Translations under genes and position numbers: made by a program
Shown: positions 1 to 55,851 of the stretch, piece by piece
Layout of the letters: the number at the start of each line of letters is the position of its first letter
Numbering within the stretch: position 1 is the stretch's first letter
Notes under the pieces: generated by a model
The model's input: the letters and a program-made list of their open reading frames with translations, nothing else
Told to the model about the DNA's origin: nothing
Database searches by the model: none
Origin: Ignavibacteria bacterium GWF2_33_9
Lineage (GTDB): Bacteria > Bacteroidota > Ignavibacteria > Kapaibacteriales > UBA2268
Length of the DNA: 55,851 bases
NCBI GenBank assembly: GCA_001804565.1
Contig: MHAC01000077.1
Coordinates: forward strand, 1-55,851
Reading direction: 5' to 3'

Positions 1-352
1 AACCACGAAGTGGTTCAAGAAGAGTAACCACGGGTAAAAACCTGCGGGGAGTAATCCCAGCAGAATAACCCCTAGCCACCTCAAAGAGAGGGAACGAATA
101 ATTCCCCTCCTTTGGAGGGGTGGATCCCGATGAAATCGGGAGACGGGGGGATGTATTTATTTACAAATATTAAACAGCCCTGGATTCTTCGCTTTGCTCA
201 GAATGACAGCCAAATCAAAGTCCCTCTCTTTTAGGAGAGGGATTTAGGGAGAGGTGAGAACAAAATCCCCCTAGCCCCTTGTCAAAAAACAGGTGGGAAA
301 ATACAAAGATTTCGGGAGAGTCAGGAATGACAGCCAGAAACCCCCCTAACAA
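1..352. repeat. Cluster of REP-like GC-rich palindromes and short direct repeats
   Basis: Hairpins aaccac-gaa-gtggtt (1-15), cccctcc-ttt-ggagggg (104-120), tcccgat-gaa-atcggga (125-141) and tccctctc-tttt-aggagaggga (221-242). Direct repeats gaatgacagcca (201-212, 325-336) and cccctagcc (69-77, 268-276). No ORF. Confidence 0.7.
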
Positions 353-435
353 CCTTTCACATTCAATAATAAATAGAAACAAATAATTAAAAAAAATCGT
401 ATTAATACGTAATTCAAACTTAAAATGAGAAATAT

Positions 436-1125
436 ATGAAGAACAAATTATTTACTGCATTAACAATTGTAATTTTAACTGTTTTATCTTTACCTTCTGG
501 TGCCTCAGCACAGGAAAAAGTACTATTCGGAGGTTCGTTGCAAAGTGGTGGATATGGTGGTCCCTCCTTAAGTTTCGGACAAATTAATGACGAAATAGGT
601 TTATTCGTAGGTGGAAAAGGTGCATGGGTAATAAATCACACATTTGCTATTGGCATCGGGGGTGAAGGACTTGTTTCTAACCATAAAGTTAAAGGGTATT
701 CCCAGGAAGTTGTATCCTTTTTGAATTATCCTGAAACTACTTATATAGATTCATCTTGGTATCTTTCGGACTTTGGATACGGAGGAGTTTATCTGGAATA
801 TATATATAATTCCAATGAATTAGTTCATCTTACAGGTACTATTCTTATTGGTGGTGGACATCTGGCTTACAATCCTGAACCTATATCCATGAATCAAAAT
901 CATTATCCGCATTATGATTCAGAATATCTGTCTTACGATCGTAAATCTTCTAATTTTTTCGTAATAGAACCTGCGTTAAATGCTGAAATTAATGTTGCAA
1001 AATGGTTTCGGTTTGATGCTGGACTTGGCTATAGATTAGTTTCATCTGTTGATATGCCGAACACAACAAGCGAACAATTGTCAGGATTATACGGTAAAAT
1101 TACGTTCAAATTCGGTAAATTCTAG
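436..1125 (+). CDS. Hypothetical outer-membrane beta-barrel protein
   Basis: Signal peptide (..GASA/QE), Gly/aromatic alternating beta-strands, C-terminal FKFGKF ending in Phe. Confidence 0.7.
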   Translation: MKNKLFTALTIVILTVLSLPSGASAQEKVLFGGSLQSGGYGGPSLSFGQINDEIGLFVGGKGAWVINHTFAIGIGGEGLVSNHKVKGYSQEVVSFLNYPETTYIDSSWYLSDFGYGGVYLEYIYNSNELVHLTGTILIGGGHLAYNPEPISMNQNHYPHYDSEYLSYDRKSSNFFVIEPALNAEINVAKWFRFDAGLGYRLVSSVDMPNTTSEQLSGLYGKITFKFGKF

Positions 1126-1180
1126 TTTCATTTTTTAACAGCGGGAAAAATACATTTTCAAGTTTTCTTACACTTTGAAT

Positions 1181-1212
1181 AAAAAAAAGAGGCGGGGTAA
1201 CCCCACCTCTTC
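1181..1212. terminator. Intrinsic terminator between convergent genes
   Basis: A8-gaggcgggg-taa-ccccacctctt; the U-tract is read on the minus strand downstream of pyrE. Confidence 0.7.
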
Positions 1213-1231
1213 AAGTGTAAATACTATTGTA

Positions 1232-1756
1232 TTAAAAGTTTTTAAGTTCTGTCATTGTGAATAATGGGGTTAGGCTAATTCCTGCTTCTGCAAGAGCTTC
1301 GGGACCGCCTTGTTCTCGGTCAATTACGCAGATTGCATCTTCAACAATAGCACCTCTATTTCTTAATTCACCAACACTTATAATAATTTGTCCACCGCTT
1401 GTTACGACATCTTCCACAATAAGTAATTTATTTCCTGCAATGTTCATACCCTCAGCAATTTTGCAAGTGCCGTATTCTTTCGCTTTTTTGCGAACGAGTA
1501 CCATTGGGATACCGGTACGCAAAGAAATTGCCGTTGCAATCGGGATACCTCCCATTTCCAAAGCGGCAAGGGCATCATATTTGCTAAAATCATAATGTGC
1601 TGCAAATTCATCAGCTATAGCCGCAAGCAGTTCCGGACGTCCTTCGAATTGATATTTATCGAAGTATTCATTACTAATCTTACCTGAACGCAACAAAAAC
1701 TCACCTGTAATATAAGCAGCATCATAAACTGATTTGCAAAGTTCTTCTCTTTTCAT
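1232..1756 (-). CDS. pyrE: Orotate phosphoribosyltransferase
   Basis: GEFLLRSG, LVRKKAKEYGT and PRPP-binding IVEDVVTSGGQ motifs. Confidence 0.95.
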   Translation of the reverse strand: MKREELCKSVYDAAYITGEFLLRSGKISNEYFDKYQFEGRPELLAAIADEFAAHYDFSKYDALAALEMGGIPIATAISLRTGIPMVLVRKKAKEYGTCKIAEGMNIAGNKLLIVEDVVTSGGQIIISVGELRNRGAIVEDAICVIDREQGGPEALAEAGISLTPLFTMTELKNF

Positions 1757-1759
1757 ATT

Positions 1760-3157
1760 TTATTTAGTCTCAATTTGTTCATGTTCTATCACATTAATCG
1801 GCAAATCCGCATAAATGTATGTTGCAACAGCTATTGCAGCAATACATTTGTTGAAAGTCATCGGATCCACCTTTTCCGGGGTGTCTGCCGGTCCGTGATG
1901 ATACCAGAAATATTCATCTGCAAAATCATTTGTAGAGAGTGACATCCCTGTAATTCCCAGACGCATCATTGGTCCGATATCCACTCCTCCTCCTCCTTTA
2001 CGCAAAATCATATCTTTATCTATTCTTTTGAGCAGCGGTTCTATTCCCTTCAGAATTTCGAAATAGGTAGAATCGCCATTGAAACCTATCGCACTTGGAG
2101 TGAAAACACCTGAATCAAATTCTAATACTGCAACATGTGGTTCATTTTTATGCAATTCAGCATATTTTTCCCCTCCACGAGTACCATTTTCTTCGTTCAC
2201 CCAAAAAACAGAGCGTAAAGTTCTGCGTGGGGCAATACCCATTTCTTTCAGTACCTTAAGAACTTGCCATCCGGCAATACAGCCGCTTGCATCATCATGT
2301 GCACCTGAGCTCAAATCCCAACTATCTGAATGTCCGCCAAGTGCCAAAATTTCATTTGGGATTGCAGTGCCTGTCAATTCGGAATATACATTATAGGACA
2401 AAGTATCTTCCAAGGTTTGGCAGGTCAAGTGCAGGTGCAATTTAGGAATTACTCCTCTATCCTGCAACCTTTGCATCAACATTGCATCTTCGTGAGTGAT
2501 TGCGGCATGTGGGATTTTTGGGATAGTATCGTCATATCCCATAACACCGGTATGTAATTTATCGAAGCTAACGGGGCTTACTGAACGAACCAAACTAGCA
2601 ACCGCACCATATTTTGCAGCAGCTATTGCTCCACGGAAACGGTATTGCACAGCTTGACCATAATTAAGGAACTTCACATTATAAACAACTATTTTTCCTT
2701 TTGCAAAAATGGCATTTTTGTCGAGGTCATCAAAATCCTTCACAACCAAAACTTCTGCATCAATTCCATTTTCAGGAGTTGCTACGCTGCGTCCCAATGC
2801 TGAAATTTTAATATTTTTCGATTTTGGAAAAAGTAATTCACATTCTTCTTTGCCACGTTTCCAATTTGGTACCATCACTTCTTCTAGAGTTGGATTTGCC
2901 AATCCATCTTTTTTCATTTCGTTGTATGACCACTGTAAAGAGTGATTTAGCGATTCCGAACCCGAAAATCGAGTGCCGAACATATCGCACATGTAAGCCA
3001 TCCTGTCCCAGGCGGAACTATCCGACATTACTTTCGCAATAATTTTGTCGGCTACTGCGGAATAATGATTGTAAACATAAGCAGAATCGATAACTTCTGC
3101 CTTAGAAGAAAAAATGCTTAATATTAATACAATCAGTAAATAATTTATCTTTTTCAT
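1760..3157 (-). CDS. Secreted M28-family metallopeptidase (carboxypeptidase Q-like, with PA domain)
   Basis: Signal peptide; Zn-ligand motifs GGHSDSW, AHDDASG, NEENG, EFDSG and YHHGPADT. Confidence 0.9.
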   Translation of the reverse strand: MKKINYLLIVLILSIFSSKAEVIDSAYVYNHYSAVADKIIAKVMSDSSAWDRMAYMCDMFGTRFSGSESLNHSLQWSYNEMKKDGLANPTLEEVMVPNWKRGKEECELLFPKSKNIKISALGRSVATPENGIDAEVLVVKDFDDLDKNAIFAKGKIVVYNVKFLNYGQAVQYRFRGAIAAAKYGAVASLVRSVSPVSFDKLHTGVMGYDDTIPKIPHAAITHEDAMLMQRLQDRGVIPKLHLHLTCQTLEDTLSYNVYSELTGTAIPNEILALGGHSDSWDLSSGAHDDASGCIAGWQVLKVLKEMGIAPRRTLRSVFWVNEENGTRGGEKYAELHKNEPHVAVLEFDSGVFTPSAIGFNGDSTYFEILKGIEPLLKRIDKDMILRKGGGGVDIGPMMRLGITGMSLSTNDFADEYFWYHHGPADTPEKVDPMTFNKCIAAIAVATYIYADLPINVIEHEQIETK

Positions 3158-3158
3158 T

Positions 3159-3971
3159 TTATTGCTGTGGTAACTTGGTATAATCTATTTCTGAACCCAA
3201 AACGCTATGTGGAATAAGATAAACAGCAAGCATGATTACCAAAGCAATGAAAGCCCACCAGCGTCTATCCGGATGTTTACGGATTTGCCAAACAGCAAGC
3301 AGCCAGCCAAGTACGCCTGCAAGTGTTTTATTATCAGTCAAATCATGACCGAAGGGCCAGCCTGTCCAAAATGCACCGAATGCATAATATTGAACTAAAG
3401 GACCAAGGATTAAACCGCCGATTGTAATGAAAATTAATGTCCAAAATGATTGCTTATATACTTTACTGCCTTTGAAGAGTGCTTCCAGACCTGTACGCAT
3501 ACCGATTACAAGTGAGAAGAACATAAAGAAAATATGCGGAACCAACACAAAAGAGGGTACTTTACCTTTGAATCGCAGTACGACAGGCTTGTCGGTAAGT
3601 GCAACAGCTTGATTATCTGCTCCGGCAATTGCAATTTTATATTCAACCTTACCGGCAGCAGGCTGTTCGGGAATATCGGCATAAAGAGCGCCATCACGGT
3701 AAGTCATAACTTTGGTAGTCCATTCATCATAACTTTTGTAACGTTTCAAAGTGATGTAACCTGTGTAAGATTCATCAGGTACATTAATCTTAATCAAATC
3801 TATGCCGTCAGTATCTGTACTTCTGGATAATTTGAATTTAATTTCCTGATTGCCGATTGTTATTTTTCCTCTTTGCGGATAAGTTGGGCCGGTCAAGCGC
3901 TGATACACGGCTAATGAACCCATTAACAGAAAGGCCAAAATCCACAAAATGATTGATGTTGATTTTTTCAT
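3159..3971 (-). CDS. Hypothetical membrane protein (N-terminal TM, soluble beta domain, about 4 C-terminal TMs)
   Basis: Hydrophobic segments flank a roughly 110-aa soluble region; 1 bp gap to the M28 gene suggests an operon. Confidence 0.75.
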   Translation of the reverse strand: MKKSTSIILWILAFLLMGSLAVYQRLTGPTYPQRGKITIGNQEIKFKLSRSTDTDGIDLIKINVPDESYTGYITLKRYKSYDEWTTKVMTYRDGALYADIPEQPAAGKVEYKIAIAGADNQAVALTDKPVVLRFKGKVPSFVLVPHIFFMFFSLVIGMRTGLEALFKGSKVYKQSFWTLIFITIGGLILGPLVQYYAFGAFWTGWPFGHDLTDNKTLAGVLGWLLAVWQIRKHPDRRWWAFIALVIMLAVYLIPHSVLGSEIDYTKLPQQ

Positions 3972-4184
3972 TTATATCCTTTTATTATAATTTTACAATT
4001 TTAAAGTTTGCAAATTATAAAAAAAATTAGTTATGGCAAACTTTTCACAAACTATCAAAAGGATTTTTTCTGATTATTTATTTGCAATGTTATGAAAAAT
4101 TATTATTACCAAATTTGAAGCTCAATTGACCTTGCACATACCTATAAAAGCAATCACAATTATCAATTATCTGACTAACTTATC

Positions 4185-4192
4185 TAATTTTG
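4185..4192 (+). promoter_or_regulatory. TAnnTTTG (-7-type) promoter box upstream of the S46 gene
   Basis: taattttg ending 47 bp before the ATG; matches the Bacteroidota housekeeping -7 consensus. AT-rich context limits certainty. Confidence 0.4.
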
Positions 4193-4239
4193 TATAATTA
4201 ACTAAATACAAATTTTGAAAATTTAACAGGCTTATTATA

Positions 4240-6300
4240 ATGAAGAAAATACTCGTATATCTTGCAGCAATCATTTTATTCAATGTTTTTGCACTGCAGG
4301 CAGAAGAAGGAATGTGGACTTATGATAATTTACCGACTGAAGCATTGCAGAAAAATTATGGATTTACTCCTTCTGCAAGTTGGCTTGAACATTTGCGACT
4401 TTCCAGCGTGATGGTTAATGCGGGAGGTTCAGCTTCCTTTGTTTCTCAGGATGGACTTGTGATGACAAATCATCATGTGGGAGTGGGGTATATTCAAAAG
4501 ATTTCTGACGACAAGAATGATTATGTGAAAGATGGTTTTTACGCAAAAGAACAAAAAGACGAAAAGCCGTGTTATAATGCAGTGATGAGTGTGCTGGTAA
4601 ATATGGAAAATGTAACCGAAAGAATTCATAAAGCGATACCTCAGAACGCAACGGCACAAAAAGCTGCAGAAATAAGAAAAGAAGAAATTCGGAAAATCGA
4701 AAAAGAATATTTTGACAAAAATAAATTGAAAACAGATGTAGTGAAATTTTACAATGGCGGAGAATACTGGGTGTATCAGTATAAACAGTATTTCGATATT
4801 CGTCTTGTTTTCGCTCCGGAGCAAAAAATTGCATATTTCGGAGGGGATAACGACAATTTCACTTATCCACGCCACGATTTGGATATTTGTTTTTTCCGTG
4901 TTTACGAAAATGATAAGCCTGCCAAAATCGAAAATTATCTAAAATGGAATGCAAACGGACCAACAGCAGAAGAATTGGTATTCATTAGCGGCCATCCTGC
5001 CGGAACCGACAGATTGAAAACACTGGCGCAACTTGAATATAATCGTGACGTTATGATACCTATGCGTCTGGCAACAATTGATTTACAACTTAATATTCTG
5101 AAACGATTTGCAGAAAGAGGTATAGAGCAGGCACGTCAAGCAAAAATCAAACTCTTTTACCTCGAAAACAGCAAAAAATCTCTGACCGGTCAATTGAAAG
5201 GTTTGAAGGATAATGAATTGATGGCAATTAAGATTCAAAACGAAGAAGAATTTTTGACGAAGATGAAAACGAATTCTGTTTGGGTTGAAAAATATATGGA
5301 TTCATACGAAAAAATTAAATCAACACTCGCAACGAGAAAAGAAGGACAAATCCAAAATTATTACAAGAATTTTTCATCTGAAATTTTTCATAAAGCACTT
5401 GGAATAGTTCGCTACGTTACGGAAATTCAAAAACCTGAAGCAGAAAGATTGCCCGGATATGCAGATGCAGATTTGAAGCATGTGAAAGAAGGACTCACTT
5501 CCGGTGCACCAATTTACAAAGAAATGGATGAAGAACTATCTTTTGCTGATATTAAGATGGGACTTTCCAGAGTCGGAGTTTTTGATAAATTCTGGAAAAC
5601 TGCACTGGAAGGAATGGAACCAAGGGATTTTCTGAATAATTTATTTGCAAATACTAACCTGGAAAATCCTCAGGCAAGACGTGCACTATTATCCGGTGGA
5701 CTCGATGCAATTAATAATTCCAAAGATGCAATGATTAAATTAGCACTTAAACTTGACCCGATAATGCGAGATATAGATAAAGAAAACCGTGAAGATTTCA
5801 ATGACATTATTAGTAAAGCTGAAGAAAAACTTGCAGAAGCACGGTTCGAAATGTTTGGTAAATCCAAATATCCTGATGCGAATTTTACACTCCGCTTAAC
5901 TTATGGTACTGTAACAGGATATCCGTACAACGGAACTATAGCTCCGCCATTCACAACAATGTATGGACTTTTTAATGAGTCATTAGCTTTCGGGGAAAAG
6001 GGAGATTATAAATTGCCCAAGAAATATTGGGATAATTTGAAAAATATAGATTTGTCCACTCCGATGAATTTCGTATCAACCTGCGACATAATAGGAGGAA
6101 ATTCCGGTTCACCTTGTGTGAATAAAAACGGCGAATTAGTTGGAATAGTATTCGACGGTAATATTGAATCACTCCCGGGCAAATTCGTTTATGATATTCG
6201 TAATAATCGTGCAGTAAATGTTGATTCAAAATATATTTTGGAAGTATTGGGCAAGATATACGGAGCAACACGTTTAGTGAAAGAAATAACTGGAAAATAA
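4240..6300 (+). CDS. S46-family dipeptidyl peptidase (DPP7-like)
   Basis: EEGMW N-terminus, TNHHV (His), DNDNF (Asp), GGNSGSP (Ser). FDGN (Gly, not the Arg of DPP11) suggests DPP7-like specificity. Confidence 0.92.
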   Translation: MKKILVYLAAIILFNVFALQAEEGMWTYDNLPTEALQKNYGFTPSASWLEHLRLSSVMVNAGGSASFVSQDGLVMTNHHVGVGYIQKISDDKNDYVKDGFYAKEQKDEKPCYNAVMSVLVNMENVTERIHKAIPQNATAQKAAEIRKEEIRKIEKEYFDKNKLKTDVVKFYNGGEYWVYQYKQYFDIRLVFAPEQKIAYFGGDNDNFTYPRHDLDICFFRVYENDKPAKIENYLKWNANGPTAEELVFISGHPAGTDRLKTLAQLEYNRDVMIPMRLATIDLQLNILKRFAERGIEQARQAKIKLFYLENSKKSLTGQLKGLKDNELMAIKIQNEEEFLTKMKTNSVWVEKYMDSYEKIKSTLATRKEGQIQNYYKNFSSEIFHKALGIVRYVTEIQKPEAERLPGYADADLKHVKEGLTSGAPIYKEMDEELSFADIKMGLSRVGVFDKFWKTALEGMEPRDFLNNLFANTNLENPQARRALLSGGLDAINNSKDAMIKLALKLDPIMRDIDKENREDFNDIISKAEEKLAEARFEMFGKSKYPDANFTLRLTYGTVTGYPYNGTIAPPFTTMYGLFNESLAFGEKGDYKLPKKYWDNLKNIDLSTPMNFVSTCDIIGGNSGSPCVNKNGELVGIVFDGNIESLPGKFVYDIRNNRAVNVDSKYILEVLGKIYGATRLVKEITGK

Positions 6301-6339
6301 AAGTACTTTTTATGTAAATAAACTATTAAACAAAATTTT

Positions 6340-7458
6340 ATGAAAAAATACAAAATTGGCTGGTTACCCGGAGATGGGGTTGGAGTGGACGTTTTGGACG
6401 CTTCGAAAATTATTTTGGATAAGTTGAATTTAGATGCCGAATATATTCATGGAGATATCGGCTGGGAATTTTGGTGCAAAGAAGGTGATGCCTTACCGAA
6501 AAGAACACTTGATTTGCTGTCAAACTGTGATGCCGCACTTTTCGGGGCGATTACTTCCAAGCCTGTGAAAGATGCTGAAAACGAGTTAGTACCTGAACTG
6601 CGAGGCAAAGGACTAATTTACCGCTCTCCCATCGTGAGAATGAGGCAGCTTTTCGATTTATATAACTGCATGCGTCCATGCAAAGCATATGCGGGTAATC
6701 CATTGAATTACAAGGAAGATATTGATATGGTTATCTTCCGTGAAAATACTGAAGATTTATATTCTGGGGTGGAATTCCATCCAGTTCCCGAAGAATTGAA
6801 AGATTTGCTCACGAAACTTTCCCCAAATTTCAAACATTTCAGCAGCTTAAGCGCTGATGAATTTGCAATTTCCTGCAAAGTGAACACGAAAAAAGGTTCT
6901 GAAAAAATCATTCGTGCAGGATTTGAATTTGCTCGAAAACATAATCGCAAAAAAGTGACAATAGTGCATAAAGCTAATGTAGTGCGTGCTGCTGATGGAC
7001 TTTTTCTGGAAAAAGCAAAGGAAATAGCCAAGGAATATCCCGAGATTATTTATGACGAAGCTAATGTTGATGCAATGACAATGTGGCTGATCAAGAATCC
7101 GTACAATTATGATGTATTGATTGCTCCTAATTTATACGGTGATATCATTTCCGATTTAGCTGCTCAATTGGTTGGGGGATTAGGATTTGCCTGTTCAGGA
7201 AATATCGGTGATAAACTTGGAGTTTTCGAGCCGAGTCATGGCTCCGCACCAAAATATGCCGGACAATATAAAGTAAATCCGATTGCCACATTTCTGAGCG
7301 TTAAGATGATGCTGGATTATTTAGGAGAAACTGAAAAGGCGGCAGTTCTAGAAAAAGCTGTAGCAAAAGTGATAGCCGAAGGAAAAATTCGCACTTATGA
7401 TATGGGAGGTAATTCTTCCACACTTGATCTTGCAAATGCTGTTGCTGAATATATTTAA
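6340..7458 (+). CDS. Isocitrate/isopropylmalate/homoisocitrate dehydrogenase family protein
   Basis: LPGDGVG, FRENTEDLY, HKANV, NLYGDIISDLAA and FEPSHGSAPKYAG motifs; substrate not resolvable by eye. Confidence 0.9.
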   Translation: MKKYKIGWLPGDGVGVDVLDASKIILDKLNLDAEYIHGDIGWEFWCKEGDALPKRTLDLLSNCDAALFGAITSKPVKDAENELVPELRGKGLIYRSPIVRMRQLFDLYNCMRPCKAYAGNPLNYKEDIDMVIFRENTEDLYSGVEFHPVPEELKDLLTKLSPNFKHFSSLSADEFAISCKVNTKKGSEKIIRAGFEFARKHNRKKVTIVHKANVVRAADGLFLEKAKEIAKEYPEIIYDEANVDAMTMWLIKNPYNYDVLIAPNLYGDIISDLAAQLVGGLGFACSGNIGDKLGVFEPSHGSAPKYAGQYKVNPIATFLSVKMMLDYLGETEKAAVLEKAVAKVIAEGKIRTYDMGGNSSTLDLANAVAEYI

Positions 7459-7624
7459 ATTATAGTTTTTTTTAGAAAATTATTTGATAAATTTAAAATA
7501 AAGTGAAGTAATAATCTTCTGTGTTTATTGCTTCACTAACAATTGGAGATACTATACAATATTATTATACTTTGTAATAAATTTTAAACTTAAGTGTTTA
7601 TTTAATTTACTTTAAGAGTGAAAT

Positions 7625-10600
7625 ATGTATAGTATGTTCAAAAATAATCAAAAAAAGAACTTTCTACAAAGTAAAATCATGCAAATTGCTGCAATGATGC
7701 TTATTTTGCCATTTACATCTGCATTTTCCGCAACTCAAACTGAAAGTGCAAAATTTGAAGTTATTGAATCTAATTCAAATTATATCCTGATAGACTATAC
7801 TGCACCTGAAGCAAATTATAAAACAATATTCGGTGAAGGCGGTCAAATATTCGAAATGCCTTCAATCTCGGGTGCTTATCCGGATGAACAAAAACCGGGT
7901 ATGCCCAATAAGTTTATACTAACAGCAAATATTTCGGTTCCTGGACCAAATAAATTCAAAGTTGAATATGTAACTGTTTCTTCAATACTGACTCATTCAG
8001 GAATTATGAGTCCATCACCTTATTTGGAAAATGCAGATGAAGTAGCAGTTGAAAAATATAAAATGAATTCAGCTGATTATTCAGCACCTGCCGAAGATTT
8101 TGTGAATGTTTCTTATGCAGGAATTGCCGGCAGCAGACATATTGCAAAAATTACAATTGCCGCTGCAACTTGGGATGGTGTGAAACAAAAGATTTTGCAG
8201 CCACTTAAAATCAGAATAAAAGTATCTTTCGAAAATAATGGCAGCAATTTGGTTTATTCAAATGAAACAGATCGGTTAGCTAAACTCACCACACTGAATT
8301 ATGATCAAACCAAAAACTTCACCATTCCTAGAACATCAGTAAACCAGTCCTTCAAAAAATTAACGCAAAATCAAATTCAGGAAAACTCCAATAATTGGGT
8401 GAAAATTGAAGTTACTGAAGATGGAATCTATAAAATTGATGCAGCACAATTAAATGCGATTGGTGCAGCAATTTCATTGCAGGATGTGAACACAATACAG
8501 CTTTTCGGGAATGGGGGAGTAGAACTTGACGAAAAAGTTTCTTCAGCTCCATCGAATTATATGAAAGAACAGGAAATCCAGGTGAAAACTAAGTCTGATG
8601 GATCTTTGGATTATATTTTGTTTTTTGGTGCCGGAACAACAGGTTTCAATAAAGTCGGCAGCAAAATTCGCAGATATAATAATTCTTTTTCCAATTCAAA
8701 TTACTATATGCTTACCTGGGGAAAAACACAAGGTAAACGTGTAAATCCTAAAGAAGTAACAGGTAACACTAAAAAGGCTCCCGACACTTATTATCATAGA
8801 ACTTGTTTTGAAGAAGAAATTAATAATCCTTTCACAAAAGCATGCGGCCGTACATGGTTTGGTCGTTCAATTTTCTCATCTCCATTTGTAGATATGCTCC
8901 ATAATCTGGATCGTTCTCAACCTGTATTGATGAGATTTTCCCTAGCACACCGTTCAGGGACACAAGGTAATTTTATTATATCTGAGAACAATAAACAAAT
9001 CGATACACTTAGTTTGTATGGTGTTTCACTCAATAGTTATCAGCATTCATACAGATCATTTATTGATATTGAGATTCCTTCAACAGATATCCCTTCAGAT
9101 AATAGAAGTATAATCAAATTAGATTATACCAATCCGAGCAGTCCTACATCTTCTACTGGATTTTTGGATTATTATGAAATTCACTATCCTAGAAGTTTTT
9201 ATGCTATCGATAATGAATTGGAATTTATTGCTGATACTACTTTAAAGGGACTGACTGAATTCACAATTAATGGATTTGCGGGTGATTTAGTCGGATTCGA
9301 TATTTCAGAAATATCAAATCCAAAAATGATTTACAATTCTTCACAAACAAACAGCATATTCATGATTCGTGCAGATTTGGATTCATTTAAACTAAATCAA
9401 TTTTATATTGCAGGAAAAACTAAATCGCCAAAGTTGGAAAAAGTTATTTTCAAAAATATTTTGGAAGATGACGGCTCTAATGCAATTTTAATCACAAATC
9501 AAGGATTGCTCAATTCTGCCGGGAAATTCAAAGAATATCGTGAATCCAAGAGCAATCTGAAAATTAAAATTGTTACAGTTTCTGAAATATATGATGAATG
9601 GAATGCTGGTACTCCGGATATAACTGCAATAAGAGATTATATTGCTTATGCTTATGCAAATTGGGAAAATAAACCTGAGCACTTAATTATTTGGGGAGAC
9701 GGTCATTTCGATTATCGTTCAATTCAATTTAAAACTATCAATCCTGTTCCGGCTTATGAGACACAAGATGAATGGATATATACATTTTCGGAAACAGGAA
9801 GCGAAGATATTTGCACAGATGACTTTTTTGCATGCGTAGCAGGAAATGACCTGATGCCCGAATTATCGTCCGGAAGAATTACAATCAATACTGATGAAGA
9901 AGGTTTGGATATAGTGAACAAGATTAAACACTACGAAAATAATTCATCGGATGATGACTGGAGAATTCGTGTATTTCTCACGGCTGATGATGCAGAAGGT
10001 GAATACAATGATGGAAATACACATGTAAGATATTCAGAGGATCTTTTCAGGGATCATATGCCTAGTGAAGTGATTACAGACAGGCTTTATCTAGTGGAAT
10101 ATCCATCGGAAAATGTACCAGGCGGCAAACGTAAACCACTGGCATCTGAAGCAATGGTATCTTATCTGAACACAACCGGTGGAGTTCTTTGGAATTGGAT
10201 AGGACACGGCAATCCAAGAGTGCTTTCGCACGAATGGTGGTTCAATCGTGATGTGAATGTGGCACAAATGTCTAATTACGATAAATTACCATTTTTCACA
10301 GCTGCCACTTGCGATTTTGGAAGATTTGACGATCCTGACACAAAATCAGGCGCTGAAGAACTTTTCCTGAACAACACAGGAGGAGTGATTGGATTACTTT
10401 CCGCAACAAGAGTTGTTTATGGCGGGCAGAATGCTCAATTCAACAATGCACTTTACGATTTGATATTCAGTCATTATCAATATGGCAGCCAAATGACAAT
10501 CGGACAAATTATTGCTGCTTTGAAACAATCATATTATAAAGATAATGACAGGAAATTTTTCTTGCTTGGCGATCCGACAATGACTTTGCTTATTCCGAAT

Positions 10601-11704
10601 TATGAAACTCATATTGACAAAATAAACAATCAAAATTTAGATGAAATAAACGGAGTAATGCACCTTAAAGCAATGGAAAAAACTGACATTGAAGGTAGTG
10701 TGATTAATCCGGCAACTAAAAAAACAGATGAGTCATTTAATGGAATTGCATATATCAGTGTTTTCGATGGAGATATTGCAATTAGCATGTGGGACCAGGC
10801 AGATTCTCCATCTAAATTCAATTTCCAGAAATTCGGCGGTGCACTCAACAGGCTTGCGGTGCAAGTAGAAAACGGTCGTTTCTCCGGCAGTTTCGTTATT
10901 CCAAAAGACATTAGCTTTTCCGATAGTGCTGGCAGAATTTATGCATATTGTATTTCAGACGCTGATTTGAACGGAAAGAAAAAATATTCTCTGGGTACAT
11001 CACGCAAATTTATCGTGGATGAAGTTTCTACAACGTCTATTATTGATGCTACACCTCCAACAATTGATATTTTCCTTGATTCAAGAAGATTCCATAGCGG
11101 AGATGTTGTTTCTAATAATCCATTGCTGATTGTAGATTTATATGACGAGAACGGCATTAATATGACAGGCTTAGGTGTTGGGCATTTAGTAGAAGCATGG
11201 ATTGACGATAATCCAAATTCTATTAATCTCACAAATGAATTAAAAACTTCCTTTGAAAAGCCAAACTATTCCTTGATTGAAAAAATACTATATGGTATTG
11301 CACCAGGTCACCATACATTGAAATTACGTGCTTGGGATGTATTTAATAATTATTCGATTGCATCGGTTGATTTTGTTACTTTGAAACCCGGAAAAAGCGG
11401 AATTATCAATAATGCATATTGCATACCTAATCCATTCAATGATTACGGCACGAAAATTGAGTTCACTCATACACTGGAACCACCTGTTAGTGCAGAAATT
11501 ACAATTTACAATATTTACGGTCAAAAAGTGAGAGTTCTGAATAACAAAATGACTGATTACAGTATTGGAGAAATTCATTGGGATGCAAGGGACGAAAATG
11601 GTATTGCAGTTCCACAAGGTGCATATTATTTCAGGATTAATTTGGAAAATTCTGCAGGGAATACTGTTGAATCATCAGATTTGATAGGTATCGTTGTTAA
11701 ATAA
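7625..11704 (+). CDS. porU: Type IX secretion system sortase PorU (C25 family) with C-terminal FlgD-Ig/T9SS sorting domain
   Basis: C25 motifs TAIRDYI, GDGHFDYR, IGHGN (His), ATCDFG (Cys) and LLGDPT; C-terminal PNPF..ITIYNIYGQKVR..WDARDENG..GAYYF; directly upstream of porV. True start may be 7679. Confidence 0.88.
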   Translation: MYSMFKNNQKKNFLQSKIMQIAAMMLILPFTSAFSATQTESAKFEVIESNSNYILIDYTAPEANYKTIFGEGGQIFEMPSISGAYPDEQKPGMPNKFILTANISVPGPNKFKVEYVTVSSILTHSGIMSPSPYLENADEVAVEKYKMNSADYSAPAEDFVNVSYAGIAGSRHIAKITIAAATWDGVKQKILQPLKIRIKVSFENNGSNLVYSNETDRLAKLTTLNYDQTKNFTIPRTSVNQSFKKLTQNQIQENSNNWVKIEVTEDGIYKIDAAQLNAIGAAISLQDVNTIQLFGNGGVELDEKVSSAPSNYMKEQEIQVKTKSDGSLDYILFFGAGTTGFNKVGSKIRRYNNSFSNSNYYMLTWGKTQGKRVNPKEVTGNTKKAPDTYYHRTCFEEEINNPFTKACGRTWFGRSIFSSPFVDMLHNLDRSQPVLMRFSLAHRSGTQGNFIISENNKQIDTLSLYGVSLNSYQHSYRSFIDIEIPSTDIPSDNRSIIKLDYTNPSSPTSSTGFLDYYEIHYPRSFYAIDNELEFIADTTLKGLTEFTINGFAGDLVGFDISEISNPKMIYNSSQTNSIFMIRADLDSFKLNQFYIAGKTKSPKLEKVIFKNILEDDGSNAILITNQGLLNSAGKFKEYRESKSNLKIKIVTVSEIYDEWNAGTPDITAIRDYIAYAYANWENKPEHLIIWGDGHFDYRSIQFKTINPVPAYETQDEWIYTFSETGSEDICTDDFFACVAGNDLMPELSSGRITINTDEEGLDIVNKIKHYENNSSDDDWRIRVFLTADDAEGEYNDGNTHVRYSEDLFRDHMPSEVITDRLYLVEYPSENVPGGKRKPLASEAMVSYLNTTGGVLWNWIGHGNPRVLSHEWWFNRDVNVAQMSNYDKLPFFTAATCDFGRFDDPDTKSGAEELFLNNTGGVIGLLSATRVVYGGQNAQFNNALYDLIFSHYQYGSQMTIGQIIAALKQSYYKDNDRKFFLLGDPTMTLLIPNYETHIDKINNQNLDEINGVMHLKAMEKTDIEGSVINPATKKTDESFNGIAYISVFDGDIAISMWDQADSPSKFNFQKFGGALNRLAVQVENGRFSGSFVIPKDISFSDSAGRIYAYCISDADLNGKKKYSLGTSRKFIVDEVSTTSIIDATPPTIDIFLDSRRFHSGDVVSNNPLLIVDLYDENGINMTGLGVGHLVEAWIDDNPNSINLTNELKTSFEKPNYSLIEKILYGIAPGHHTLKLRAWDVFNNYSIASVDFVTLKPGKSGIINNAYCIPNPFNDYGTKIEFTHTLEPPVSAEITIYNIYGQKVRVLNNKMTDYSIGEIHWDARDENGIAVPQGAYYFRINLENSAGNTVESSDLIGIVVK

Positions 11705-11781
11705 ATTGGAAATTATTAAAAAGAAGAAGAAGTTCTTAATATAAAATTAATAATTTGTTAAAATCATTTGAAAAATATTTG

Positions 11782-11789
11782 TAATTTTG
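11782..11789 (+). promoter_or_regulatory. TAnnTTTG promoter box upstream of porV
   Basis: taattttg in the porU-porV spacer. Confidence 0.35.
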
Positions 11790-11887
11790 TTAAATTAAAA
11801 TATTAAAATCAAAATTTGTTTCAGAAAAAGGTATGATTATTGATAAATACTTACTACTTGGATAATATATTACATACGGAGAAAAAG

Positions 11888-12994
11888 ATGAAAACATTAA
11901 AATGGATGTTAATGTTAAGTTTGGTTTTTGTGTGCTTAATAACTTTCAGTCAGCAAAGTTTATACGCACAGGCAGGTGGATCGTCAGTTCCATTCCTGCT
12001 TATTTCCCCTGACGCCAGAACAAGCGGTATGGGTGAAGCAGGTACTGCAATGACTAATGACATTAATGCTGTTTACTGGAATTCTGCAGGATTGGCTTTT
12101 TTGGACTATTTTCCAAAAATTAATGAATATGATGAATATGAAGAAGAAAAGCCATTTCGCCAAGTAGCACTTTCCTTTTCACCATGGCTTCCACAATTCA
12201 ATGCTGATTTGTTCTATAGTTATGGTGCAGTAGGTCAATATTTTGAAAAATTGCAAGGTACAGTTGCTTTGAATTTCATTTTTATGAATTTGGGAGAATT
12301 CACTAGAACCTGGGACAATGGAGATGTTTTGGGTAAATTCATTTCAAATGAATTTGCTTTGAGTTTAGCTTACGGAACAATCGTTGCACCGGATTTAGGT
12401 GTTGGAGCACAATTACGTTATATTCAATCGAATCTGACACCAACTTCGTTTAGTCAGCAAGATGCAGGCACAGGACGTAGTATTGCCTTCGACCTTGGAA
12501 TACTTTGGAGACCAAAAGAATTACCTTATATTGACGATAGATTATCATTGGGATTCAATTTAAAAAATGTGGGTCCAAAGATTACATATATTAAGGAAGC
12601 AGATCCTCTACCAACAACTTTGAATCTTGGAATTGGCATGAAAGCTTATCAGGATGAATTCCATAAACTTGTTTTTTCTGCTGATTTCAACAAACTACTC
12701 GTAAAACGTGATTCTGTAGATAGTGACCCTGTTCCAAAGTCATTCATTACTGCTTGGGAAAATCCCGGTGCAGTAATTGCATTTGGTACTGAATATACTT
12801 ACGAAGATGTTATTGCTCTTAGAGCCGGTTATTTCCACGAACCTTCCGTGCTTGGTGACCGTCAGTACTGGAATTTTGGTGCAGGTGTAAAATACAGTAT
12901 TTTCACATTAGACTTTAGCTTTATCAATACAATTGAAGCTAATCACCCATTGGCAAATACAATGAGATTTTCCATGTTGATTGACTGGAAATAG
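11888..12994 (+). CDS. porV: T9SS outer-membrane shuttle PorV
   Basis: VPFLLISPDARTSGMGEAG, YWNSAGLAF, PWLPQF and LRAGYFHE motifs typical of PorV. ATG at 11888 preferred over the track start at 11840. Confidence 0.88.
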   Translation: MKTLKWMLMLSLVFVCLITFSQQSLYAQAGGSSVPFLLISPDARTSGMGEAGTAMTNDINAVYWNSAGLAFLDYFPKINEYDEYEEEKPFRQVALSFSPWLPQFNADLFYSYGAVGQYFEKLQGTVALNFIFMNLGEFTRTWDNGDVLGKFISNEFALSLAYGTIVAPDLGVGAQLRYIQSNLTPTSFSQQDAGTGRSIAFDLGILWRPKELPYIDDRLSLGFNLKNVGPKITYIKEADPLPTTLNLGIGMKAYQDEFHKLVFSADFNKLLVKRDSVDSDPVPKSFITAWENPGAVIAFGTEYTYEDVIALRAGYFHEPSVLGDRQYWNFGAGVKYSIFTLDFSFINTIEANHPLANTMRFSMLIDWK

Positions 12995-13008
12995 TCACGA
13001 AGATAAAC

Positions 13009-13042
13009 AAAAAAAAAGACGCTTATTAGCGTCTTTTTTTTT
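13009..13042. terminator. Bidirectional intrinsic terminator
   Basis: A9-gacgc-ttatta-gcgtc-T9 between convergent porV and the DUF2147 gene. Confidence 0.85.
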
Positions 13043-13065
13043 GTAAATAACTCTGATTAAATTTA

Positions 13066-13515
13066 TCAATTCTTTTTTCTTGTCCAATAAGTTGATCTTC
13101 CAATAAGTGAGATCCCAACATACCCCCTAATTTTAAGTACATCTTGTTTTTCAAATTCCATATAGCAATTATAGGTCTTTCCATTTTTCGGATCATAAAT
13201 CTTGCCGTCTTTCCATTCATTATCACCATCAAATTTGAACCATTTTAAGATTACCAATCCAATCAATAGTCTATCACGCAGCTTTTCGTCAGGATTGAAA
13301 TCATCTTTTTTGTAATCACCACGGCGCATAGGCTCTTTCAGCCATATCAGTTTGCCGTAAAAAAGACCTTCATGTTTGTAAATTTCGATTAAAGATTCAT
13401 TGTTTTCAGAATACCATTGACCTAAAATATCGTCTTCCTTTTCTGCAAAAACGGTAGTTGCCTGAGTCAAAAACAATGCAATAATAAAACTCATGAAAAA
13501 TAAGGTGGTTTTCAT
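13066..13515 (-). CDS. DUF2147 domain-containing secreted protein
   Basis: Signal peptide; ILGQW, FYGKLIWL, GKIYDPKNGKTY and IRGYVGISLIGRSTYWTR motifs; SD aaggag upstream. Confidence 0.85.
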   Translation of the reverse strand: MKTTLFFMSFIIALFLTQATTVFAEKEDDILGQWYSENNESLIEIYKHEGLFYGKLIWLKEPMRRGDYKKDDFNPDEKLRDRLLIGLVILKWFKFDGDNEWKDGKIYDPKNGKTYNCYMEFEKQDVLKIRGYVGISLIGRSTYWTRKKN

Positions 13516-13624
13516 AAAAACTCCTTGTTATTTAAAGAATTAAGAAAATTATTTTCTAATAATCAATAATTTGAATAATCAACTACAAAATTAAAAAAAA
13601 ATATTCAATAAAATATATCTGATT

Positions 13625-13654
13625 AAAAAAAAACTCCGGAATTACCGGAGTTTT
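13625..13654 (-). terminator. Intrinsic terminator of the S9 peptidase gene
   Basis: aaaactccgg-aatta-ccggagtttt with an A-run on the left (U-tract on the minus strand). Confidence 0.8.
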
Positions 13655-13696
13655 GTGATTAACTTCAATTTAAGAAATCTTTATTTCAAACATTAT

Positions 13697-16009
13697 TTAT
13701 TTCAAACAGTATTTATTCAACCAGTTTTCAACTTCATTGAACCAAATGAAATATTCCTGTGCATGTGCAATGAAGTGAGTTTCGTTCGGGAAGTAAATCA
13801 ATTCCGAAGGAATTCCTTTTTGTTGAGCAGCAGTAAAGGCTTCCAAACTTTGAGTGTAAGGTACTCGGAAATCACGTTCGCCTGTACTGATTAATATTGG
13901 AGTATCCCAATTTTGAACAAAATTGATTGGTGAATTCTTTTCGATATTATCACGATTTTCCTTAATCCAGTAAGGTCCGCCAAATTCCCAATAAGGGAAG
14001 AATAATTCTTCAGTTGAACCCATTTTAGAAAGGACATCGAAGACACCGCAATGAGATACAAATGCTTTGTAGCGTCCTTGGTGATGGCCTGCAAGCCAAA
14101 ATGCAGCATAACCGCCGGCACTTGCTCCAATTGCAGCAACTCCGTCAGTTTTCACATAAGGTTCTTGAACGAATTGGTCTGTTACTGCCAAATAGTCATC
14201 CATCGCTTTGCCACCCCAATCTTTTGAGATTGCATCATTCCATGCCTGACCAAATCCCGGAACGCCACGTCTGTTTGCTGAAACGTATATGTAACCCATT
14301 GAAGCAAACAAAGCTGAATTCCAACGGTAATGATAATTTTGGCTAAGCATAGATTGAGGTCCACCCTGTAATAAAATAATTACCGGGTATTTCTTGTTCG
14401 GATCAAAATCCGGAGGATAAGTTACCCATGAATGAATTTTAGCTCCATCATTTGCAGTGAACCATTTTTCTTCGAAAGTAACCGGTTTGATATATTTCAG
14501 CTTTTCAGTATTTAGATGTGTTAACTGTGTTTCTTTGCCGGTTGCAAGGTCCATTTTGTAAATTTCCAAAGGATTATTCATATTCATTTTTCCAAAAATC
14601 AAGGTATTTCCGTCAGGAGTAATTCCTAAACCGTGACCATAATTCCATTTTTCCTTGGAAATTCGTTCATATAATTTTGTTTCAATATCGAACGCAAATA
14701 TACTGTATACTCCCGAATCGGTGGAAACAGTATAGATTTTCTTTGAGTCAGGTGACCATACCGGCTCATCATTCCATTGGTCCAAATTGGCTGTTACTTC
14801 GATTATTTCCTTTGTATTTCTATTGTAAAGCATAATGCGTGATTTGTCTGATTCGAATCCGGGACGTTCCAAACTTATGAAGGAAATCCATTTGCCGTCA
14901 GGTGAAAATTTAGGAGCACGGTCATATCCGGGCATTCCTTCGGAAATATTTAAAACTTTAGGACATTTACCTTGTTCACATAAGTCTTCTTCTTCTTCCA
15001 CTTCGCAGCAAGATTTAATTTCGGTAACCACCGGCTCTTCACAACAAGATTTTTGCTCAGTAACAGGAGTTTTCTCAATCTTTTTTGAGCTCATTTCTTT
15101 TGTCATTGAGCTCATTTCTTTTATTTCGGTTTTTTCTACTTCTTCGCAGCAAGAATCATCATTTTCGCAATCATCGCATTCCTTACCTGAGATTTCAGGA
15201 CAAAGATTTTTCATGTCCACTACGTAAATATCAGAATTTGTACTTGTTACATTATCCTCTACTTTTTTGCAAGTATAAGCTAAATAACGTCCATCAGGAG
15301 ACCAATTGATTTCTTCTACACCGCCAAATGGCTTCAATGGAGTATCGAATCTTTCTTGGGGCATCAAATCCATTGGTTCACCACCCTTAGCCGGAATTAT
15401 GAAAATATGGCTGTATGATTCATCAGTCCATTCATCCCAATGTCTAACCGGCAAAGATGTGTAAATTTTTACATTTGCTAATGGTTGATCAGGGTATTTA
15501 TCTGCAACAGATTGATTCATTTTTACTTCAGAAGTAAAAGAAATATATTTCCCGTCAGGTGACCATAAAATATTTGAAACACCAGCAGGAATATCAGTTA
15601 ACTGCTTAGCTTTTCCATTAGGAAATTCCTTTATGAATACTTGAGGAACGCCATCTTTAGTGGAAATATAAGCGATTTTCCTTGAATCAGGTGACCAAAT
15701 CGGGTTGTATTCTGAATAATTATCTGAAGTAATTTGCATAGTAAATTTACCATCTACTGAAACTGCCCATAAATCACGGTACATTTTATTTTCAGCAGGA
15801 TTTGGTGTTGTAATTGCATAAACTACCCATTTTCCATTAGGAGAAATATTCATTTCGGAAATTCTTTCCATTGAAAATAAATCCTGTGCAGTCATTGTGT
15901 GTAATTCTTTTTTTACAGGCATTTTGCCATTCAGATTTTCATTTGCTTTATAGCATCCAGTCAGCACAAAAATTGACATTATTGCCGCTACTGCAAGATA
16001 TTTAACCAT
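13697..16009 (-). CDS. S9-family (DPP5/prolyl-oligopeptidase-like) lipoprotein peptidase with a Cys-rich insertion
   Basis: Lipobox VLTGC; PD40-like WSPD repeats; QGGPQ, GASAGG (Ser), DFRV (Asp), ETHF (His). Confidence 0.92.
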   Translation of the reverse strand: MVKYLAVAAIMSIFVLTGCYKANENLNGKMPVKKELHTMTAQDLFSMERISEMNISPNGKWVVYAITTPNPAENKMYRDLWAVSVDGKFTMQITSDNYSEYNPIWSPDSRKIAYISTKDGVPQVFIKEFPNGKAKQLTDIPAGVSNILWSPDGKYISFTSEVKMNQSVADKYPDQPLANVKIYTSLPVRHWDEWTDESYSHIFIIPAKGGEPMDLMPQERFDTPLKPFGGVEEINWSPDGRYLAYTCKKVEDNVTSTNSDIYVVDMKNLCPEISGKECDDCENDDSCCEEVEKTEIKEMSSMTKEMSSKKIEKTPVTEQKSCCEEPVVTEIKSCCEVEEEEDLCEQGKCPKVLNISEGMPGYDRAPKFSPDGKWISFISLERPGFESDKSRIMLYNRNTKEIIEVTANLDQWNDEPVWSPDSKKIYTVSTDSGVYSIFAFDIETKLYERISKEKWNYGHGLGITPDGNTLIFGKMNMNNPLEIYKMDLATGKETQLTHLNTEKLKYIKPVTFEEKWFTANDGAKIHSWVTYPPDFDPNKKYPVIILLQGGPQSMLSQNYHYRWNSALFASMGYIYVSANRRGVPGFGQAWNDAISKDWGGKAMDDYLAVTDQFVQEPYVKTDGVAAIGASAGGYAAFWLAGHHQGRYKAFVSHCGVFDVLSKMGSTEELFFPYWEFGGPYWIKENRDNIEKNSPINFVQNWDTPILISTGERDFRVPYTQSLEAFTAAQQKGIPSELIYFPNETHFIAHAQEYFIWFNEVENWLNKYCLK

Positions 16010-16380
16010 AATTAATCCTTTATAATAATTTTAAATTAATATCCTTTAATATACAGATTACAAAATTATTCAAAAAAAATGAGTAATGAATAAAGTTTGA
16101 GTAAATTGTTCTATATGTTCAGCAATAGCAAAAGTATATTGAAGTTTGTCATTCAAGAGAAACTAGAGCATTATTCATTAATATTACATCAACACGTAAT
16201 ACTCCCCAGATTTAATCAGGGATTATTCCGAATTATCTTTAACGAAACTGTCAATTTGTTTTTTTCTTCTTCTGCAAATAAAATGAAGATAAATTTGTCT
16301 AATATTTGAAAAGGCAGGAGTGAATTTTTATCTTACGAATTTTCTTCTCAATTATATAAAATCAAAAAAAAGGAAATCAA

Positions 16381-16815
16381 ATGAAATTTTCAATTTTTAT
16401 ATTAGTTCTATTCTCTACTGTATTGACTTCATGCAAAACATATTACGAAAATCCTCAGGAAATTAAATATAATTGCATTCTCGAAAAAGATCAATTCTTT
16501 TCTGAAATCAAGGATATTCTGACAGATGAAGGTTACGATGTTAAGGTGGCAGATAATATTCGTGGTTATATGATTTCTGACAAAAAGGTGAAAAATAAAA
16601 AAGGTAAGGAAGTTATTTTGAATATTTCCATTCGTTACGATATGGAAACTCTAGAATATTTTGTTACTCCATCTGCATTGGTGCAACCAAGAGCCGAAAA
16701 TCAAGTTGAATATTACACTACTTCAGTTATGCGTAAGGAATATAAACAGTATTTTCTGGGGACACTCACTAGAATTGAAAACTTCTGCAAAGGCGGATAT
16801 TTCCCAAATCAATAA
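16381..16815 (+). CDS. Hypothetical lipoprotein
   Basis: Lipobox VLTSC after a short hydrophobic stretch; aaggaaat upstream. Confidence 0.7.
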   Translation: MKFSIFILVLFSTVLTSCKTYYENPQEIKYNCILEKDQFFSEIKDILTDEGYDVKVADNIRGYMISDKKVKNKKGKEVILNISIRYDMETLEYFVTPSALVQPRAENQVEYYTTSVMRKEYKQYFLGTLTRIENFCKGGYFPNQ

Positions 16816-16851
16816 TCTTAATACTTTGAATTAAAATATTTTCTGCATAAT

Positions 16852-18057
16852 ATGGCAACTAACCCACTAACCATTTCGGAATTGACTGATGAAATTAAAT
16901 CTATTTTGGAAAATAAATTTTTCAGTGTTTACGTAACTGGCGAAATTTCAAATTATAAGCATCATTCGAGCGGTCACCATTATTTCAGTTTGAAGGATGA
17001 AAATTCGCAAATTTCCTGCACAATTTGGCGCAACACTTCCGTAAATTTTTCACTGAAAAACGGAATGAAAGTAATAGTACGTGGTGAACTTTCAGTTTAT
17101 GCTGTTCAAGGTAAATATCAGATTATTTGCACATCAATTTTGCCTGAAGGCACAGGTGATTTGTATTTGGCATTCGAAAAACTCAAGAGTGAATTAAGTG
17201 AAAAAGGCTATTTTGCTCAGGAGAGAAAGCGTGAATTACCACTTCTGCCGATGAAAATAGGCATTGCTACATCTCCAACCGGAGCTGCTGTGCAGGACAT
17301 GTTCTCAACAATTGAAAGGAGATTCTGTCCGACCGAAATTTATTTCCGACCTACTTTAGTTCAAGGAGAAGCAGCTGCTTTAGATATTGTGAAAGCCATC
17401 AGTGAATTGAATGAATACGATCTTGATGTGATTATCATAGGGCGTGGTGGTGGCTCAATGGAAGATTTATGGTGCTTTAATATGGAAATCGTTGCTGATG
17501 CTATTTATAATTCCAAAACGCCAATTATTTCTGCTGTAGGACATGAAACGGATTTCACAATTTCAGATTTCGTTGCTGATGTACGTGCTGCAACGCCTAC
17601 TGCAGCAGCAGAAATTTGCACTCCGATTTCCAAGGTAGAATTTGAAACAAGATTAATTGCCACTAAGGAAAATCTTTTCACACAGATAAATGCAAATTTA
17701 AGTAATCTTAAGAAGTTTTTGCAGTCCACCGGATCGGAAATTTTGTATCGCAGATTGACTGAAAAGATTCATTTCCATGAGCAAAGACTTGATGACAGGC
17801 AAAATCAAGTGGAAATGAGTTTGAAAAATAAACTTGAAAAATTCACACAAAAACTTGATAGTCTTAAATTTTCATTGGAAAGTCTTCATCCTTTGCAACC
17901 CCTCGAAAAAGGATTTGCTCTGATTAGACAAAAAAACAAAGTTCTTAAACCAAACAAAGTTCCTGCAGTAAATTCGGAACTGGAAATCGTTAGAAAGGAT
18001 GATTTGATAATTGCTAAGGTTTTAGGAACAAAGCTGAAAATGTTCGATAATGTGTAA
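16852..18057 (+). CDS. xseA: Exodeoxyribonuclease VII large subunit
   Basis: VTGEISNY, GHHYFSLKD, TSPTGAA, GRGGGSMEDLWCFN, SAVGHETD and TPTAAA motifs. Confidence 0.96.
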   Translation: MATNPLTISELTDEIKSILENKFFSVYVTGEISNYKHHSSGHHYFSLKDENSQISCTIWRNTSVNFSLKNGMKVIVRGELSVYAVQGKYQIICTSILPEGTGDLYLAFEKLKSELSEKGYFAQERKRELPLLPMKIGIATSPTGAAVQDMFSTIERRFCPTEIYFRPTLVQGEAAALDIVKAISELNEYDLDVIIIGRGGGSMEDLWCFNMEIVADAIYNSKTPIISAVGHETDFTISDFVADVRAATPTAAAEICTPISKVEFETRLIATKENLFTQINANLSNLKKFLQSTGSEILYRRLTEKIHFHEQRLDDRQNQVEMSLKNKLEKFTQKLDSLKFSLESLHPLQPLEKGFALIRQKNKVLKPNKVPAVNSELEIVRKDDLIIAKVLGTKLKMFDNV

Positions 18058-18078
18058 ATAAATTTAAACAGGAAATAA

Positions 18079-18270
18079 ATGAAATTCGAAGAAAAACTAC
18101 TAAAAATTGACGAACTTGTAAAATTAGTAAACAGCAATAATGAATCAATTGAAGACCAGATTAAATACTACGAAGAAGGTTTGAAATTGATTGAAGAATG
18201 CAGGGTATTTTTGGCGAATGCAGAGCAAAAAATAATCGATATCAGCAGTAAGTCTGCCAATACCGATTAA
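18079..18270 (+). CDS. xseB: Exodeoxyribonuclease VII small subunit
   Basis: FEEKL..YEEGLKL..C...L.NAEQKI pattern; directly follows xseA. Confidence 0.9.
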   Translation: MKFEEKLLKIDELVKLVNSNNESIEDQIKYYEEGLKLIEECRVFLANAEQKIIDISSKSANTD

Positions 18271-18287
18271 ATTAACAAATCAATAGA

Positions 18288-18689
18288 TTATTCGAAATCA
18301 AAGTCGAAATGAGGTTCATCTTCGAAATTAGTTTCTTCGTCATCTTCCTTTTTGCGGCGATTTTCAATGACGATCATAGTTTCGGCTACGATTTCCGTAA
18401 TAAATCTGAAGCTGCCTTCTCTTTCATATTTACGTGTTTTTAGAGGTCCTTCTATATAAACTTTGGAATTTGGTTGAAGTAAATTCACTGCTTTTTGTGC
18501 AAGGTCTCTCCAAAAAACTATATTATGCCATTCGGTAACTTCTGTCAACTCGCCACTTTTATCTCTCGATGTGCTGTGAGTAGCAAGTCGTATGCTTGTA
18601 ACGGGTATCCCCTGAGGTGTGTGACGCAATTCGGGAGTATTCCCTACGTTCCCGAGTAATGTTGCTCTGTTTAGGCTTCTGTTTGCCAT
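18288..18689 (-). CDS. ssb: Single-stranded DNA-binding protein
   Basis: LNRATLLGNVG.TPELR, TEWHNIVFW, VYIEGPLKTRKY and acidic tail. Confidence 0.92.
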   Translation of the reverse strand: MANRSLNRATLLGNVGNTPELRHTPQGIPVTSIRLATHSTSRDKSGELTEVTEWHNIVFWRDLAQKAVNLLQPNSKVYIEGPLKTRKYEREGSFRFITEIVAETMIVIENRRKKEDDEETNFEDEPHFDFDFE

Positions 18690-18733
18690 AGTTTACCTAT
18701 TTTTTATTTATAAATCAACCTCAATAACAAAGA

Positions 18734-20155
18734 TCAATTTTCTTTGAAATTGTTAGTTATGTCCATTTGTTCTATTCTATAACGCAATTTTGCACGGGAT
18801 ATTCCTAAAATCTTGGCCGCTTTAATTTGATTCCCGTGAACAATTTTCAATACTTCAGATATTAATTTTTTATTCACATCGAAATACTTTGCACCATACG
18901 GGCATAATTTCAATTCGAAACCATCAATCAATTCATCTGATTCTTTTTCTCTTGGCGGCAGAACCTGAGGTTTCATGTAACCACGCAGAAAAGCGAAAGA
19001 TTCAAAATCGAGTAATTCTTTATTTTCCATCAATGCGATGCGTTCAATTGCATTGCGCAATTCACGTATATTACCTTTCCAAGTATAATTCAACATGAAA
19101 GATGCAGCTTCGGGAGTGAAACCTTTAATCTGCTTTCCGAATTTCTTATTGAATTCATTCAGGAAACTCGTTGCTATAGCGATAATGTCGTCACCTCTGT
19201 CTCTTAAAGGAGGGAGATTGATTTTGGCAACATTCAGCCTATAGAAGAGGTCCTCACGGAATTTGCCATTGACTACCAAATCTTCTAAATCCCTATTAGT
19301 CGATGCAACGATACGTACATCTACGGAGACTTCCTTTGCTCCGCCCAAACGGTAAAACTTTCTTTCCTGCAGAACTCGGAGCAATTTTACTTGTAAGTCC
19401 ATGCTTAGTTCGCTTATTTCATCAAGCAAAATTGTGCCATGTTGAGCTTGCTCAAATTTACCGGGGCGCATTTTTTCGGTTGCACCTGTAAATGCACCTT
19501 TTTCGTATCCGAAAAATTCATTTTCTGCAAGTTCCCGTGGGATAGCACCGCAATTTAAAGTAACAAAAGGACCGTTTTTACGAGAAGAATTATCGTGAAT
19601 ATAACGAGCCATCAACTCTTTACCAGTTCCTGTTTCGCCATAAATCAGAGCAGTAGTATCATCAGTTTTTGCAATTAATCTTCCCAATTCCAAAGCATGG
19701 AGTAAAGCACCGCTTTTACCGATAATTTCGGCAGGTTGTTCTCGATTAATCTGTTCTGATAATAATTCTACACGCCTGCGTAAATCGAAATTCCGCAAAG
19801 TACGTTCCAAAGTCATATCAAGTTGTTCCAAATCAATCGGTTTGATGATGAAATCCTCTGCACCAAGTTTGATAGAACGAATTGCAAGTTTAAGGTCAGA
19901 TTGAGATGTGATGAGCACAATCGGCATAGAATAACCGAGTTTGCGGTTTTTTTCAATAAGATCCAATCCATTCGTCTGCCCGCAAAACATATCAATAATC
20001 ATTAAATCAGGCACAATTTTATGCATCTGATTCATTGCTATGTCAGGATCTTCGAAGAATTCAACACGCTGATACTTCCCTTCTAATCCTTGTTTGAGGG
20101 TTTCTTTTACGTACTGATTATCTTCGATTACAACTAAGGTGTATTTTTTAATCAA
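18734..20155 (-). CDS. Sigma-54-dependent response regulator (NtrC/AtoC type)
   Basis: Receiver (IED, IIDMF, IKP), Walker A GETGTGKE, GAFTGA, LLDEISE, WKGNIRELRN and Fis-type HTH. Confidence 0.93.
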   Translation of the reverse strand: MIKKYTLVVIEDNQYVKETLKQGLEGKYQRVEFFEDPDIAMNQMHKIVPDLMIIDMFCGQTNGLDLIEKNRKLGYSMPIVLITSQSDLKLAIRSIKLGAEDFIIKPIDLEQLDMTLERTLRNFDLRRRVELLSEQINREQPAEIIGKSGALLHALELGRLIAKTDDTTALIYGETGTGKELMARYIHDNSSRKNGPFVTLNCGAIPRELAENEFFGYEKGAFTGATEKMRPGKFEQAQHGTILLDEISELSMDLQVKLLRVLQERKFYRLGGAKEVSVDVRIVASTNRDLEDLVVNGKFREDLFYRLNVAKINLPPLRDRGDDIIAIATSFLNEFNKKFGKQIKGFTPEAASFMLNYTWKGNIRELRNAIERIALMENKELLDFESFAFLRGYMKPQVLPPREKESDELIDGFELKLCPYGAKYFDVNKKLISEVLKIVHGNQIKAAKILGISRAKLRYRIEQMDITNNFKEN

Positions 20156-20403
20156 AAAAAACTCTTTATTTTTTACTAATTTTTCAAAATTGATTTTCTT
20201 CCATTTTCAATTGTTCAATTTAAAAATTATCCTTAAAATGTACATCTGTAAGTAATCTTTAAGAAATGAACGGATTGAAAAACGTAAATTATCAATTAAT
20301 TTGAAATTAAGCAAAAAATAATAAAAAAAATAATAAAAAAAATGCTTGTTTAGTCAAACTAAGTTAAATTTGTAATTTACGAAACATAAAATTAAGGAAA
20401 CAA

Positions 20404-21243
20404 ATGAAATTCAAAATAATTTTACTTGGGATAATTTCTTTCGCATTAATATCATGCTCTGAAGATAATGGTCCGGCAAAAAATGTTGATCTAAAAACAT
20501 TTGATGATTCTGCGAGTTATGCTCTTGGTGTGCAATTAGGTATGGGCAGCCGCAGAGATTCAATGAATATTAATTTAGACATTTACAATCTTGGTTTCCA
20601 AAATGGTAAGGACAGCACTGACCTGCTACTTCCTGATTCAACAATGCAAAAAGTGTTCGAAACTTTGCAAGCAAAAATGCAGGCTAAACAAATGGAAGCT
20701 CAAGATAAGGCACAAAAGGAAATGGAAGAAAAAGGAAAAGCTCTTGCAATTTCCAATAAAACATTCCTTGCTGAAAATAAAAATAAACCGGGTGTAAAGG
20801 TTACTAAATCAGGTTTACAGTACGAAGTAAAGAAAGCCGGTTCAGGTGTAAAAGCACAACAAGCTGATTTATTGAAAGTTAAATTTACTGCTTCTTTCGC
20901 AAATGGAGAAGTTTTCGATACTACTGCAAAAAATAATGCTATCGATTTCCCTGTTGTAGGTCTTTTCCCGGGTTGGACTGAAGCTGCAACTATGATGCAG
21001 AAGGGTGGTAAATATGTGTTTGTATTCCCACCTGAAATTGCTTTTGGTGATCGTCCTGCAGGTCCTATTCCTCCAAATTCAGTAATTATCTTCAATGTTG
21101 AATGTGTTGATGTTAATGCAGGTGGTAATAAGCAAGGTTATGAACAATTCAAACAAATGGAAGAAATGAGGAAACAACAGGAAGCTCAGATGAAAAATCA
21201 GCCTCCTCAACAGCCAGTTCCTATCCAAGTTGACCCAAAATAA
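20404..21243 (+). CDS. FKBP-type peptidyl-prolyl isomerase lipoprotein (FkpA/Mip-like)
   Basis: Lipobox LISC; SYALG N-terminal domain; TKSGLQYEV, FDTT, PGWTE and IPPNS motifs; Gln/Pro-rich tail. Confidence 0.88.
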   Translation: MKFKIILLGIISFALISCSEDNGPAKNVDLKTFDDSASYALGVQLGMGSRRDSMNINLDIYNLGFQNGKDSTDLLLPDSTMQKVFETLQAKMQAKQMEAQDKAQKEMEEKGKALAISNKTFLAENKNKPGVKVTKSGLQYEVKKAGSGVKAQQADLLKVKFTASFANGEVFDTTAKNNAIDFPVVGLFPGWTEAATMMQKGGKYVFVFPPEIAFGDRPAGPIPPNSVIIFNVECVDVNAGGNKQGYEQFKQMEEMRKQQEAQMKNQPPQQPVPIQVDPK

Positions 21244-21266
21244 GAAAAAAATCGATTTATTTCAAT

Positions 21267-21306
21267 AAAAAAAGACGTCTCCCTGAAAAAGAGGCGTCTT
21301 TTTTTT
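21267..21306. terminator. Bidirectional intrinsic terminator
   Basis: A7-gacgtctc-loop-gaggcgtc-T8 between convergent genes. Confidence 0.82.
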
Positions 21307-21320
21307 GTGGATGATTATCA

Positions 21321-24131
21321 CTAATCTTTGTCTTCGGGGAAGAGAAAGAATTTATCAATCTTTCTCACATCAAGATATTGCTTTGCAGCATCCTGAATTG
21401 TTTTTGCATTGATGTTTTGCACCATTTTCTCATAATCCAGTAAGAATGATTGATCTTCATTATATTGAACTGAATTATGTATAATTTGCTGCCACCAATT
21501 GTTTTCCTTTCTTGCTGTTTCAATTTCTCTTAAGAAAGTTTCATGCACTTTTTCAACATATTTTTGATCAACAGGTTTATCCTGTAATTCTTTGAAAATA
21601 TCGATTGTTGCAATTGTTAATTCTTCAACTCTATCTGGTGAACAACCGAATCCTGAGTAAAGCACCATTCTTTCTCGAGGAATTTTACTGCCTCGTAGAG
21701 ATGCATAAGCTCCATAAGTGCCGCCTTTATCTTCACGAATCACTTCACGCAACCGTATATTAATTACTTCGTTAAGAGCACGAAGTATTAATCTGTTAAT
21801 GGGTGTATATTCGAAATCATTGTACTGGAATAAATTTACTGAACTTTTGAATTCAATTCCTTTTTTTACAGTTTTCGTAATTGTTTTTTCTACAGGTACA
21901 ATATTGCGGTCAATCCAAGATTCTTTGCGATTAATGGAAGGCAATGAAGCAATATATTTTTTGGCAAACTCTTTCACTTTATCCATATCGACGGATCCAA
22001 CAAAAACAAATGTAAAATCACTTGCATCTTTGAATCTATCTTTGTAAAATTCGAAAACCTTGGATAAATCGAGCAAATTCACGTCATTACGGTCCATGCG
22101 CTTAACACGTGGATTGTAATTGTATAATACTGCGCTGATTGAATCGCTGAATATCATATCTGGGTCATTTTCGAACATAGTAATTTGGTCCAATCTTTGT
22201 GATTTATATGCTTCGAATGCATCTTTATCAATTCTTGGTTCCGTGAAATACATATTTATCATTTGCATCAATAATTCAAAATCTGTAACAGATGAACTGC
22301 CTGAGAGACCTTCTTCTTCAGGATAAATATATGGTCCTACGTTTACAATTTTTCCGGCAAGCATTTTTTGTAATGTTACATCATCGAATTCTCCCAATCC
22401 GCTTTTGTCTATAATAGAACTTGCAGTATTTGCATTGAATAAATTTTCTGTTTCTGCTAAGGAATATCCTCCGGGACTAAATGCTTCAAATAAAATTTGG
22501 TCATTTTTGAAATCAGTTTTCTTCACGATAACCTTTGCGCCATTGGAAAGAGTGAATTCTGTCCAGTCAAGTTTTTCATTCTTCTTTTCGCTTGTAATGG
22601 TTCCCGGAGTAACTTTTCTGCTGAATAAAGGTTTATCGGTAACTACATCAACGTATGCATCGTATTTTTTCGAATAATAGTCATTGTATATTGAAAGAAC
22701 CTCTTCGTTGGAAGGAACTTTCACACCTTCTTTTTCGGGTGTGGCAATTGTAATAATCGTATTATCTTTTGTTACCATTTTTGGTAAAAAAGCATTAATT
22801 TCATCTAATGTAATAGTTGGGTAATATACATTCATATACTCCATATTTTGCTCAGGGGAAGTAAAGGAGTTTCCAGTGAGGAAGGTGCTAATGAGCCTGT
22901 TTGCGTAATTCCTGCTTTCTGTTTTATCCTTTTCTTTTATTGCCTTTTCAGCATAAGCAAGATTTCTTTGTATTGCACGGTCCAATTCTGACTGAGTAAA
23001 TCCTGTTTGATATGCACGGAAAAGCTCTGTGAGCATAATTTGGAAAGAATATTCAATATCGTCTCCTTTGCCAATGCAATTTACTTCGAAAGCATCTTTA
23101 TCGCCTTCGAATGAACCATATCTCGGAAATGCATACAGAAATGGGGGATTCGGCTTGGACATATACTCATTGTATCTGCTGTACATCATGTTGGAAATAA
23201 GACTTTCCACTAGACCGGACCTGAAATTACTGAAATCGTCTTTTGCTCTTTTGGGATGTTTGTAAGTTATGCCAATCTGCGGGTATGAAAGTTCTTTGTC
23301 TGTAAGTACAGAAACGATTATACCTTTATTGTCAGGAATAGGATAAACTTGTCCTTCACGGTATTTATCAGGATTTTTCATTTTGGAAAATCTTTCTTTA
23401 ATAACTTTTTCAACCAAGTTTAAATCAAAGTCCCCAATTGCAATTACAGCCATATTGTTTGGACGATACCATTCTTTGTAAAAGCGTCTGAAAACATCGT
23501 AAGGAGCTTTAGCAATAATATTGGTATCTCCTATTACGTCACGGTCAGCATATTTTGAACCTTTAAAGATTACAGGTAATTGCTGCTTCCAGATTCTTTC
23601 GTCAGCACCACGATAAAGTCTCTCTTCTTCCAGAATAACGCCTCTTTCTTTGTCGATTTCTTTATCTTCGAAAAGTGCCAAATGCCCCCATTCTTCGATA
23701 ATTTGTAAACCTTTGAGGAGCAATTCTTCTTTGTCTGTCGGCACTTGAAGCATATATACAGTTTGATTGAAATTAGTATAAGCATTCAAATCAGCACCAA
23801 ATTGCATACCGATTGATTCTATATAATCAACTAATTCTGATCGAGGGAATGATTTTGTACCGTTAAATTCCATGTGTTCGCAAAAATGAGCTAATCCTTT
23901 TTGGTCGTCATCTTCGTTGATAGATCCGGCATGAACTACTAACCTGAGTTCAGCTCTTTGCTCTGGTTTTTGATTCTTCATAATGTAGTAAGTCAATCCA
24001 TTGGAAAGTTTTCCGGTGAGGACTGATGGGTTCAGAGGCACTTTGCCTTTGATTTCTTTTTGTGCATTAATTGTTGTAGTGGAAATTAAAACAACAATCA
24101 GCATCAAAAAAATTCTTTTTGCGGAATTCAT
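21321..24131 (-). CDS. M16B-family zinc protease (PqqL-like, insulinase family)
   Basis: Signal peptide; inverted Zn motif AHFCEH; LNAYT and ERGVILEE; second LSNG repeat; LREVIRED.GGTY. Confidence 0.92.
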   Translation of the reverse strand: MNSAKRIFLMLIVVLISTTTINAQKEIKGKVPLNPSVLTGKLSNGLTYYIMKNQKPEQRAELRLVVHAGSINEDDDQKGLAHFCEHMEFNGTKSFPRSELVDYIESIGMQFGADLNAYTNFNQTVYMLQVPTDKEELLLKGLQIIEEWGHLALFEDKEIDKERGVILEEERLYRGADERIWKQQLPVIFKGSKYADRDVIGDTNIIAKAPYDVFRRFYKEWYRPNNMAVIAIGDFDLNLVEKVIKERFSKMKNPDKYREGQVYPIPDNKGIIVSVLTDKELSYPQIGITYKHPKRAKDDFSNFRSGLVESLISNMMYSRYNEYMSKPNPPFLYAFPRYGSFEGDKDAFEVNCIGKGDDIEYSFQIMLTELFRAYQTGFTQSELDRAIQRNLAYAEKAIKEKDKTESRNYANRLISTFLTGNSFTSPEQNMEYMNVYYPTITLDEINAFLPKMVTKDNTIITIATPEKEGVKVPSNEEVLSIYNDYYSKKYDAYVDVVTDKPLFSRKVTPGTITSEKKNEKLDWTEFTLSNGAKVIVKKTDFKNDQILFEAFSPGGYSLAETENLFNANTASSIIDKSGLGEFDDVTLQKMLAGKIVNVGPYIYPEEEGLSGSSSVTDFELLMQMINMYFTEPRIDKDAFEAYKSQRLDQITMFENDPDMIFSDSISAVLYNYNPRVKRMDRNDVNLLDLSKVFEFYKDRFKDASDFTFVFVGSVDMDKVKEFAKKYIASLPSINRKESWIDRNIVPVEKTITKTVKKGIEFKSSVNLFQYNDFEYTPINRLILRALNEVINIRLREVIREDKGGTYGAYASLRGSKIPRERMVLYSGFGCSPDRVEELTIATIDIFKELQDKPVDQKYVEKVHETFLREIETARKENNWWQQIIHNSVQYNEDQSFLLDYEKMVQNINAKTIQDAAKQYLDVRKIDKFFLFPEDKD

Positions 24132-24290
24132 CTCAACTCCTTTTTGTTTTTCAAAATTAAGAAATTCAAATTACGCAAATTTCCTTTAACAGATGCAATA
24201 TTAACGTAATTTTGAATTAAATTTAAATAAATAATTACTATATTTTTAGATTATTTGTTAATTTGCATTTTTAAAAATTAAATTTAAAAA

Positions 24291-24989
24291 ATGAGCAAAA
24301 TTAATGAAGTTTGGGATTTGGCGAGTTTACGCTACACGTCCCACCCATGGCATGGCATTTCAATCGGCGAAAAAGCACCTGATATAGTTACGTGTTTTAT
24401 TGAACTTATTCCAAGCGATACTGTAAAATATGAGTTGGACAAGTATTCGGGATATTTGAAAGTGGACCGTCCACAAAAATTCTCCTCTCTTGTTCCTGCA
24501 CTTTATGGTTTTATCCCACAGACATATTGCAACGAAAGAATTGGTGAATTCTGCGAGAAGCAGACAGGTAGAAATGAAATTGTCGGCGATGGTGATCCTT
24601 TGGATGTACTGGTTCTCTCAGAGAGGAATATCAATCACGGGAACATACTTGTGCATGCAATTCCGATTGGTGGTTTCCGAATGATTGATGGAGGCGAAGC
24701 TGATGATAAAATCATTGCGATTCTCCAACAGGATGAAGTTTACAAGGATTGGAAGGATGTTTCGGATTTGCCTGAATCGCTTATAAATCGTCTGAAACAC
24801 TATTTCCTGACTTATAAAGATATGCCCGGTGCAGAAATGTCACGATGTGAGATTACTCACACTTATGGTGCTGAAGAAGCAAAGGAAGTAATACGCTTGA
24901 GTCAGCAGGATTATTTAGATAATTTCGGCAACATTCATTCTAAGTTGTCACGTGCTGCTTGGGATGCAATAAACAGGATAAAGAAATAA
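24291..24989 (+). CDS. ppa: Inorganic pyrophosphatase (family I)
   Basis: HPWHG, KYELDK, YGFIPQTY, DGDPLD, DDKIIA and FLTYK motifs. Confidence 0.95.
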   Translation: MSKINEVWDLASLRYTSHPWHGISIGEKAPDIVTCFIELIPSDTVKYELDKYSGYLKVDRPQKFSSLVPALYGFIPQTYCNERIGEFCEKQTGRNEIVGDGDPLDVLVLSERNINHGNILVHAIPIGGFRMIDGGEADDKIIAILQQDEVYKDWKDVSDLPESLINRLKHYFLTYKDMPGAEMSRCEITHTYGAEEAKEVIRLSQQDYLDNFGNIHSKLSRAAWDAINRIKK

Positions 24990-25060
24990 CGATAGATACA
25001 AAAAAAAATGTTGACTCTTGGTGTACCTAGACACTTAGTTTTTCGATTATTTTCATTTTC

Positions 25061-25230
25061 TGACTAACGAAATGGACGCTGGCTCTTAAGCCGCATCGGT
25101 AACGCACTTCAAAGTACGCAAGGAACTGATTTTGGGAGACGTGAAAATCGTGGAGAACACGCTGAACGAACTAATCAAAATCGTTCTGCGAGTGAACGGA
25201 TACGCCGTAGCGAGCCATTACCGCACATCA
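25061..25230 (+). other. Structured non-coding element (degenerate attC-like site or ncRNA)
   Basis: GC-richer stretch with long-range pairing aatgg-a-cgct-ggc (25071-25083) / gcc-gt-agcg-ag-ccatt (25204-25219), inner hairpin gaacga...tcgttc (25164-25186), and gactaac at the 5' edge. Confidence 0.35.
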
Positions 25231-25232
25231 TA

Positions 25233-25269
25233 CCCCAAATTCATGTTTGGGGGGGGAGGGAGGGGGATT
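25233..25269. repeat. REP-like hairpin plus G-rich tract
   Basis: ccccaaa-ttcatg-tttgggg then ggggagggagggggatt; the reverse complement starts aatccccct, as at 264-272. Confidence 0.45.
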
Positions 25270-25484
25270 AATTGTTATTTGATTTAATATGTTTATTTAT
25301 TGTAATAATTTGTGTATTTTTGAAAATAACATTTTACTGAATACTTTATATTAATATTTAAATTATTTTTTGTATGATAAAACTATTTATTTTATTAAAT
25401 CGTATTTTTAAATGATTGTTTTAGATTCTAATTCTTAAAGTTAAAATTGATTGTTATTATTGATATATTACTGTCGGAGGAACA

Positions 25485-25697
25485 ATGAATATTGAACTCT
25501 TATCAACAAAAATTCTTTCAAAAGAAATCCTAAATAATAATAAAAAAGCTTTTGATATAGTAGAATACTATTCAAACGTTTCATCTATTATTGAAAGAAC
25601 AAAAATTGCTTTAGGAAAAAAAAGAAATTATAGATTGTCTAGTTCTTCTACAAATACCGAAAAAATAGATAATAAACTTTATGCTTCCACGCATTAA
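25485..25697 (+). CDS. Small hypothetical protein (70 aa) coupled to the protease gene
   Basis: SD ggagg upstream of the ATG; overlaps the next CDS by 17 bp; amphipathic helical core (FDIVEYY..VSSIIERTKIALGKK). Confidence 0.7.
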   Translation: MNIELLSTKILSKEILNNNKKAFDIVEYYSNVSSIIERTKIALGKKRNYRLSSSSTNTEKIDNKLYASTH

Positions 25698-26613
25698 AAC
25701 ATCGCAAGATTGGAATAATTTTATTGCTTCAAATCCTCAACTTTCAGGTAATGATTTGTTGACAATGAGGCATAATTGCTATTCTGATATTGAAAAATTA
25801 AGAAAAAGACCATTAATTGTTTATGCAACAAAGTTTTTAGATGCATTACCAAATACTCCAAATTTTATTGATATATCAGATATTGATGGTTTTACTGATT
25901 TGGTTCAATCAATAAATGATTCTGATCAGATTGATGTATTATTACACAGTCCTGGTGGAAGACCTGATGCTACTGAGAGAATTGTACATATTTTAAGAAA
26001 TAAATTTAAAGAAGTTCACTTTTTAGTACCCCATTCTGCTTATTCGGCAGCTACTATGCTTGCTTTATCAGGTAATACTATTACTTTACATCCGAGTGCA
26101 ACATTAGGACCTATCGATCCTCAAATAAATGGTATACCCGCACGTTCGATCAAAAGAGGGTTTGAAAAAGTTAAAGAAATTATTAAAGTTGAAGGACCTG
26201 AAGCACTTCCTGCATATATTCCATTAATTGAAAAATATACTCTTGATTTATTGGAACTATGCGATGACTCGGAGAAATTGTCAAAAGATTTAGTGAGTAA
26301 TTGGATTCGAGAATATATGCTTCAAGGGAATGAAAAGTTTAGTGGTCAAATTGAGAAATCGGTTGATTTCTTTTCAGATTATGACACTCATCTTTTACAT
26401 TCAAGACCCTTAATAATCAGTAAGTTGAAACAATTTGAATTGAATATACTACAAGCTGATGAAGAATTAAGTAATTTGATTTGGGAAGCTTATATTCAGT
26501 TAAATGGTTTTTTTGGACTTTCTCCTTTTGTAAAATTATATGAAAATAATCATAACGTTTCATGGGGTAAACAGTATCAACAAATTTTAGTTCCAAATCA
26601 AAGCCAATCTTAA
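25681..26613 (+). CDS. SDH-family ClpP/crotonase-fold serine proteinase
   Basis: LLHSPGG, AYSAATMLAL (Ser), LGPIDPQ (Asp) and HSRPL (His) in S-D-H order; no signal peptide or TM. Confidence 0.85.
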   Translation: MLPRIKTSQDWNNFIASNPQLSGNDLLTMRHNCYSDIEKLRKRPLIVYATKFLDALPNTPNFIDISDIDGFTDLVQSINDSDQIDVLLHSPGGRPDATERIVHILRNKFKEVHFLVPHSAYSAATMLALSGNTITLHPSATLGPIDPQINGIPARSIKRGFEKVKEIIKVEGPEALPAYIPLIEKYTLDLLELCDDSEKLSKDLVSNWIREYMLQGNEKFSGQIEKSVDFFSDYDTHLLHSRPLIISKLKQFELNILQADEELSNLIWEAYIQLNGFFGLSPFVKLYENNHNVSWGKQYQQILVPNQSQS

Positions 26614-26985
26614 TTCGAATTCTGCTAATATAAATTCAAAAAAAAATTTAACTTTTTTCAAATTGTATGAAGTTTTTTAGATAAAATTCTTTTGTTTTAT
26701 CTTAGATTGTTCGATTGAAGTAATAAGAATTATTCTCAAGATTATCTGATAATTTCTTTAAATAAAGCTGAAAAATAAAAAAAACTTCGTTGTTGGTGGA
26801 ATATGAATTATTTTATCTAATTTTAGAGGATTCATCTATTATAAAATCCCACTCCTTTTGAATAAATTCATTACTCATAATATTTATAATAAAATAATAA
26901 CTCTTTCTTTTTTAACTTTTTACTCTTTGTTAGAATTGCAATTCACATAAAAAGAAATTTAATTATTAAGAAAAGTAATTTTGGT

Positions 26986-27183
26986 CTAGGTTTGGGGATT
27001 CGAGTCACATTCTTCGCAGAGAAAATCACCGAGAGGAAAAGTGAGATTATTCGCTATTCGTGTTTCCGTATTGTTTAAATCGGGAATACGATTAACGAAT
27101 CTGCCTGTACCAAACTCCACCGACTCACCACAATGATTGCAAAACTGATGCAATTCTGGACTATCAAATTTAATTAATTCCAT
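26986..27183 (-). CDS. Small putative zinc-finger protein (CxxC...CxxC)
   Basis: CNHC at residues 15-18 and CEEC at 56-59, with GTGRFVNRIPD between. Confidence 0.7.
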   Translation of the reverse strand: MELIKFDSPELHQFCNHCGESVEFGTGRFVNRIPDLNNTETRIANNLTFPLGDFLCEECDSNPQT

Positions 27184-27326
27184 AACATTTTTTTTGCAAT
27201 TTAATAAAAATCACATAACAAATTATTAAAAAAGTAAAGTATTTAAGTTTGGGGATAAGAGTGATTCTCCTTCTTTAGTGGGATTTGTAATGATGAATAT
27301 ACTTGTTAATAAGCTCTGATAGGTTG

Positions 27327-28391
27327 CTAGTTTCTCTTCCTGAAATATTCTGCAGCAAGTGGTATCATGAATGGATATGCTGTCCAGATGAATCTTCCAT
27401 CTGCCCAAGCTGAAAAATAAGAATAGACCCACATTAACAGCGAAGTGCACATTCCAATTATGAAAGCATTGAATACTGCTTTTTTGACGATGTGCTTTTT
27501 CGAAATATAAAGTAAGGCAAAAAGTCCCGGAAATCCAAAAGATATAATTAGACTTATATATGTTTTTGAGCGGAAAATATTATCTGCCAAATGTTCTGCA
27601 CTTGGGAACCAAACATAATCCGATCCATCACCAAACATACCAAATGCTTTTCTTGCTATGATAGTTGTGACAAAATAAAGTATAAATGCAATCCAGAAAA
27701 TGAAATAAATATTTCTGTTTTCTTTTTGTGCAGGAATTTTAAGGCATTTGAAAAGGGAAGAGAATGTGAATCTTGCTGATGGATTGTTATGAAAATATAG
27801 ATGCAGAAAGAGAAACGGGAATAGAATTATACTCGTTTCTTTTGCGAGTGCAGCCAAAATAAAGAAAAGTATTAACCAGATATCCTCGCCGGAAATCCTT
27901 GCCCAGATAATAGCGAAAAGGAACATCGTTGATGTAGCATCAATATGACCTGTTGTGCTGTAATATAAAGTAGGGAAGGAAATTACATATAGCAATGCAC
28001 CGCAAATCCTTATTCCAAAAGAATATCCAAGTTTTTTTAGTGTAAGGATTATAAGCAATACAGTGAGCATCACAGAAAAAGTATTGACCAAATTTATTGA
28101 AGTCATAGCATCTGAAAAAGGCATAAGTGATGCGGTGAATGGAATTAGAGGACGAAATGAATAAGGTGCATGAACAGAATCCAGGGGAACTTCACCACGG
28201 AAATACTGAACAAAGTGCAAGTAATTCTGCTGGTCAATTGTAAGTTCACCATTATGAACTCCGACAAATGGACGCACAATAGCAATATCCTGCATATTGA
28301 ATCTTGGATATAGTATTGCTGGAATACTTATTGCAAGAATTATCCAGGCGATTGCATGGTTTCTATCAAAAAAATTCAATACTTTATTCAT
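27327..28391 (-). CDS. Polytopic membrane protein, possibly a GT-C-fold glycosyltransferase
   Basis: About 9-10 TM segments; periplasmic loop IDQQNY..APYSFRPLIP; HID and LAKET motifs resemble GT-C/PMT-like enzymes. Confidence 0.6.
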   Translation of the reverse strand: MNKVLNFFDRNHAIAWIILAISIPAILYPRFNMQDIAIVRPFVGVHNGELTIDQQNYLHFVQYFRGEVPLDSVHAPYSFRPLIPFTASLMPFSDAMTSINLVNTFSVMLTVLLIILTLKKLGYSFGIRICGALLYVISFPTLYYSTTGHIDATSTMFLFAIIWARISGEDIWLILFFILAALAKETSIILFPFLFLHLYFHNNPSARFTFSSLFKCLKIPAQKENRNIYFIFWIAFILYFVTTIIARKAFGMFGDGSDYVWFPSAEHLADNIFRSKTYISLIISFGFPGLFALLYISKKHIVKKAVFNAFIIGMCTSLLMWVYSYFSAWADGRFIWTAYPFMIPLAAEYFRKRN

Positions 28392-28411
28392 TGATTAATC
28401 TATTTTAACTT

Positions 28412-28984
28412 TCAAAACTTGATTTTAACACCAATTTCGGGTAAACCAAATTGATTCAGTTTGGTATTCATACTCAAATTATCATCCACTGAAAATTCAA
28501 ATAATTGAGCACCAACGTAAGCATCAACAGCAGAAATAATATAAACTCCCGCTAAATAAAAAATGTTTAAATCACGGTAATCTCGGAAATATTCCCTCTT
28601 CCTGTAAAGGAAATTGTATTCTGCATCATCTGTCCCGGTATAATTTGCATATTCAGTTGCAGCATCTTGGTATTTTGAATTATTATCATAAATGAAGAAA
28701 ATTAAAGTTCCCCACCCAGCGACAAAAATGGGAGCTTTCCAGTAAGATTCTACGTAATATTGCCCCCAGCCCGGCAAAGCAAGGGAACGCAATACTGCAC
28801 CTGTCGGAGATTTTGCAAGTGTATCTTTTACAAAGGAAGTCTTTTTGGGAGGAGTAATGTAAAGAGAATCACTCTGTGAATATGCAACTGTCTGTAAAAA
28901 AAATATAAAAGCAATTACTGCAAAGGAATGTTTCAGTAAATTCAAATTATTTATGATATTTTCATCTGATTTACTCAAGTGCAT
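28412..28984 (-). CDS. DUF5683-like protein
   Basis: KSPTGAVLRSLALPGWGQYY..YWKAPI and Y..SAVDAYV.AQL pattern. Confidence 0.75.
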   Translation of the reverse strand: MHLSKSDENIINNLNLLKHSFAVIAFIFFLQTVAYSQSDSLYITPPKKTSFVKDTLAKSPTGAVLRSLALPGWGQYYVESYWKAPIFVAGWGTLIFFIYDNNSKYQDAATEYANYTGTDDAEYNFLYRKREYFRDYRDLNIFYLAGVYIISAVDAYVGAQLFEFSVDDNLSMNTKLNQFGLPEIGVKIKF

Positions 28985-29867
28985 CCTTTAGACTTTTTAC
29001 ATTATATTTCATTAGTTTGGAATAAGTATTTAATCCATTTTTATTTCCTATTGGATCTAAAATTGCAACTTTTGTACCGGTTTGCTCTGCCAAAACTTCA
29101 GCGGATTTCTGAGATAACTGAGGTTCAGTGAAAATTGAACGAACACCGGAGTCAGTAATCTTCTTAATCAAATCTGCGAGATAATTCGGCGAATTTTCCA
29201 CGCCGGGATTCCATTCGATTGAGCCGCCATAAGTGAGTCCGTAACGATTGATTAAATATAGGAAAGAAGGATGTGCCAGAAATATCGATTTAAATTTTAT
29301 TGACTCAAGTTTTTCAGTAAATTCAGCATCCATTTCATCCAATTCATCTGAAAACTTCCCTGCATTCTCCTTATATATTTTAGCATTTTCAGGATGAACT
29401 TCGGCAAGTTTTTGCACTAAAATAGGCAATAGTGATTTCACAACCAGAGGGTCTGTCCAGAAATGCGGGTCTATTTCTTCATAATTGAAAAAGTCATCAT
29501 GCACTTCTTCTTCTTCTCCGTGGTGATGCTCGTCTCCGAACTTATCTTTATGCAGCAACATATTTTCAGGGATAATCCTGATGAGTTCAACTTTATTTTT
29601 TGTGTCAAATTTTTCAGCCCATCCATCCATATTTTTAGATACATAAAAAAGGATATCTGCCTTAGTTGCTTTTAGAACATCGCTCGGTTTGGGGCTGAAA
29701 GTGTGAGGAGATGCTCCTGAAGGAATAATATTATCAACTTCAGAACCAGTAATTTCCTGCAAAATCAATGCAACAGGTTCAGAAGTAACAATAATTTCAT
29801 GTTTGCTCTGCTTTGTTCCGCAGGAAAGCAGTAATAAGGATATGAATATGTAAATAAAGTATTTCAT
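28971..29867 (-). CDS. Metal ABC transporter substrate-binding lipoprotein (ZnuA/cluster A-I)
   Basis: Lipobox LLSC after ATG 29867 (preferred start); SPHTF, His-rich loop EHHHGEEE, DPHFW, HPSFLY and LDPIG. Confidence 0.88.
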   Translation of the reverse strand: MKYFIYIFISLLLLSCGTKQSKHEIIVTSEPVALILQEITGSEVDNIIPSGASPHTFSPKPSDVLKATKADILFYVSKNMDGWAEKFDTKNKVELIRIIPENMLLHKDKFGDEHHHGEEEEVHDDFFNYEEIDPHFWTDPLVVKSLLPILVQKLAEVHPENAKIYKENAGKFSDELDEMDAEFTEKLESIKFKSIFLAHPSFLYLINRYGLTYGGSIEWNPGVENSPNYLADLIKKITDSGVRSIFTEPQLSQKSAEVLAEQTGTKVAILDPIGNKNGLNTYSKLMKYNVKSLKDALE

Positions 29868-30037
29868 TTCGATTTTTATTATAATAACAAAATTACAGAA
29901 ATAAGTGGAATAAAAATAAAAAATCCTTGCTTCACTCAGCAAGGATTAGCTCTGTTTTACATACTTTAACAATTTTACTGGAAACTTAAACAATTTAAAA
30001 AGGTATAAAATGAAAAATATTAAATTATTATTCTTAT

Positions 30038-30463
30038 TTATCTAAACAATTCTTTTATCATACCCCATGTTCTGCGAATACTGTTTGTTTGGTGAGTCAC
30101 AGAAATGGATTCAGATAATTCTTCGTTTCCATCATTGAAAATACTTTTAATTCTGTAAGAATAAATTTTCCCGCTTTGAACCTGAGGATCATTGTCCCCT
30201 TGCTTGAGCAAAGCATCTTCGTCCACATATTTGTAATCTGAAATTTTCCCGTTTGCATCTACTGAAGCTACCTTCTTGAAAGCAGAATTATCGCCGGAAC
30301 GCTGAATTTCGAATCCTTTCAGATTAGATTCATCAGTTGTACTCCATTGAACAGTAATGTTTGCACCATTGGAAAAAGCACGGAAAGTACTTATGGTGCT
30401 ACTTACAGCCCATACTGCCATGCTTGCTGTCAAAATGAAGACTATTAAAAGTATTTTTTTCAT
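30038..30463 (-). CDS. Secreted Ig/FN3-like protein with C-terminal TWGxIK tail
   Basis: Signal peptide; FRA..ITVQWSTTDESNLKGFEIQRS..YKYVD; ends RRTWGMIKELFR. Confidence 0.75.
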   Translation of the reverse strand: MKKILLIVFILTASMAVWAVSSTISTFRAFSNGANITVQWSTTDESNLKGFEIQRSGDNSAFKKVASVDANGKISDYKYVDEDALLKQGDNDPQVQSGKIYSYRIKSIFNDGNEELSESISVTHQTNSIRRTWGMIKELFR

Positions 30464-30699
30464 AATACAAACTTAAAGAAAAATATTAAGTTTACAACAA
30501 TTAAAACTGTTTTTTTTGGTATTTATTTTAAATAACTTTTAAAATTGTAGAAAATTCTACAATTTTCATTCCAAATTTACAAAATTAATATTAGCGTAAA
30601 AATTTTCCACAAATCACTAATTTTTGTATTATAAAGAAATTCTAAGAAAAAAATAATTGTTAAATTGCATTTTCCCAAATTGTAAATGTTAGAAAACTA

Positions 30700-32334
30700 A
30701 TGAGCAAATCTAAATTAAAATCAGTAGAAACAAAATATATCTTCATTACCGGAGGCGTTCTTTCTTCTCTGGGAAAAGGCATTGCATCATCCTCTATCGG
30801 TCTTTTACTCAAAAAGAGCGGTTATACCGTTACAATTATGAAACTTGACCCCTATATAAATGTGGATCCGGGAACTATGAATCCCTTCCAACATGGTGAA
30901 GTTTACGTAACTGATGATGGAGCTGAAACTGATTTGGATTTAGGACATTATGAAAGATTTTTGGGAGAATCCCTCTTCAAATGCAATAACACAACTACCG
31001 GACAGGTTTATTTTGAAGTAATTTCCAAAGAAAGGCGTGGTGAATATCTCGGAAAGACAGTACAGGTTATACCTCATATAACTGATGAAATTAAGAAAAG
31101 AGTGAGATCTTTTGAAGGAAAAAAAGATTTTGTGATTGTTGAAATTGGAGGAACCGTAGGCGATATTGAATCTCTTCCATTTCTCGAATCGCAACGTCAG
31201 ATTGCTTGGGAATTGGGTTCTTCACGAGCTTTGAATATTCATTTAACTTATGTTCCTTACATTAAATCATCCGGAGAAGTGAAAACAAAACCAACTCAAC
31301 ATTCAGTTAAGATACTTATGGAACATGGTATTAAACCGGATATTCTGCTTTGCAGAGCAGAAAGCAAATTGCATAAAGATATTAAGCAAAAAATTGGTCT
31401 TTTTTGCAATGTTGAAGAGGAATCTGTGATTGACGTTCCTGATGCTGCAAACACAATTTACGAAGTACCTCTGGCATTTAAACAACAAGGGCTTCATAAT
31501 ATTATTGCAAAAAAATTAGGTATTAAAGAAAAAGAACCAATGGTGGAAGAATTGAAGAAATTCGTTGAAAAAATCCGCAAACCTGCTCATGTTGTGGATG
31601 TTGCCTTGGTTGGGAAATATGTGCAATATCGTGATTCCTATAAGAGCATCATTGAATCTTTCATTCATGCTGGTTCAATCAACAATACAAGAGTGAATAT
31701 TCACTTAATCAACAGTGAAGAAATTACTCAGGAAAATTTTGTGGAAAAACTTTCTTTCCTCGATGGAATATTAGTAGGTCCGGGTTTTGGTAAACGTGGA
31801 ATAGAAGGAAAAATTCTGGCTATAAATTATGCCAGAACAAATAATATACCATTTTTTGGAATTTGTCTTGGAATGCAATGTGCTGTTATTGAATTTGCAA
31901 GAAATATCTGCAATTTGAAAGATGCGCATTCAAGCGAATTTGCAAAAACTACTCAAAATGTGATTGATATGATGGAGAAACAAAAGAAAATCACAAATAT
32001 GGGCGGTACAATGCGTTTAGGAGCATATCCGGCTCATTTGAATAAAGGTACTCTTGCTTATAAAGCCTATGGTTCCGAAGATATTAGTGAACGGCACCGA
32101 CATCGTTATGAAGTGAATAATGAGTTTCGTCAGGTTTTATTGGATAAAGGATTGATTTTTAGTGCAACATCGCCTGACGGGATGCTTGTGGAAATCGTAG
32201 AATTACCGGATCATCCATGGTTTGTAGGTGTGCAATTCCATCCTGAATTAAAATCAAGAGCAATTACAGGTCATCCTCTTTTCATTGATTTTATTAAATC
32301 TTCACTTAAAATCAGGAAAGCAAAGCAAAATTAA
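30700..32334 (+). CDS. pyrG: CTP synthase
   Basis: [44 protein letters not shown] and QFHPE motifs. Confidence 0.98.
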
Positions 32335-33191
32335 ATAAATTCAAGATGAATTTCTGCGGCCTTTACGCTATGAGTGAGGGCCCCGATTGATATTGCATCA
32401 ATTCCGGTGGGTAAGTAAGGGTCAATATTATCTAAATTTATTCCACCGCTGACTTCCACAAAGTAAGGTGTATCTTTTTCGGCTTTTCGAATTATCTCCA
32501 TCGCATCGTGAACTTGTTCGGGTGTGAAATTATCAAGTAAAAATCCATCAACTTCAGCTTCGAGACCAATTTTTAATTGCTCGAAATTATCAACTTCCAA
32601 TTCAATTGGTAAATTGGAGTCATTTTTACTTTTCACTTCCTGCAAAGTACTCTTCAAATCACGATTTGCAATGTGATTATCTTTAATTAAAATTCCGCTT
32701 GAAAGGTCCAATCTGTGATTAAAACCGCCAGAGGCCGCAACAGAATATTTATCGAATAGCCGCAATCCGGGAATTGTTTTGCGGGTATCGAGTATTTTGA
32801 TTCTGTAAGGAGAAGCTTTATCGGTGTATTCTCTCACTAATTTCGCAATACCGCACATTCTCTGAAGCAAGTTTAACATTGTTCTTTCGAGTGTAAGAAT
32901 TACACTTGCTTTTCCCTTGATTGTGGCAATAATTGCACCTTTAGGAACAATGTCGCCATCTTCGTAAAACAATTCAAATTCGGCAGTTTCATCAAAAAAA
33001 TAAGGCAATACTCGTTCGCCAACAAAGAGTAATTCTTCCTGAGCTTGTATATTTGCAGTTATTATTTCATCATCACTTACTGTCAAATGAGTTGTGATAT
33101 CTCCTGCGGGAACGTCTTCAGCCATAAATTCAGCAATTTTTTCTTTAACATATTCCTCAGGAATCAACTTATATTGTGTATATGCAATCAA
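32331..33191 (-). CDS. nadC: Nicotinate-nucleotide pyrophosphorylase (carboxylating)
   Basis: [43 protein letters not shown] and SIGALTHS motifs. Confidence 0.96.
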
Positions 33192-34117
33192 CTCAACTCC
33201 AACATTTTTTTTATAGGCAAAAGTGCTCTTAATCTTAATTCTTCATCGAGGTGTATTTGAGGTTCGAGATTTTCCAAAGCAGCAATCATTTTGTCAATAG
33301 TATTCAATCTCATATATGGACATTCATTGCAGCTGCAGCCATCAATATTTGGTACATCGAGGTATGTTTTGTCTGGAGCATGCTTCTTCATTTCGTGAAT
33401 GACTCCGGGCTCAGTGAGAATAATGAATTTATCGTTTTCACTTGTAACAGCATAATTGATAATTTTTGTTGTTGAGCCTATAATATCAGCATGTTTTAGA
33501 ATATTTGGCGGACATTCCGGATGTGCCAAAACAATTGCATCAGGATGTTCTACTTTCAGAGTGAGAACTTTATCTTCCGAAAACATTTCGTGAACCTGAC
33601 ATGAACCATTCCAGAGGACCATTTCACGATTTGTTTTCTGCTTGATATAAGACCCCAAAAACTTATCCGGGGCAAAAAGGATTAATTTATCCTCAGGAAT
33701 TGAAGAAACGATTTTTTCTGCATTGGAAGAAGTGCAAATGATATCTGAAAGAGCTTTGATTTCTGCAGTAGTGTTAATATATGTTACCAGTACTGCATCA
33801 GGATATTCCTGACGCCACTTTGCAAAGGCAGCAGGTTCTGCGGAATCTGCCAAAGAACAACCTGCATCCAAATCAGGAACAATTACAATTTTGCCCGGAT
33901 TTAGAATTTTTGCTGTTTCTGCCATAAAATTCACACCTGCAAAAAGAATTACATCTTCTTTAACATTTTGTGCAAATTGGCTCAATGCAAGCGAATCACC
34001 AATAAAATCTGCAATATCCTGAATTTCACCATCCTGATAAAAATGAGCTAAAATAATAGCATTTCTCTCTTTTTTCAGGTGAAGCAGTCTCTCAATTTTT
34101 TGTTCTTTAGTTTCCAT
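33188..34117 (-). CDS. nadA: Quinolinate synthase
   Basis: LAHFYQ, GDSLAL, FMAETAK, GCSLAD, YINT, CQVH, AHPEC and CPYM motifs. Confidence 0.96.
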   Translation of the reverse strand: METKEQKIERLLHLKKERNAIILAHFYQDGEIQDIADFIGDSLALSQFAQNVKEDVILFAGVNFMAETAKILNPGKIVIVPDLDAGCSLADSAEPAAFAKWRQEYPDAVLVTYINTTAEIKALSDIICTSSNAEKIVSSIPEDKLILFAPDKFLGSYIKQKTNREMVLWNGSCQVHEMFSEDKVLTLKVEHPDAIVLAHPECPPNILKHADIIGSTTKIINYAVTSENDKFIILTEPGVIHEMKKHAPDKTYLDVPNIDGCSCNECPYMRLNTIDKMIAALENLEPQIHLDEELRLRALLPIKKMLELS

Positions 34118-34124
34118 TATTAAT

Positions 34125-34550
34125 TCATTGTCTTATGTTTTTGCTGATTTCAGCAAATGCATCTTCAGTTTCATAAACACGAACGGTAATACCGAAAATA
34201 TTTTCGAATTCGTAAAATTCCTTTTCCAAAATATTCAAAAAATGAAGAGATAAATTTTCACTTGTCGAAGTTGTCTCAATCACCTTGTATTTAAACTGCA
34301 ATTCTTCAATCAAGCGAATGCTCTTTTTATCATTTTTATCGAGAATCAAAGCATGATCATATTCATTCAATAATGGTTTAACGATATTGTCAATAACGTA
34401 ATAATCGAGCAGCATTCCATTTGCATCCGGAACTCCGGTCAATTCCACCATCATTTTATATGAATGGCCATGGATATTGTAGCAGCCTCCTTTATGGAAA
34501 GGCAGTCTATGACTCATTTCCCATCGATATTCTTTGCCGATTTTAACCAT
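34125..34550 (-). CDS. queD: 6-carboxytetrahydropterin synthase
   Basis: SHRL..C.NIHGHSY, DHA, TSENL and VYETE; ATG 34550 (8-bp overlap with queF) preferred as start. Confidence 0.88.
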   Translation of the reverse strand: MVKIGKEYRWEMSHRLPFHKGGCYNIHGHSYKMMVELTGVPDANGMLLDYYVIDNIVKPLLNEYDHALILDKNDKKSIRLIEELQFKYKVIETTSTSENLSLHFLNILEKEFYEFENIFGITVRVYETEDAFAEISKNIRQ

Positions 34551-34893
34551 TTTGTTCTTTATTGTAATTGCAAGTAATGATTGAATGCATTCCGCCTCGT
34601 GGAGTCCATTCACTGCGAACTTCCATAAATTTTGGAGAGCAGACTGAAACTAAGTCATCCAAAATTTTATTTGTAATTTCTTCGTAAAAAATGCCTTGAT
34701 TTCTGTAATCCAAAAAGTAATATTTTAAAGCTTTTAGCTCCATGCATATTTCATCTGGTATATATCTGATTGTAATTTTTCCAAAATCAGGCAAGCCAGT
34801 AATGGGGCAAACTGATGTAAATTCGGGATTTACATGCACGATTTCATAATCTCTGTTTGGATTAGGGTTTGGGAAAGTTTCTATATTTACCAT
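34543..34893 (-). CDS. queF: preQ0 reductase (short, type I QueF)
   Basis: PEFTSVCPITGLPDFG, ELKALKYY, IFYE and RGG motifs. Confidence 0.93.
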   Translation of the reverse strand: MVNIETFPNPNPNRDYEIVHVNPEFTSVCPITGLPDFGKITIRYIPDEICMELKALKYYFLDYRNQGIFYEEITNKILDDLVSVCSPKFMEVRSEWTPRGGMHSIITCNYNKEQNG

Positions 34894-35131
34894 AATTTTC
34901 TTTGTGCTAAATTAGTAAGAATTAAAACGAATTAGTCTTTTTTATAATATAATATACTTTTATAATAGAAAAAGTTTTTATAATAGTAAATCTAACTTAA
35001 AAATTTATCTATCAAAAAAAACAGCAGATCAAGCTGCATTTTTAAATTGTTAGCGAGAAAAATTTATCTATCAATTCTTGTGAAAATAATACAAGTATTG
35101 ATATTTTTGCTAATAATGAAAATAATTGAAT

Positions 35132-35165
35132 AAAAAAAAGGTAACCCGATGGGTTACCTTTTTTT
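35132..35165. terminator. Intrinsic terminator downstream of the OmpA-family gene
   Basis: A8-ggtaaccc-gat-gggttacc-T7, perfect stem. Confidence 0.85.
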
Positions 35166-35189
35166 ATGAGTAATGGGGATTAACCCAAA

Positions 35190-37841
35190 TTATTTTTCGT
35201 ATTCACTCACAGGGGTCTTGATAATTACCTGCACCGTTCTATTATAGAAACGCCCTTCAGGTAAATCATTTGTATAAAGTGGTTCATCTTCACCAACGCC
35301 TCTTACAAAAAGAACACCATACTGAGAACGAGTTGCTGTATTGATACCATTACGAACAGTAGTTGCTCTCTTATCAGAAAGTCTTTGATTATGTTCGTAC
35401 ATACCTACAACGTCTGTATGCCCCACAACTTCACAGTAAGAAGTTGGTTTAACACGTTCGTAAACGTAGTCACGCATAATTCTTTCGTTGATTGGACCTG
35501 CATCAAATTTATCGAATGGGAAGAGGATAAGATTATAACGTTCCCAAGTGGAGTCACCACCGATTTGAACTTTCTTCTTTTCGGAAGTTACCTGCATTAC
35601 AGGTATAACATGTGGATCAGAAACACATTCGTTGCCGCTGTTAGTAGTAATGATAAGTTTTGCAACATAAGGAGGATCGTCTTTTGGATATTTGCCGTCA
35701 TCATCTTGCCAATCCCAAAGAAGTGTGTCATTTCCTAAAGGAATATTATCCAGTGTTTTCCAATGTTTTCCGTCACGTTCAATTTCGATTCTTCTCTTGG
35801 CAATGATTTTATCTTCAATACCGTTTTTGAGAACCCAGTACATTGTATCTGGCTGAGGGAATGTTTTCGGATCTTTATCAAATACCGGCTGCATGATTCT
35901 CCAGTCATCACAAAGAATTTCAGTTCTACGGTTTTCTACGATACCAAATGAGTCTTTCAAGTTAGAAACAACTTTAGGTTTAGGAAGATAAGTTAATTTC
36001 ATCCTGTCAGGGCTTATTTGCCAAACATCTTTGAAATAATCGTAAACTGCTTTTGCTCTGGCTTCAGTTAATTCTTTACTCTTTTCTTCAGGTGATGTTC
36101 CATCAGCAGTACCTACAATTTCAATTTTAGTGTCGGGATATCTGTTCATACGGAAACCGAAGATATTCATAATATGATAATATTTATTAAGAGTACCGCC
36201 AGCGATGGAAGTGTCTGCAAAGAATTTTGTCTGAGCATTATTTTTGAATAAGATATATCGGTCAGGTAATTTTGAACTTCCTAAATCGAAGAACACATAA
36301 TTAAGCAATGGATACAAGTCCCAAGTTTGGATTTGTTCCATAACTAGACCGGGGTATCCTTCAAGTTTAGGTTCATATTTTTTTGTTCTTCTAATGTAAT
36401 CACCTTCTTCAACGATTGAAGTAAGAACAGGGCGTTCACCCAAAGTGATAGTGATTTCTATCGTTTCGGCAGCTTTGGCAGCTTCATCTTTATCTTCAGT
36501 AATTTCCGGTTTAATCACTCTTTGCACAACTTTCTTTGGAACATAATTCGGATTGTTTGCAGTGATTTCGAAATCTATTTGTTTGATTGAATCTTTCGGA
36601 TTGCCGTAATCCGAATTTGCAACAATCATTGTCATTTCAGTGCTGGTTGGAGTAACTTTTTCAGAAATTTTCTTATTAGTTACAGGATTAAAAACATCAA
36701 TTGATGCAGGTAAAAATTCACCGGTACACTCATCTTTTACTCGAATTACCACCATTTTTGTACGGAAGAATGTTGGTACAAAAGCCATGAAAATGTCAAG
36801 ATTACCTTGAAAATTTGCCAAATCTTTTCTTTTTGAAGAGAAATAGATTATATCACCGGATGCAGGCAAGGTTATAAATTGTTCGTCTGCAGATGTATTA
36901 ATCGGTTCTCCTAAGTTTGACGGAGTTGACCATGTTTTTGATTCTTCATTCAAAGAAGTTACATAAAAATCCTTTTCGCCATAATTTGGTTTCCAGCCAT
37001 CAGAAGAAAAGAACAGAGTAACACCATCAGCACCGATGAAAGGAGATTCCTCACGTCCGGGAGTATTGATTGCTTCAAGGTTCTGAGCCTGTTTCCATTC
37101 TTCCATATCCGGATCCCAATCGGAATACCAAATATCAAAATTCTTTGGATAATTGTCCCCGTTACTATTAGGACCTTTACGAGTAGATACAAAATAAATT
37201 CGACTTTTATCTGCAGCGATTGAAGGCTGTGAATCAAATTTTTCTGAATTTACTTTTGGCCCCAAATTTACAGGTCTGCCCCATTTATCGCCATCAATCA
37301 GAGTTTGATAAATATCGCAACTACCGAAACCATCTTCACGATTACAACCTGTAAAATACAAAGACTGTTTGTCTGCAGCGATTGATGCAGCGCCTTCATG
37401 GAACATCGTATTTACACCAAAATTTTCAAACTGGAAGGTTGTGTCGATATTGTAAGGTGTGTTGAATATTGTATCGAGATGATTTGCTTTTTTAGCAGCC
37501 CAAAAGTCATGGCTGAAAGCGCCATCCTTTGTTTCAATACTACCAGGTCTGTCGGATACATAAAAAAGTGTTTTACCATCTGCAGAAACAGTTGGTGCAT
37601 AATCAACACCTTTCCAGTTCACTATTGGTCCCAAATTGATGATGCGAATATTTTTTGATAAAATTCCGCCTTCTCCGGAAGGGGCATCGTTTTGTGTAGA
37701 TAATGTTGCTGCCATAAGGTAATAAGTTCCTTCTTCGGATGCAACTTGATTCGATGTGCTGTTATTTTCATTTGTTTTTGCGAATGACGCTGAACTGAAA
37801 ATTAACACTAAAAAAAATACGTAGAATAATTTTTTCAACAT
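35190..37841 (-). CDS. Periplasmic protein with PD40 beta-propeller and two OmpA-like domains
   Basis: Signal peptide; five PD40-like repeats (e.g. DYAPTVSADGKTLFYVSDR); OmpA-like 1 (FFDLGSS..GTAD..ARAKAV..NRRTEI); OmpA-like 2 (FPFDK..GHTD..NQRLSDKRA..NRTVQV). Confidence 0.85.
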   Translation of the reverse strand: MLKKLFYVFFLVLIFSSASFAKTNENNSTSNQVASEEGTYYLMAATLSTQNDAPSGEGGILSKNIRIINLGPIVNWKGVDYAPTVSADGKTLFYVSDRPGSIETKDGAFSHDFWAAKKANHLDTIFNTPYNIDTTFQFENFGVNTMFHEGAASIAADKQSLYFTGCNREDGFGSCDIYQTLIDGDKWGRPVNLGPKVNSEKFDSQPSIAADKSRIYFVSTRKGPNSNGDNYPKNFDIWYSDWDPDMEEWKQAQNLEAINTPGREESPFIGADGVTLFFSSDGWKPNYGEKDFYVTSLNEESKTWSTPSNLGEPINTSADEQFITLPASGDIIYFSSKRKDLANFQGNLDIFMAFVPTFFRTKMVVIRVKDECTGEFLPASIDVFNPVTNKKISEKVTPTSTEMTMIVANSDYGNPKDSIKQIDFEITANNPNYVPKKVVQRVIKPEITEDKDEAAKAAETIEITITLGERPVLTSIVEEGDYIRRTKKYEPKLEGYPGLVMEQIQTWDLYPLLNYVFFDLGSSKLPDRYILFKNNAQTKFFADTSIAGGTLNKYYHIMNIFGFRMNRYPDTKIEIVGTADGTSPEEKSKELTEARAKAVYDYFKDVWQISPDRMKLTYLPKPKVVSNLKDSFGIVENRRTEILCDDWRIMQPVFDKDPKTFPQPDTMYWVLKNGIEDKIIAKRRIEIERDGKHWKTLDNIPLGNDTLLWDWQDDDGKYPKDDPPYVAKLIITTNSGNECVSDPHVIPVMQVTSEKKKVQIGGDSTWERYNLILFPFDKFDAGPINERIMRDYVYERVKPTSYCEVVGHTDVVGMYEHNQRLSDKRATTVRNGINTATRSQYGVLFVRGVGEDEPLYTNDLPEGRFYNRTVQVIIKTPVSEYEK

Positions 37842-38097
37842 AATTTATCCGTTTGCTTTTAAAAATTTCTTAAGTAACTTTTTAAACCTGCTCCAAATAT
37901 AATTTTGAGTCAGAATAAAAATGCAAATACCAACTTTTTTATTTTTTTTATGGTTTGCATTTTTGTGAAGATTTAATTTAAGAAATTTAATTAAAACAAT
38001 TATAAAAAATATTGTTTTATTCTATAATTTTCTTGTTTTGTGAAGTGTTTGTCAATAATTTTACTACAAATATCAATATTGCGGAATTTTTCAATAA

Positions 38098-38970
38098 TTA
38101 TTTTCTATCGCTTGGAATTGGTAAATTATCATTTTTTACATCTTTATTTAAATCAAAGGAAATACCAAGGAACAAACGCCATGTAATATGCTTATAACCG
38201 GGCTGCTGACTGCTTAAATCGTTTAATGGAAATTTCATGAAATATCCAATCAGAAATTCATTATCTTTATTAAGGGGAATATTGAAATTAATCTGTGGGA
38301 ATAACCCGAATTGCAGAGTATTTAATTCGGGAATTTCACGATCTTCTATTGTTTTAGTACCGTCCGGCTCCCCCGGTATGCTCACTTTCACTTGTTCACC
38401 ATCAGATAATAGTACTTTTTCTGTTAATAATTCTTTATCGTGAGTTATATTTCCTGAAAGTGCTAAATCGCCATAAAATCCTAAACGCAAGTCCAGCCAG
38501 CGGTCTACTCTCCAGACAGCATTGGGAACAATCCCGAGAGTTGTTACATCCAAATTTAAAATATGTCTGAATTCAATAGGTGCAGTAAAATATGTTCCGT
38601 CAGTTCTTTGCAATTGCACATCTTCATAACGAAGGAAGCTCCCTCTTGTGCTTATTCCGTCAAGAAGTAGATTTGTCCCGAAATAAAAGTGAGGTGTAAT
38701 CTCCCAATCACTTTTCAAACCAAAAGTCCATCCGAATTTACTATTATCGTCGAATACGCAGTCAGGGCATTCAGGTAAATATTCGCCTGATGAAAAATTT
38801 GCTCCGAATCCCGCAAAAGCTCCTAACTCCCAGTCTTTTACTACTCTTTGGACCGGACTGATAGGTGAATCCAGTTTTTGGGAATATAATTCAATATTTG
38901 AAGGGATAAATATTACTGCTAATAACAATATTAAATATGCTTTTTTCGTGTTTAAGATATTCTTTTGCAT
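38098..38970 (-). CDS. Outer-membrane beta-barrel protein (PorT-like family)
   Basis: Signal peptide; WELGAFAGFGAN; CPDC loop; alternating aromatic strands; WRLFLGISFDL near the C-terminus. Confidence 0.65.
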   Translation of the reverse strand: MQKNILNTKKAYLILLLAVIFIPSNIELYSQKLDSPISPVQRVVKDWELGAFAGFGANFSSGEYLPECPDCVFDDNSKFGWTFGLKSDWEITPHFYFGTNLLLDGISTRGSFLRYEDVQLQRTDGTYFTAPIEFRHILNLDVTTLGIVPNAVWRVDRWLDLRLGFYGDLALSGNITHDKELLTEKVLLSDGEQVKVSIPGEPDGTKTIEDREIPELNTLQFGLFPQINFNIPLNKDNEFLIGYFMKFPLNDLSSQQPGYKHITWRLFLGISFDLNKDVKNDNLPIPSDRK

Positions 38971-38989
38971 ATATTTAAATCAAGATTAA

Positions 38990-40474
38990 ATGAGTGAACA
39001 AACTACTAATTTTAATAATAACGAAAATAATAACGAAATTATTAGAAATAATAATATAAATTCCGAAAAGAATTTCAATAATAATGAGAATTCTTCTGAC
39101 AAGAACAATATTGACACAAACATTGAAAATCAAAAACGAAATTACAATGTTCGGTATTCGGCTGTAAAAATTCTTAATCGATACGAGAGAAGCGACTCAT
39201 ATACAGATAAATTGCTTGCATTTGAATTCCTTCGTGAAGATTTTAATAAATTCGACAAAGCCTTGCTTACAGAAATCGTTAATGGAGTGATTCGCTGGCG
39301 CAATAAATTAGACTGGATACTCACAGGATTTTTTTATGGAGATTTCAATAAAAATCTGAACTGGGTGAAAAATGCAATGAGGGTAGGACTTTATCAATTA
39401 CTTTTCCTTACTAAAATCCCTCCTCCTATTGCAATATACGAAACGGTGGAAATCACAAAACAAATACAAGGTGAAAAGACTGCAGGAATGGTGAATGGTG
39501 TTCTTAGGAATATTCTTCGTAATATTGACAATATCCGTTATCCGGATAAAGAAGAAGATCCGTACTATTATCTTGCAGTGATTTACTCTTTCCCCAAATG
39601 GTTAATGAAAAAATGGGTAGATCAGCTTGGTTATGAAGAAACTGAAAAAATGCTCATAGCAATGAATAAAAGGCCGTATATACCTTGTAGAGTGAATCAA
39701 TTAAAAGGCACAAATAAAGAGTTTCAGCAATTTCTTAATGAAAATGAGGTGATTTTCAAACCTTATTCTTACAATAGTGATTTATATATGATTTTTAATC
39801 CGAAAATTAATTTCTTCGATTCTGATTACTTCGTGAACGGGAAAATTGCAATTCAAGATCCAAGTGCTGCAATGGCTGTTCAATTAGCAAATCCACAAAA
39901 GGATTGGAAGGTGATTGATATTTGTGCAGCTCCCGGAGGCAAATCATTTTATATGGCAGAAAGAATGGAAAATACAGGTTCTATCCTTTCAGTTGACAAA
40001 TATGAATCCAAAGTTAAATTAATTAACGAAGGAGCCGAAAGATTAGGACTGACCAACATTACTACAAAATGTAGTGATGTCTTAGATTTGGATTATGAAG
40101 AAGAATTCGACCTCGTTTTTGCAGATGTACCTTGCAGTGGCTTGGGTACCATTTCCAAAAAACCCGACATAAAATGGAAAAGAGAAATTGATGATATTAT
40201 CAAGCTCAATCGTTTGCAATATGATTTGTTGGAAGCCGCTGCAGATATGGTGAAACCTGGTGGAGTACTAGTATATTCCACTTGCACGATAGAACCTGAA
40301 GAAAATGAAAAAATTGTGAGTAAATTTCTGGAACGTCATACTGAATTTAAACTAGATCCCGCAGAAAAATATCTGCCAGAAAAAGTTTGTTTAAACGGTA
40401 TGATGGCAACTTATCCGCACCGCCATAGTTGCGATGGAGCTTTTGCCGCACGCATGTTGAAAGATGCTGAATAG
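38990..40474 (+). CDS. rsmB: 16S rRNA m5C967 methyltransferase with NusB-like N-domain
   Basis: GLYQL..VNGVLR, YSFPKWL, IQD, DICAAPGGK, DVPCSG and YSTCT motifs. Confidence 0.92.
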   Translation: MSEQTTNFNNNENNNEIIRNNNINSEKNFNNNENSSDKNNIDTNIENQKRNYNVRYSAVKILNRYERSDSYTDKLLAFEFLREDFNKFDKALLTEIVNGVIRWRNKLDWILTGFFYGDFNKNLNWVKNAMRVGLYQLLFLTKIPPPIAIYETVEITKQIQGEKTAGMVNGVLRNILRNIDNIRYPDKEEDPYYYLAVIYSFPKWLMKKWVDQLGYEETEKMLIAMNKRPYIPCRVNQLKGTNKEFQQFLNENEVIFKPYSYNSDLYMIFNPKINFFDSDYFVNGKIAIQDPSAAMAVQLANPQKDWKVIDICAAPGGKSFYMAERMENTGSILSVDKYESKVKLINEGAERLGLTNITTKCSDVLDLDYEEEFDLVFADVPCSGLGTISKKPDIKWKREIDDIIKLNRLQYDLLEAAADMVKPGGVLVYSTCTIEPEENEKIVSKFLERHTEFKLDPAEKYLPEKVCLNGMMATYPHRHSCDGAFAARMLKDAE

Positions 40475-40537
40475 TTAAGAACTTAAATAAATTTCTGAGT
40501 ATTGTTAAGTTTTTACTTTAGATAAAGACTTTTACAT

Positions 40538-40574
40538 AAAAGAAAAGACACATTCCTAATGTGTCTTTTCTTTT
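40538..40574. terminator. Bidirectional terminator (perfect 17-bp stem)
   Basis: aaaagaaaagacacatt-cct-aatgtgtcttttctttt between convergent rsmB and metG. Confidence 0.8.
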
Positions 40575-40591
40575 GATAATCTATTGATGTA

Positions 40592-42823
40592 TTAGCTGAC
40601 ATCAGCTGCTGTAGGGAATTCAGGATTTTCGATAGTAACAAGGGATAATTTTCCATCAGGTGTTTTTGCAGCAAGGAGCATACCTTCGGATAAATTGCCG
40701 AAAAGTTTAGCAGGCTGCAAGTTTGCCACAACAATGATTAATTTCCCGATTAGATTTTCAGGTTTATAATGTTGAGCAATTCCTGCAATCAACTGCCTTT
40801 TTTCTTCACCAATCTGAATCTGCAATTTCAACAATTTATCGGATTTTGGAATATTTTCGGCTTCGAGTACTTTAGCTGTACGTAAATTTACTTTTCGAAA
40901 ATCGTCAATTGAGATTAATTGGGCAACTTCAGGTTCAGTTTTTGTTTTTTTCACTTCTTTCGTTGTTGATGTTATTTCCTGAACTTCACTCTTTAAACCA
41001 AGTTTTGCCATTTGAGTTTCAACTACGGAATCTTCAATATTAGGGAAGAGTATTTCCTGCACATTGAAGTAATCGTCGCATTGCAATAAAGGTAATTTGG
41101 CAGCATCCCAAATATTTTCATGTTTTGGGTGCTTAAGTGGATCCCCGATTCCTATATGCAAACCGAGATAGTCCTGTAATTTCCTTGATGCATGTGGTAG
41201 TGCAGGTGCAAAAAGAACAGAAAAGGATGCGATTAACTCTGCACAAACATAGAGCGTTTTAGCAGTTGCTTCTTTATCGTCTTTAATTGTTTTCCAAGGT
41301 GCTTCATCATTAAAATACTTGTTTGCAGCACGAACAATATTCATAATCTCCAGATTTGCTTCACGGATTCTAAATCTTAAGAAATTTGATTTGGACTTTT
41401 CAATACCCTGCCAAAGTGATGTTAGCATTAACTTATCATTTTCGCTGAAACATTTATCAAAAGTATCGTCCAAATGTGCTGCATCAATATTTTCCGAAAA
41501 GTTAATATCCAAATGAATTATAGCTTTTTTCCAGGCTTTCTTAAAATTGTTGCCAATTTCGGGTACTCTTGAGTTAAAATTCTTTGCAATAAACTGAGAA
41601 GTTCTATTCACGAAATTCCCGAAAATTGCACCTAATTCGGAATTATTACGTGTTTGGAAATCCTTCCAGGTGAAATCTGCATCACGTGTTTCTGGTAAAT
41701 TCATTAATAGAGTATAACGAAGTGCATCTGTATAATGTTCTGCCGGGAAATCCTCTTGGAAATCTCGAACATCAATACTCCAATTACGACTCTTCGAAAA
41801 TTTCTGTCCTTCCAGATTCAAAAATTCATTTGCAGGAACATTTTTTGGCAGAATATAATTTTCATCACGTGAATGCAGCATAGCAGGAAAAATCAGGGTG
41901 TGGAATACAATATTATCCTTGCCGATGAAAGCATAATAGTCTGTTTCAGGATTTTGCCACCAATCAGCAAATTTGCTGGAAGAACCTAGATGTTCTCTAG
42001 CCCATACTTTAGTAGCAGAAATATATCCTAAAACTGCATCGAACCATACGTAAAGAACCTTACCTGCAGCCTTTGTTACATCCATTCCGGGAATATCACC
42101 CAAAGTGACTCCCCAAGGTAAATCACGGGTTATGGCACGTTCGGTCATACCCATTTTGAGCCAGCTGTAAGTTTGGCGAAGCACATTGTCCTTCCAATCC
42201 TTTTCGTGAGAATTGATATATTCTTCTAAAAATGGCTGCAAATCCTGAAATTTGAAATACCAGTGTGTTGTTTTGCGAACTATCGGAGTGAGTCCGCTCA
42301 CAATGCTTATTGGATTAAGCAGTTCCGTCTGATTATAATATGCACCGCAAGTATCGCATTGGTCCCCACGAGCTTTGTCTGCACCGCAATTAGGGCAAAT
42401 TCCTTCAACGTATCTATCAGGCAGGAACATATTTACTTTTTCATCAAAAAATTGTTCTTCTTCTCGTTCTGCAAGTAAACCTTTTTCGTAAAAATATGCA
42501 AAAAATTCCTTTGCTATTTTATGATGTTCAGGTATTGATGTACGGCTGTATATATCGAAAGACATTCCAAATTTTTCGAAAGCCTCAACATTTGCATTGT
42601 GATATTTGTCTATAATCTTCTTAGGTGTGGTATTTTCCTTTTCGGCTGAGATAGTAATAGCAACGCCGTGTTCGTCTGAACCACATATATAAAGTACCTC
42701 CTTACCCGAAAGCCTCGAAAAACGGGCGAAAATGTCCGCCGGCAAATACGCTCCGGCTAAATGCCCAAGGTGAATATAGCCGTTTGCGTAAGGAAGTGCT
42801 GATGTTATAAGTGTTTTTTTCAT
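40592..42823 (-). CDS. metG: Methionine--tRNA ligase with C-terminal tRNA-binding domain
   Basis: ALPYANG..HLGH, CPNC/CDTC zinc knuckle, YVWFDA, GKDNI.FH, KFSKS; C-terminal IDDF..DKLL..SEGMLL. Confidence 0.97.
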   Translation of the reverse strand: MKKTLITSALPYANGYIHLGHLAGAYLPADIFARFSRLSGKEVLYICGSDEHGVAITISAEKENTTPKKIIDKYHNANVEAFEKFGMSFDIYSRTSIPEHHKIAKEFFAYFYEKGLLAEREEEQFFDEKVNMFLPDRYVEGICPNCGADKARGDQCDTCGAYYNQTELLNPISIVSGLTPIVRKTTHWYFKFQDLQPFLEEYINSHEKDWKDNVLRQTYSWLKMGMTERAITRDLPWGVTLGDIPGMDVTKAAGKVLYVWFDAVLGYISATKVWAREHLGSSSKFADWWQNPETDYYAFIGKDNIVFHTLIFPAMLHSRDENYILPKNVPANEFLNLEGQKFSKSRNWSIDVRDFQEDFPAEHYTDALRYTLLMNLPETRDADFTWKDFQTRNNSELGAIFGNFVNRTSQFIAKNFNSRVPEIGNNFKKAWKKAIIHLDINFSENIDAAHLDDTFDKCFSENDKLMLTSLWQGIEKSKSNFLRFRIREANLEIMNIVRAANKYFNDEAPWKTIKDDKEATAKTLYVCAELIASFSVLFAPALPHASRKLQDYLGLHIGIGDPLKHPKHENIWDAAKLPLLQCDDYFNVQEILFPNIEDSVVETQMAKLGLKSEVQEITSTTKEVKKTKTEPEVAQLISIDDFRKVNLRTAKVLEAENIPKSDKLLKLQIQIGEEKRQLIAGIAQHYKPENLIGKLIIVVANLQPAKLFGNLSEGMLLAAKTPDGKLSLVTIENPEFPTAADVS

Positions 42824-42932
42824 ATTTGTATTTTATAAATTATTCAAAATTAAGGATTTTATCATAGAAAATTATGTTTAAATCCTAAATATTTTGTAAT
42901 TTTACATTGCGGCAAAAGAGGAAAATTAATTT

Positions 42933-45900
42933 ATGTTTAGAAACATTAACTATGTGAGGTTTTATCTTTTGAAGTTTTTCAAAATTTTGAAGATAAAAAT
43001 TCAACTACCCCTATTTTTCATCCTAATATCAACCTTTACCGGGTTTGCACAGTATCAAACTATTCAGACAGATTTCGGAACTGCTGATTACTACAAAGGT
43101 TATGATTTAATGCAGGATAAAATTCTTCGTGAAGCAGAATTAAACGTGCTGAAGTCGATTGATGAGTACCCGAACAATCCAAGTTATGGAAAATCTGTGC
43201 TCATTCGTGCAAAAATTGATTTAATCAGCGGGAATTATGAAGTTTCAAGAAATTCTTTGGAAAAATTCATCGAAAAGTATCCTAATTCTCCGTTCATTGC
43301 ACATGCTTATCTGCAAATAGCATTCATTTACCTGGAACAAAGTAAATTTGACCAGTCGCAGAAATTTTTCGATAAAACGATAAAGCAGTCAGATTTAGAA
43401 ATCTACCGAAGAAACGATAAATCGGAGTATTTAAATTTGAAACAGGAAGCATATTTTTGGCTGGGTATTTCAATATATTCTCAGGGAAAATATTATGAAT
43501 CAATTCCAACTTTCAAGAAATTATCAACAGAATTCCCTAATTCCAAATATGCTGACGATGCTTATTTTGCAATAGGAATGACTTACGAAAGGAATAAGGA
43601 ATATGATTCTGCAATCGTTAGTTACAATCAAATTATAAATAATTATAATTTTTCAAATACTTACCTGGCTGCACTTGTTAGGAGTTCGAATAATTATATC
43701 CTTTTGCGTAAATCCTCACGAGCACTTTTCGACCTGGAAATAGCAGCTATCACATCCGGACATATTGAAAGCCGGGATTCAGTTGGAAAATTATACGAAA
43801 GGCAGGACTATTTGCTGTATCCAAATGATGAAATCAATTATCTGAAAGGAGAAGCTTACAATGTTGCCGGAAATTACAGCCAAGCTGTATCGGAACTAAA
43901 AGCTTTTATTGAATCATACACTCAATCTCCTTTGCGAATATATTTCCTTCTTGGTATTGCATGGGCAAATCTGAATTTAGGTAATTTCACCGAAGCTCTT
44001 GATTATTATGAAAAAGTAATTGCTGAATCCGGGAGTGATGAAATAAAGCTGAAAAATCTTGCGGAACTTTTCCATGCGATTACTTATGCCAAATCAGGAA
44101 AAGTGGATGATGCTTCAAAAGAATTAGCAGCTCTTGTTTCTCGCAGCGATTTTCCTTATGTTGGTATTGCCATGCTGGAACTTGCACAAATTAATTATGC
44201 TGCCGGTAACTTTAATGCTGCTAAGAACAATCTTGTACGTGCAGAAAGGGAAGAAAATACCGGAAGAATTGCTGCCCGTATTCACTTAATGCTTGGTGCA
44301 ACTTACCTGCAATTAAAGAATTACAGTGATGCACTTAACGAATTCGACAAAGCAAAAACGATAGTGCAGAATTCAAATCCAATATTCCTTCCGGAAAAAG
44401 AATATTATATGAGTGAAATTCTTTTTAAGAAAGCTGTTTGCTTAATTCAGACATACAAGTTTGCAGAAGCAATCGCAAATCTGCGTAATTATTTAGCCGG
44501 GAATTTGGAGGAAACTAAACGAAATGAAGCAATGTTCTGGCTGGCAGAAAGTTATTACCGTTCAGATTTACTTAAAAATGCTCAGGATAATTACGAAAAA
44601 CTTTTTGCGTCAGCACCAAATTTCAGGAGAGAAGAAGTACTTTATGGAATGGGTTGGTCTTATTTCAGAGTAAAGAATTTCAAAAAATCATCGGAATACT
44701 TTAATCTGCTTGTCAAAGATTTTCCAAATTCAAAATTCTCAACCGAAGTGATGGCACGTTTGGGTGATGCATTTTATTTAGAGAAAAATTATGCAAGTGC
44801 TGCAACTTATTATGCAAAAGCATCAAGATTATCACCTAAATCTGAAGAAGGTCAATATTGTGCATATCAACTTTGCCATGCACAATACCGCAATTCAGAA
44901 TACGATAAAGCAGTAAATTCGCTTATGGATTTCATTGCGAAATACCCAAATTCGACATTTTCACCAAATGCAGTTTATTTGGTAGGCTGGATAAAATTTA
45001 ATCAGAAACAATATAAAGAAGCAGTTGATAATTTCAGATACTTAATTGATGCTTATTCGCAAAGTTCATTAGTTCCAAGGGCTTACTATGCCATTGGAGA
45101 TGCCTATTACAATCAGCAAAAATTTGATTTAGCAATAGAAAATTACAGGAAGGTAGTGGAATTATTTCCGAGTGATCCGCTTGCACCGGAAGCACTTAAA
45201 AGTACTCAATTTTGTTATATAGCTTTAGGGCAGGAAGATAAAGCAATAGAACTTGCAGACCAGTATATTCAATCAAATCCAAACTCACCTTTCGTAGAAG
45301 AATTTGCTTACAAGAAAGCCGAAATGTTCTTCTCCGGTCAAAAGTACGCCGATGCAGTGACGGAATATGAAAAATTCCTGCAAAAGCATCCGAACAGTGA
45401 TTTAGATCCGGAAGCAATGTATTGGATGGCAAAGAGTTACCAGAATATGAATGAAGTTGATAAAGCAAGAGAAACTTATGCCGCACTATATAAAAATTAT
45501 CCTAAAAGCGATTTTGCTCCAATTGCCTTGCTGGAAATTGCACAAATTAAAACTGACCGCACTTTCCTGAATGAAGCGGATTCTATTTATCAAATAATTG
45601 AAAAAAATTATCCGACAAATGATGTTGCTGCACAAGCAGGCTACAAAAGAGCGGAAATTGCTTTAAGTTTCGGCGACACACTCAAAACACTCGAATTTTA
45701 TAAACAGGTTGCAGAAAAATTCCCGACTAATGGCTATGGATTAAGTTCTCGTTATAGGGTAGGGATGTATTACCGCAATAATGCTTTGTATGATAGTGCA
45801 AGAAAGGAATTTGAGATATTGTCCAGCATTTCAGAAGATCCCGAGCTGACTGCTGAAGCTCAGTATCGTGTTGGTGAACTTTGGATGAGAGTACAAAATT

Positions 45901-46130
45901 ACGAAGAATCGATTAAAGCCTTTCAAATCGTAAAAGATAAGTCCAGCGATGTGGAAGTATGGTTTCCGCTTGCTTTACTGAATATGGGTGAAGCTTACGA
46001 AAAACTTAATGATTTACCCAAAGCTATCGAAGTTTACAAAGCAATGATTGCAATTAACCCAGATGATGATTATGCAAAAACAGCCCGTAACAGGATAAAA
46101 ATTATCACCAAAATTTTGGATAATCAGTAG
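42933..46130 (+). CDS. Large tetratricopeptide-repeat envelope protein
   Basis: Many TPR pairs ending in YP.S/FP.S (CpoB/BamD-like), e.g. AYYAIGDAYYNQQKFDLAIENYRKVVELFP; N-terminal hydrophobic signal. Confidence 0.88.
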   Translation: MFRNINYVRFYLLKFFKILKIKIQLPLFFILISTFTGFAQYQTIQTDFGTADYYKGYDLMQDKILREAELNVLKSIDEYPNNPSYGKSVLIRAKIDLISGNYEVSRNSLEKFIEKYPNSPFIAHAYLQIAFIYLEQSKFDQSQKFFDKTIKQSDLEIYRRNDKSEYLNLKQEAYFWLGISIYSQGKYYESIPTFKKLSTEFPNSKYADDAYFAIGMTYERNKEYDSAIVSYNQIINNYNFSNTYLAALVRSSNNYILLRKSSRALFDLEIAAITSGHIESRDSVGKLYERQDYLLYPNDEINYLKGEAYNVAGNYSQAVSELKAFIESYTQSPLRIYFLLGIAWANLNLGNFTEALDYYEKVIAESGSDEIKLKNLAELFHAITYAKSGKVDDASKELAALVSRSDFPYVGIAMLELAQINYAAGNFNAAKNNLVRAEREENTGRIAARIHLMLGATYLQLKNYSDALNEFDKAKTIVQNSNPIFLPEKEYYMSEILFKKAVCLIQTYKFAEAIANLRNYLAGNLEETKRNEAMFWLAESYYRSDLLKNAQDNYEKLFASAPNFRREEVLYGMGWSYFRVKNFKKSSEYFNLLVKDFPNSKFSTEVMARLGDAFYLEKNYASAATYYAKASRLSPKSEEGQYCAYQLCHAQYRNSEYDKAVNSLMDFIAKYPNSTFSPNAVYLVGWIKFNQKQYKEAVDNFRYLIDAYSQSSLVPRAYYAIGDAYYNQQKFDLAIENYRKVVELFPSDPLAPEALKSTQFCYIALGQEDKAIELADQYIQSNPNSPFVEEFAYKKAEMFFSGQKYADAVTEYEKFLQKHPNSDLDPEAMYWMAKSYQNMNEVDKARETYAALYKNYPKSDFAPIALLEIAQIKTDRTFLNEADSIYQIIEKNYPTNDVAAQAGYKRAEIALSFGDTLKTLEFYKQVAEKFPTNGYGLSSRYRVGMYYRNNALYDSARKEFEILSSISEDPELTAEAQYRVGELWMRVQNYEESIKAFQIVKDKSSDVEVWFPLALLNMGEAYEKLNDLPKAIEVYKAMIAINPDDDYAKTARNRIKIITKILDNQ

Positions 46131-46136
46131 GAGGGT

Positions 46137-47828
46137 ATGAAGATGAACAAGAAAAATTTAAAAATTACAAGATTGATAAATAAAATGAATAAATTGTTTT
46201 TTGCAGCGATTTTCTTAAGTTTATTTAGTATGAATTCATTTGCACAAAATGAAAATCCACCTGTGACTCCGGCAGACAATCAACCTCAACCACCATCGAA
46301 TAATCCAACGGTGCAGCCTCCTTTGGAATTGCCGACCTTTATTATTGAAGGTGTGGAGCAATTAAATATTAAAGCAGGAATGAAGCAATTTCCTTCGCCG
46401 CCTACTGTACTTTCTATGACTGAACTGGATTCGCTGAATCCTCTGGAAAAACAACAATCCCTTTTAGTACCGCCGCCATCAATGCCGAAAGGTTTAGAAG
46501 TGCAGCGTTATGCTAATGGCTTTTTACAGGCAAAAGGCGGAATGTATGCAACTTTTGATGTACTGGCCGGATACGGATTGAAATATGAAGGATATGAACT
46601 ATATGGGAAAGCCGGTTTGGCAACTTCTTCAGGTGATGTGAAAAATTCAGATTACGGCAAATTCTTTGTCAATATAAATTCCGATTATATTGCACCTGAT
46701 ATTTTCTGGATTTTCGGTGGCAGCCGCACTCGTACAATTTTAAATTATACGAATTCCTCGTTTAATCAATATGGAACAATAGCAAATTTAGCACGAAAAG
46801 TGAATGATTTTGATATATCACTGGTTAGTGACGGAAATTATGAAGGAGTTTCTTTTTCTACCGGAGCCGGATTCCGCACATTATCAATTAATCAGAATGT
46901 TAACGGAATTGATGAAACTTGCATTAACGGTTTTTTGAAAGTAAATTCTCTGTTCGACGATAATTTGATTGGTGGTAAAATTGATATCAATATTGGCACA
47001 TATCAAGGCAAGTCAATGAAATTAATTGACATCGCTGTAAGTGACGAAATTTATAAGGACAAGATGACTTTTGACGGTATGTTAGGTTATCAGTTAGCAG
47101 CTGCTTCTGATGGAGCTAATCAAAATTCCATCATCGGAAAATTAGGAATGTCATATTTGCCTAATGAAAAAATCAGCATTAGAGGTGAATTTTTCACAGG
47201 ATTAGAAAAAGTATTTTTCCATAATCATTTTTATGTAAATTCTTATTTCGATGATTTTTCAAATATTCTGCTTTTCCCGAAAATCAATTTTGCACTTTCA
47301 GGAATTGTGCAATATTTGCCTCATCCAAAATTGGGTTTAACTGTTTCGGGTGGTGCAAAAATATATGATAAATATGCTTACTTCAATTCATTGGATTCGA
47401 ATAAAATTGAATTGTTATTCGAGCAGGCTTCGGTCCTTTTCGTTAAGGCTGAATTATTTTATGAATTAAGTAATGTTGATAAATTAATCGGTTTTGCCGG
47501 TTTAAATTTCGGTGTGCTGGATTATCACAGTAATGCAATACCATACCTGCCAATGATGGAAGCAACATTGTCCTACGAAAGGAATTGGTTCGGAAAGTTG
47601 AGCACTGAAGCAGGAATTCTATTTAACTCCAAAAGATATACTGATAAAGATAACAAAAAAGAGATAAATTCGTATTTTAATTTGTTTGCCAATATAAATT
47701 ATAATATTTTAAATAACTTTAAAATTATTGCAGAATTGAAGAATCTTACAAACAATGATAATTTTATTTGGCAAGGTTATAAAGAACGTGGAATTTTTGG
47801 CTCAATAGGCATTAGCTGGAATTTTTAA
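46137..47828 (+). CDS. Outer-membrane beta-barrel, TonB-dependent-receptor-like
   Basis: Signal peptide; Pro-rich linker followed by LPTFIIEG; C-terminal KNLTN.DNFIWQGY..GSIGISWNF ending in Phe. Confidence 0.65.
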   Translation: MKMNKKNLKITRLINKMNKLFFAAIFLSLFSMNSFAQNENPPVTPADNQPQPPSNNPTVQPPLELPTFIIEGVEQLNIKAGMKQFPSPPTVLSMTELDSLNPLEKQQSLLVPPPSMPKGLEVQRYANGFLQAKGGMYATFDVLAGYGLKYEGYELYGKAGLATSSGDVKNSDYGKFFVNINSDYIAPDIFWIFGGSRTRTILNYTNSSFNQYGTIANLARKVNDFDISLVSDGNYEGVSFSTGAGFRTLSINQNVNGIDETCINGFLKVNSLFDDNLIGGKIDINIGTYQGKSMKLIDIAVSDEIYKDKMTFDGMLGYQLAAASDGANQNSIIGKLGMSYLPNEKISIRGEFFTGLEKVFFHNHFYVNSYFDDFSNILLFPKINFALSGIVQYLPHPKLGLTVSGGAKIYDKYAYFNSLDSNKIELLFEQASVLFVKAELFYELSNVDKLIGFAGLNFGVLDYHSNAIPYLPMMEATLSYERNWFGKLSTEAGILFNSKRYTDKDNKKEINSYFNLFANINYNILNNFKIIAELKNLTNNDNFIWQGYKERGIFGSIGISWNF

Positions 47829-47851
47829 AAATTAATTAAATTGGGAAAAAT

Positions 47852-49012
47852 ATGAAACCGGAAGAAAAAATAGGTGGATTTTCAACTGAAGATAGCAGCA
47901 ATATTTTTAAAGGAAAACAAGCTCAATCCGGAAACACAAATGTCCAACCTGAGGAAAATGCCGGGAAAGCACCAACAGGGAATAGGATAAAAATTGATAA
48001 TCCACCTGTTGGAAGTTCTTACGTTCCAAAATATAGGAAAAATAACACCTTTAAATGGATTGTTTCCATTGTATTCTTATTTGTTATTGCCATTGCTTCA
48101 ACCTATTTTATCACAAAATCCCTTATAAATCCAACCGGAAACGGAATAAATAAGGAAATAACCCTTATTACTTCTGAAGATGGAAAAGCGGATATTTCCC
48201 AAATGTCCGGTGATTTTGGCTTTAATACGGATTCAATACTAAATGCTCTTATGAAAAAGTATGGATCTGATTCCAGAATTGAAGAGAACTTCAAAAAGAA
48301 GCAGGATGGGAAGTTTTACTCTTTGAATATTTTGAAAGATGGAAAGAATTTTTATTTGAATACTGAAATATTCCAAAACGGCAACAAAATCAAAAGTTTC
48401 AGACGCAGTATTGTTCTTGAAGGTTCGGATGACAAAGTTAATAATCAAAACTCAAATTCATCACAGATTCAAGCAGATGTGAATCCTCCTATTAGCGAGA
48501 ATCAGGCAGCCCAACAAAAAACTCTCCGTAAAGTAATTGTTTCCGATAATGGACAGCAGGAAGAACATTCTTTCGTCGTACCAAAGGAATCTCAAAAGGT
48601 AGTTGAAAAAATTGGCTCAAAAACTGAAAAAGAAGTAGCAAGTGCCAATATTAGTAAAGATGTAGAGAGAAAGAAGGAATCTCAGACATATACCTGGGAA
48701 GAAAAATTGAAAAATGAGAAGGATAAAAATATTAACACAAGCCCTAATGTTCCTTCCAAAGAACAGCAGTATGCAAGCCAGGGACCGATTTATACTATTC
48801 AGGTTTATTCAACTCCATCTTTGAAAGATGCACAATACTGGGTGAAACGCCTGAAAGATATGAATATTACTACTGCTTATATCAGCACTCATGAAATACG
48901 TGGAAAAACTTGGTATCGTGTACGTTTCGGAGAATTTCCCACTAATGAAGAAGCAAAGGCAGCTGCTAAGAGAAACGGTTTTGAAAGTTTATGGATTGAT
49001 AGAGTAAAATAA
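47852..49012 (+). CDS. Single-pass membrane protein with C-terminal SPOR domain
   Basis: TM WIVSIVFLFVIAIASTYFI; SPOR motifs YTIQVYS and WYRVRFGEF..EEA. Confidence 0.85.
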   Translation: MKPEEKIGGFSTEDSSNIFKGKQAQSGNTNVQPEENAGKAPTGNRIKIDNPPVGSSYVPKYRKNNTFKWIVSIVFLFVIAIASTYFITKSLINPTGNGINKEITLITSEDGKADISQMSGDFGFNTDSILNALMKKYGSDSRIEENFKKKQDGKFYSLNILKDGKNFYLNTEIFQNGNKIKSFRRSIVLEGSDDKVNNQNSNSSQIQADVNPPISENQAAQQKTLRKVIVSDNGQQEEHSFVVPKESQKVVEKIGSKTEKEVASANISKDVERKKESQTYTWEEKLKNEKDKNINTSPNVPSKEQQYASQGPIYTIQVYSTPSLKDAQYWVKRLKDMNITTAYISTHEIRGKTWYRVRFGEFPTNEEAKAAAKRNGFESLWIDRVK

Positions 49013-49027
49013 TTAAATCAAATAGAT

Positions 49028-49795
49028 ATGAATTTTAATAATTATGACGAAAAACCATTTATGAGTTTTAGAATTCCTTGGGATAGGAATACTTATTTCT
49101 CATGGATAACTTCCGTAATAATTTTCCTGATACTTATATTTTTAATGAAATTATTCGATTTGAATCCTCCGCAGGAAATTGTTTTGCAGAAAAATGTTGT
49201 TCCGATTGAATTGCTCTATTTTGGCGATGGTGACGGAACCGGTGGGAACAAAGGAAATCTGACGGAAGAAGGACGCAAAGCAAAAGGACCGGAAACAACA
49301 AATCAATTGGAAGATGCAAGAATTGCTGCAGTGAGCAGTAACCGTAACACGTCGGACGTAAATCCCGAAGATGCTGCTTACTTGAGACCTTCAGGCAATC
49401 CTTCAAGTGACGAAAATCAGCAGGAAAGAGGTTCAGATTCACGTAGTATCGGTTCCGGCGATGGTGACGCTTTCGGTAGTGGTTTGGGAGAAAAAGGGTT
49501 TGGTTCAGGTTCAGGTCGTGGTTTTGGAGATATTGACTGGGGTGGAGGCGGTAATCGTGTTGTTCTCTTCAAAAAAGTTCCTCAATATCCTCCCGGAGTT
49601 GCTACTTCAGGTACAATTAAAATTCAGTTTACTGTACTGCAGGACGGAACAATAGACAAAATGTATCCGCTGGAAAAAGCAGATCCACGACTCGAAAGAG
49701 CTGCTATGGATGCGCTGAGACAATGGAGATTTAATAAAATTAGCGAAAATATAGTTCAAGTTGGAATTATTACTCTTACTTTCAAATTACGATAA
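49028..49795 (+). CDS. Energy transducer TonB family protein
   Basis: N-terminal TM; Gly/Ser-rich linker; TonB_C-like PQYP..GTIKIQFTVLQDG..AAMDALRQWRFN. Confidence 0.82.
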   Translation: MNFNNYDEKPFMSFRIPWDRNTYFSWITSVIIFLILIFLMKLFDLNPPQEIVLQKNVVPIELLYFGDGDGTGGNKGNLTEEGRKAKGPETTNQLEDARIAAVSSNRNTSDVNPEDAAYLRPSGNPSSDENQQERGSDSRSIGSGDGDAFGSGLGEKGFGSGSGRGFGDIDWGGGGNRVVLFKKVPQYPPGVATSGTIKIQFTVLQDGTIDKMYPLEKADPRLERAAMDALRQWRFNKISENIVQVGIITLTFKLR

Positions 49796-50034
49796 TCTTT
49801 ATACAACTCTTTTGGTGACTGATGGAAGGATTGATTGAATTTTTAACTACATTGCCCCTCACAGCTAAGATAGTACTGGGTTTTCTTGTGTTTGGAATAC
49901 TCTTTTCAATTCTAAAAAAATTCGTAAAATTCGCAATATTAATTGCAATTCTCATAATTTTGTTTCTTGTAATAATGAAACTTATGGCATTTTAATACAA
50001 ATTTTGTATTTTTACAATTAAATAAAGAAGACTT

Positions 50035-51366
50035 ATGTCAGGTAAAATTTCTGTTATTGGTACGGGATATGTAGGTATTGTATCCGGTACAACATTCGCA
50101 GCGCACGGCAATACTGTGTACTGTGTTGATAATAATTTAAACAAGCTGGAAACACTGAAAAAAGGTATTTCCCCAATTTTCGAACCAGGTTTGGATTGGC
50201 TTTTGAAGAAAAATTATGAAGAAAATCGCTTGATTTTCACTTCTGATTTGCTCGAAGCTGTGTCCAATACCGAAATGATTTTCCTATGTCTGCCAACTCC
50301 TCCAAATGAGGACGGGTCAGCGGATTTGCAGCATATTCTCGCTGTGACCGAAGATATTGCACGATTAATCCAAGATAATGATTTGCCGAGGAATAAGATT
50401 ATAGTTGATAAAAGCACTGTTCCTGTTGGGACCGGAGAAAAAGTGAAAGCAATTTTCGACAAGGTTTTGGGTCAGAACGAGATTGAAGTAGTGAGCAATC
50501 CTGAATTTTTACGTGAAGGTTTCGCAATCGAAGATGCAATGAAACCGGAAAGGGTTGTGATTGGTACCGAAAGCGAAAGGGTTAAGCAGGAAATGCGATT
50601 CCTCTACGAACCTTTTGTTCGAACCGGAAATCCTATAATTTTTATGGATGTTAAATCTGCGGAATTGACCAAATATGCAGCAAATTCATTCCTTGCAACG
50701 AAAATTTCCTTTATGAATGATTTAGCTCGTTATTGCGATGAAGTAGGTGCCGATATTGAATTGGTACGTCACGGAATAGGTTCAGATTCACGCATTGGCA
50801 ATCGTTTTCTTTTCCCCGGAGTTGGATATGGCGGAAGCTGTTTCCCGAAAGATGTGCGAGCACTCATGTATTCCACCGAAACTGCAGGAATGCCTCTCAA
50901 AATTTTGGAGGCAACTCATTTAGTGAATGAATCTCAAATATTTTATTTCTTCAGTAAGATTAAAGATAGATTCGAAAAGCTGAATGGACTGAAATTTGCA
51001 GTTTGGGGATTATCTTTTAAGCCGAATACTGACGATACTCGTGAATCCCCAGCATTCCGAATAATTGATTTACTGCTCAAAGAAGGTGCACAAATTGCTG
51101 CTTACGACCCGGAAGCGATTGATAATTCCAAATTGAAATATGGTACTGCCATCGAATTTGTAAAAGATCCTTATGATGTGTTGAAAGGCACTGATGCAGT
51201 ATTGCTCATTACAGAATGGGGGCTTTTCCGCCGACCAGATTTCGATAGAATGAAGGAATTGATGAAGCAAAAGATAATTTTTGATGGTCGCAATCAATTC
51301 GATTTGCAGGAAATTCAGAAAACCGGTTTCGAATATTATTCCATTGGCCGCAGAGCTGTTAAGTAA
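50035..51366 (+). CDS. ugd: UDP-glucose/GDP-mannose dehydrogenase
   Basis: GTGYVG, KSTVPVGT, SNPEFLREG, TKYAANSFLATKISF, GYGGSCFPKD and FKPNTDD motifs. Confidence 0.93.
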   Translation: MSGKISVIGTGYVGIVSGTTFAAHGNTVYCVDNNLNKLETLKKGISPIFEPGLDWLLKKNYEENRLIFTSDLLEAVSNTEMIFLCLPTPPNEDGSADLQHILAVTEDIARLIQDNDLPRNKIIVDKSTVPVGTGEKVKAIFDKVLGQNEIEVVSNPEFLREGFAIEDAMKPERVVIGTESERVKQEMRFLYEPFVRTGNPIIFMDVKSAELTKYAANSFLATKISFMNDLARYCDEVGADIELVRHGIGSDSRIGNRFLFPGVGYGGSCFPKDVRALMYSTETAGMPLKILEATHLVNESQIFYFFSKIKDRFEKLNGLKFAVWGLSFKPNTDDTRESPAFRIIDLLLKEGAQIAAYDPEAIDNSKLKYGTAIEFVKDPYDVLKGTDAVLLITEWGLFRRPDFDRMKELMKQKIIFDGRNQFDLQEIQKTGFEYYSIGRRAVK

Positions 51367-51378
51367 AGACAAGATTGC

Positions 51379-51407
51379 AAAAAAAGCCCAATTCGGGGCT
51401 TTTTTTT
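51379..51407. terminator. Bidirectional intrinsic terminator
   Basis: A7-gccc-aattcg-gggc-T8. Confidence 0.8.
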
Positions 51408-51563
51408 CGGTAAATTGGATGATTGAATACAACAATTTTGTCTTGTAAAATTCTGAATTAGAATCTCAAAACTGAAACTCAGACAAATGCACAATTAAAC
51501 CACTTCTTTTGATTAACCACTTGCCCATTTGAGATACACCTGTGCGGCAGGGGTTTAAGTTGT

Positions 51564-52013
51564 TTATTTGTATCTACTTTGTTTCATATATTTATAAAAT
51601 CCAATCAGAACAATTATGCATACTACAATCATACATAAGGCAAGAGATATGAGCAAGAAAGAAATCAGTCCTTCAATTGCTCCTTGACCATCTTGGCCGC
51701 CTGCTATTGGCATCATTTTGCCAAATCCGGTAGTTGCAGCAACTACTACTGCAGTTATATTTGAAAATGTTCCGTAAATCACCAGCCAGAAAGTTGTTCG
51801 TAGAAGTACTTCCGAAAGAATTAATCGTTTCCATATAAGTCCAAGAAGCATTACAAACATTCCGTTCATCACTCCTTCCAGATGTGCGGAAAGTGCCATA
51901 CGAGGATTTGCCATGTTTTGAATGAATAGTCCAATTAATAGACCAATCAGAAAAAGAATTAATCCTAGAAAAATTAATCTATCCGCTTGTCTTGTTTGAT
52001 TTTTGCCTTCCAT
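51564..52013 (-). CDS. Four-TM membrane protein, styrene-oxide isomerase (StyC)-like
   Basis: NPRMALSAHLEGVMNG resembles the StyC heme-ligand region (RAHSGPALNG); four hydrophobic helices. Confidence 0.55.
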   Translation of the reverse strand: MEGKNQTRQADRLIFLGLILFLIGLLIGLFIQNMANPRMALSAHLEGVMNGMFVMLLGLIWKRLILSEVLLRTTFWLVIYGTFSNITAVVVAATTGFGKMMPIAGGQDGQGAIEGLISFLLISLALCMIVVCIIVLIGFYKYMKQSRYK

Positions 52014-52019
52014 ATTTTT

Positions 52020-52556
52020 TTAGAGTTTAGTTAGTTCAAATAGTTTTAATACAGTTTTCCAATTCCTTGTGGTAGCTTCTGTATTTAATTTTTTCTCGAA
52101 AAAGTTGTTGGTATATTTTGTTAGGTGGTAATTACCTTGAATACGGAGGAACACATTTTTACCAACAATAATGAATTTGTCAGGTTCATAATTATAGGAC
52201 TTTGTTTTTTCTTCATTTTCTTTGGTTGACTTATTTTTCAAGAAAGTCAAAGCCAATCCGTCAATATCGGCATTGCCGTCAAAGAAAGGATTTCTATCAA
52301 TAGCATCTTGAAGTTCACTTGAACTCCTAATAATTACAGGGACATCGAATCCATATTTTCCCATAATCGCAATTTCAAGGCATTTTTCTAATTCAAAAAT
52401 ATCTTGATTAGAATTAAAAATTATATTACCGCTTTGAATGAATGTTTCCACCTGCTCCCATCCTAAATTCTCGCACAATAATTTCAATTCAGGCATCAAG
52501 ATAATCCTTTTTCCACCAACATTTATTCCTCTTAATAATGCGATTTTTTTGTTCAT
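52020..52556 (-). CDS. DUF1697 domain-containing protein
   Basis: IALLRGINVGG, VETFIQSGNIIF, FDVPVIIR and ATTRNWKTVLKL motifs. Confidence 0.9.
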   Translation of the reverse strand: MNKKIALLRGINVGGKRIILMPELKLLCENLGWEQVETFIQSGNIIFNSNQDIFELEKCLEIAIMGKYGFDVPVIIRSSSELQDAIDRNPFFDGNADIDGLALTFLKNKSTKENEEKTKSYNYEPDKFIIVGKNVFLRIQGNYHLTKYTNNFFEKKLNTEATTRNWKTVLKLFELTKL

Positions 52557-52578
52557 TTGTGTATTTTTTCTATTAGTA

Positions 52579-53628
52579 TCATTTAAGAATAGGCAACACC
52601 GATTCCCTGATAAATATTGGACCTATCTGTGGGGTGTTAAAGTTCCGCTCTGTTAAAGCGACTATTAGTCCGTATTCAGGAAAAATATAAAGCAACTGAC
52701 CTCCTGCACCTTCGGCTGATACAACGGTGGTCGTCTTACCCGAAGCCAGCACCATCTCTCTTATCCAATAGAAATATCCATAATAGCTGCTATCGAAATT
52801 TGTTGTAAAATACGGATGAGAAATTTTCTTAATATGATTTTCTGAAATAATTTGCTGATTCTCCCATTTTCCGCTGTTGAGCAGTAAAATTCCGGTTTTA
52901 AGCATATCGGAAGGCTTAAGGTACAGTCCCCCGCCGGCATGACAGAATCCAGTGGAATCTTTAATCCACCTATAGTCAGTTATTCCCAAAGGTTTAAATA
53001 AATAGATTTCTGCAAATTTATCCAATGACATTTTTGTTGCTTTTTCTATAATTCCTGCAATAATCATTGGACAGCCGCTGTTGTAGTTGAATCTTATAGA
53101 AGGCTTTTCTGCCATTGGGCGAGATAATGCATAATTCAGCCATTTACCGCTTCGGTACATTTTTATATTATCATTGAGGGGGTCTTCCAAAGAAATCATT
53201 TCTTCCCATTTAAAACCTGCTGACATTGTCAAAAGGTCTTTTATTGTAATACCTGATTTTAGGTTGTCTAATTTATTGAGATACTCAGGGAAATAATCAC
53301 AAACAAGGTCATTTTCACTTACAACAAATCCTTTATCAATGGCAATTCCCATTAAAAGAGATACAATGCTTTTTGTTTGAGACTGGATATGATGTAGGGA
53401 ATCTTTGTGAAAACCGTTGTAATACTTTTCGAACCGGATGATTCCGTCATAAAAAACAATTACACTTTCCACATTTTTAAAAAATTTTCTTGACTCATTT
53501 TCAATAAGCTTGTCTAAAGTTAGAATAACTGAATCAAGTTCAATATTTTCAATACTTTGTGATTTGATGTTTGAGGGTATCAAAATCAATATAAAAAAAA
53601 GAACATTTTTCATTTTATTAATTTTCAA
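52579..53628 (-). CDS. Serine hydrolase, class C beta-lactamase-like family
   Basis: SQTK (SxxK), LLTMSAG, FNYNSG, LFKPLGI, GGLYLKPSDM and AEGAGGQ motifs. Confidence 0.88.
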   Translation of the reverse strand: MKINKMKNVLFFILILIPSNIKSQSIENIELDSVILTLDKLIENESRKFFKNVESVIVFYDGIIRFEKYYNGFHKDSLHHIQSQTKSIVSLLMGIAIDKGFVVSENDLVCDYFPEYLNKLDNLKSGITIKDLLTMSAGFKWEEMISLEDPLNDNIKMYRSGKWLNYALSRPMAEKPSIRFNYNSGCPMIIAGIIEKATKMSLDKFAEIYLFKPLGITDYRWIKDSTGFCHAGGGLYLKPSDMLKTGILLLNSGKWENQQIISENHIKKISHPYFTTNFDSSYYGYFYWIREMVLASGKTTTVVSAEGAGGQLLYIFPEYGLIVALTERNFNTPQIGPIFIRESVLPILK

Positions 53629-53815
53629 TTATTCTTTGGAAGTTGCCTGTTTTATTGCACATTGCTCAGTTCTGAAAGCAATTGTGTTTTAAAAACTGCA
53701 AATTACAAAAAAATGTGGTAATAAATATTGATAATATTTTAACTATGCATTATATAGTTTTTAAATTGTTGTAATGAACATAAATGATGGTATATTACTC
53801 GAAATTGAAGTGAAT

Positions 53816-53842
53816 AAAAAAAGCCCCAAACGGGGCTTTTTT
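53816..53842. terminator. Intrinsic terminator downstream of cydB
   Basis: A7-gcccc-aaac-ggggc-T6. Confidence 0.82.
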
Positions 53843-53866
53843 GTCATTACATTTATAAGCAGCTAA

Positions 53867-54883
53867 TTAATAACTTGTTTCTTCGATTTTTGTTTTTCCT
53901 CGGAAAATTTTGTTAATCCATATTGTATAAGCAATTACAATAGGCATGCCGATTAAGGCTATAATAAGCATAACTGTTAATGTCTTTGAAGAGGAAGCAG
54001 CATTGTAAAGGTTCAAACTAAATTCCGGATTAATGGTGGATGGCACGAAATTCGGGAAAAGTCCTACTGCTAAAATTGTCATCAAAAGTACTGTCATTAT
54101 AAACGAATATGTGAAAGCTAATTTGAATTTTCCTTTATTCAAATGCTTTGGTAAAACAAGTGCCATCCCAAGTACTAAGACCGGCAATACATACCAAAGA
54201 GGAAATGCATTGAAATTTGCAGTCAAATCAGGAATGAAAATGAATGTTACTATTGTAGTCAAAATAAAGAGAATAAAGAATAACCAATACACTATCTTTC
54301 CAAATCCGAGTAAATTTGCATTCAGTTCATCGCTTGTTTTATTTAATGCAAAGAAAGTCCCATGCATAGTAAAAAGGGCAATAGTCAACAAACCTATCAA
54401 AATGGGGTATGGAGTGAGCAATTGGAATAAATTAATATGAATATTCATATCCTGACCTACCGGTAATCCCTGTGCAACATTACCCAATGCAACACCTAAC
54501 AGCAAAGCAAAAAGAAGTGACGAAATACCAAAAGTTATTTCCCAAGTTTTCATCCATGACTGAGATTCCACCTTACTACGAAATTCAAGAGATGAACCTC
54601 TTAATATCATAACCGAAAGTACTAACATTAATGCAAGGTAAAGTCCCGAAAAAACGGATGCATACACATGAGGGAATGCCGCAAATAGTGCACCGCCGCC
54701 GGTGATAAGCCATACTTCGTTTCCATCCCAAAGCGGGCCGATAGAATTCATTAATATTCTTTTATCTTCGGATTTCTTAGTGAAAAGAGAAGCGATACCG
54801 ACACCTAAATCAAAACCATCAAGAGCAGCATAACCTGTTAGCAATACAGTTACCAAAATAAACCAAATTATATTTAAATCCAT
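53867..54883 (-). CDS. cydB: Cytochrome bd ubiquinol oxidase subunit II
   Basis: LDGFDLGVG, IGPLWDGNEVWLITGGGALFAAFP, HG and AASSSKTL motifs. Confidence 0.96.
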   Translation of the reverse strand: MDLNIIWFILVTVLLTGYAALDGFDLGVGIASLFTKKSEDKRILMNSIGPLWDGNEVWLITGGGALFAAFPHVYASVFSGLYLALMLVLSVMILRGSSLEFRSKVESQSWMKTWEITFGISSLLFALLLGVALGNVAQGLPVGQDMNIHINLFQLLTPYPILIGLLTIALFTMHGTFFALNKTSDELNANLLGFGKIVYWLFFILFILTTIVTFIFIPDLTANFNAFPLWYVLPVLVLGMALVLPKHLNKGKFKLAFTYSFIMTVLLMTILAVGLFPNFVPSTINPEFSLNLYNAASSSKTLTVMLIIALIGMPIVIAYTIWINKIFRGKTKIEETSY

Positions 54884-54897
54884 TTCATTTCTCCTTA

Positions 54898-55851
54898 TTA
54901 ATTAGTTATTACTTCGTCAGGTCCGTGCTTGACTTTTTTGATGAACAGATAAATGTAAATCGAACCTAATAACAAATAAATCAAAGTGAAAAGAATAATT
55001 GATAAGATTACTTCTCCACTTGTTAACACCTGAGAAAAAGCATCTTTTGTTTTCAACAAACCGTAAACAATCCAGGGTTGACGACCAACTTCAGCCGAAA
55101 TCCAGCCAACCTGAATTGCAATCTGAGGCAGAATGAATGACCATATCGATAGTTTGAGGAACCATTTAGGACCCTCAAAATTATATTTTCTCCAAATATA
55201 GATTAGGACAAATCCATACAAGATAAAAAACATTCCCAAAGCTACCATTAGGTGATAGGTTTGGAAAACTAATTGCAATGGTGGTCTATCCTCTTTAGGA
55301 ATGTCATTTAAACCGGTGAGACTTGTTTGAGTATTGAAATCAACCAACCACGATAACAAACCGGGAATCTTGATTCCATAAGTAACACCTTTTTCTTCAT
55401 CAGTCCAGCCTACTAAATTCAAATCACCGGGACCGGTTTGCCAATGCCCTTCGAAAGCTGCAAGTTTTGAAGGTTGATAATTAGCAACACCAATTGCACT
55501 TGCATGTCCTGAGGTTAACTGCAATAATGAAGTAACTAAAATCATAATTGCTGCAATTTTCATTCCGGGAATTGCCATATTCAAATGCTTTTTCTTTAAC
55601 ATAAAATATGAATTAACAGAAAGGAAAAGGAACGATGCTGCAATCCAGGAAGAAACGATCACGTGTGTGTAGCGTTCCAACGTGGAAGGATTGAAAGCCA
55701 TAGCCCAGAAATCCGTAATTTCAGCTCGCAAAAAACCATTAGTAGTAACAACATGAAAACCTGCAGGAGTTTGCATCCAGGAATTTGCGATTATAATCCA
55801 AAGTCCTGAAAGATGAGCCCCGAAGGCAACCATAATTGTAGCAAAAAAATG
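54898..55851 (-). CDS. cydA: Cytochrome bd ubiquinol oxidase subunit I (5' end outside the window)
   Basis: WIIIANSWMQTPAG, QPSKLAAFEGHW, YHLMV and GWISAEVGRQPWIVYG motifs; the frame is open to the window edge. Confidence 0.95.
   Translation of the reverse strand, partial: HFFATIMVAFGAHLSGLWIIIANSWMQTPAGFHVVTTNGFLRAEITDFWAMAFNPSTLERYTHVIVSSWIAASFLFLSVNSYFMLKKKHLNMAIPGMKIAAIMILVTSLLQLTSGHASAIGVANYQPSKLAAFEGHWQTGPGDLNLVGWTDEEKGVTYGIKIPGLLSWLVDFNTQTSLTGLNDIPKEDRPPLQLVFQTYHLMVALGMFFILYGFVLIYIWRKYNFEGPKWFLKLSIWSFILPQIAIQVGWISAEVGRQPWIVYGLLKTKDAFSQVLTSGEVILSIILFTLIYLLLGSIYIYLFIKKVKHGPDEVITN

What the first reader, a model, noticed from the sequence alone, without database searches (positions are those of the whole stretch)
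25485..26613. Candidate two-gene system: 70-aa partner plus cytoplasmic SDH-family ClpP-fold protease on an AT-rich insert
Seen: a small ORF with its own SD overlaps, by 17 bp, a protease with intact Ser-Asp-His motifs (AYSAATML / GPIDPQ / HSRPL) and no export signal. The pair is isolated by very AT-rich spacers between ppa and unrelated core genes. Hand-counted GC is 17/60 and 18/60 in two protease lines versus 27/60 and 26/60 in two ppa lines, suggesting horizontal acquisition. Known: SDH-family Clp-fold proteases are poorly characterised and occur sporadically, often in mobile or accessory contexts, and a small protein coupled to a protease is a recurring layout of toxin-antitoxin and anti-phage modules. 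Inference: the 70-aa protein (helical core, Ser/Thr-rich tail RLSSSSTNTEK) is a dedicated substrate, inhibitor or activator of the protease, forming an undescribed stress or anti-phage module.
Basis: partly seen in the sequence, partly recalled or inferred. Interest (0 to 1): 0.8.

Follow-up and report, generated by a model that had tools for sequence, protein, structure and literature searches.

The report
Mobile small-protein plus Clp-fold protease cassette
A 70-residue protein and an overlapping cytoplasmic Clp-fold serine protease form a conserved, uncharacterised two-gene cassette that moves between distant bacterial phyla, prophages and defence islands, which makes it a good untested candidate for a new toxin-antitoxin or anti-phage module.

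Summary
A 70-aa ORF (25485-25697) overlaps by 17 nt a 310-aa SDH-type ClpP-fold serine protease (25681-26613). The pair has the lowest GC3 in the window.

The small ORF is a real gene. All 76 genome loci whose protease is at least 53% identical carry a homologous 65-85-aa ORF in the same overlapping position. A profile search finds 207 clusters of it, all unannotated. Both genes are under purifying selection, with dS saturated (protease omega 0.03-0.13, small protein 0.1-0.4).

Only these two genes are shared between loci. DNA homology starts at the small ORF and ends at the protease stop, and the contexts are unrelated. Hosts include Bacteroidota, Ignavibacteria, Chlorobi, many Patescibacteria and Bdellovibrionales.

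Restriction-modification families are the commonest neighbours, and none of them is among the commonest families around a control gene. Some cassettes sit in RM/Abi/TA islands, beside a serine recombinase, or in prophages.

The protease start lacks a ribosome-binding site and lies inside the small ORF. An orphan small gene exists. No protease of at least 53% identity lacks the partner.

Best reading (about 0.45, function untested): a toxin-antitoxin-like or abortive-infection module in which the small protein controls the protease. No known defence, TA, Pfam or PDB family matches the small protein.

The parts
25441..25477 (+). Likely expression signals of the cassette: a promoter-like site (TTAAAA-17-TATATT with an upstream TG, 25441-25469) and a GGAGG Shine-Dalgarno at 25473-25477
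   Evidence: Consensus scan and the sequence itself. This is weak evidence on its own. It is supported by analogy: 20 of 69 related cassettes have a -10-like hexamer 4-10 nt upstream of the small-ORF ATG, against 1-9 at control offsets.
25485..25697 (+). Small partner gene (70 aa): helical residues 3-42, then an unstructured Ser/Thr-rich tail (43-70) with conserved motifs Y29, IIERT, A42-x-G44-K-K, S-T56-x-N and S-T69-H
   Evidence: ORF. Homologs lie in the same position in 76 of 76 close loci. A profile search found 106 and 207 clusters, all unannotated. dN/dS is 0.1-0.4 with dS saturated. AlphaFold2 pLDDT 72, helix plus disordered tail. No Pfam, PDB, PHROG or PADLOC hit.
25681..25697 (+). 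17-nt overlap of the two reading frames. The protease ATG lies inside the small ORF and has no Shine-Dalgarno. The small-ORF stop (TAA) is formed by protease codons I5-K6.
   Evidence: Sequence. The frame relation is the same in all loci. The overlap is 11-50 nt in 67 of 69 loci, and the stop is anchored on the conserved R-[IF]-K codons. Only 4 of 69 protease starts have an SD-like motif.
25681..26613 (+). Cytoplasmic SDH-type ClpP-fold serine protease (310 aa): N-terminal helices, an alpha/beta ClpP core (about 45-150) with nucleophile S122, and a family-specific helical C-terminal domain (154-298) carrying invariant H237/H240
   Evidence: Pfam PF01972 at 9e-20. phrog_11747 at 2e-50 over the full length. 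AlphaFold2 pLDDT 85, pTM 0.85. Foldseek top hits are the 1510-N stomatin protease and ClpP. S122 aligns with catalytic Ser97 of 1510-N. More than 1000 homologs, with 66-84% identity across phyla. dN/dS is 0.03-0.13.
25271..25484 (.). Upstream AT-rich spacer (15% GC)
   Evidence: Composition. Not conserved between cassettes.
26614..26985 (.). Downstream AT-rich spacer (20% GC) with no ORF and no similarity to other loci
24992..25009 (+). Left copy of a 16/18 direct repeat (ATAGATACAAAAAAAAAT). The right copy lies at 26630-26647 (ATAAATTCAAAAAAAAAT). This may be an insertion scar bracketing 25010-26647, or it may be chance in A-rich DNA.
   Evidence: Repeat search, family D5. No empty site could be found to test it.

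Best explanation
This is an autonomous, horizontally mobile two-gene accessory module: promoter, small protein, then a translationally coupled protease. It most likely works like a toxin-antitoxin or abortive-infection system.

The ClpP-fold Ser protease is the effector. The 70-aa protein is its dedicated controller. It is made first and in at least equal amounts, because the protease start codon sits inside its reading frame and has no ribosome-binding site of its own.

The controller probably docks through its conserved helix (Y..K...IIERT..A.G+K). Its extended Ser/Thr tail, which carries two near-invariant Thr residues, probably lies in the substrate groove as a pseudo-substrate or slow substrate and keeps the protease quiet.

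The small protein could be depleted or displaced in several ways: phage infection, shut-off of host translation, or loss of the element. The freed protease would then cleave a conserved cellular or phage target and stop growth or abort the infection. A conserved target could help explain the extreme conservation of the protease across phyla.

Shown: gene linkage, overlap and coupling; purifying selection on both genes; intact catalytic motifs; mobility; enrichment near RM, Abi, TA, recombinase and prophage genes; an orphan small gene but no orphan protease among close relatives.

Inferred: physical binding, inhibition, the trigger, the target and the phenotype.
For: - Strict pairing: all 76 genome loci with at least 53% protease identity have the small ORF in the same overlapping register.
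- All-versus-all clustering of ORFs within +/-5 kb finds only these two genes shared.
- DNA similarity starts at the small-ORF start and ends at the protease stop.
- Contexts are unrelated: ppa here, between dxr and rseP in L001, after radA in L003, after ribonucleotide reductase in L006.
- Distribution is patchy: 196 relatives in a collection of 185,579 species genomes, across at least 8 phyla.
- The cassette is a compositional outlier in the window.
- The commonest Pfam families among 128 nearest and 114 second-nearest neighbours are RM types: Eco57I, GmrSD_N, HNH, MmeI_Mtase, N6_Mtase, EcoRI_methylase, Methylase_S and ResIII. None of these is among the 25 commonest families for 114 neighbours of the control gene ppa.
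- Explicit islands: OLD-TOPRIM, type I RM, Fic, PIN-RHH and AbiEii; RM plus a large serine recombinase; Mrr, type I RM and a helicase; next to portal and terminase genes.
- Prophage contexts: in L089 the pair lies on the opposite strand to the flanking phage genes, as accessory ('moron') genes often do. Distant full-length relatives with an upstream small ORF occur in a Klebsiella record next to phage-type genes (RusA, antiterminator), next to a P. aeruginosa integrase, beside HicAB in P. gingivalis phages, and in Gordonia and Shewanella phages.
- Coupling: the protease ATG lies 11-50 nt inside the small ORF, and an SD-like motif occurs at only 4 of 69 protease starts.
- An orphan small gene with the protease cleanly absent occurs in L194/L195. 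No protease of at least 53% identity lacks the partner.
- The small protein evolves faster (omega 0.1-0.4) than the protease (0.03-0.13), as antitoxins usually do.
- Predicted structure: helix plus disordered tail. The protease fold and its Ser are intact.
Against: - No experiment exists, and no interaction model could be computed.
- Neither protein matches any PADLOC defence model or any known TA family.
- The small protein has no recognisable DNA-binding domain of the kind typical of type II antitoxins.
- Most loci, including this window, lie among housekeeping genes, so the defence-island signal covers only a minority of loci. Part of it comes from related Patescibacteria genomes, and the control set has a different taxonomic make-up.
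- 60-84% protein identity across phyla with saturated synonymous sites is atypical for toxins and defence genes, which usually diversify. It would fit a constrained housekeeping-like machine equally well.
- The general base of the protease is unresolved (H240 or H237, as the family's Ser-Asp-His order suggests, or K158 by analogy with 1510-N). The H240 loop is modelled with low confidence.
Confidence: 0.45

Rival explanations
1. Protease plus dedicated substrate. The small protein is a precursor. The protease cuts near the conserved A-x-G-[KR]-[KR] junction, or within the tail, and releases a Ser/Thr-rich peptide of about 25-30 residues, or the helical part, that carries the biological activity (a signal, regulator or effector).
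For: The layout resembles a leader plus core: a conserved helix, a conserved junction motif and a more variable tail. The closest solved relative, 1510-N, cleaves the product of its operon partner, stomatin (the partner relation is from established knowledge of PH1510/PH1511).
Against: No modification enzyme, exporter or receptor gene is shared between loci. The tail is not hypervariable; it holds two near-invariant Thr residues and an S-T-x-N motif. Neither protein has an export signal. An orphan small gene persists without the protease.
Confidence: 0.17
2. An accessory stress or quality-control protease with an obligate assembly factor or adaptor. The small protein activates, assembles or delivers substrates to a self-compartmentalising ClpP-like oligomer that benefits the host directly. 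It is neither a poison nor an immunity device.
For: The whole protease is extremely conserved across phyla, as expected for an oligomeric machine with many contact surfaces. Most loci lie among housekeeping genes, and the upstream neighbour is on the same strand in 53 of 67 loci. The loop carrying H240 is poorly ordered in the monomer model and could need a partner.
Against: The module occurs in only 196 places in a collection of 185,579 species genomes and in unrelated contexts. It is carried by prophages and recombinase islets and is enriched next to RM, Abi and TA genes. The orphan small gene is hard to explain if the small protein is only an adaptor.
Confidence: 0.18
3. A phage-derived counter-defence or host-takeover module. 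The protease degrades a host protein (for example a defence or repressor protein) for the benefit of the phage or mobile element. Chromosomal copies are remnants.
For: The full-length family phrog_11747 and distant relatives occur in phages and prophages. P. gingivalis CRISPR spacers target 'DUF114' genes (PMC5570325). SDH proteases are abundant in giant viruses.
Against: The close clade is almost entirely chromosomal: only 1 of 12 viral-contig hits exceeds 40% identity. It stands alone between housekeeping genes with no other phage genes. It is kept intact under strong purifying selection in tiny Patescibacteria genomes.
Confidence: 0.1
4. The small ORF is not a separate gene. It is either a chance ORF in AT-rich DNA or the N-terminal part of a fusion protein made by programmed +1 frameshifting.
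For: The two frames always stand in the same +1 relation and always overlap.
Against: The small protein is conserved at the protein level while synonymous sites are saturated. It is recognisable even in a 65% GC Gemmatimonadota genome. Every protease frame has its own ATG within or next to the overlap, the overlap length varies from 11 to 50 nt, and there is no conserved slippery site. An orphan copy stands alone.
Confidence: 0.03

Closest known systems
SDH-type ClpP-fold serine proteinases (Pfam PF01972, formerly DUF114; MEROPS S49-related)
   Same: The Pfam match is above the cut-off. The fold is ClpP-like. The nucleophile Ser lies in the G/A-x-S-A-A/G motif. The invariant Ser, Asp and His follow in the order that, from my memory of the Pfam description, gives the family its name.
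   Different: Only the N-terminal half of the Pfam and NCBIfam models aligns (positions 22-175 of 286 and 12-160 of 260). The NCBIfam equivalog score is far below its cut-off (81.6 against 250 bits). The helical C-terminal domain of about 140 residues is specific to this subfamily and to phrog_11747. The obligate overlapping small partner has not been described for the family.
1510-N (PH1510) NfeD-type stomatin-specific protease and its operon partner stomatin PH1511
   Same: It is the best solved-structure match by both sequence and fold. The catalytic Ser aligns. Both are operon pairs of a ClpP-fold protease with a partner protein whose extended C-terminal region enters the active site (3viv is a complex with a substrate peptide).
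   Different: 1510-N is membrane-bound, uses a Ser-Lys dyad and carries a C-terminal OB domain, and its partner is a large SPFH/stomatin protein. Here both proteins are soluble, the partner has 70 residues and no SPFH domain, and the pair is a mobile cassette rather than a conserved membrane operon.
Type II toxin-antitoxin modules and abortive-infection pairs (for example AbiE, HicAB, VapBC, which lie next to it in some loci)
   Same: A small upstream gene is translationally coupled to a larger effector. The upstream partner evolves faster. The distribution is patchy and horizontal. The module is carried on prophages and islands. An orphan copy of the small gene exists.
   Different: No sequence or profile similarity to any known TA or defence family. 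No DNA-binding fold was detected in the small protein. I know of no described TA toxin with a ClpP fold, and the paper searches found none. The protease is far more conserved than typical toxins.
ClpP-related phage head-maturation proteases with scaffolding proteins
   Same: Weak profile similarity of the catalytic core (NF045542 at 1e-7, phrog_1684 at 3.5e-8). A helical small protein is encoded next to a protease.
   Different: No portal, capsid or terminase gene is linked to the pair. In prophage L089 the pair lies on the opposite strand to the flanking phage genes, separately from the portal gene. The small protein precedes the protease rather than following it.

Membership tests
SDH-type ClpP-fold serine proteinase (Pfam PF01972) | Score above Pfam's gathering threshold | tested here: met
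   71.2 bits against a 31.3 cut-off, E 9.3e-20, residues 15-165.
SDH-type ClpP-fold serine proteinase (Pfam PF01972) | NCBIfam equivalog NF047768 (Clp_like_SDH) score above its cut-off | tested here: not met
   81.6 bits against a 250 cut-off; only model positions 12-160 of 260 align. This is a divergent subfamily, not an equivalog.
SDH-type ClpP-fold serine proteinase (Pfam PF01972) | ClpP/crotonase-like alpha/beta fold with the nucleophile Ser at the start of a helix | tested here: met
   AlphaFold2 pLDDT 85. Foldseek hits to 1510-N and ClpP at probability 1.00. S122 aligns with catalytic Ser97 of 1510-N.
SDH-type ClpP-fold serine proteinase (Pfam PF01972) | Catalytic Ser, Asp and His in that order along the sequence | tested here: inconclusive
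   S122, D146, H237 and H240 are invariant in 49 sequences. The H240 loop has pLDDT below 50. Invariant K158 is an alternative base by analogy with 1510-N.
Type II toxin-antitoxin system | Two adjacent co-transcribed genes, with the small one coupled to the effector | tested here: met
   Overlap of 11-50 nt in 67 of 69 loci and no SD before the protease.
Type II toxin-antitoxin system | One product is toxic and is neutralised by direct binding of the other | not testable with these tools
   Needs expression and binding experiments. Co-folding was not available.
Type II toxin-antitoxin system | Homology to a known toxin or antitoxin family, or a DNA-binding antitoxin domain | tested here: not met
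   No Pfam, NCBIfam, PDB or PADLOC match for the small protein. The protease matches only protease families.
Known anti-phage defence systems (PADLOC-DB 2.0) | Match to a defence-system protein model | tested here: not met
   No hit at E <= 1 for the window pair. None at E <= 0.01 for five distant relatives of the protease and three of their upstream small ORFs.
Known anti-phage defence systems (PADLOC-DB 2.0) | Preferential location in defence islands or on mobile elements | tested here: inconclusive
   RM families are the commonest neighbours and are not among the commonest families in the ppa control. Four clear island or prophage contexts were found. However, most loci, including the window, are among housekeeping genes, and the control is not taxon-matched.
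NfeD/stomatin protease-substrate operon | The partner is an SPFH/stomatin protein; the protease is membrane-anchored with a C-terminal OB domain | tested here: not met
   The partner has no Pfam domain. The protease has no hydrophobic segment and has a helical C-terminal domain. NfeD1b_N scores 24.3 bits, below its cut-off of 40.
Phage head-maturation protease plus scaffold | Linkage to portal and major capsid genes | tested here: not met
   No third gene is shared within +/-5 kb in 77 loci. Only weak core similarity was found.
RiPP precursor plus leader peptidase | Co-located modification enzyme and/or exporter; hypervariable core peptide | tested here: not met
   No such gene is shared. The tail has conserved positions.

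The most novel reading that the evidence does not exclude
A new class of toxin-antitoxin or abortive-infection system whose effector is a ClpP-fold (SDH-type) serine protease. The protease is held inactive by a 70-residue partner that threads a Ser/Thr-rich pseudo-substrate tail into the active site. It is released on infection to cleave a universally conserved cellular target. This would explain both its transfer across phyla (Patescibacteria, Bacteroidota, Bdellovibrionota, prophages) and its extreme sequence conservation.
Probability: 0.3. Interest if true: 0.8.

Novelty: new variant of a known kind. Interest (0 to 1): 0.62.

Why it matters
If the module is a protease-based toxin-antitoxin or anti-phage system, it would add an effector type (a ClpP-fold protease gated by a small protein made in trans) that current catalogues of defence systems do not contain. 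It would also give a function to a conserved family of about 200 clusters of small proteins and more than 1000 proteases, all now labelled 'hypothetical'.

It is unusually common in Patescibacteria, Bdellovibrionales and Bacteroidota, groups whose immunity and addiction systems are poorly known.

Its near-invariance across phyla suggests a very conserved target or assembly, which would be of interest for protease biology.

Distant relatives in Klebsiella, Pseudomonas, Gordonia, Shewanella and Porphyromonas mobile elements make the idea directly testable in culturable hosts.

Tried and rejected
- Single-sequence word-index search for the small protein found only itself. This was a sensitivity limit, not absence; contexts and a profile search then found the family.
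- Rfam and tRNA scans around the cassette found nothing.
- PADLOC found nothing for the window pair or for distant relatives.
- Pfam, NCBIfam, PHROGs and PDB found nothing meaningful for the small protein. The DUF4108 and HalA hits (E about 0.01, far below cut-off) were rejected as noise.
- Empty-site test: I scanned metagenomes with the neighbouring ppa protein to find relatives lacking the insert. The best relative was only 74% identical and none shared synteny, so the test failed.
- I looked for terminal inverted or direct repeats shared by cassettes. There are none; homology ends at the ORF boundaries. The window has only one 16/18 A-rich direct repeat of uncertain meaning.
- Programmed frameshift fusion was rejected: each protease has its own ATG, the overlap length varies, and there is no slippery site.
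- Profile comparison of the small-protein family with the upstream small ORFs of distant relatives (27-32% identity): no detectable homology for the Pseudomonas, Gordonia and Klebsiella ORFs (the longer Porphyromonas and Shewanella upstream ORFs were not compared), and only a marginal hit for the 38% clade (E 5e-4, probability 31%). The shared layout there is positional only.
- Five literature searches found no description of this pair. The 'DUF114' hits were mostly other DUF numbers.
- E. coli genomes hold no DNA similar to the Klebsiella relative.
- Naming the window's organism through cluster members failed.
- Co-folding of the pair was not possible with the tools on hand.
Full report
**1. 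What is there**

The window has a 70-aa ORF at 25485-25697 (+) and a 310-aa ORF at 25681-26613 (+) that overlap by 17 nt. A GGAGG lies 7 nt before the first ATG.

The large protein is an SDH-type ClpP-fold serine protease. It matches Pfam PF01972 at 71.2 bits against a cut-off of 31.3. The NCBIfam equivalog model is matched only over its N-terminal half and well below its cut-off (81.6 against 250 bits). The PHROG family phrog_11747 (unknown function) matches over the full length at 2e-50.

The pair lies between ppa (24291-24989) and a minus-strand block (a 65-aa zinc-ribbon ORF, a membrane protein, DUF5683, ZnuA).

It is a compositional outlier. Protease GC is 0.308 and GC3 0.164; the small ORF has 0.230 and 0.127. 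The 35 window ORFs of at least 150 aa average 0.362 +/- 0.023 and 0.292 +/- 0.037, and the protease GC3 is the lowest of all. The spacers at 25271-25484 and 26614-26985 are 15% and 20% GC, but 25000-25270 is a 45% GC island.

**2. The small ORF is a real, conserved gene that is strictly tied to the protease**

A single-sequence search found only the query itself. However, the gene neighbourhoods of three protease homologs each showed a 70-76-aa ORF overlapping the protease start, and these small proteins align with the window's.

A scan of 185,579 species genomes found 196 protease relatives. All 76 of the kept loci with at least 53% protease identity carry the small ORF. This includes a 65% GC Gemmatimonadota genome, where the protein is still recognisable.

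The family consensus is Y-x-K-x3-I-I-E-R-T-x2-A-x-G-[KR]-K ... S-T-x-N ... S-T-[TH]. Y29, A42, G44, T56 and T69 are invariant or nearly so.

A profile search found 106 clusters at 90% identity and 207 clusters at 50% identity. Almost all are stand-alone proteins of roughly 45-130 aa, and none has a name or a Pfam domain. There is no Pfam, NCBIfam, PHROG, PADLOC or PDB match.

Synonymous sites between cassettes are saturated (dS above 1, or not computable). dN/dS is 0.03-0.13 for the protease and 0.1-0.4 for the non-overlapping part of the small gene. Both genes are therefore translated and under purifying selection. The 66-84% identity of the listed close homologs, which span several phyla, reflects constraint and not recent spread.

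**3. Anatomy of the unit**

All-versus-all clustering of ORFs within +/-5 kb of 77 loci finds only these two genes in common. Nucleotide similarity between cassettes begins at the small-ORF start and ends at the protease stop, with no shared flanks or terminal repeats.

The two frames always stand in the same relation. The small-ORF stop is usually built from the protease's conserved [IF]-K codons, and the protease ATG lies 11-50 nt inside the small ORF in 67 of 69 loci. Only 4 of 69 protease starts have an SD-like motif. Protease synthesis is therefore probably coupled to translation of the small gene.

Twenty of 69 cassettes have a -10-like hexamer 4-10 nt before the small-ORF ATG, against 1-9 at control offsets. 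The Patescibacteria clade shows a complete TTGAxx-17-TGnTAyAAT promoter ending 9 nt before the ATG, which implies a near-leaderless mRNA. The unit thus appears to be promoter, small gene, then coupled protease.

**4. Structures**

The protease model is confident (pLDDT 85, pTM 0.85). It has N-terminal helices, a ClpP-type alpha/beta core and a helical C-terminal domain of about 140 residues.

The best solved matches are the stomatin-specific protease 1510-N and ClpP. By sequence, S122 aligns with catalytic Ser97 of 1510-N. S122, D146, H237, H240 and K158 are invariant.

Its geometry could not be checked, and the H240 loop is modelled with low confidence.

The small protein is predicted as helices 3-42 followed by an unstructured tail 43-70 (pLDDT 72).

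**5. Distribution and neighbourhood**

Hosts include Bacteroidota (many families), Ignavibacteriaceae, Chloroherpeton, about 30 Patescibacteria, Bdellovibrionales, Omnitrophota, Chloroflexota, Gemmatimonadota and others. All are MAGs.

Contexts differ: ppa here, between dxr and rseP in L001, after radA in L003, after ribonucleotide reductase in L006.

- Among 128 nearest and 114 second-nearest neighbour ORFs, the commonest Pfam families are restriction-modification types: Eco57I 5+4, GmrSD_N 5+2, HNH 5, MmeI_Mtase 4, N6_Mtase 3+2, EcoRI_methylase 1+3, Methylase_S 2, ResIII 2. PADLOC agrees.
- The same procedure on 114 neighbours of the housekeeping gene ppa in about 30 metagenome loci puts no RM family among the 25 commonest. 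This control lacks Patescibacteria, so the enrichment is suggestive and not quantitative.
- L187: the cassette lies at the edge of an island with OLD-TOPRIM/AAA, type I RM, Fic, PIN-RHH and AbiEii.
- L190-192: GIY-YIG, a methyltransferase with a MutH-like nuclease, HARE-HTH, the cassette, then a large serine recombinase.
- L196: Mrr, type I RM and a DEAD helicase.
- L197: next to portal and terminase genes.
- L089: a prophage in which the pair lies on the opposite strand to the flanking phage genes.

Full-length relatives at 27-32% identity occur in several culturable hosts or their phages, each with an upstream small ORF of 58-112 aa (58-68 aa in three of them):

- a Klebsiella plasmid record, among phage-type genes (RusA, antiterminator);
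- a P. aeruginosa plasmid record, next to an integrase;
- P. gingivalis prophages, beside HicAB;
- Gordonia phage BeeGee;
- a Shewanella Mu-like phage.

The three short ORFs that were compared with the family profile show no detectable homology to it.

An orphan small gene with the protease cleanly replaced exists in 13 contigs. No protease of the close clade lacks the partner. Three distant proteases (43-45% identity) have no small ORF but carry an N-terminal extension.

**6. Interpretation**

The data show an autonomous, horizontally mobile two-gene accessory module.

The layout is that of toxin-antitoxin and abortive-infection pairs: a small, faster-evolving upstream gene coupled to a larger enzyme; patchy distribution; carriage on prophages and islets; neighbours rich in RM, Abi and TA genes; and an orphan small gene but no orphan enzyme.

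I therefore favour (about 0.45) a model in which the small protein restrains the protease, plausibly with its tail acting as a pseudo-substrate. Depletion or displacement of the small protein would free the protease to cleave a conserved target.

Rivals are:

- a precursor-processing pair (0.17);
- an accessory protease with an obligate adaptor or assembly factor (0.18), which the extreme conservation and the many housekeeping contexts favour;
- a phage counter-defence module (0.10);
- a spurious or frameshift-fused ORF (0.03, essentially refuted).

Nothing about binding, toxicity, trigger or target is shown.

**7. Comparison and novelty**

At Pfam level the protease belongs to the SDH ClpP-fold family, but it forms a divergent subfamily with its own C-terminal domain. 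The nearest characterised system, 1510-N with stomatin, shares the idea of a protease paired with an operon partner whose tail enters the active site. It differs in membrane location, partner type and genomic behaviour.

No known TA or defence family is matched, and five literature searches found no description of the pair.

I rate it a new variant of a known kind (mobile two-gene accessory or TA-like modules) with an unprecedented effector-partner combination. It is of moderate to high interest and directly testable in culturable relatives.

Noticed in passing
window 25000-25270 (and 25299-25326): A 45% GC non-coding island lies inside the otherwise 15-20% GC spacer between ppa and the cassette, with a G-run at 25243-25265. 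The minus strand folds better than shuffled sequence (z -2.4). It has a promoter-like site upstream (25326..25299) and a T9 run at its end (25001-25009). There is no Rfam hit, no coding potential and no copy elsewhere. It could be an unknown small RNA or a gene remnant.
   Followed up: partly
window 24992-25009 and 26630-26647: A 16/18 direct repeat (ATAGATACAAAAAAAAAT / ATAAATTCAAAAAAAAAT) sits right after the ppa stop and right after the protease stop. It brackets the GC island plus the cassette (1638 bp). It may be an insertion scar or chance in A-rich DNA.
   Followed up: partly
L194 3024-3260 and L195 2420-2656: An orphan copy of the small gene (78 aa, seen in 13 contigs) is followed directly by a DsrE-family gene, with no trace of the protease. 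An HNH fragment lies upstream.
   Followed up: yes
L084, L085, L086 (protease matches at 5780, 3686 and 6001): Distant proteases (43-45% identity; Thermoleophilia, Thermodesulfobacteriota) have no upstream small ORF. Instead they carry a basic N-terminal extension of about 55 residues in the protease frame.
   Followed up: partly
L018, L019, L033, L035, L041, L042, L078 and others, about 40 nt before the small ORF: Patescibacteria-clade cassettes carry a complete TTGAxx-17-TGnTAyAAT promoter ending 9 nt before the small-ORF ATG. This implies a leaderless or near-leaderless transcript.
   Followed up: partly
L014, L044, L051, L055, L058, L059 (1-3 kb from the cassette): The same EcoRI-like adenine methyltransferase plus GmrSD_N(DUF262)-HNH nuclease pair lies beside the cassette in most of these six loci. 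The six come from Patescibacteria, unclassified bins and one Bacteroidales bin. The pair lies upstream in some and downstream in others, which suggests co-transfer or a shared island.
   Followed up: partly
L182 3786-3962 (Gordonia phage BeeGee, MW601219.1 26498-26674): An unannotated 58-aa ORF ends exactly at the start of gp31, the protease relative. Its tail is ...VRYSTSATR. It is probably a missed gene.
   Followed up: partly
BFVD hits to the protease model: SDH-type proteases are the best viral structural matches and occur in many copies in giant viruses (Klosneuvirus, Hyperionvirus, Harvfovirus, Marseillevirus-like).
   Followed up: no
L189 10200-11200: The protease next to an intact small gene is split into at least four frame-shifted pieces. 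Many other genes on this long-read contig are also split, so this is probably assembly error rather than a pseudogene.
   Followed up: partly
window 26986-27183 (-): A 65-aa ORF with two CxxC pairs (zinc-ribbon-like; weak DZR and Zn_ribbon_8 hits) lies just downstream of the cassette on the opposite strand. It is called as a gene in the source contigs and is not shared with other cassette loci.
   Followed up: no
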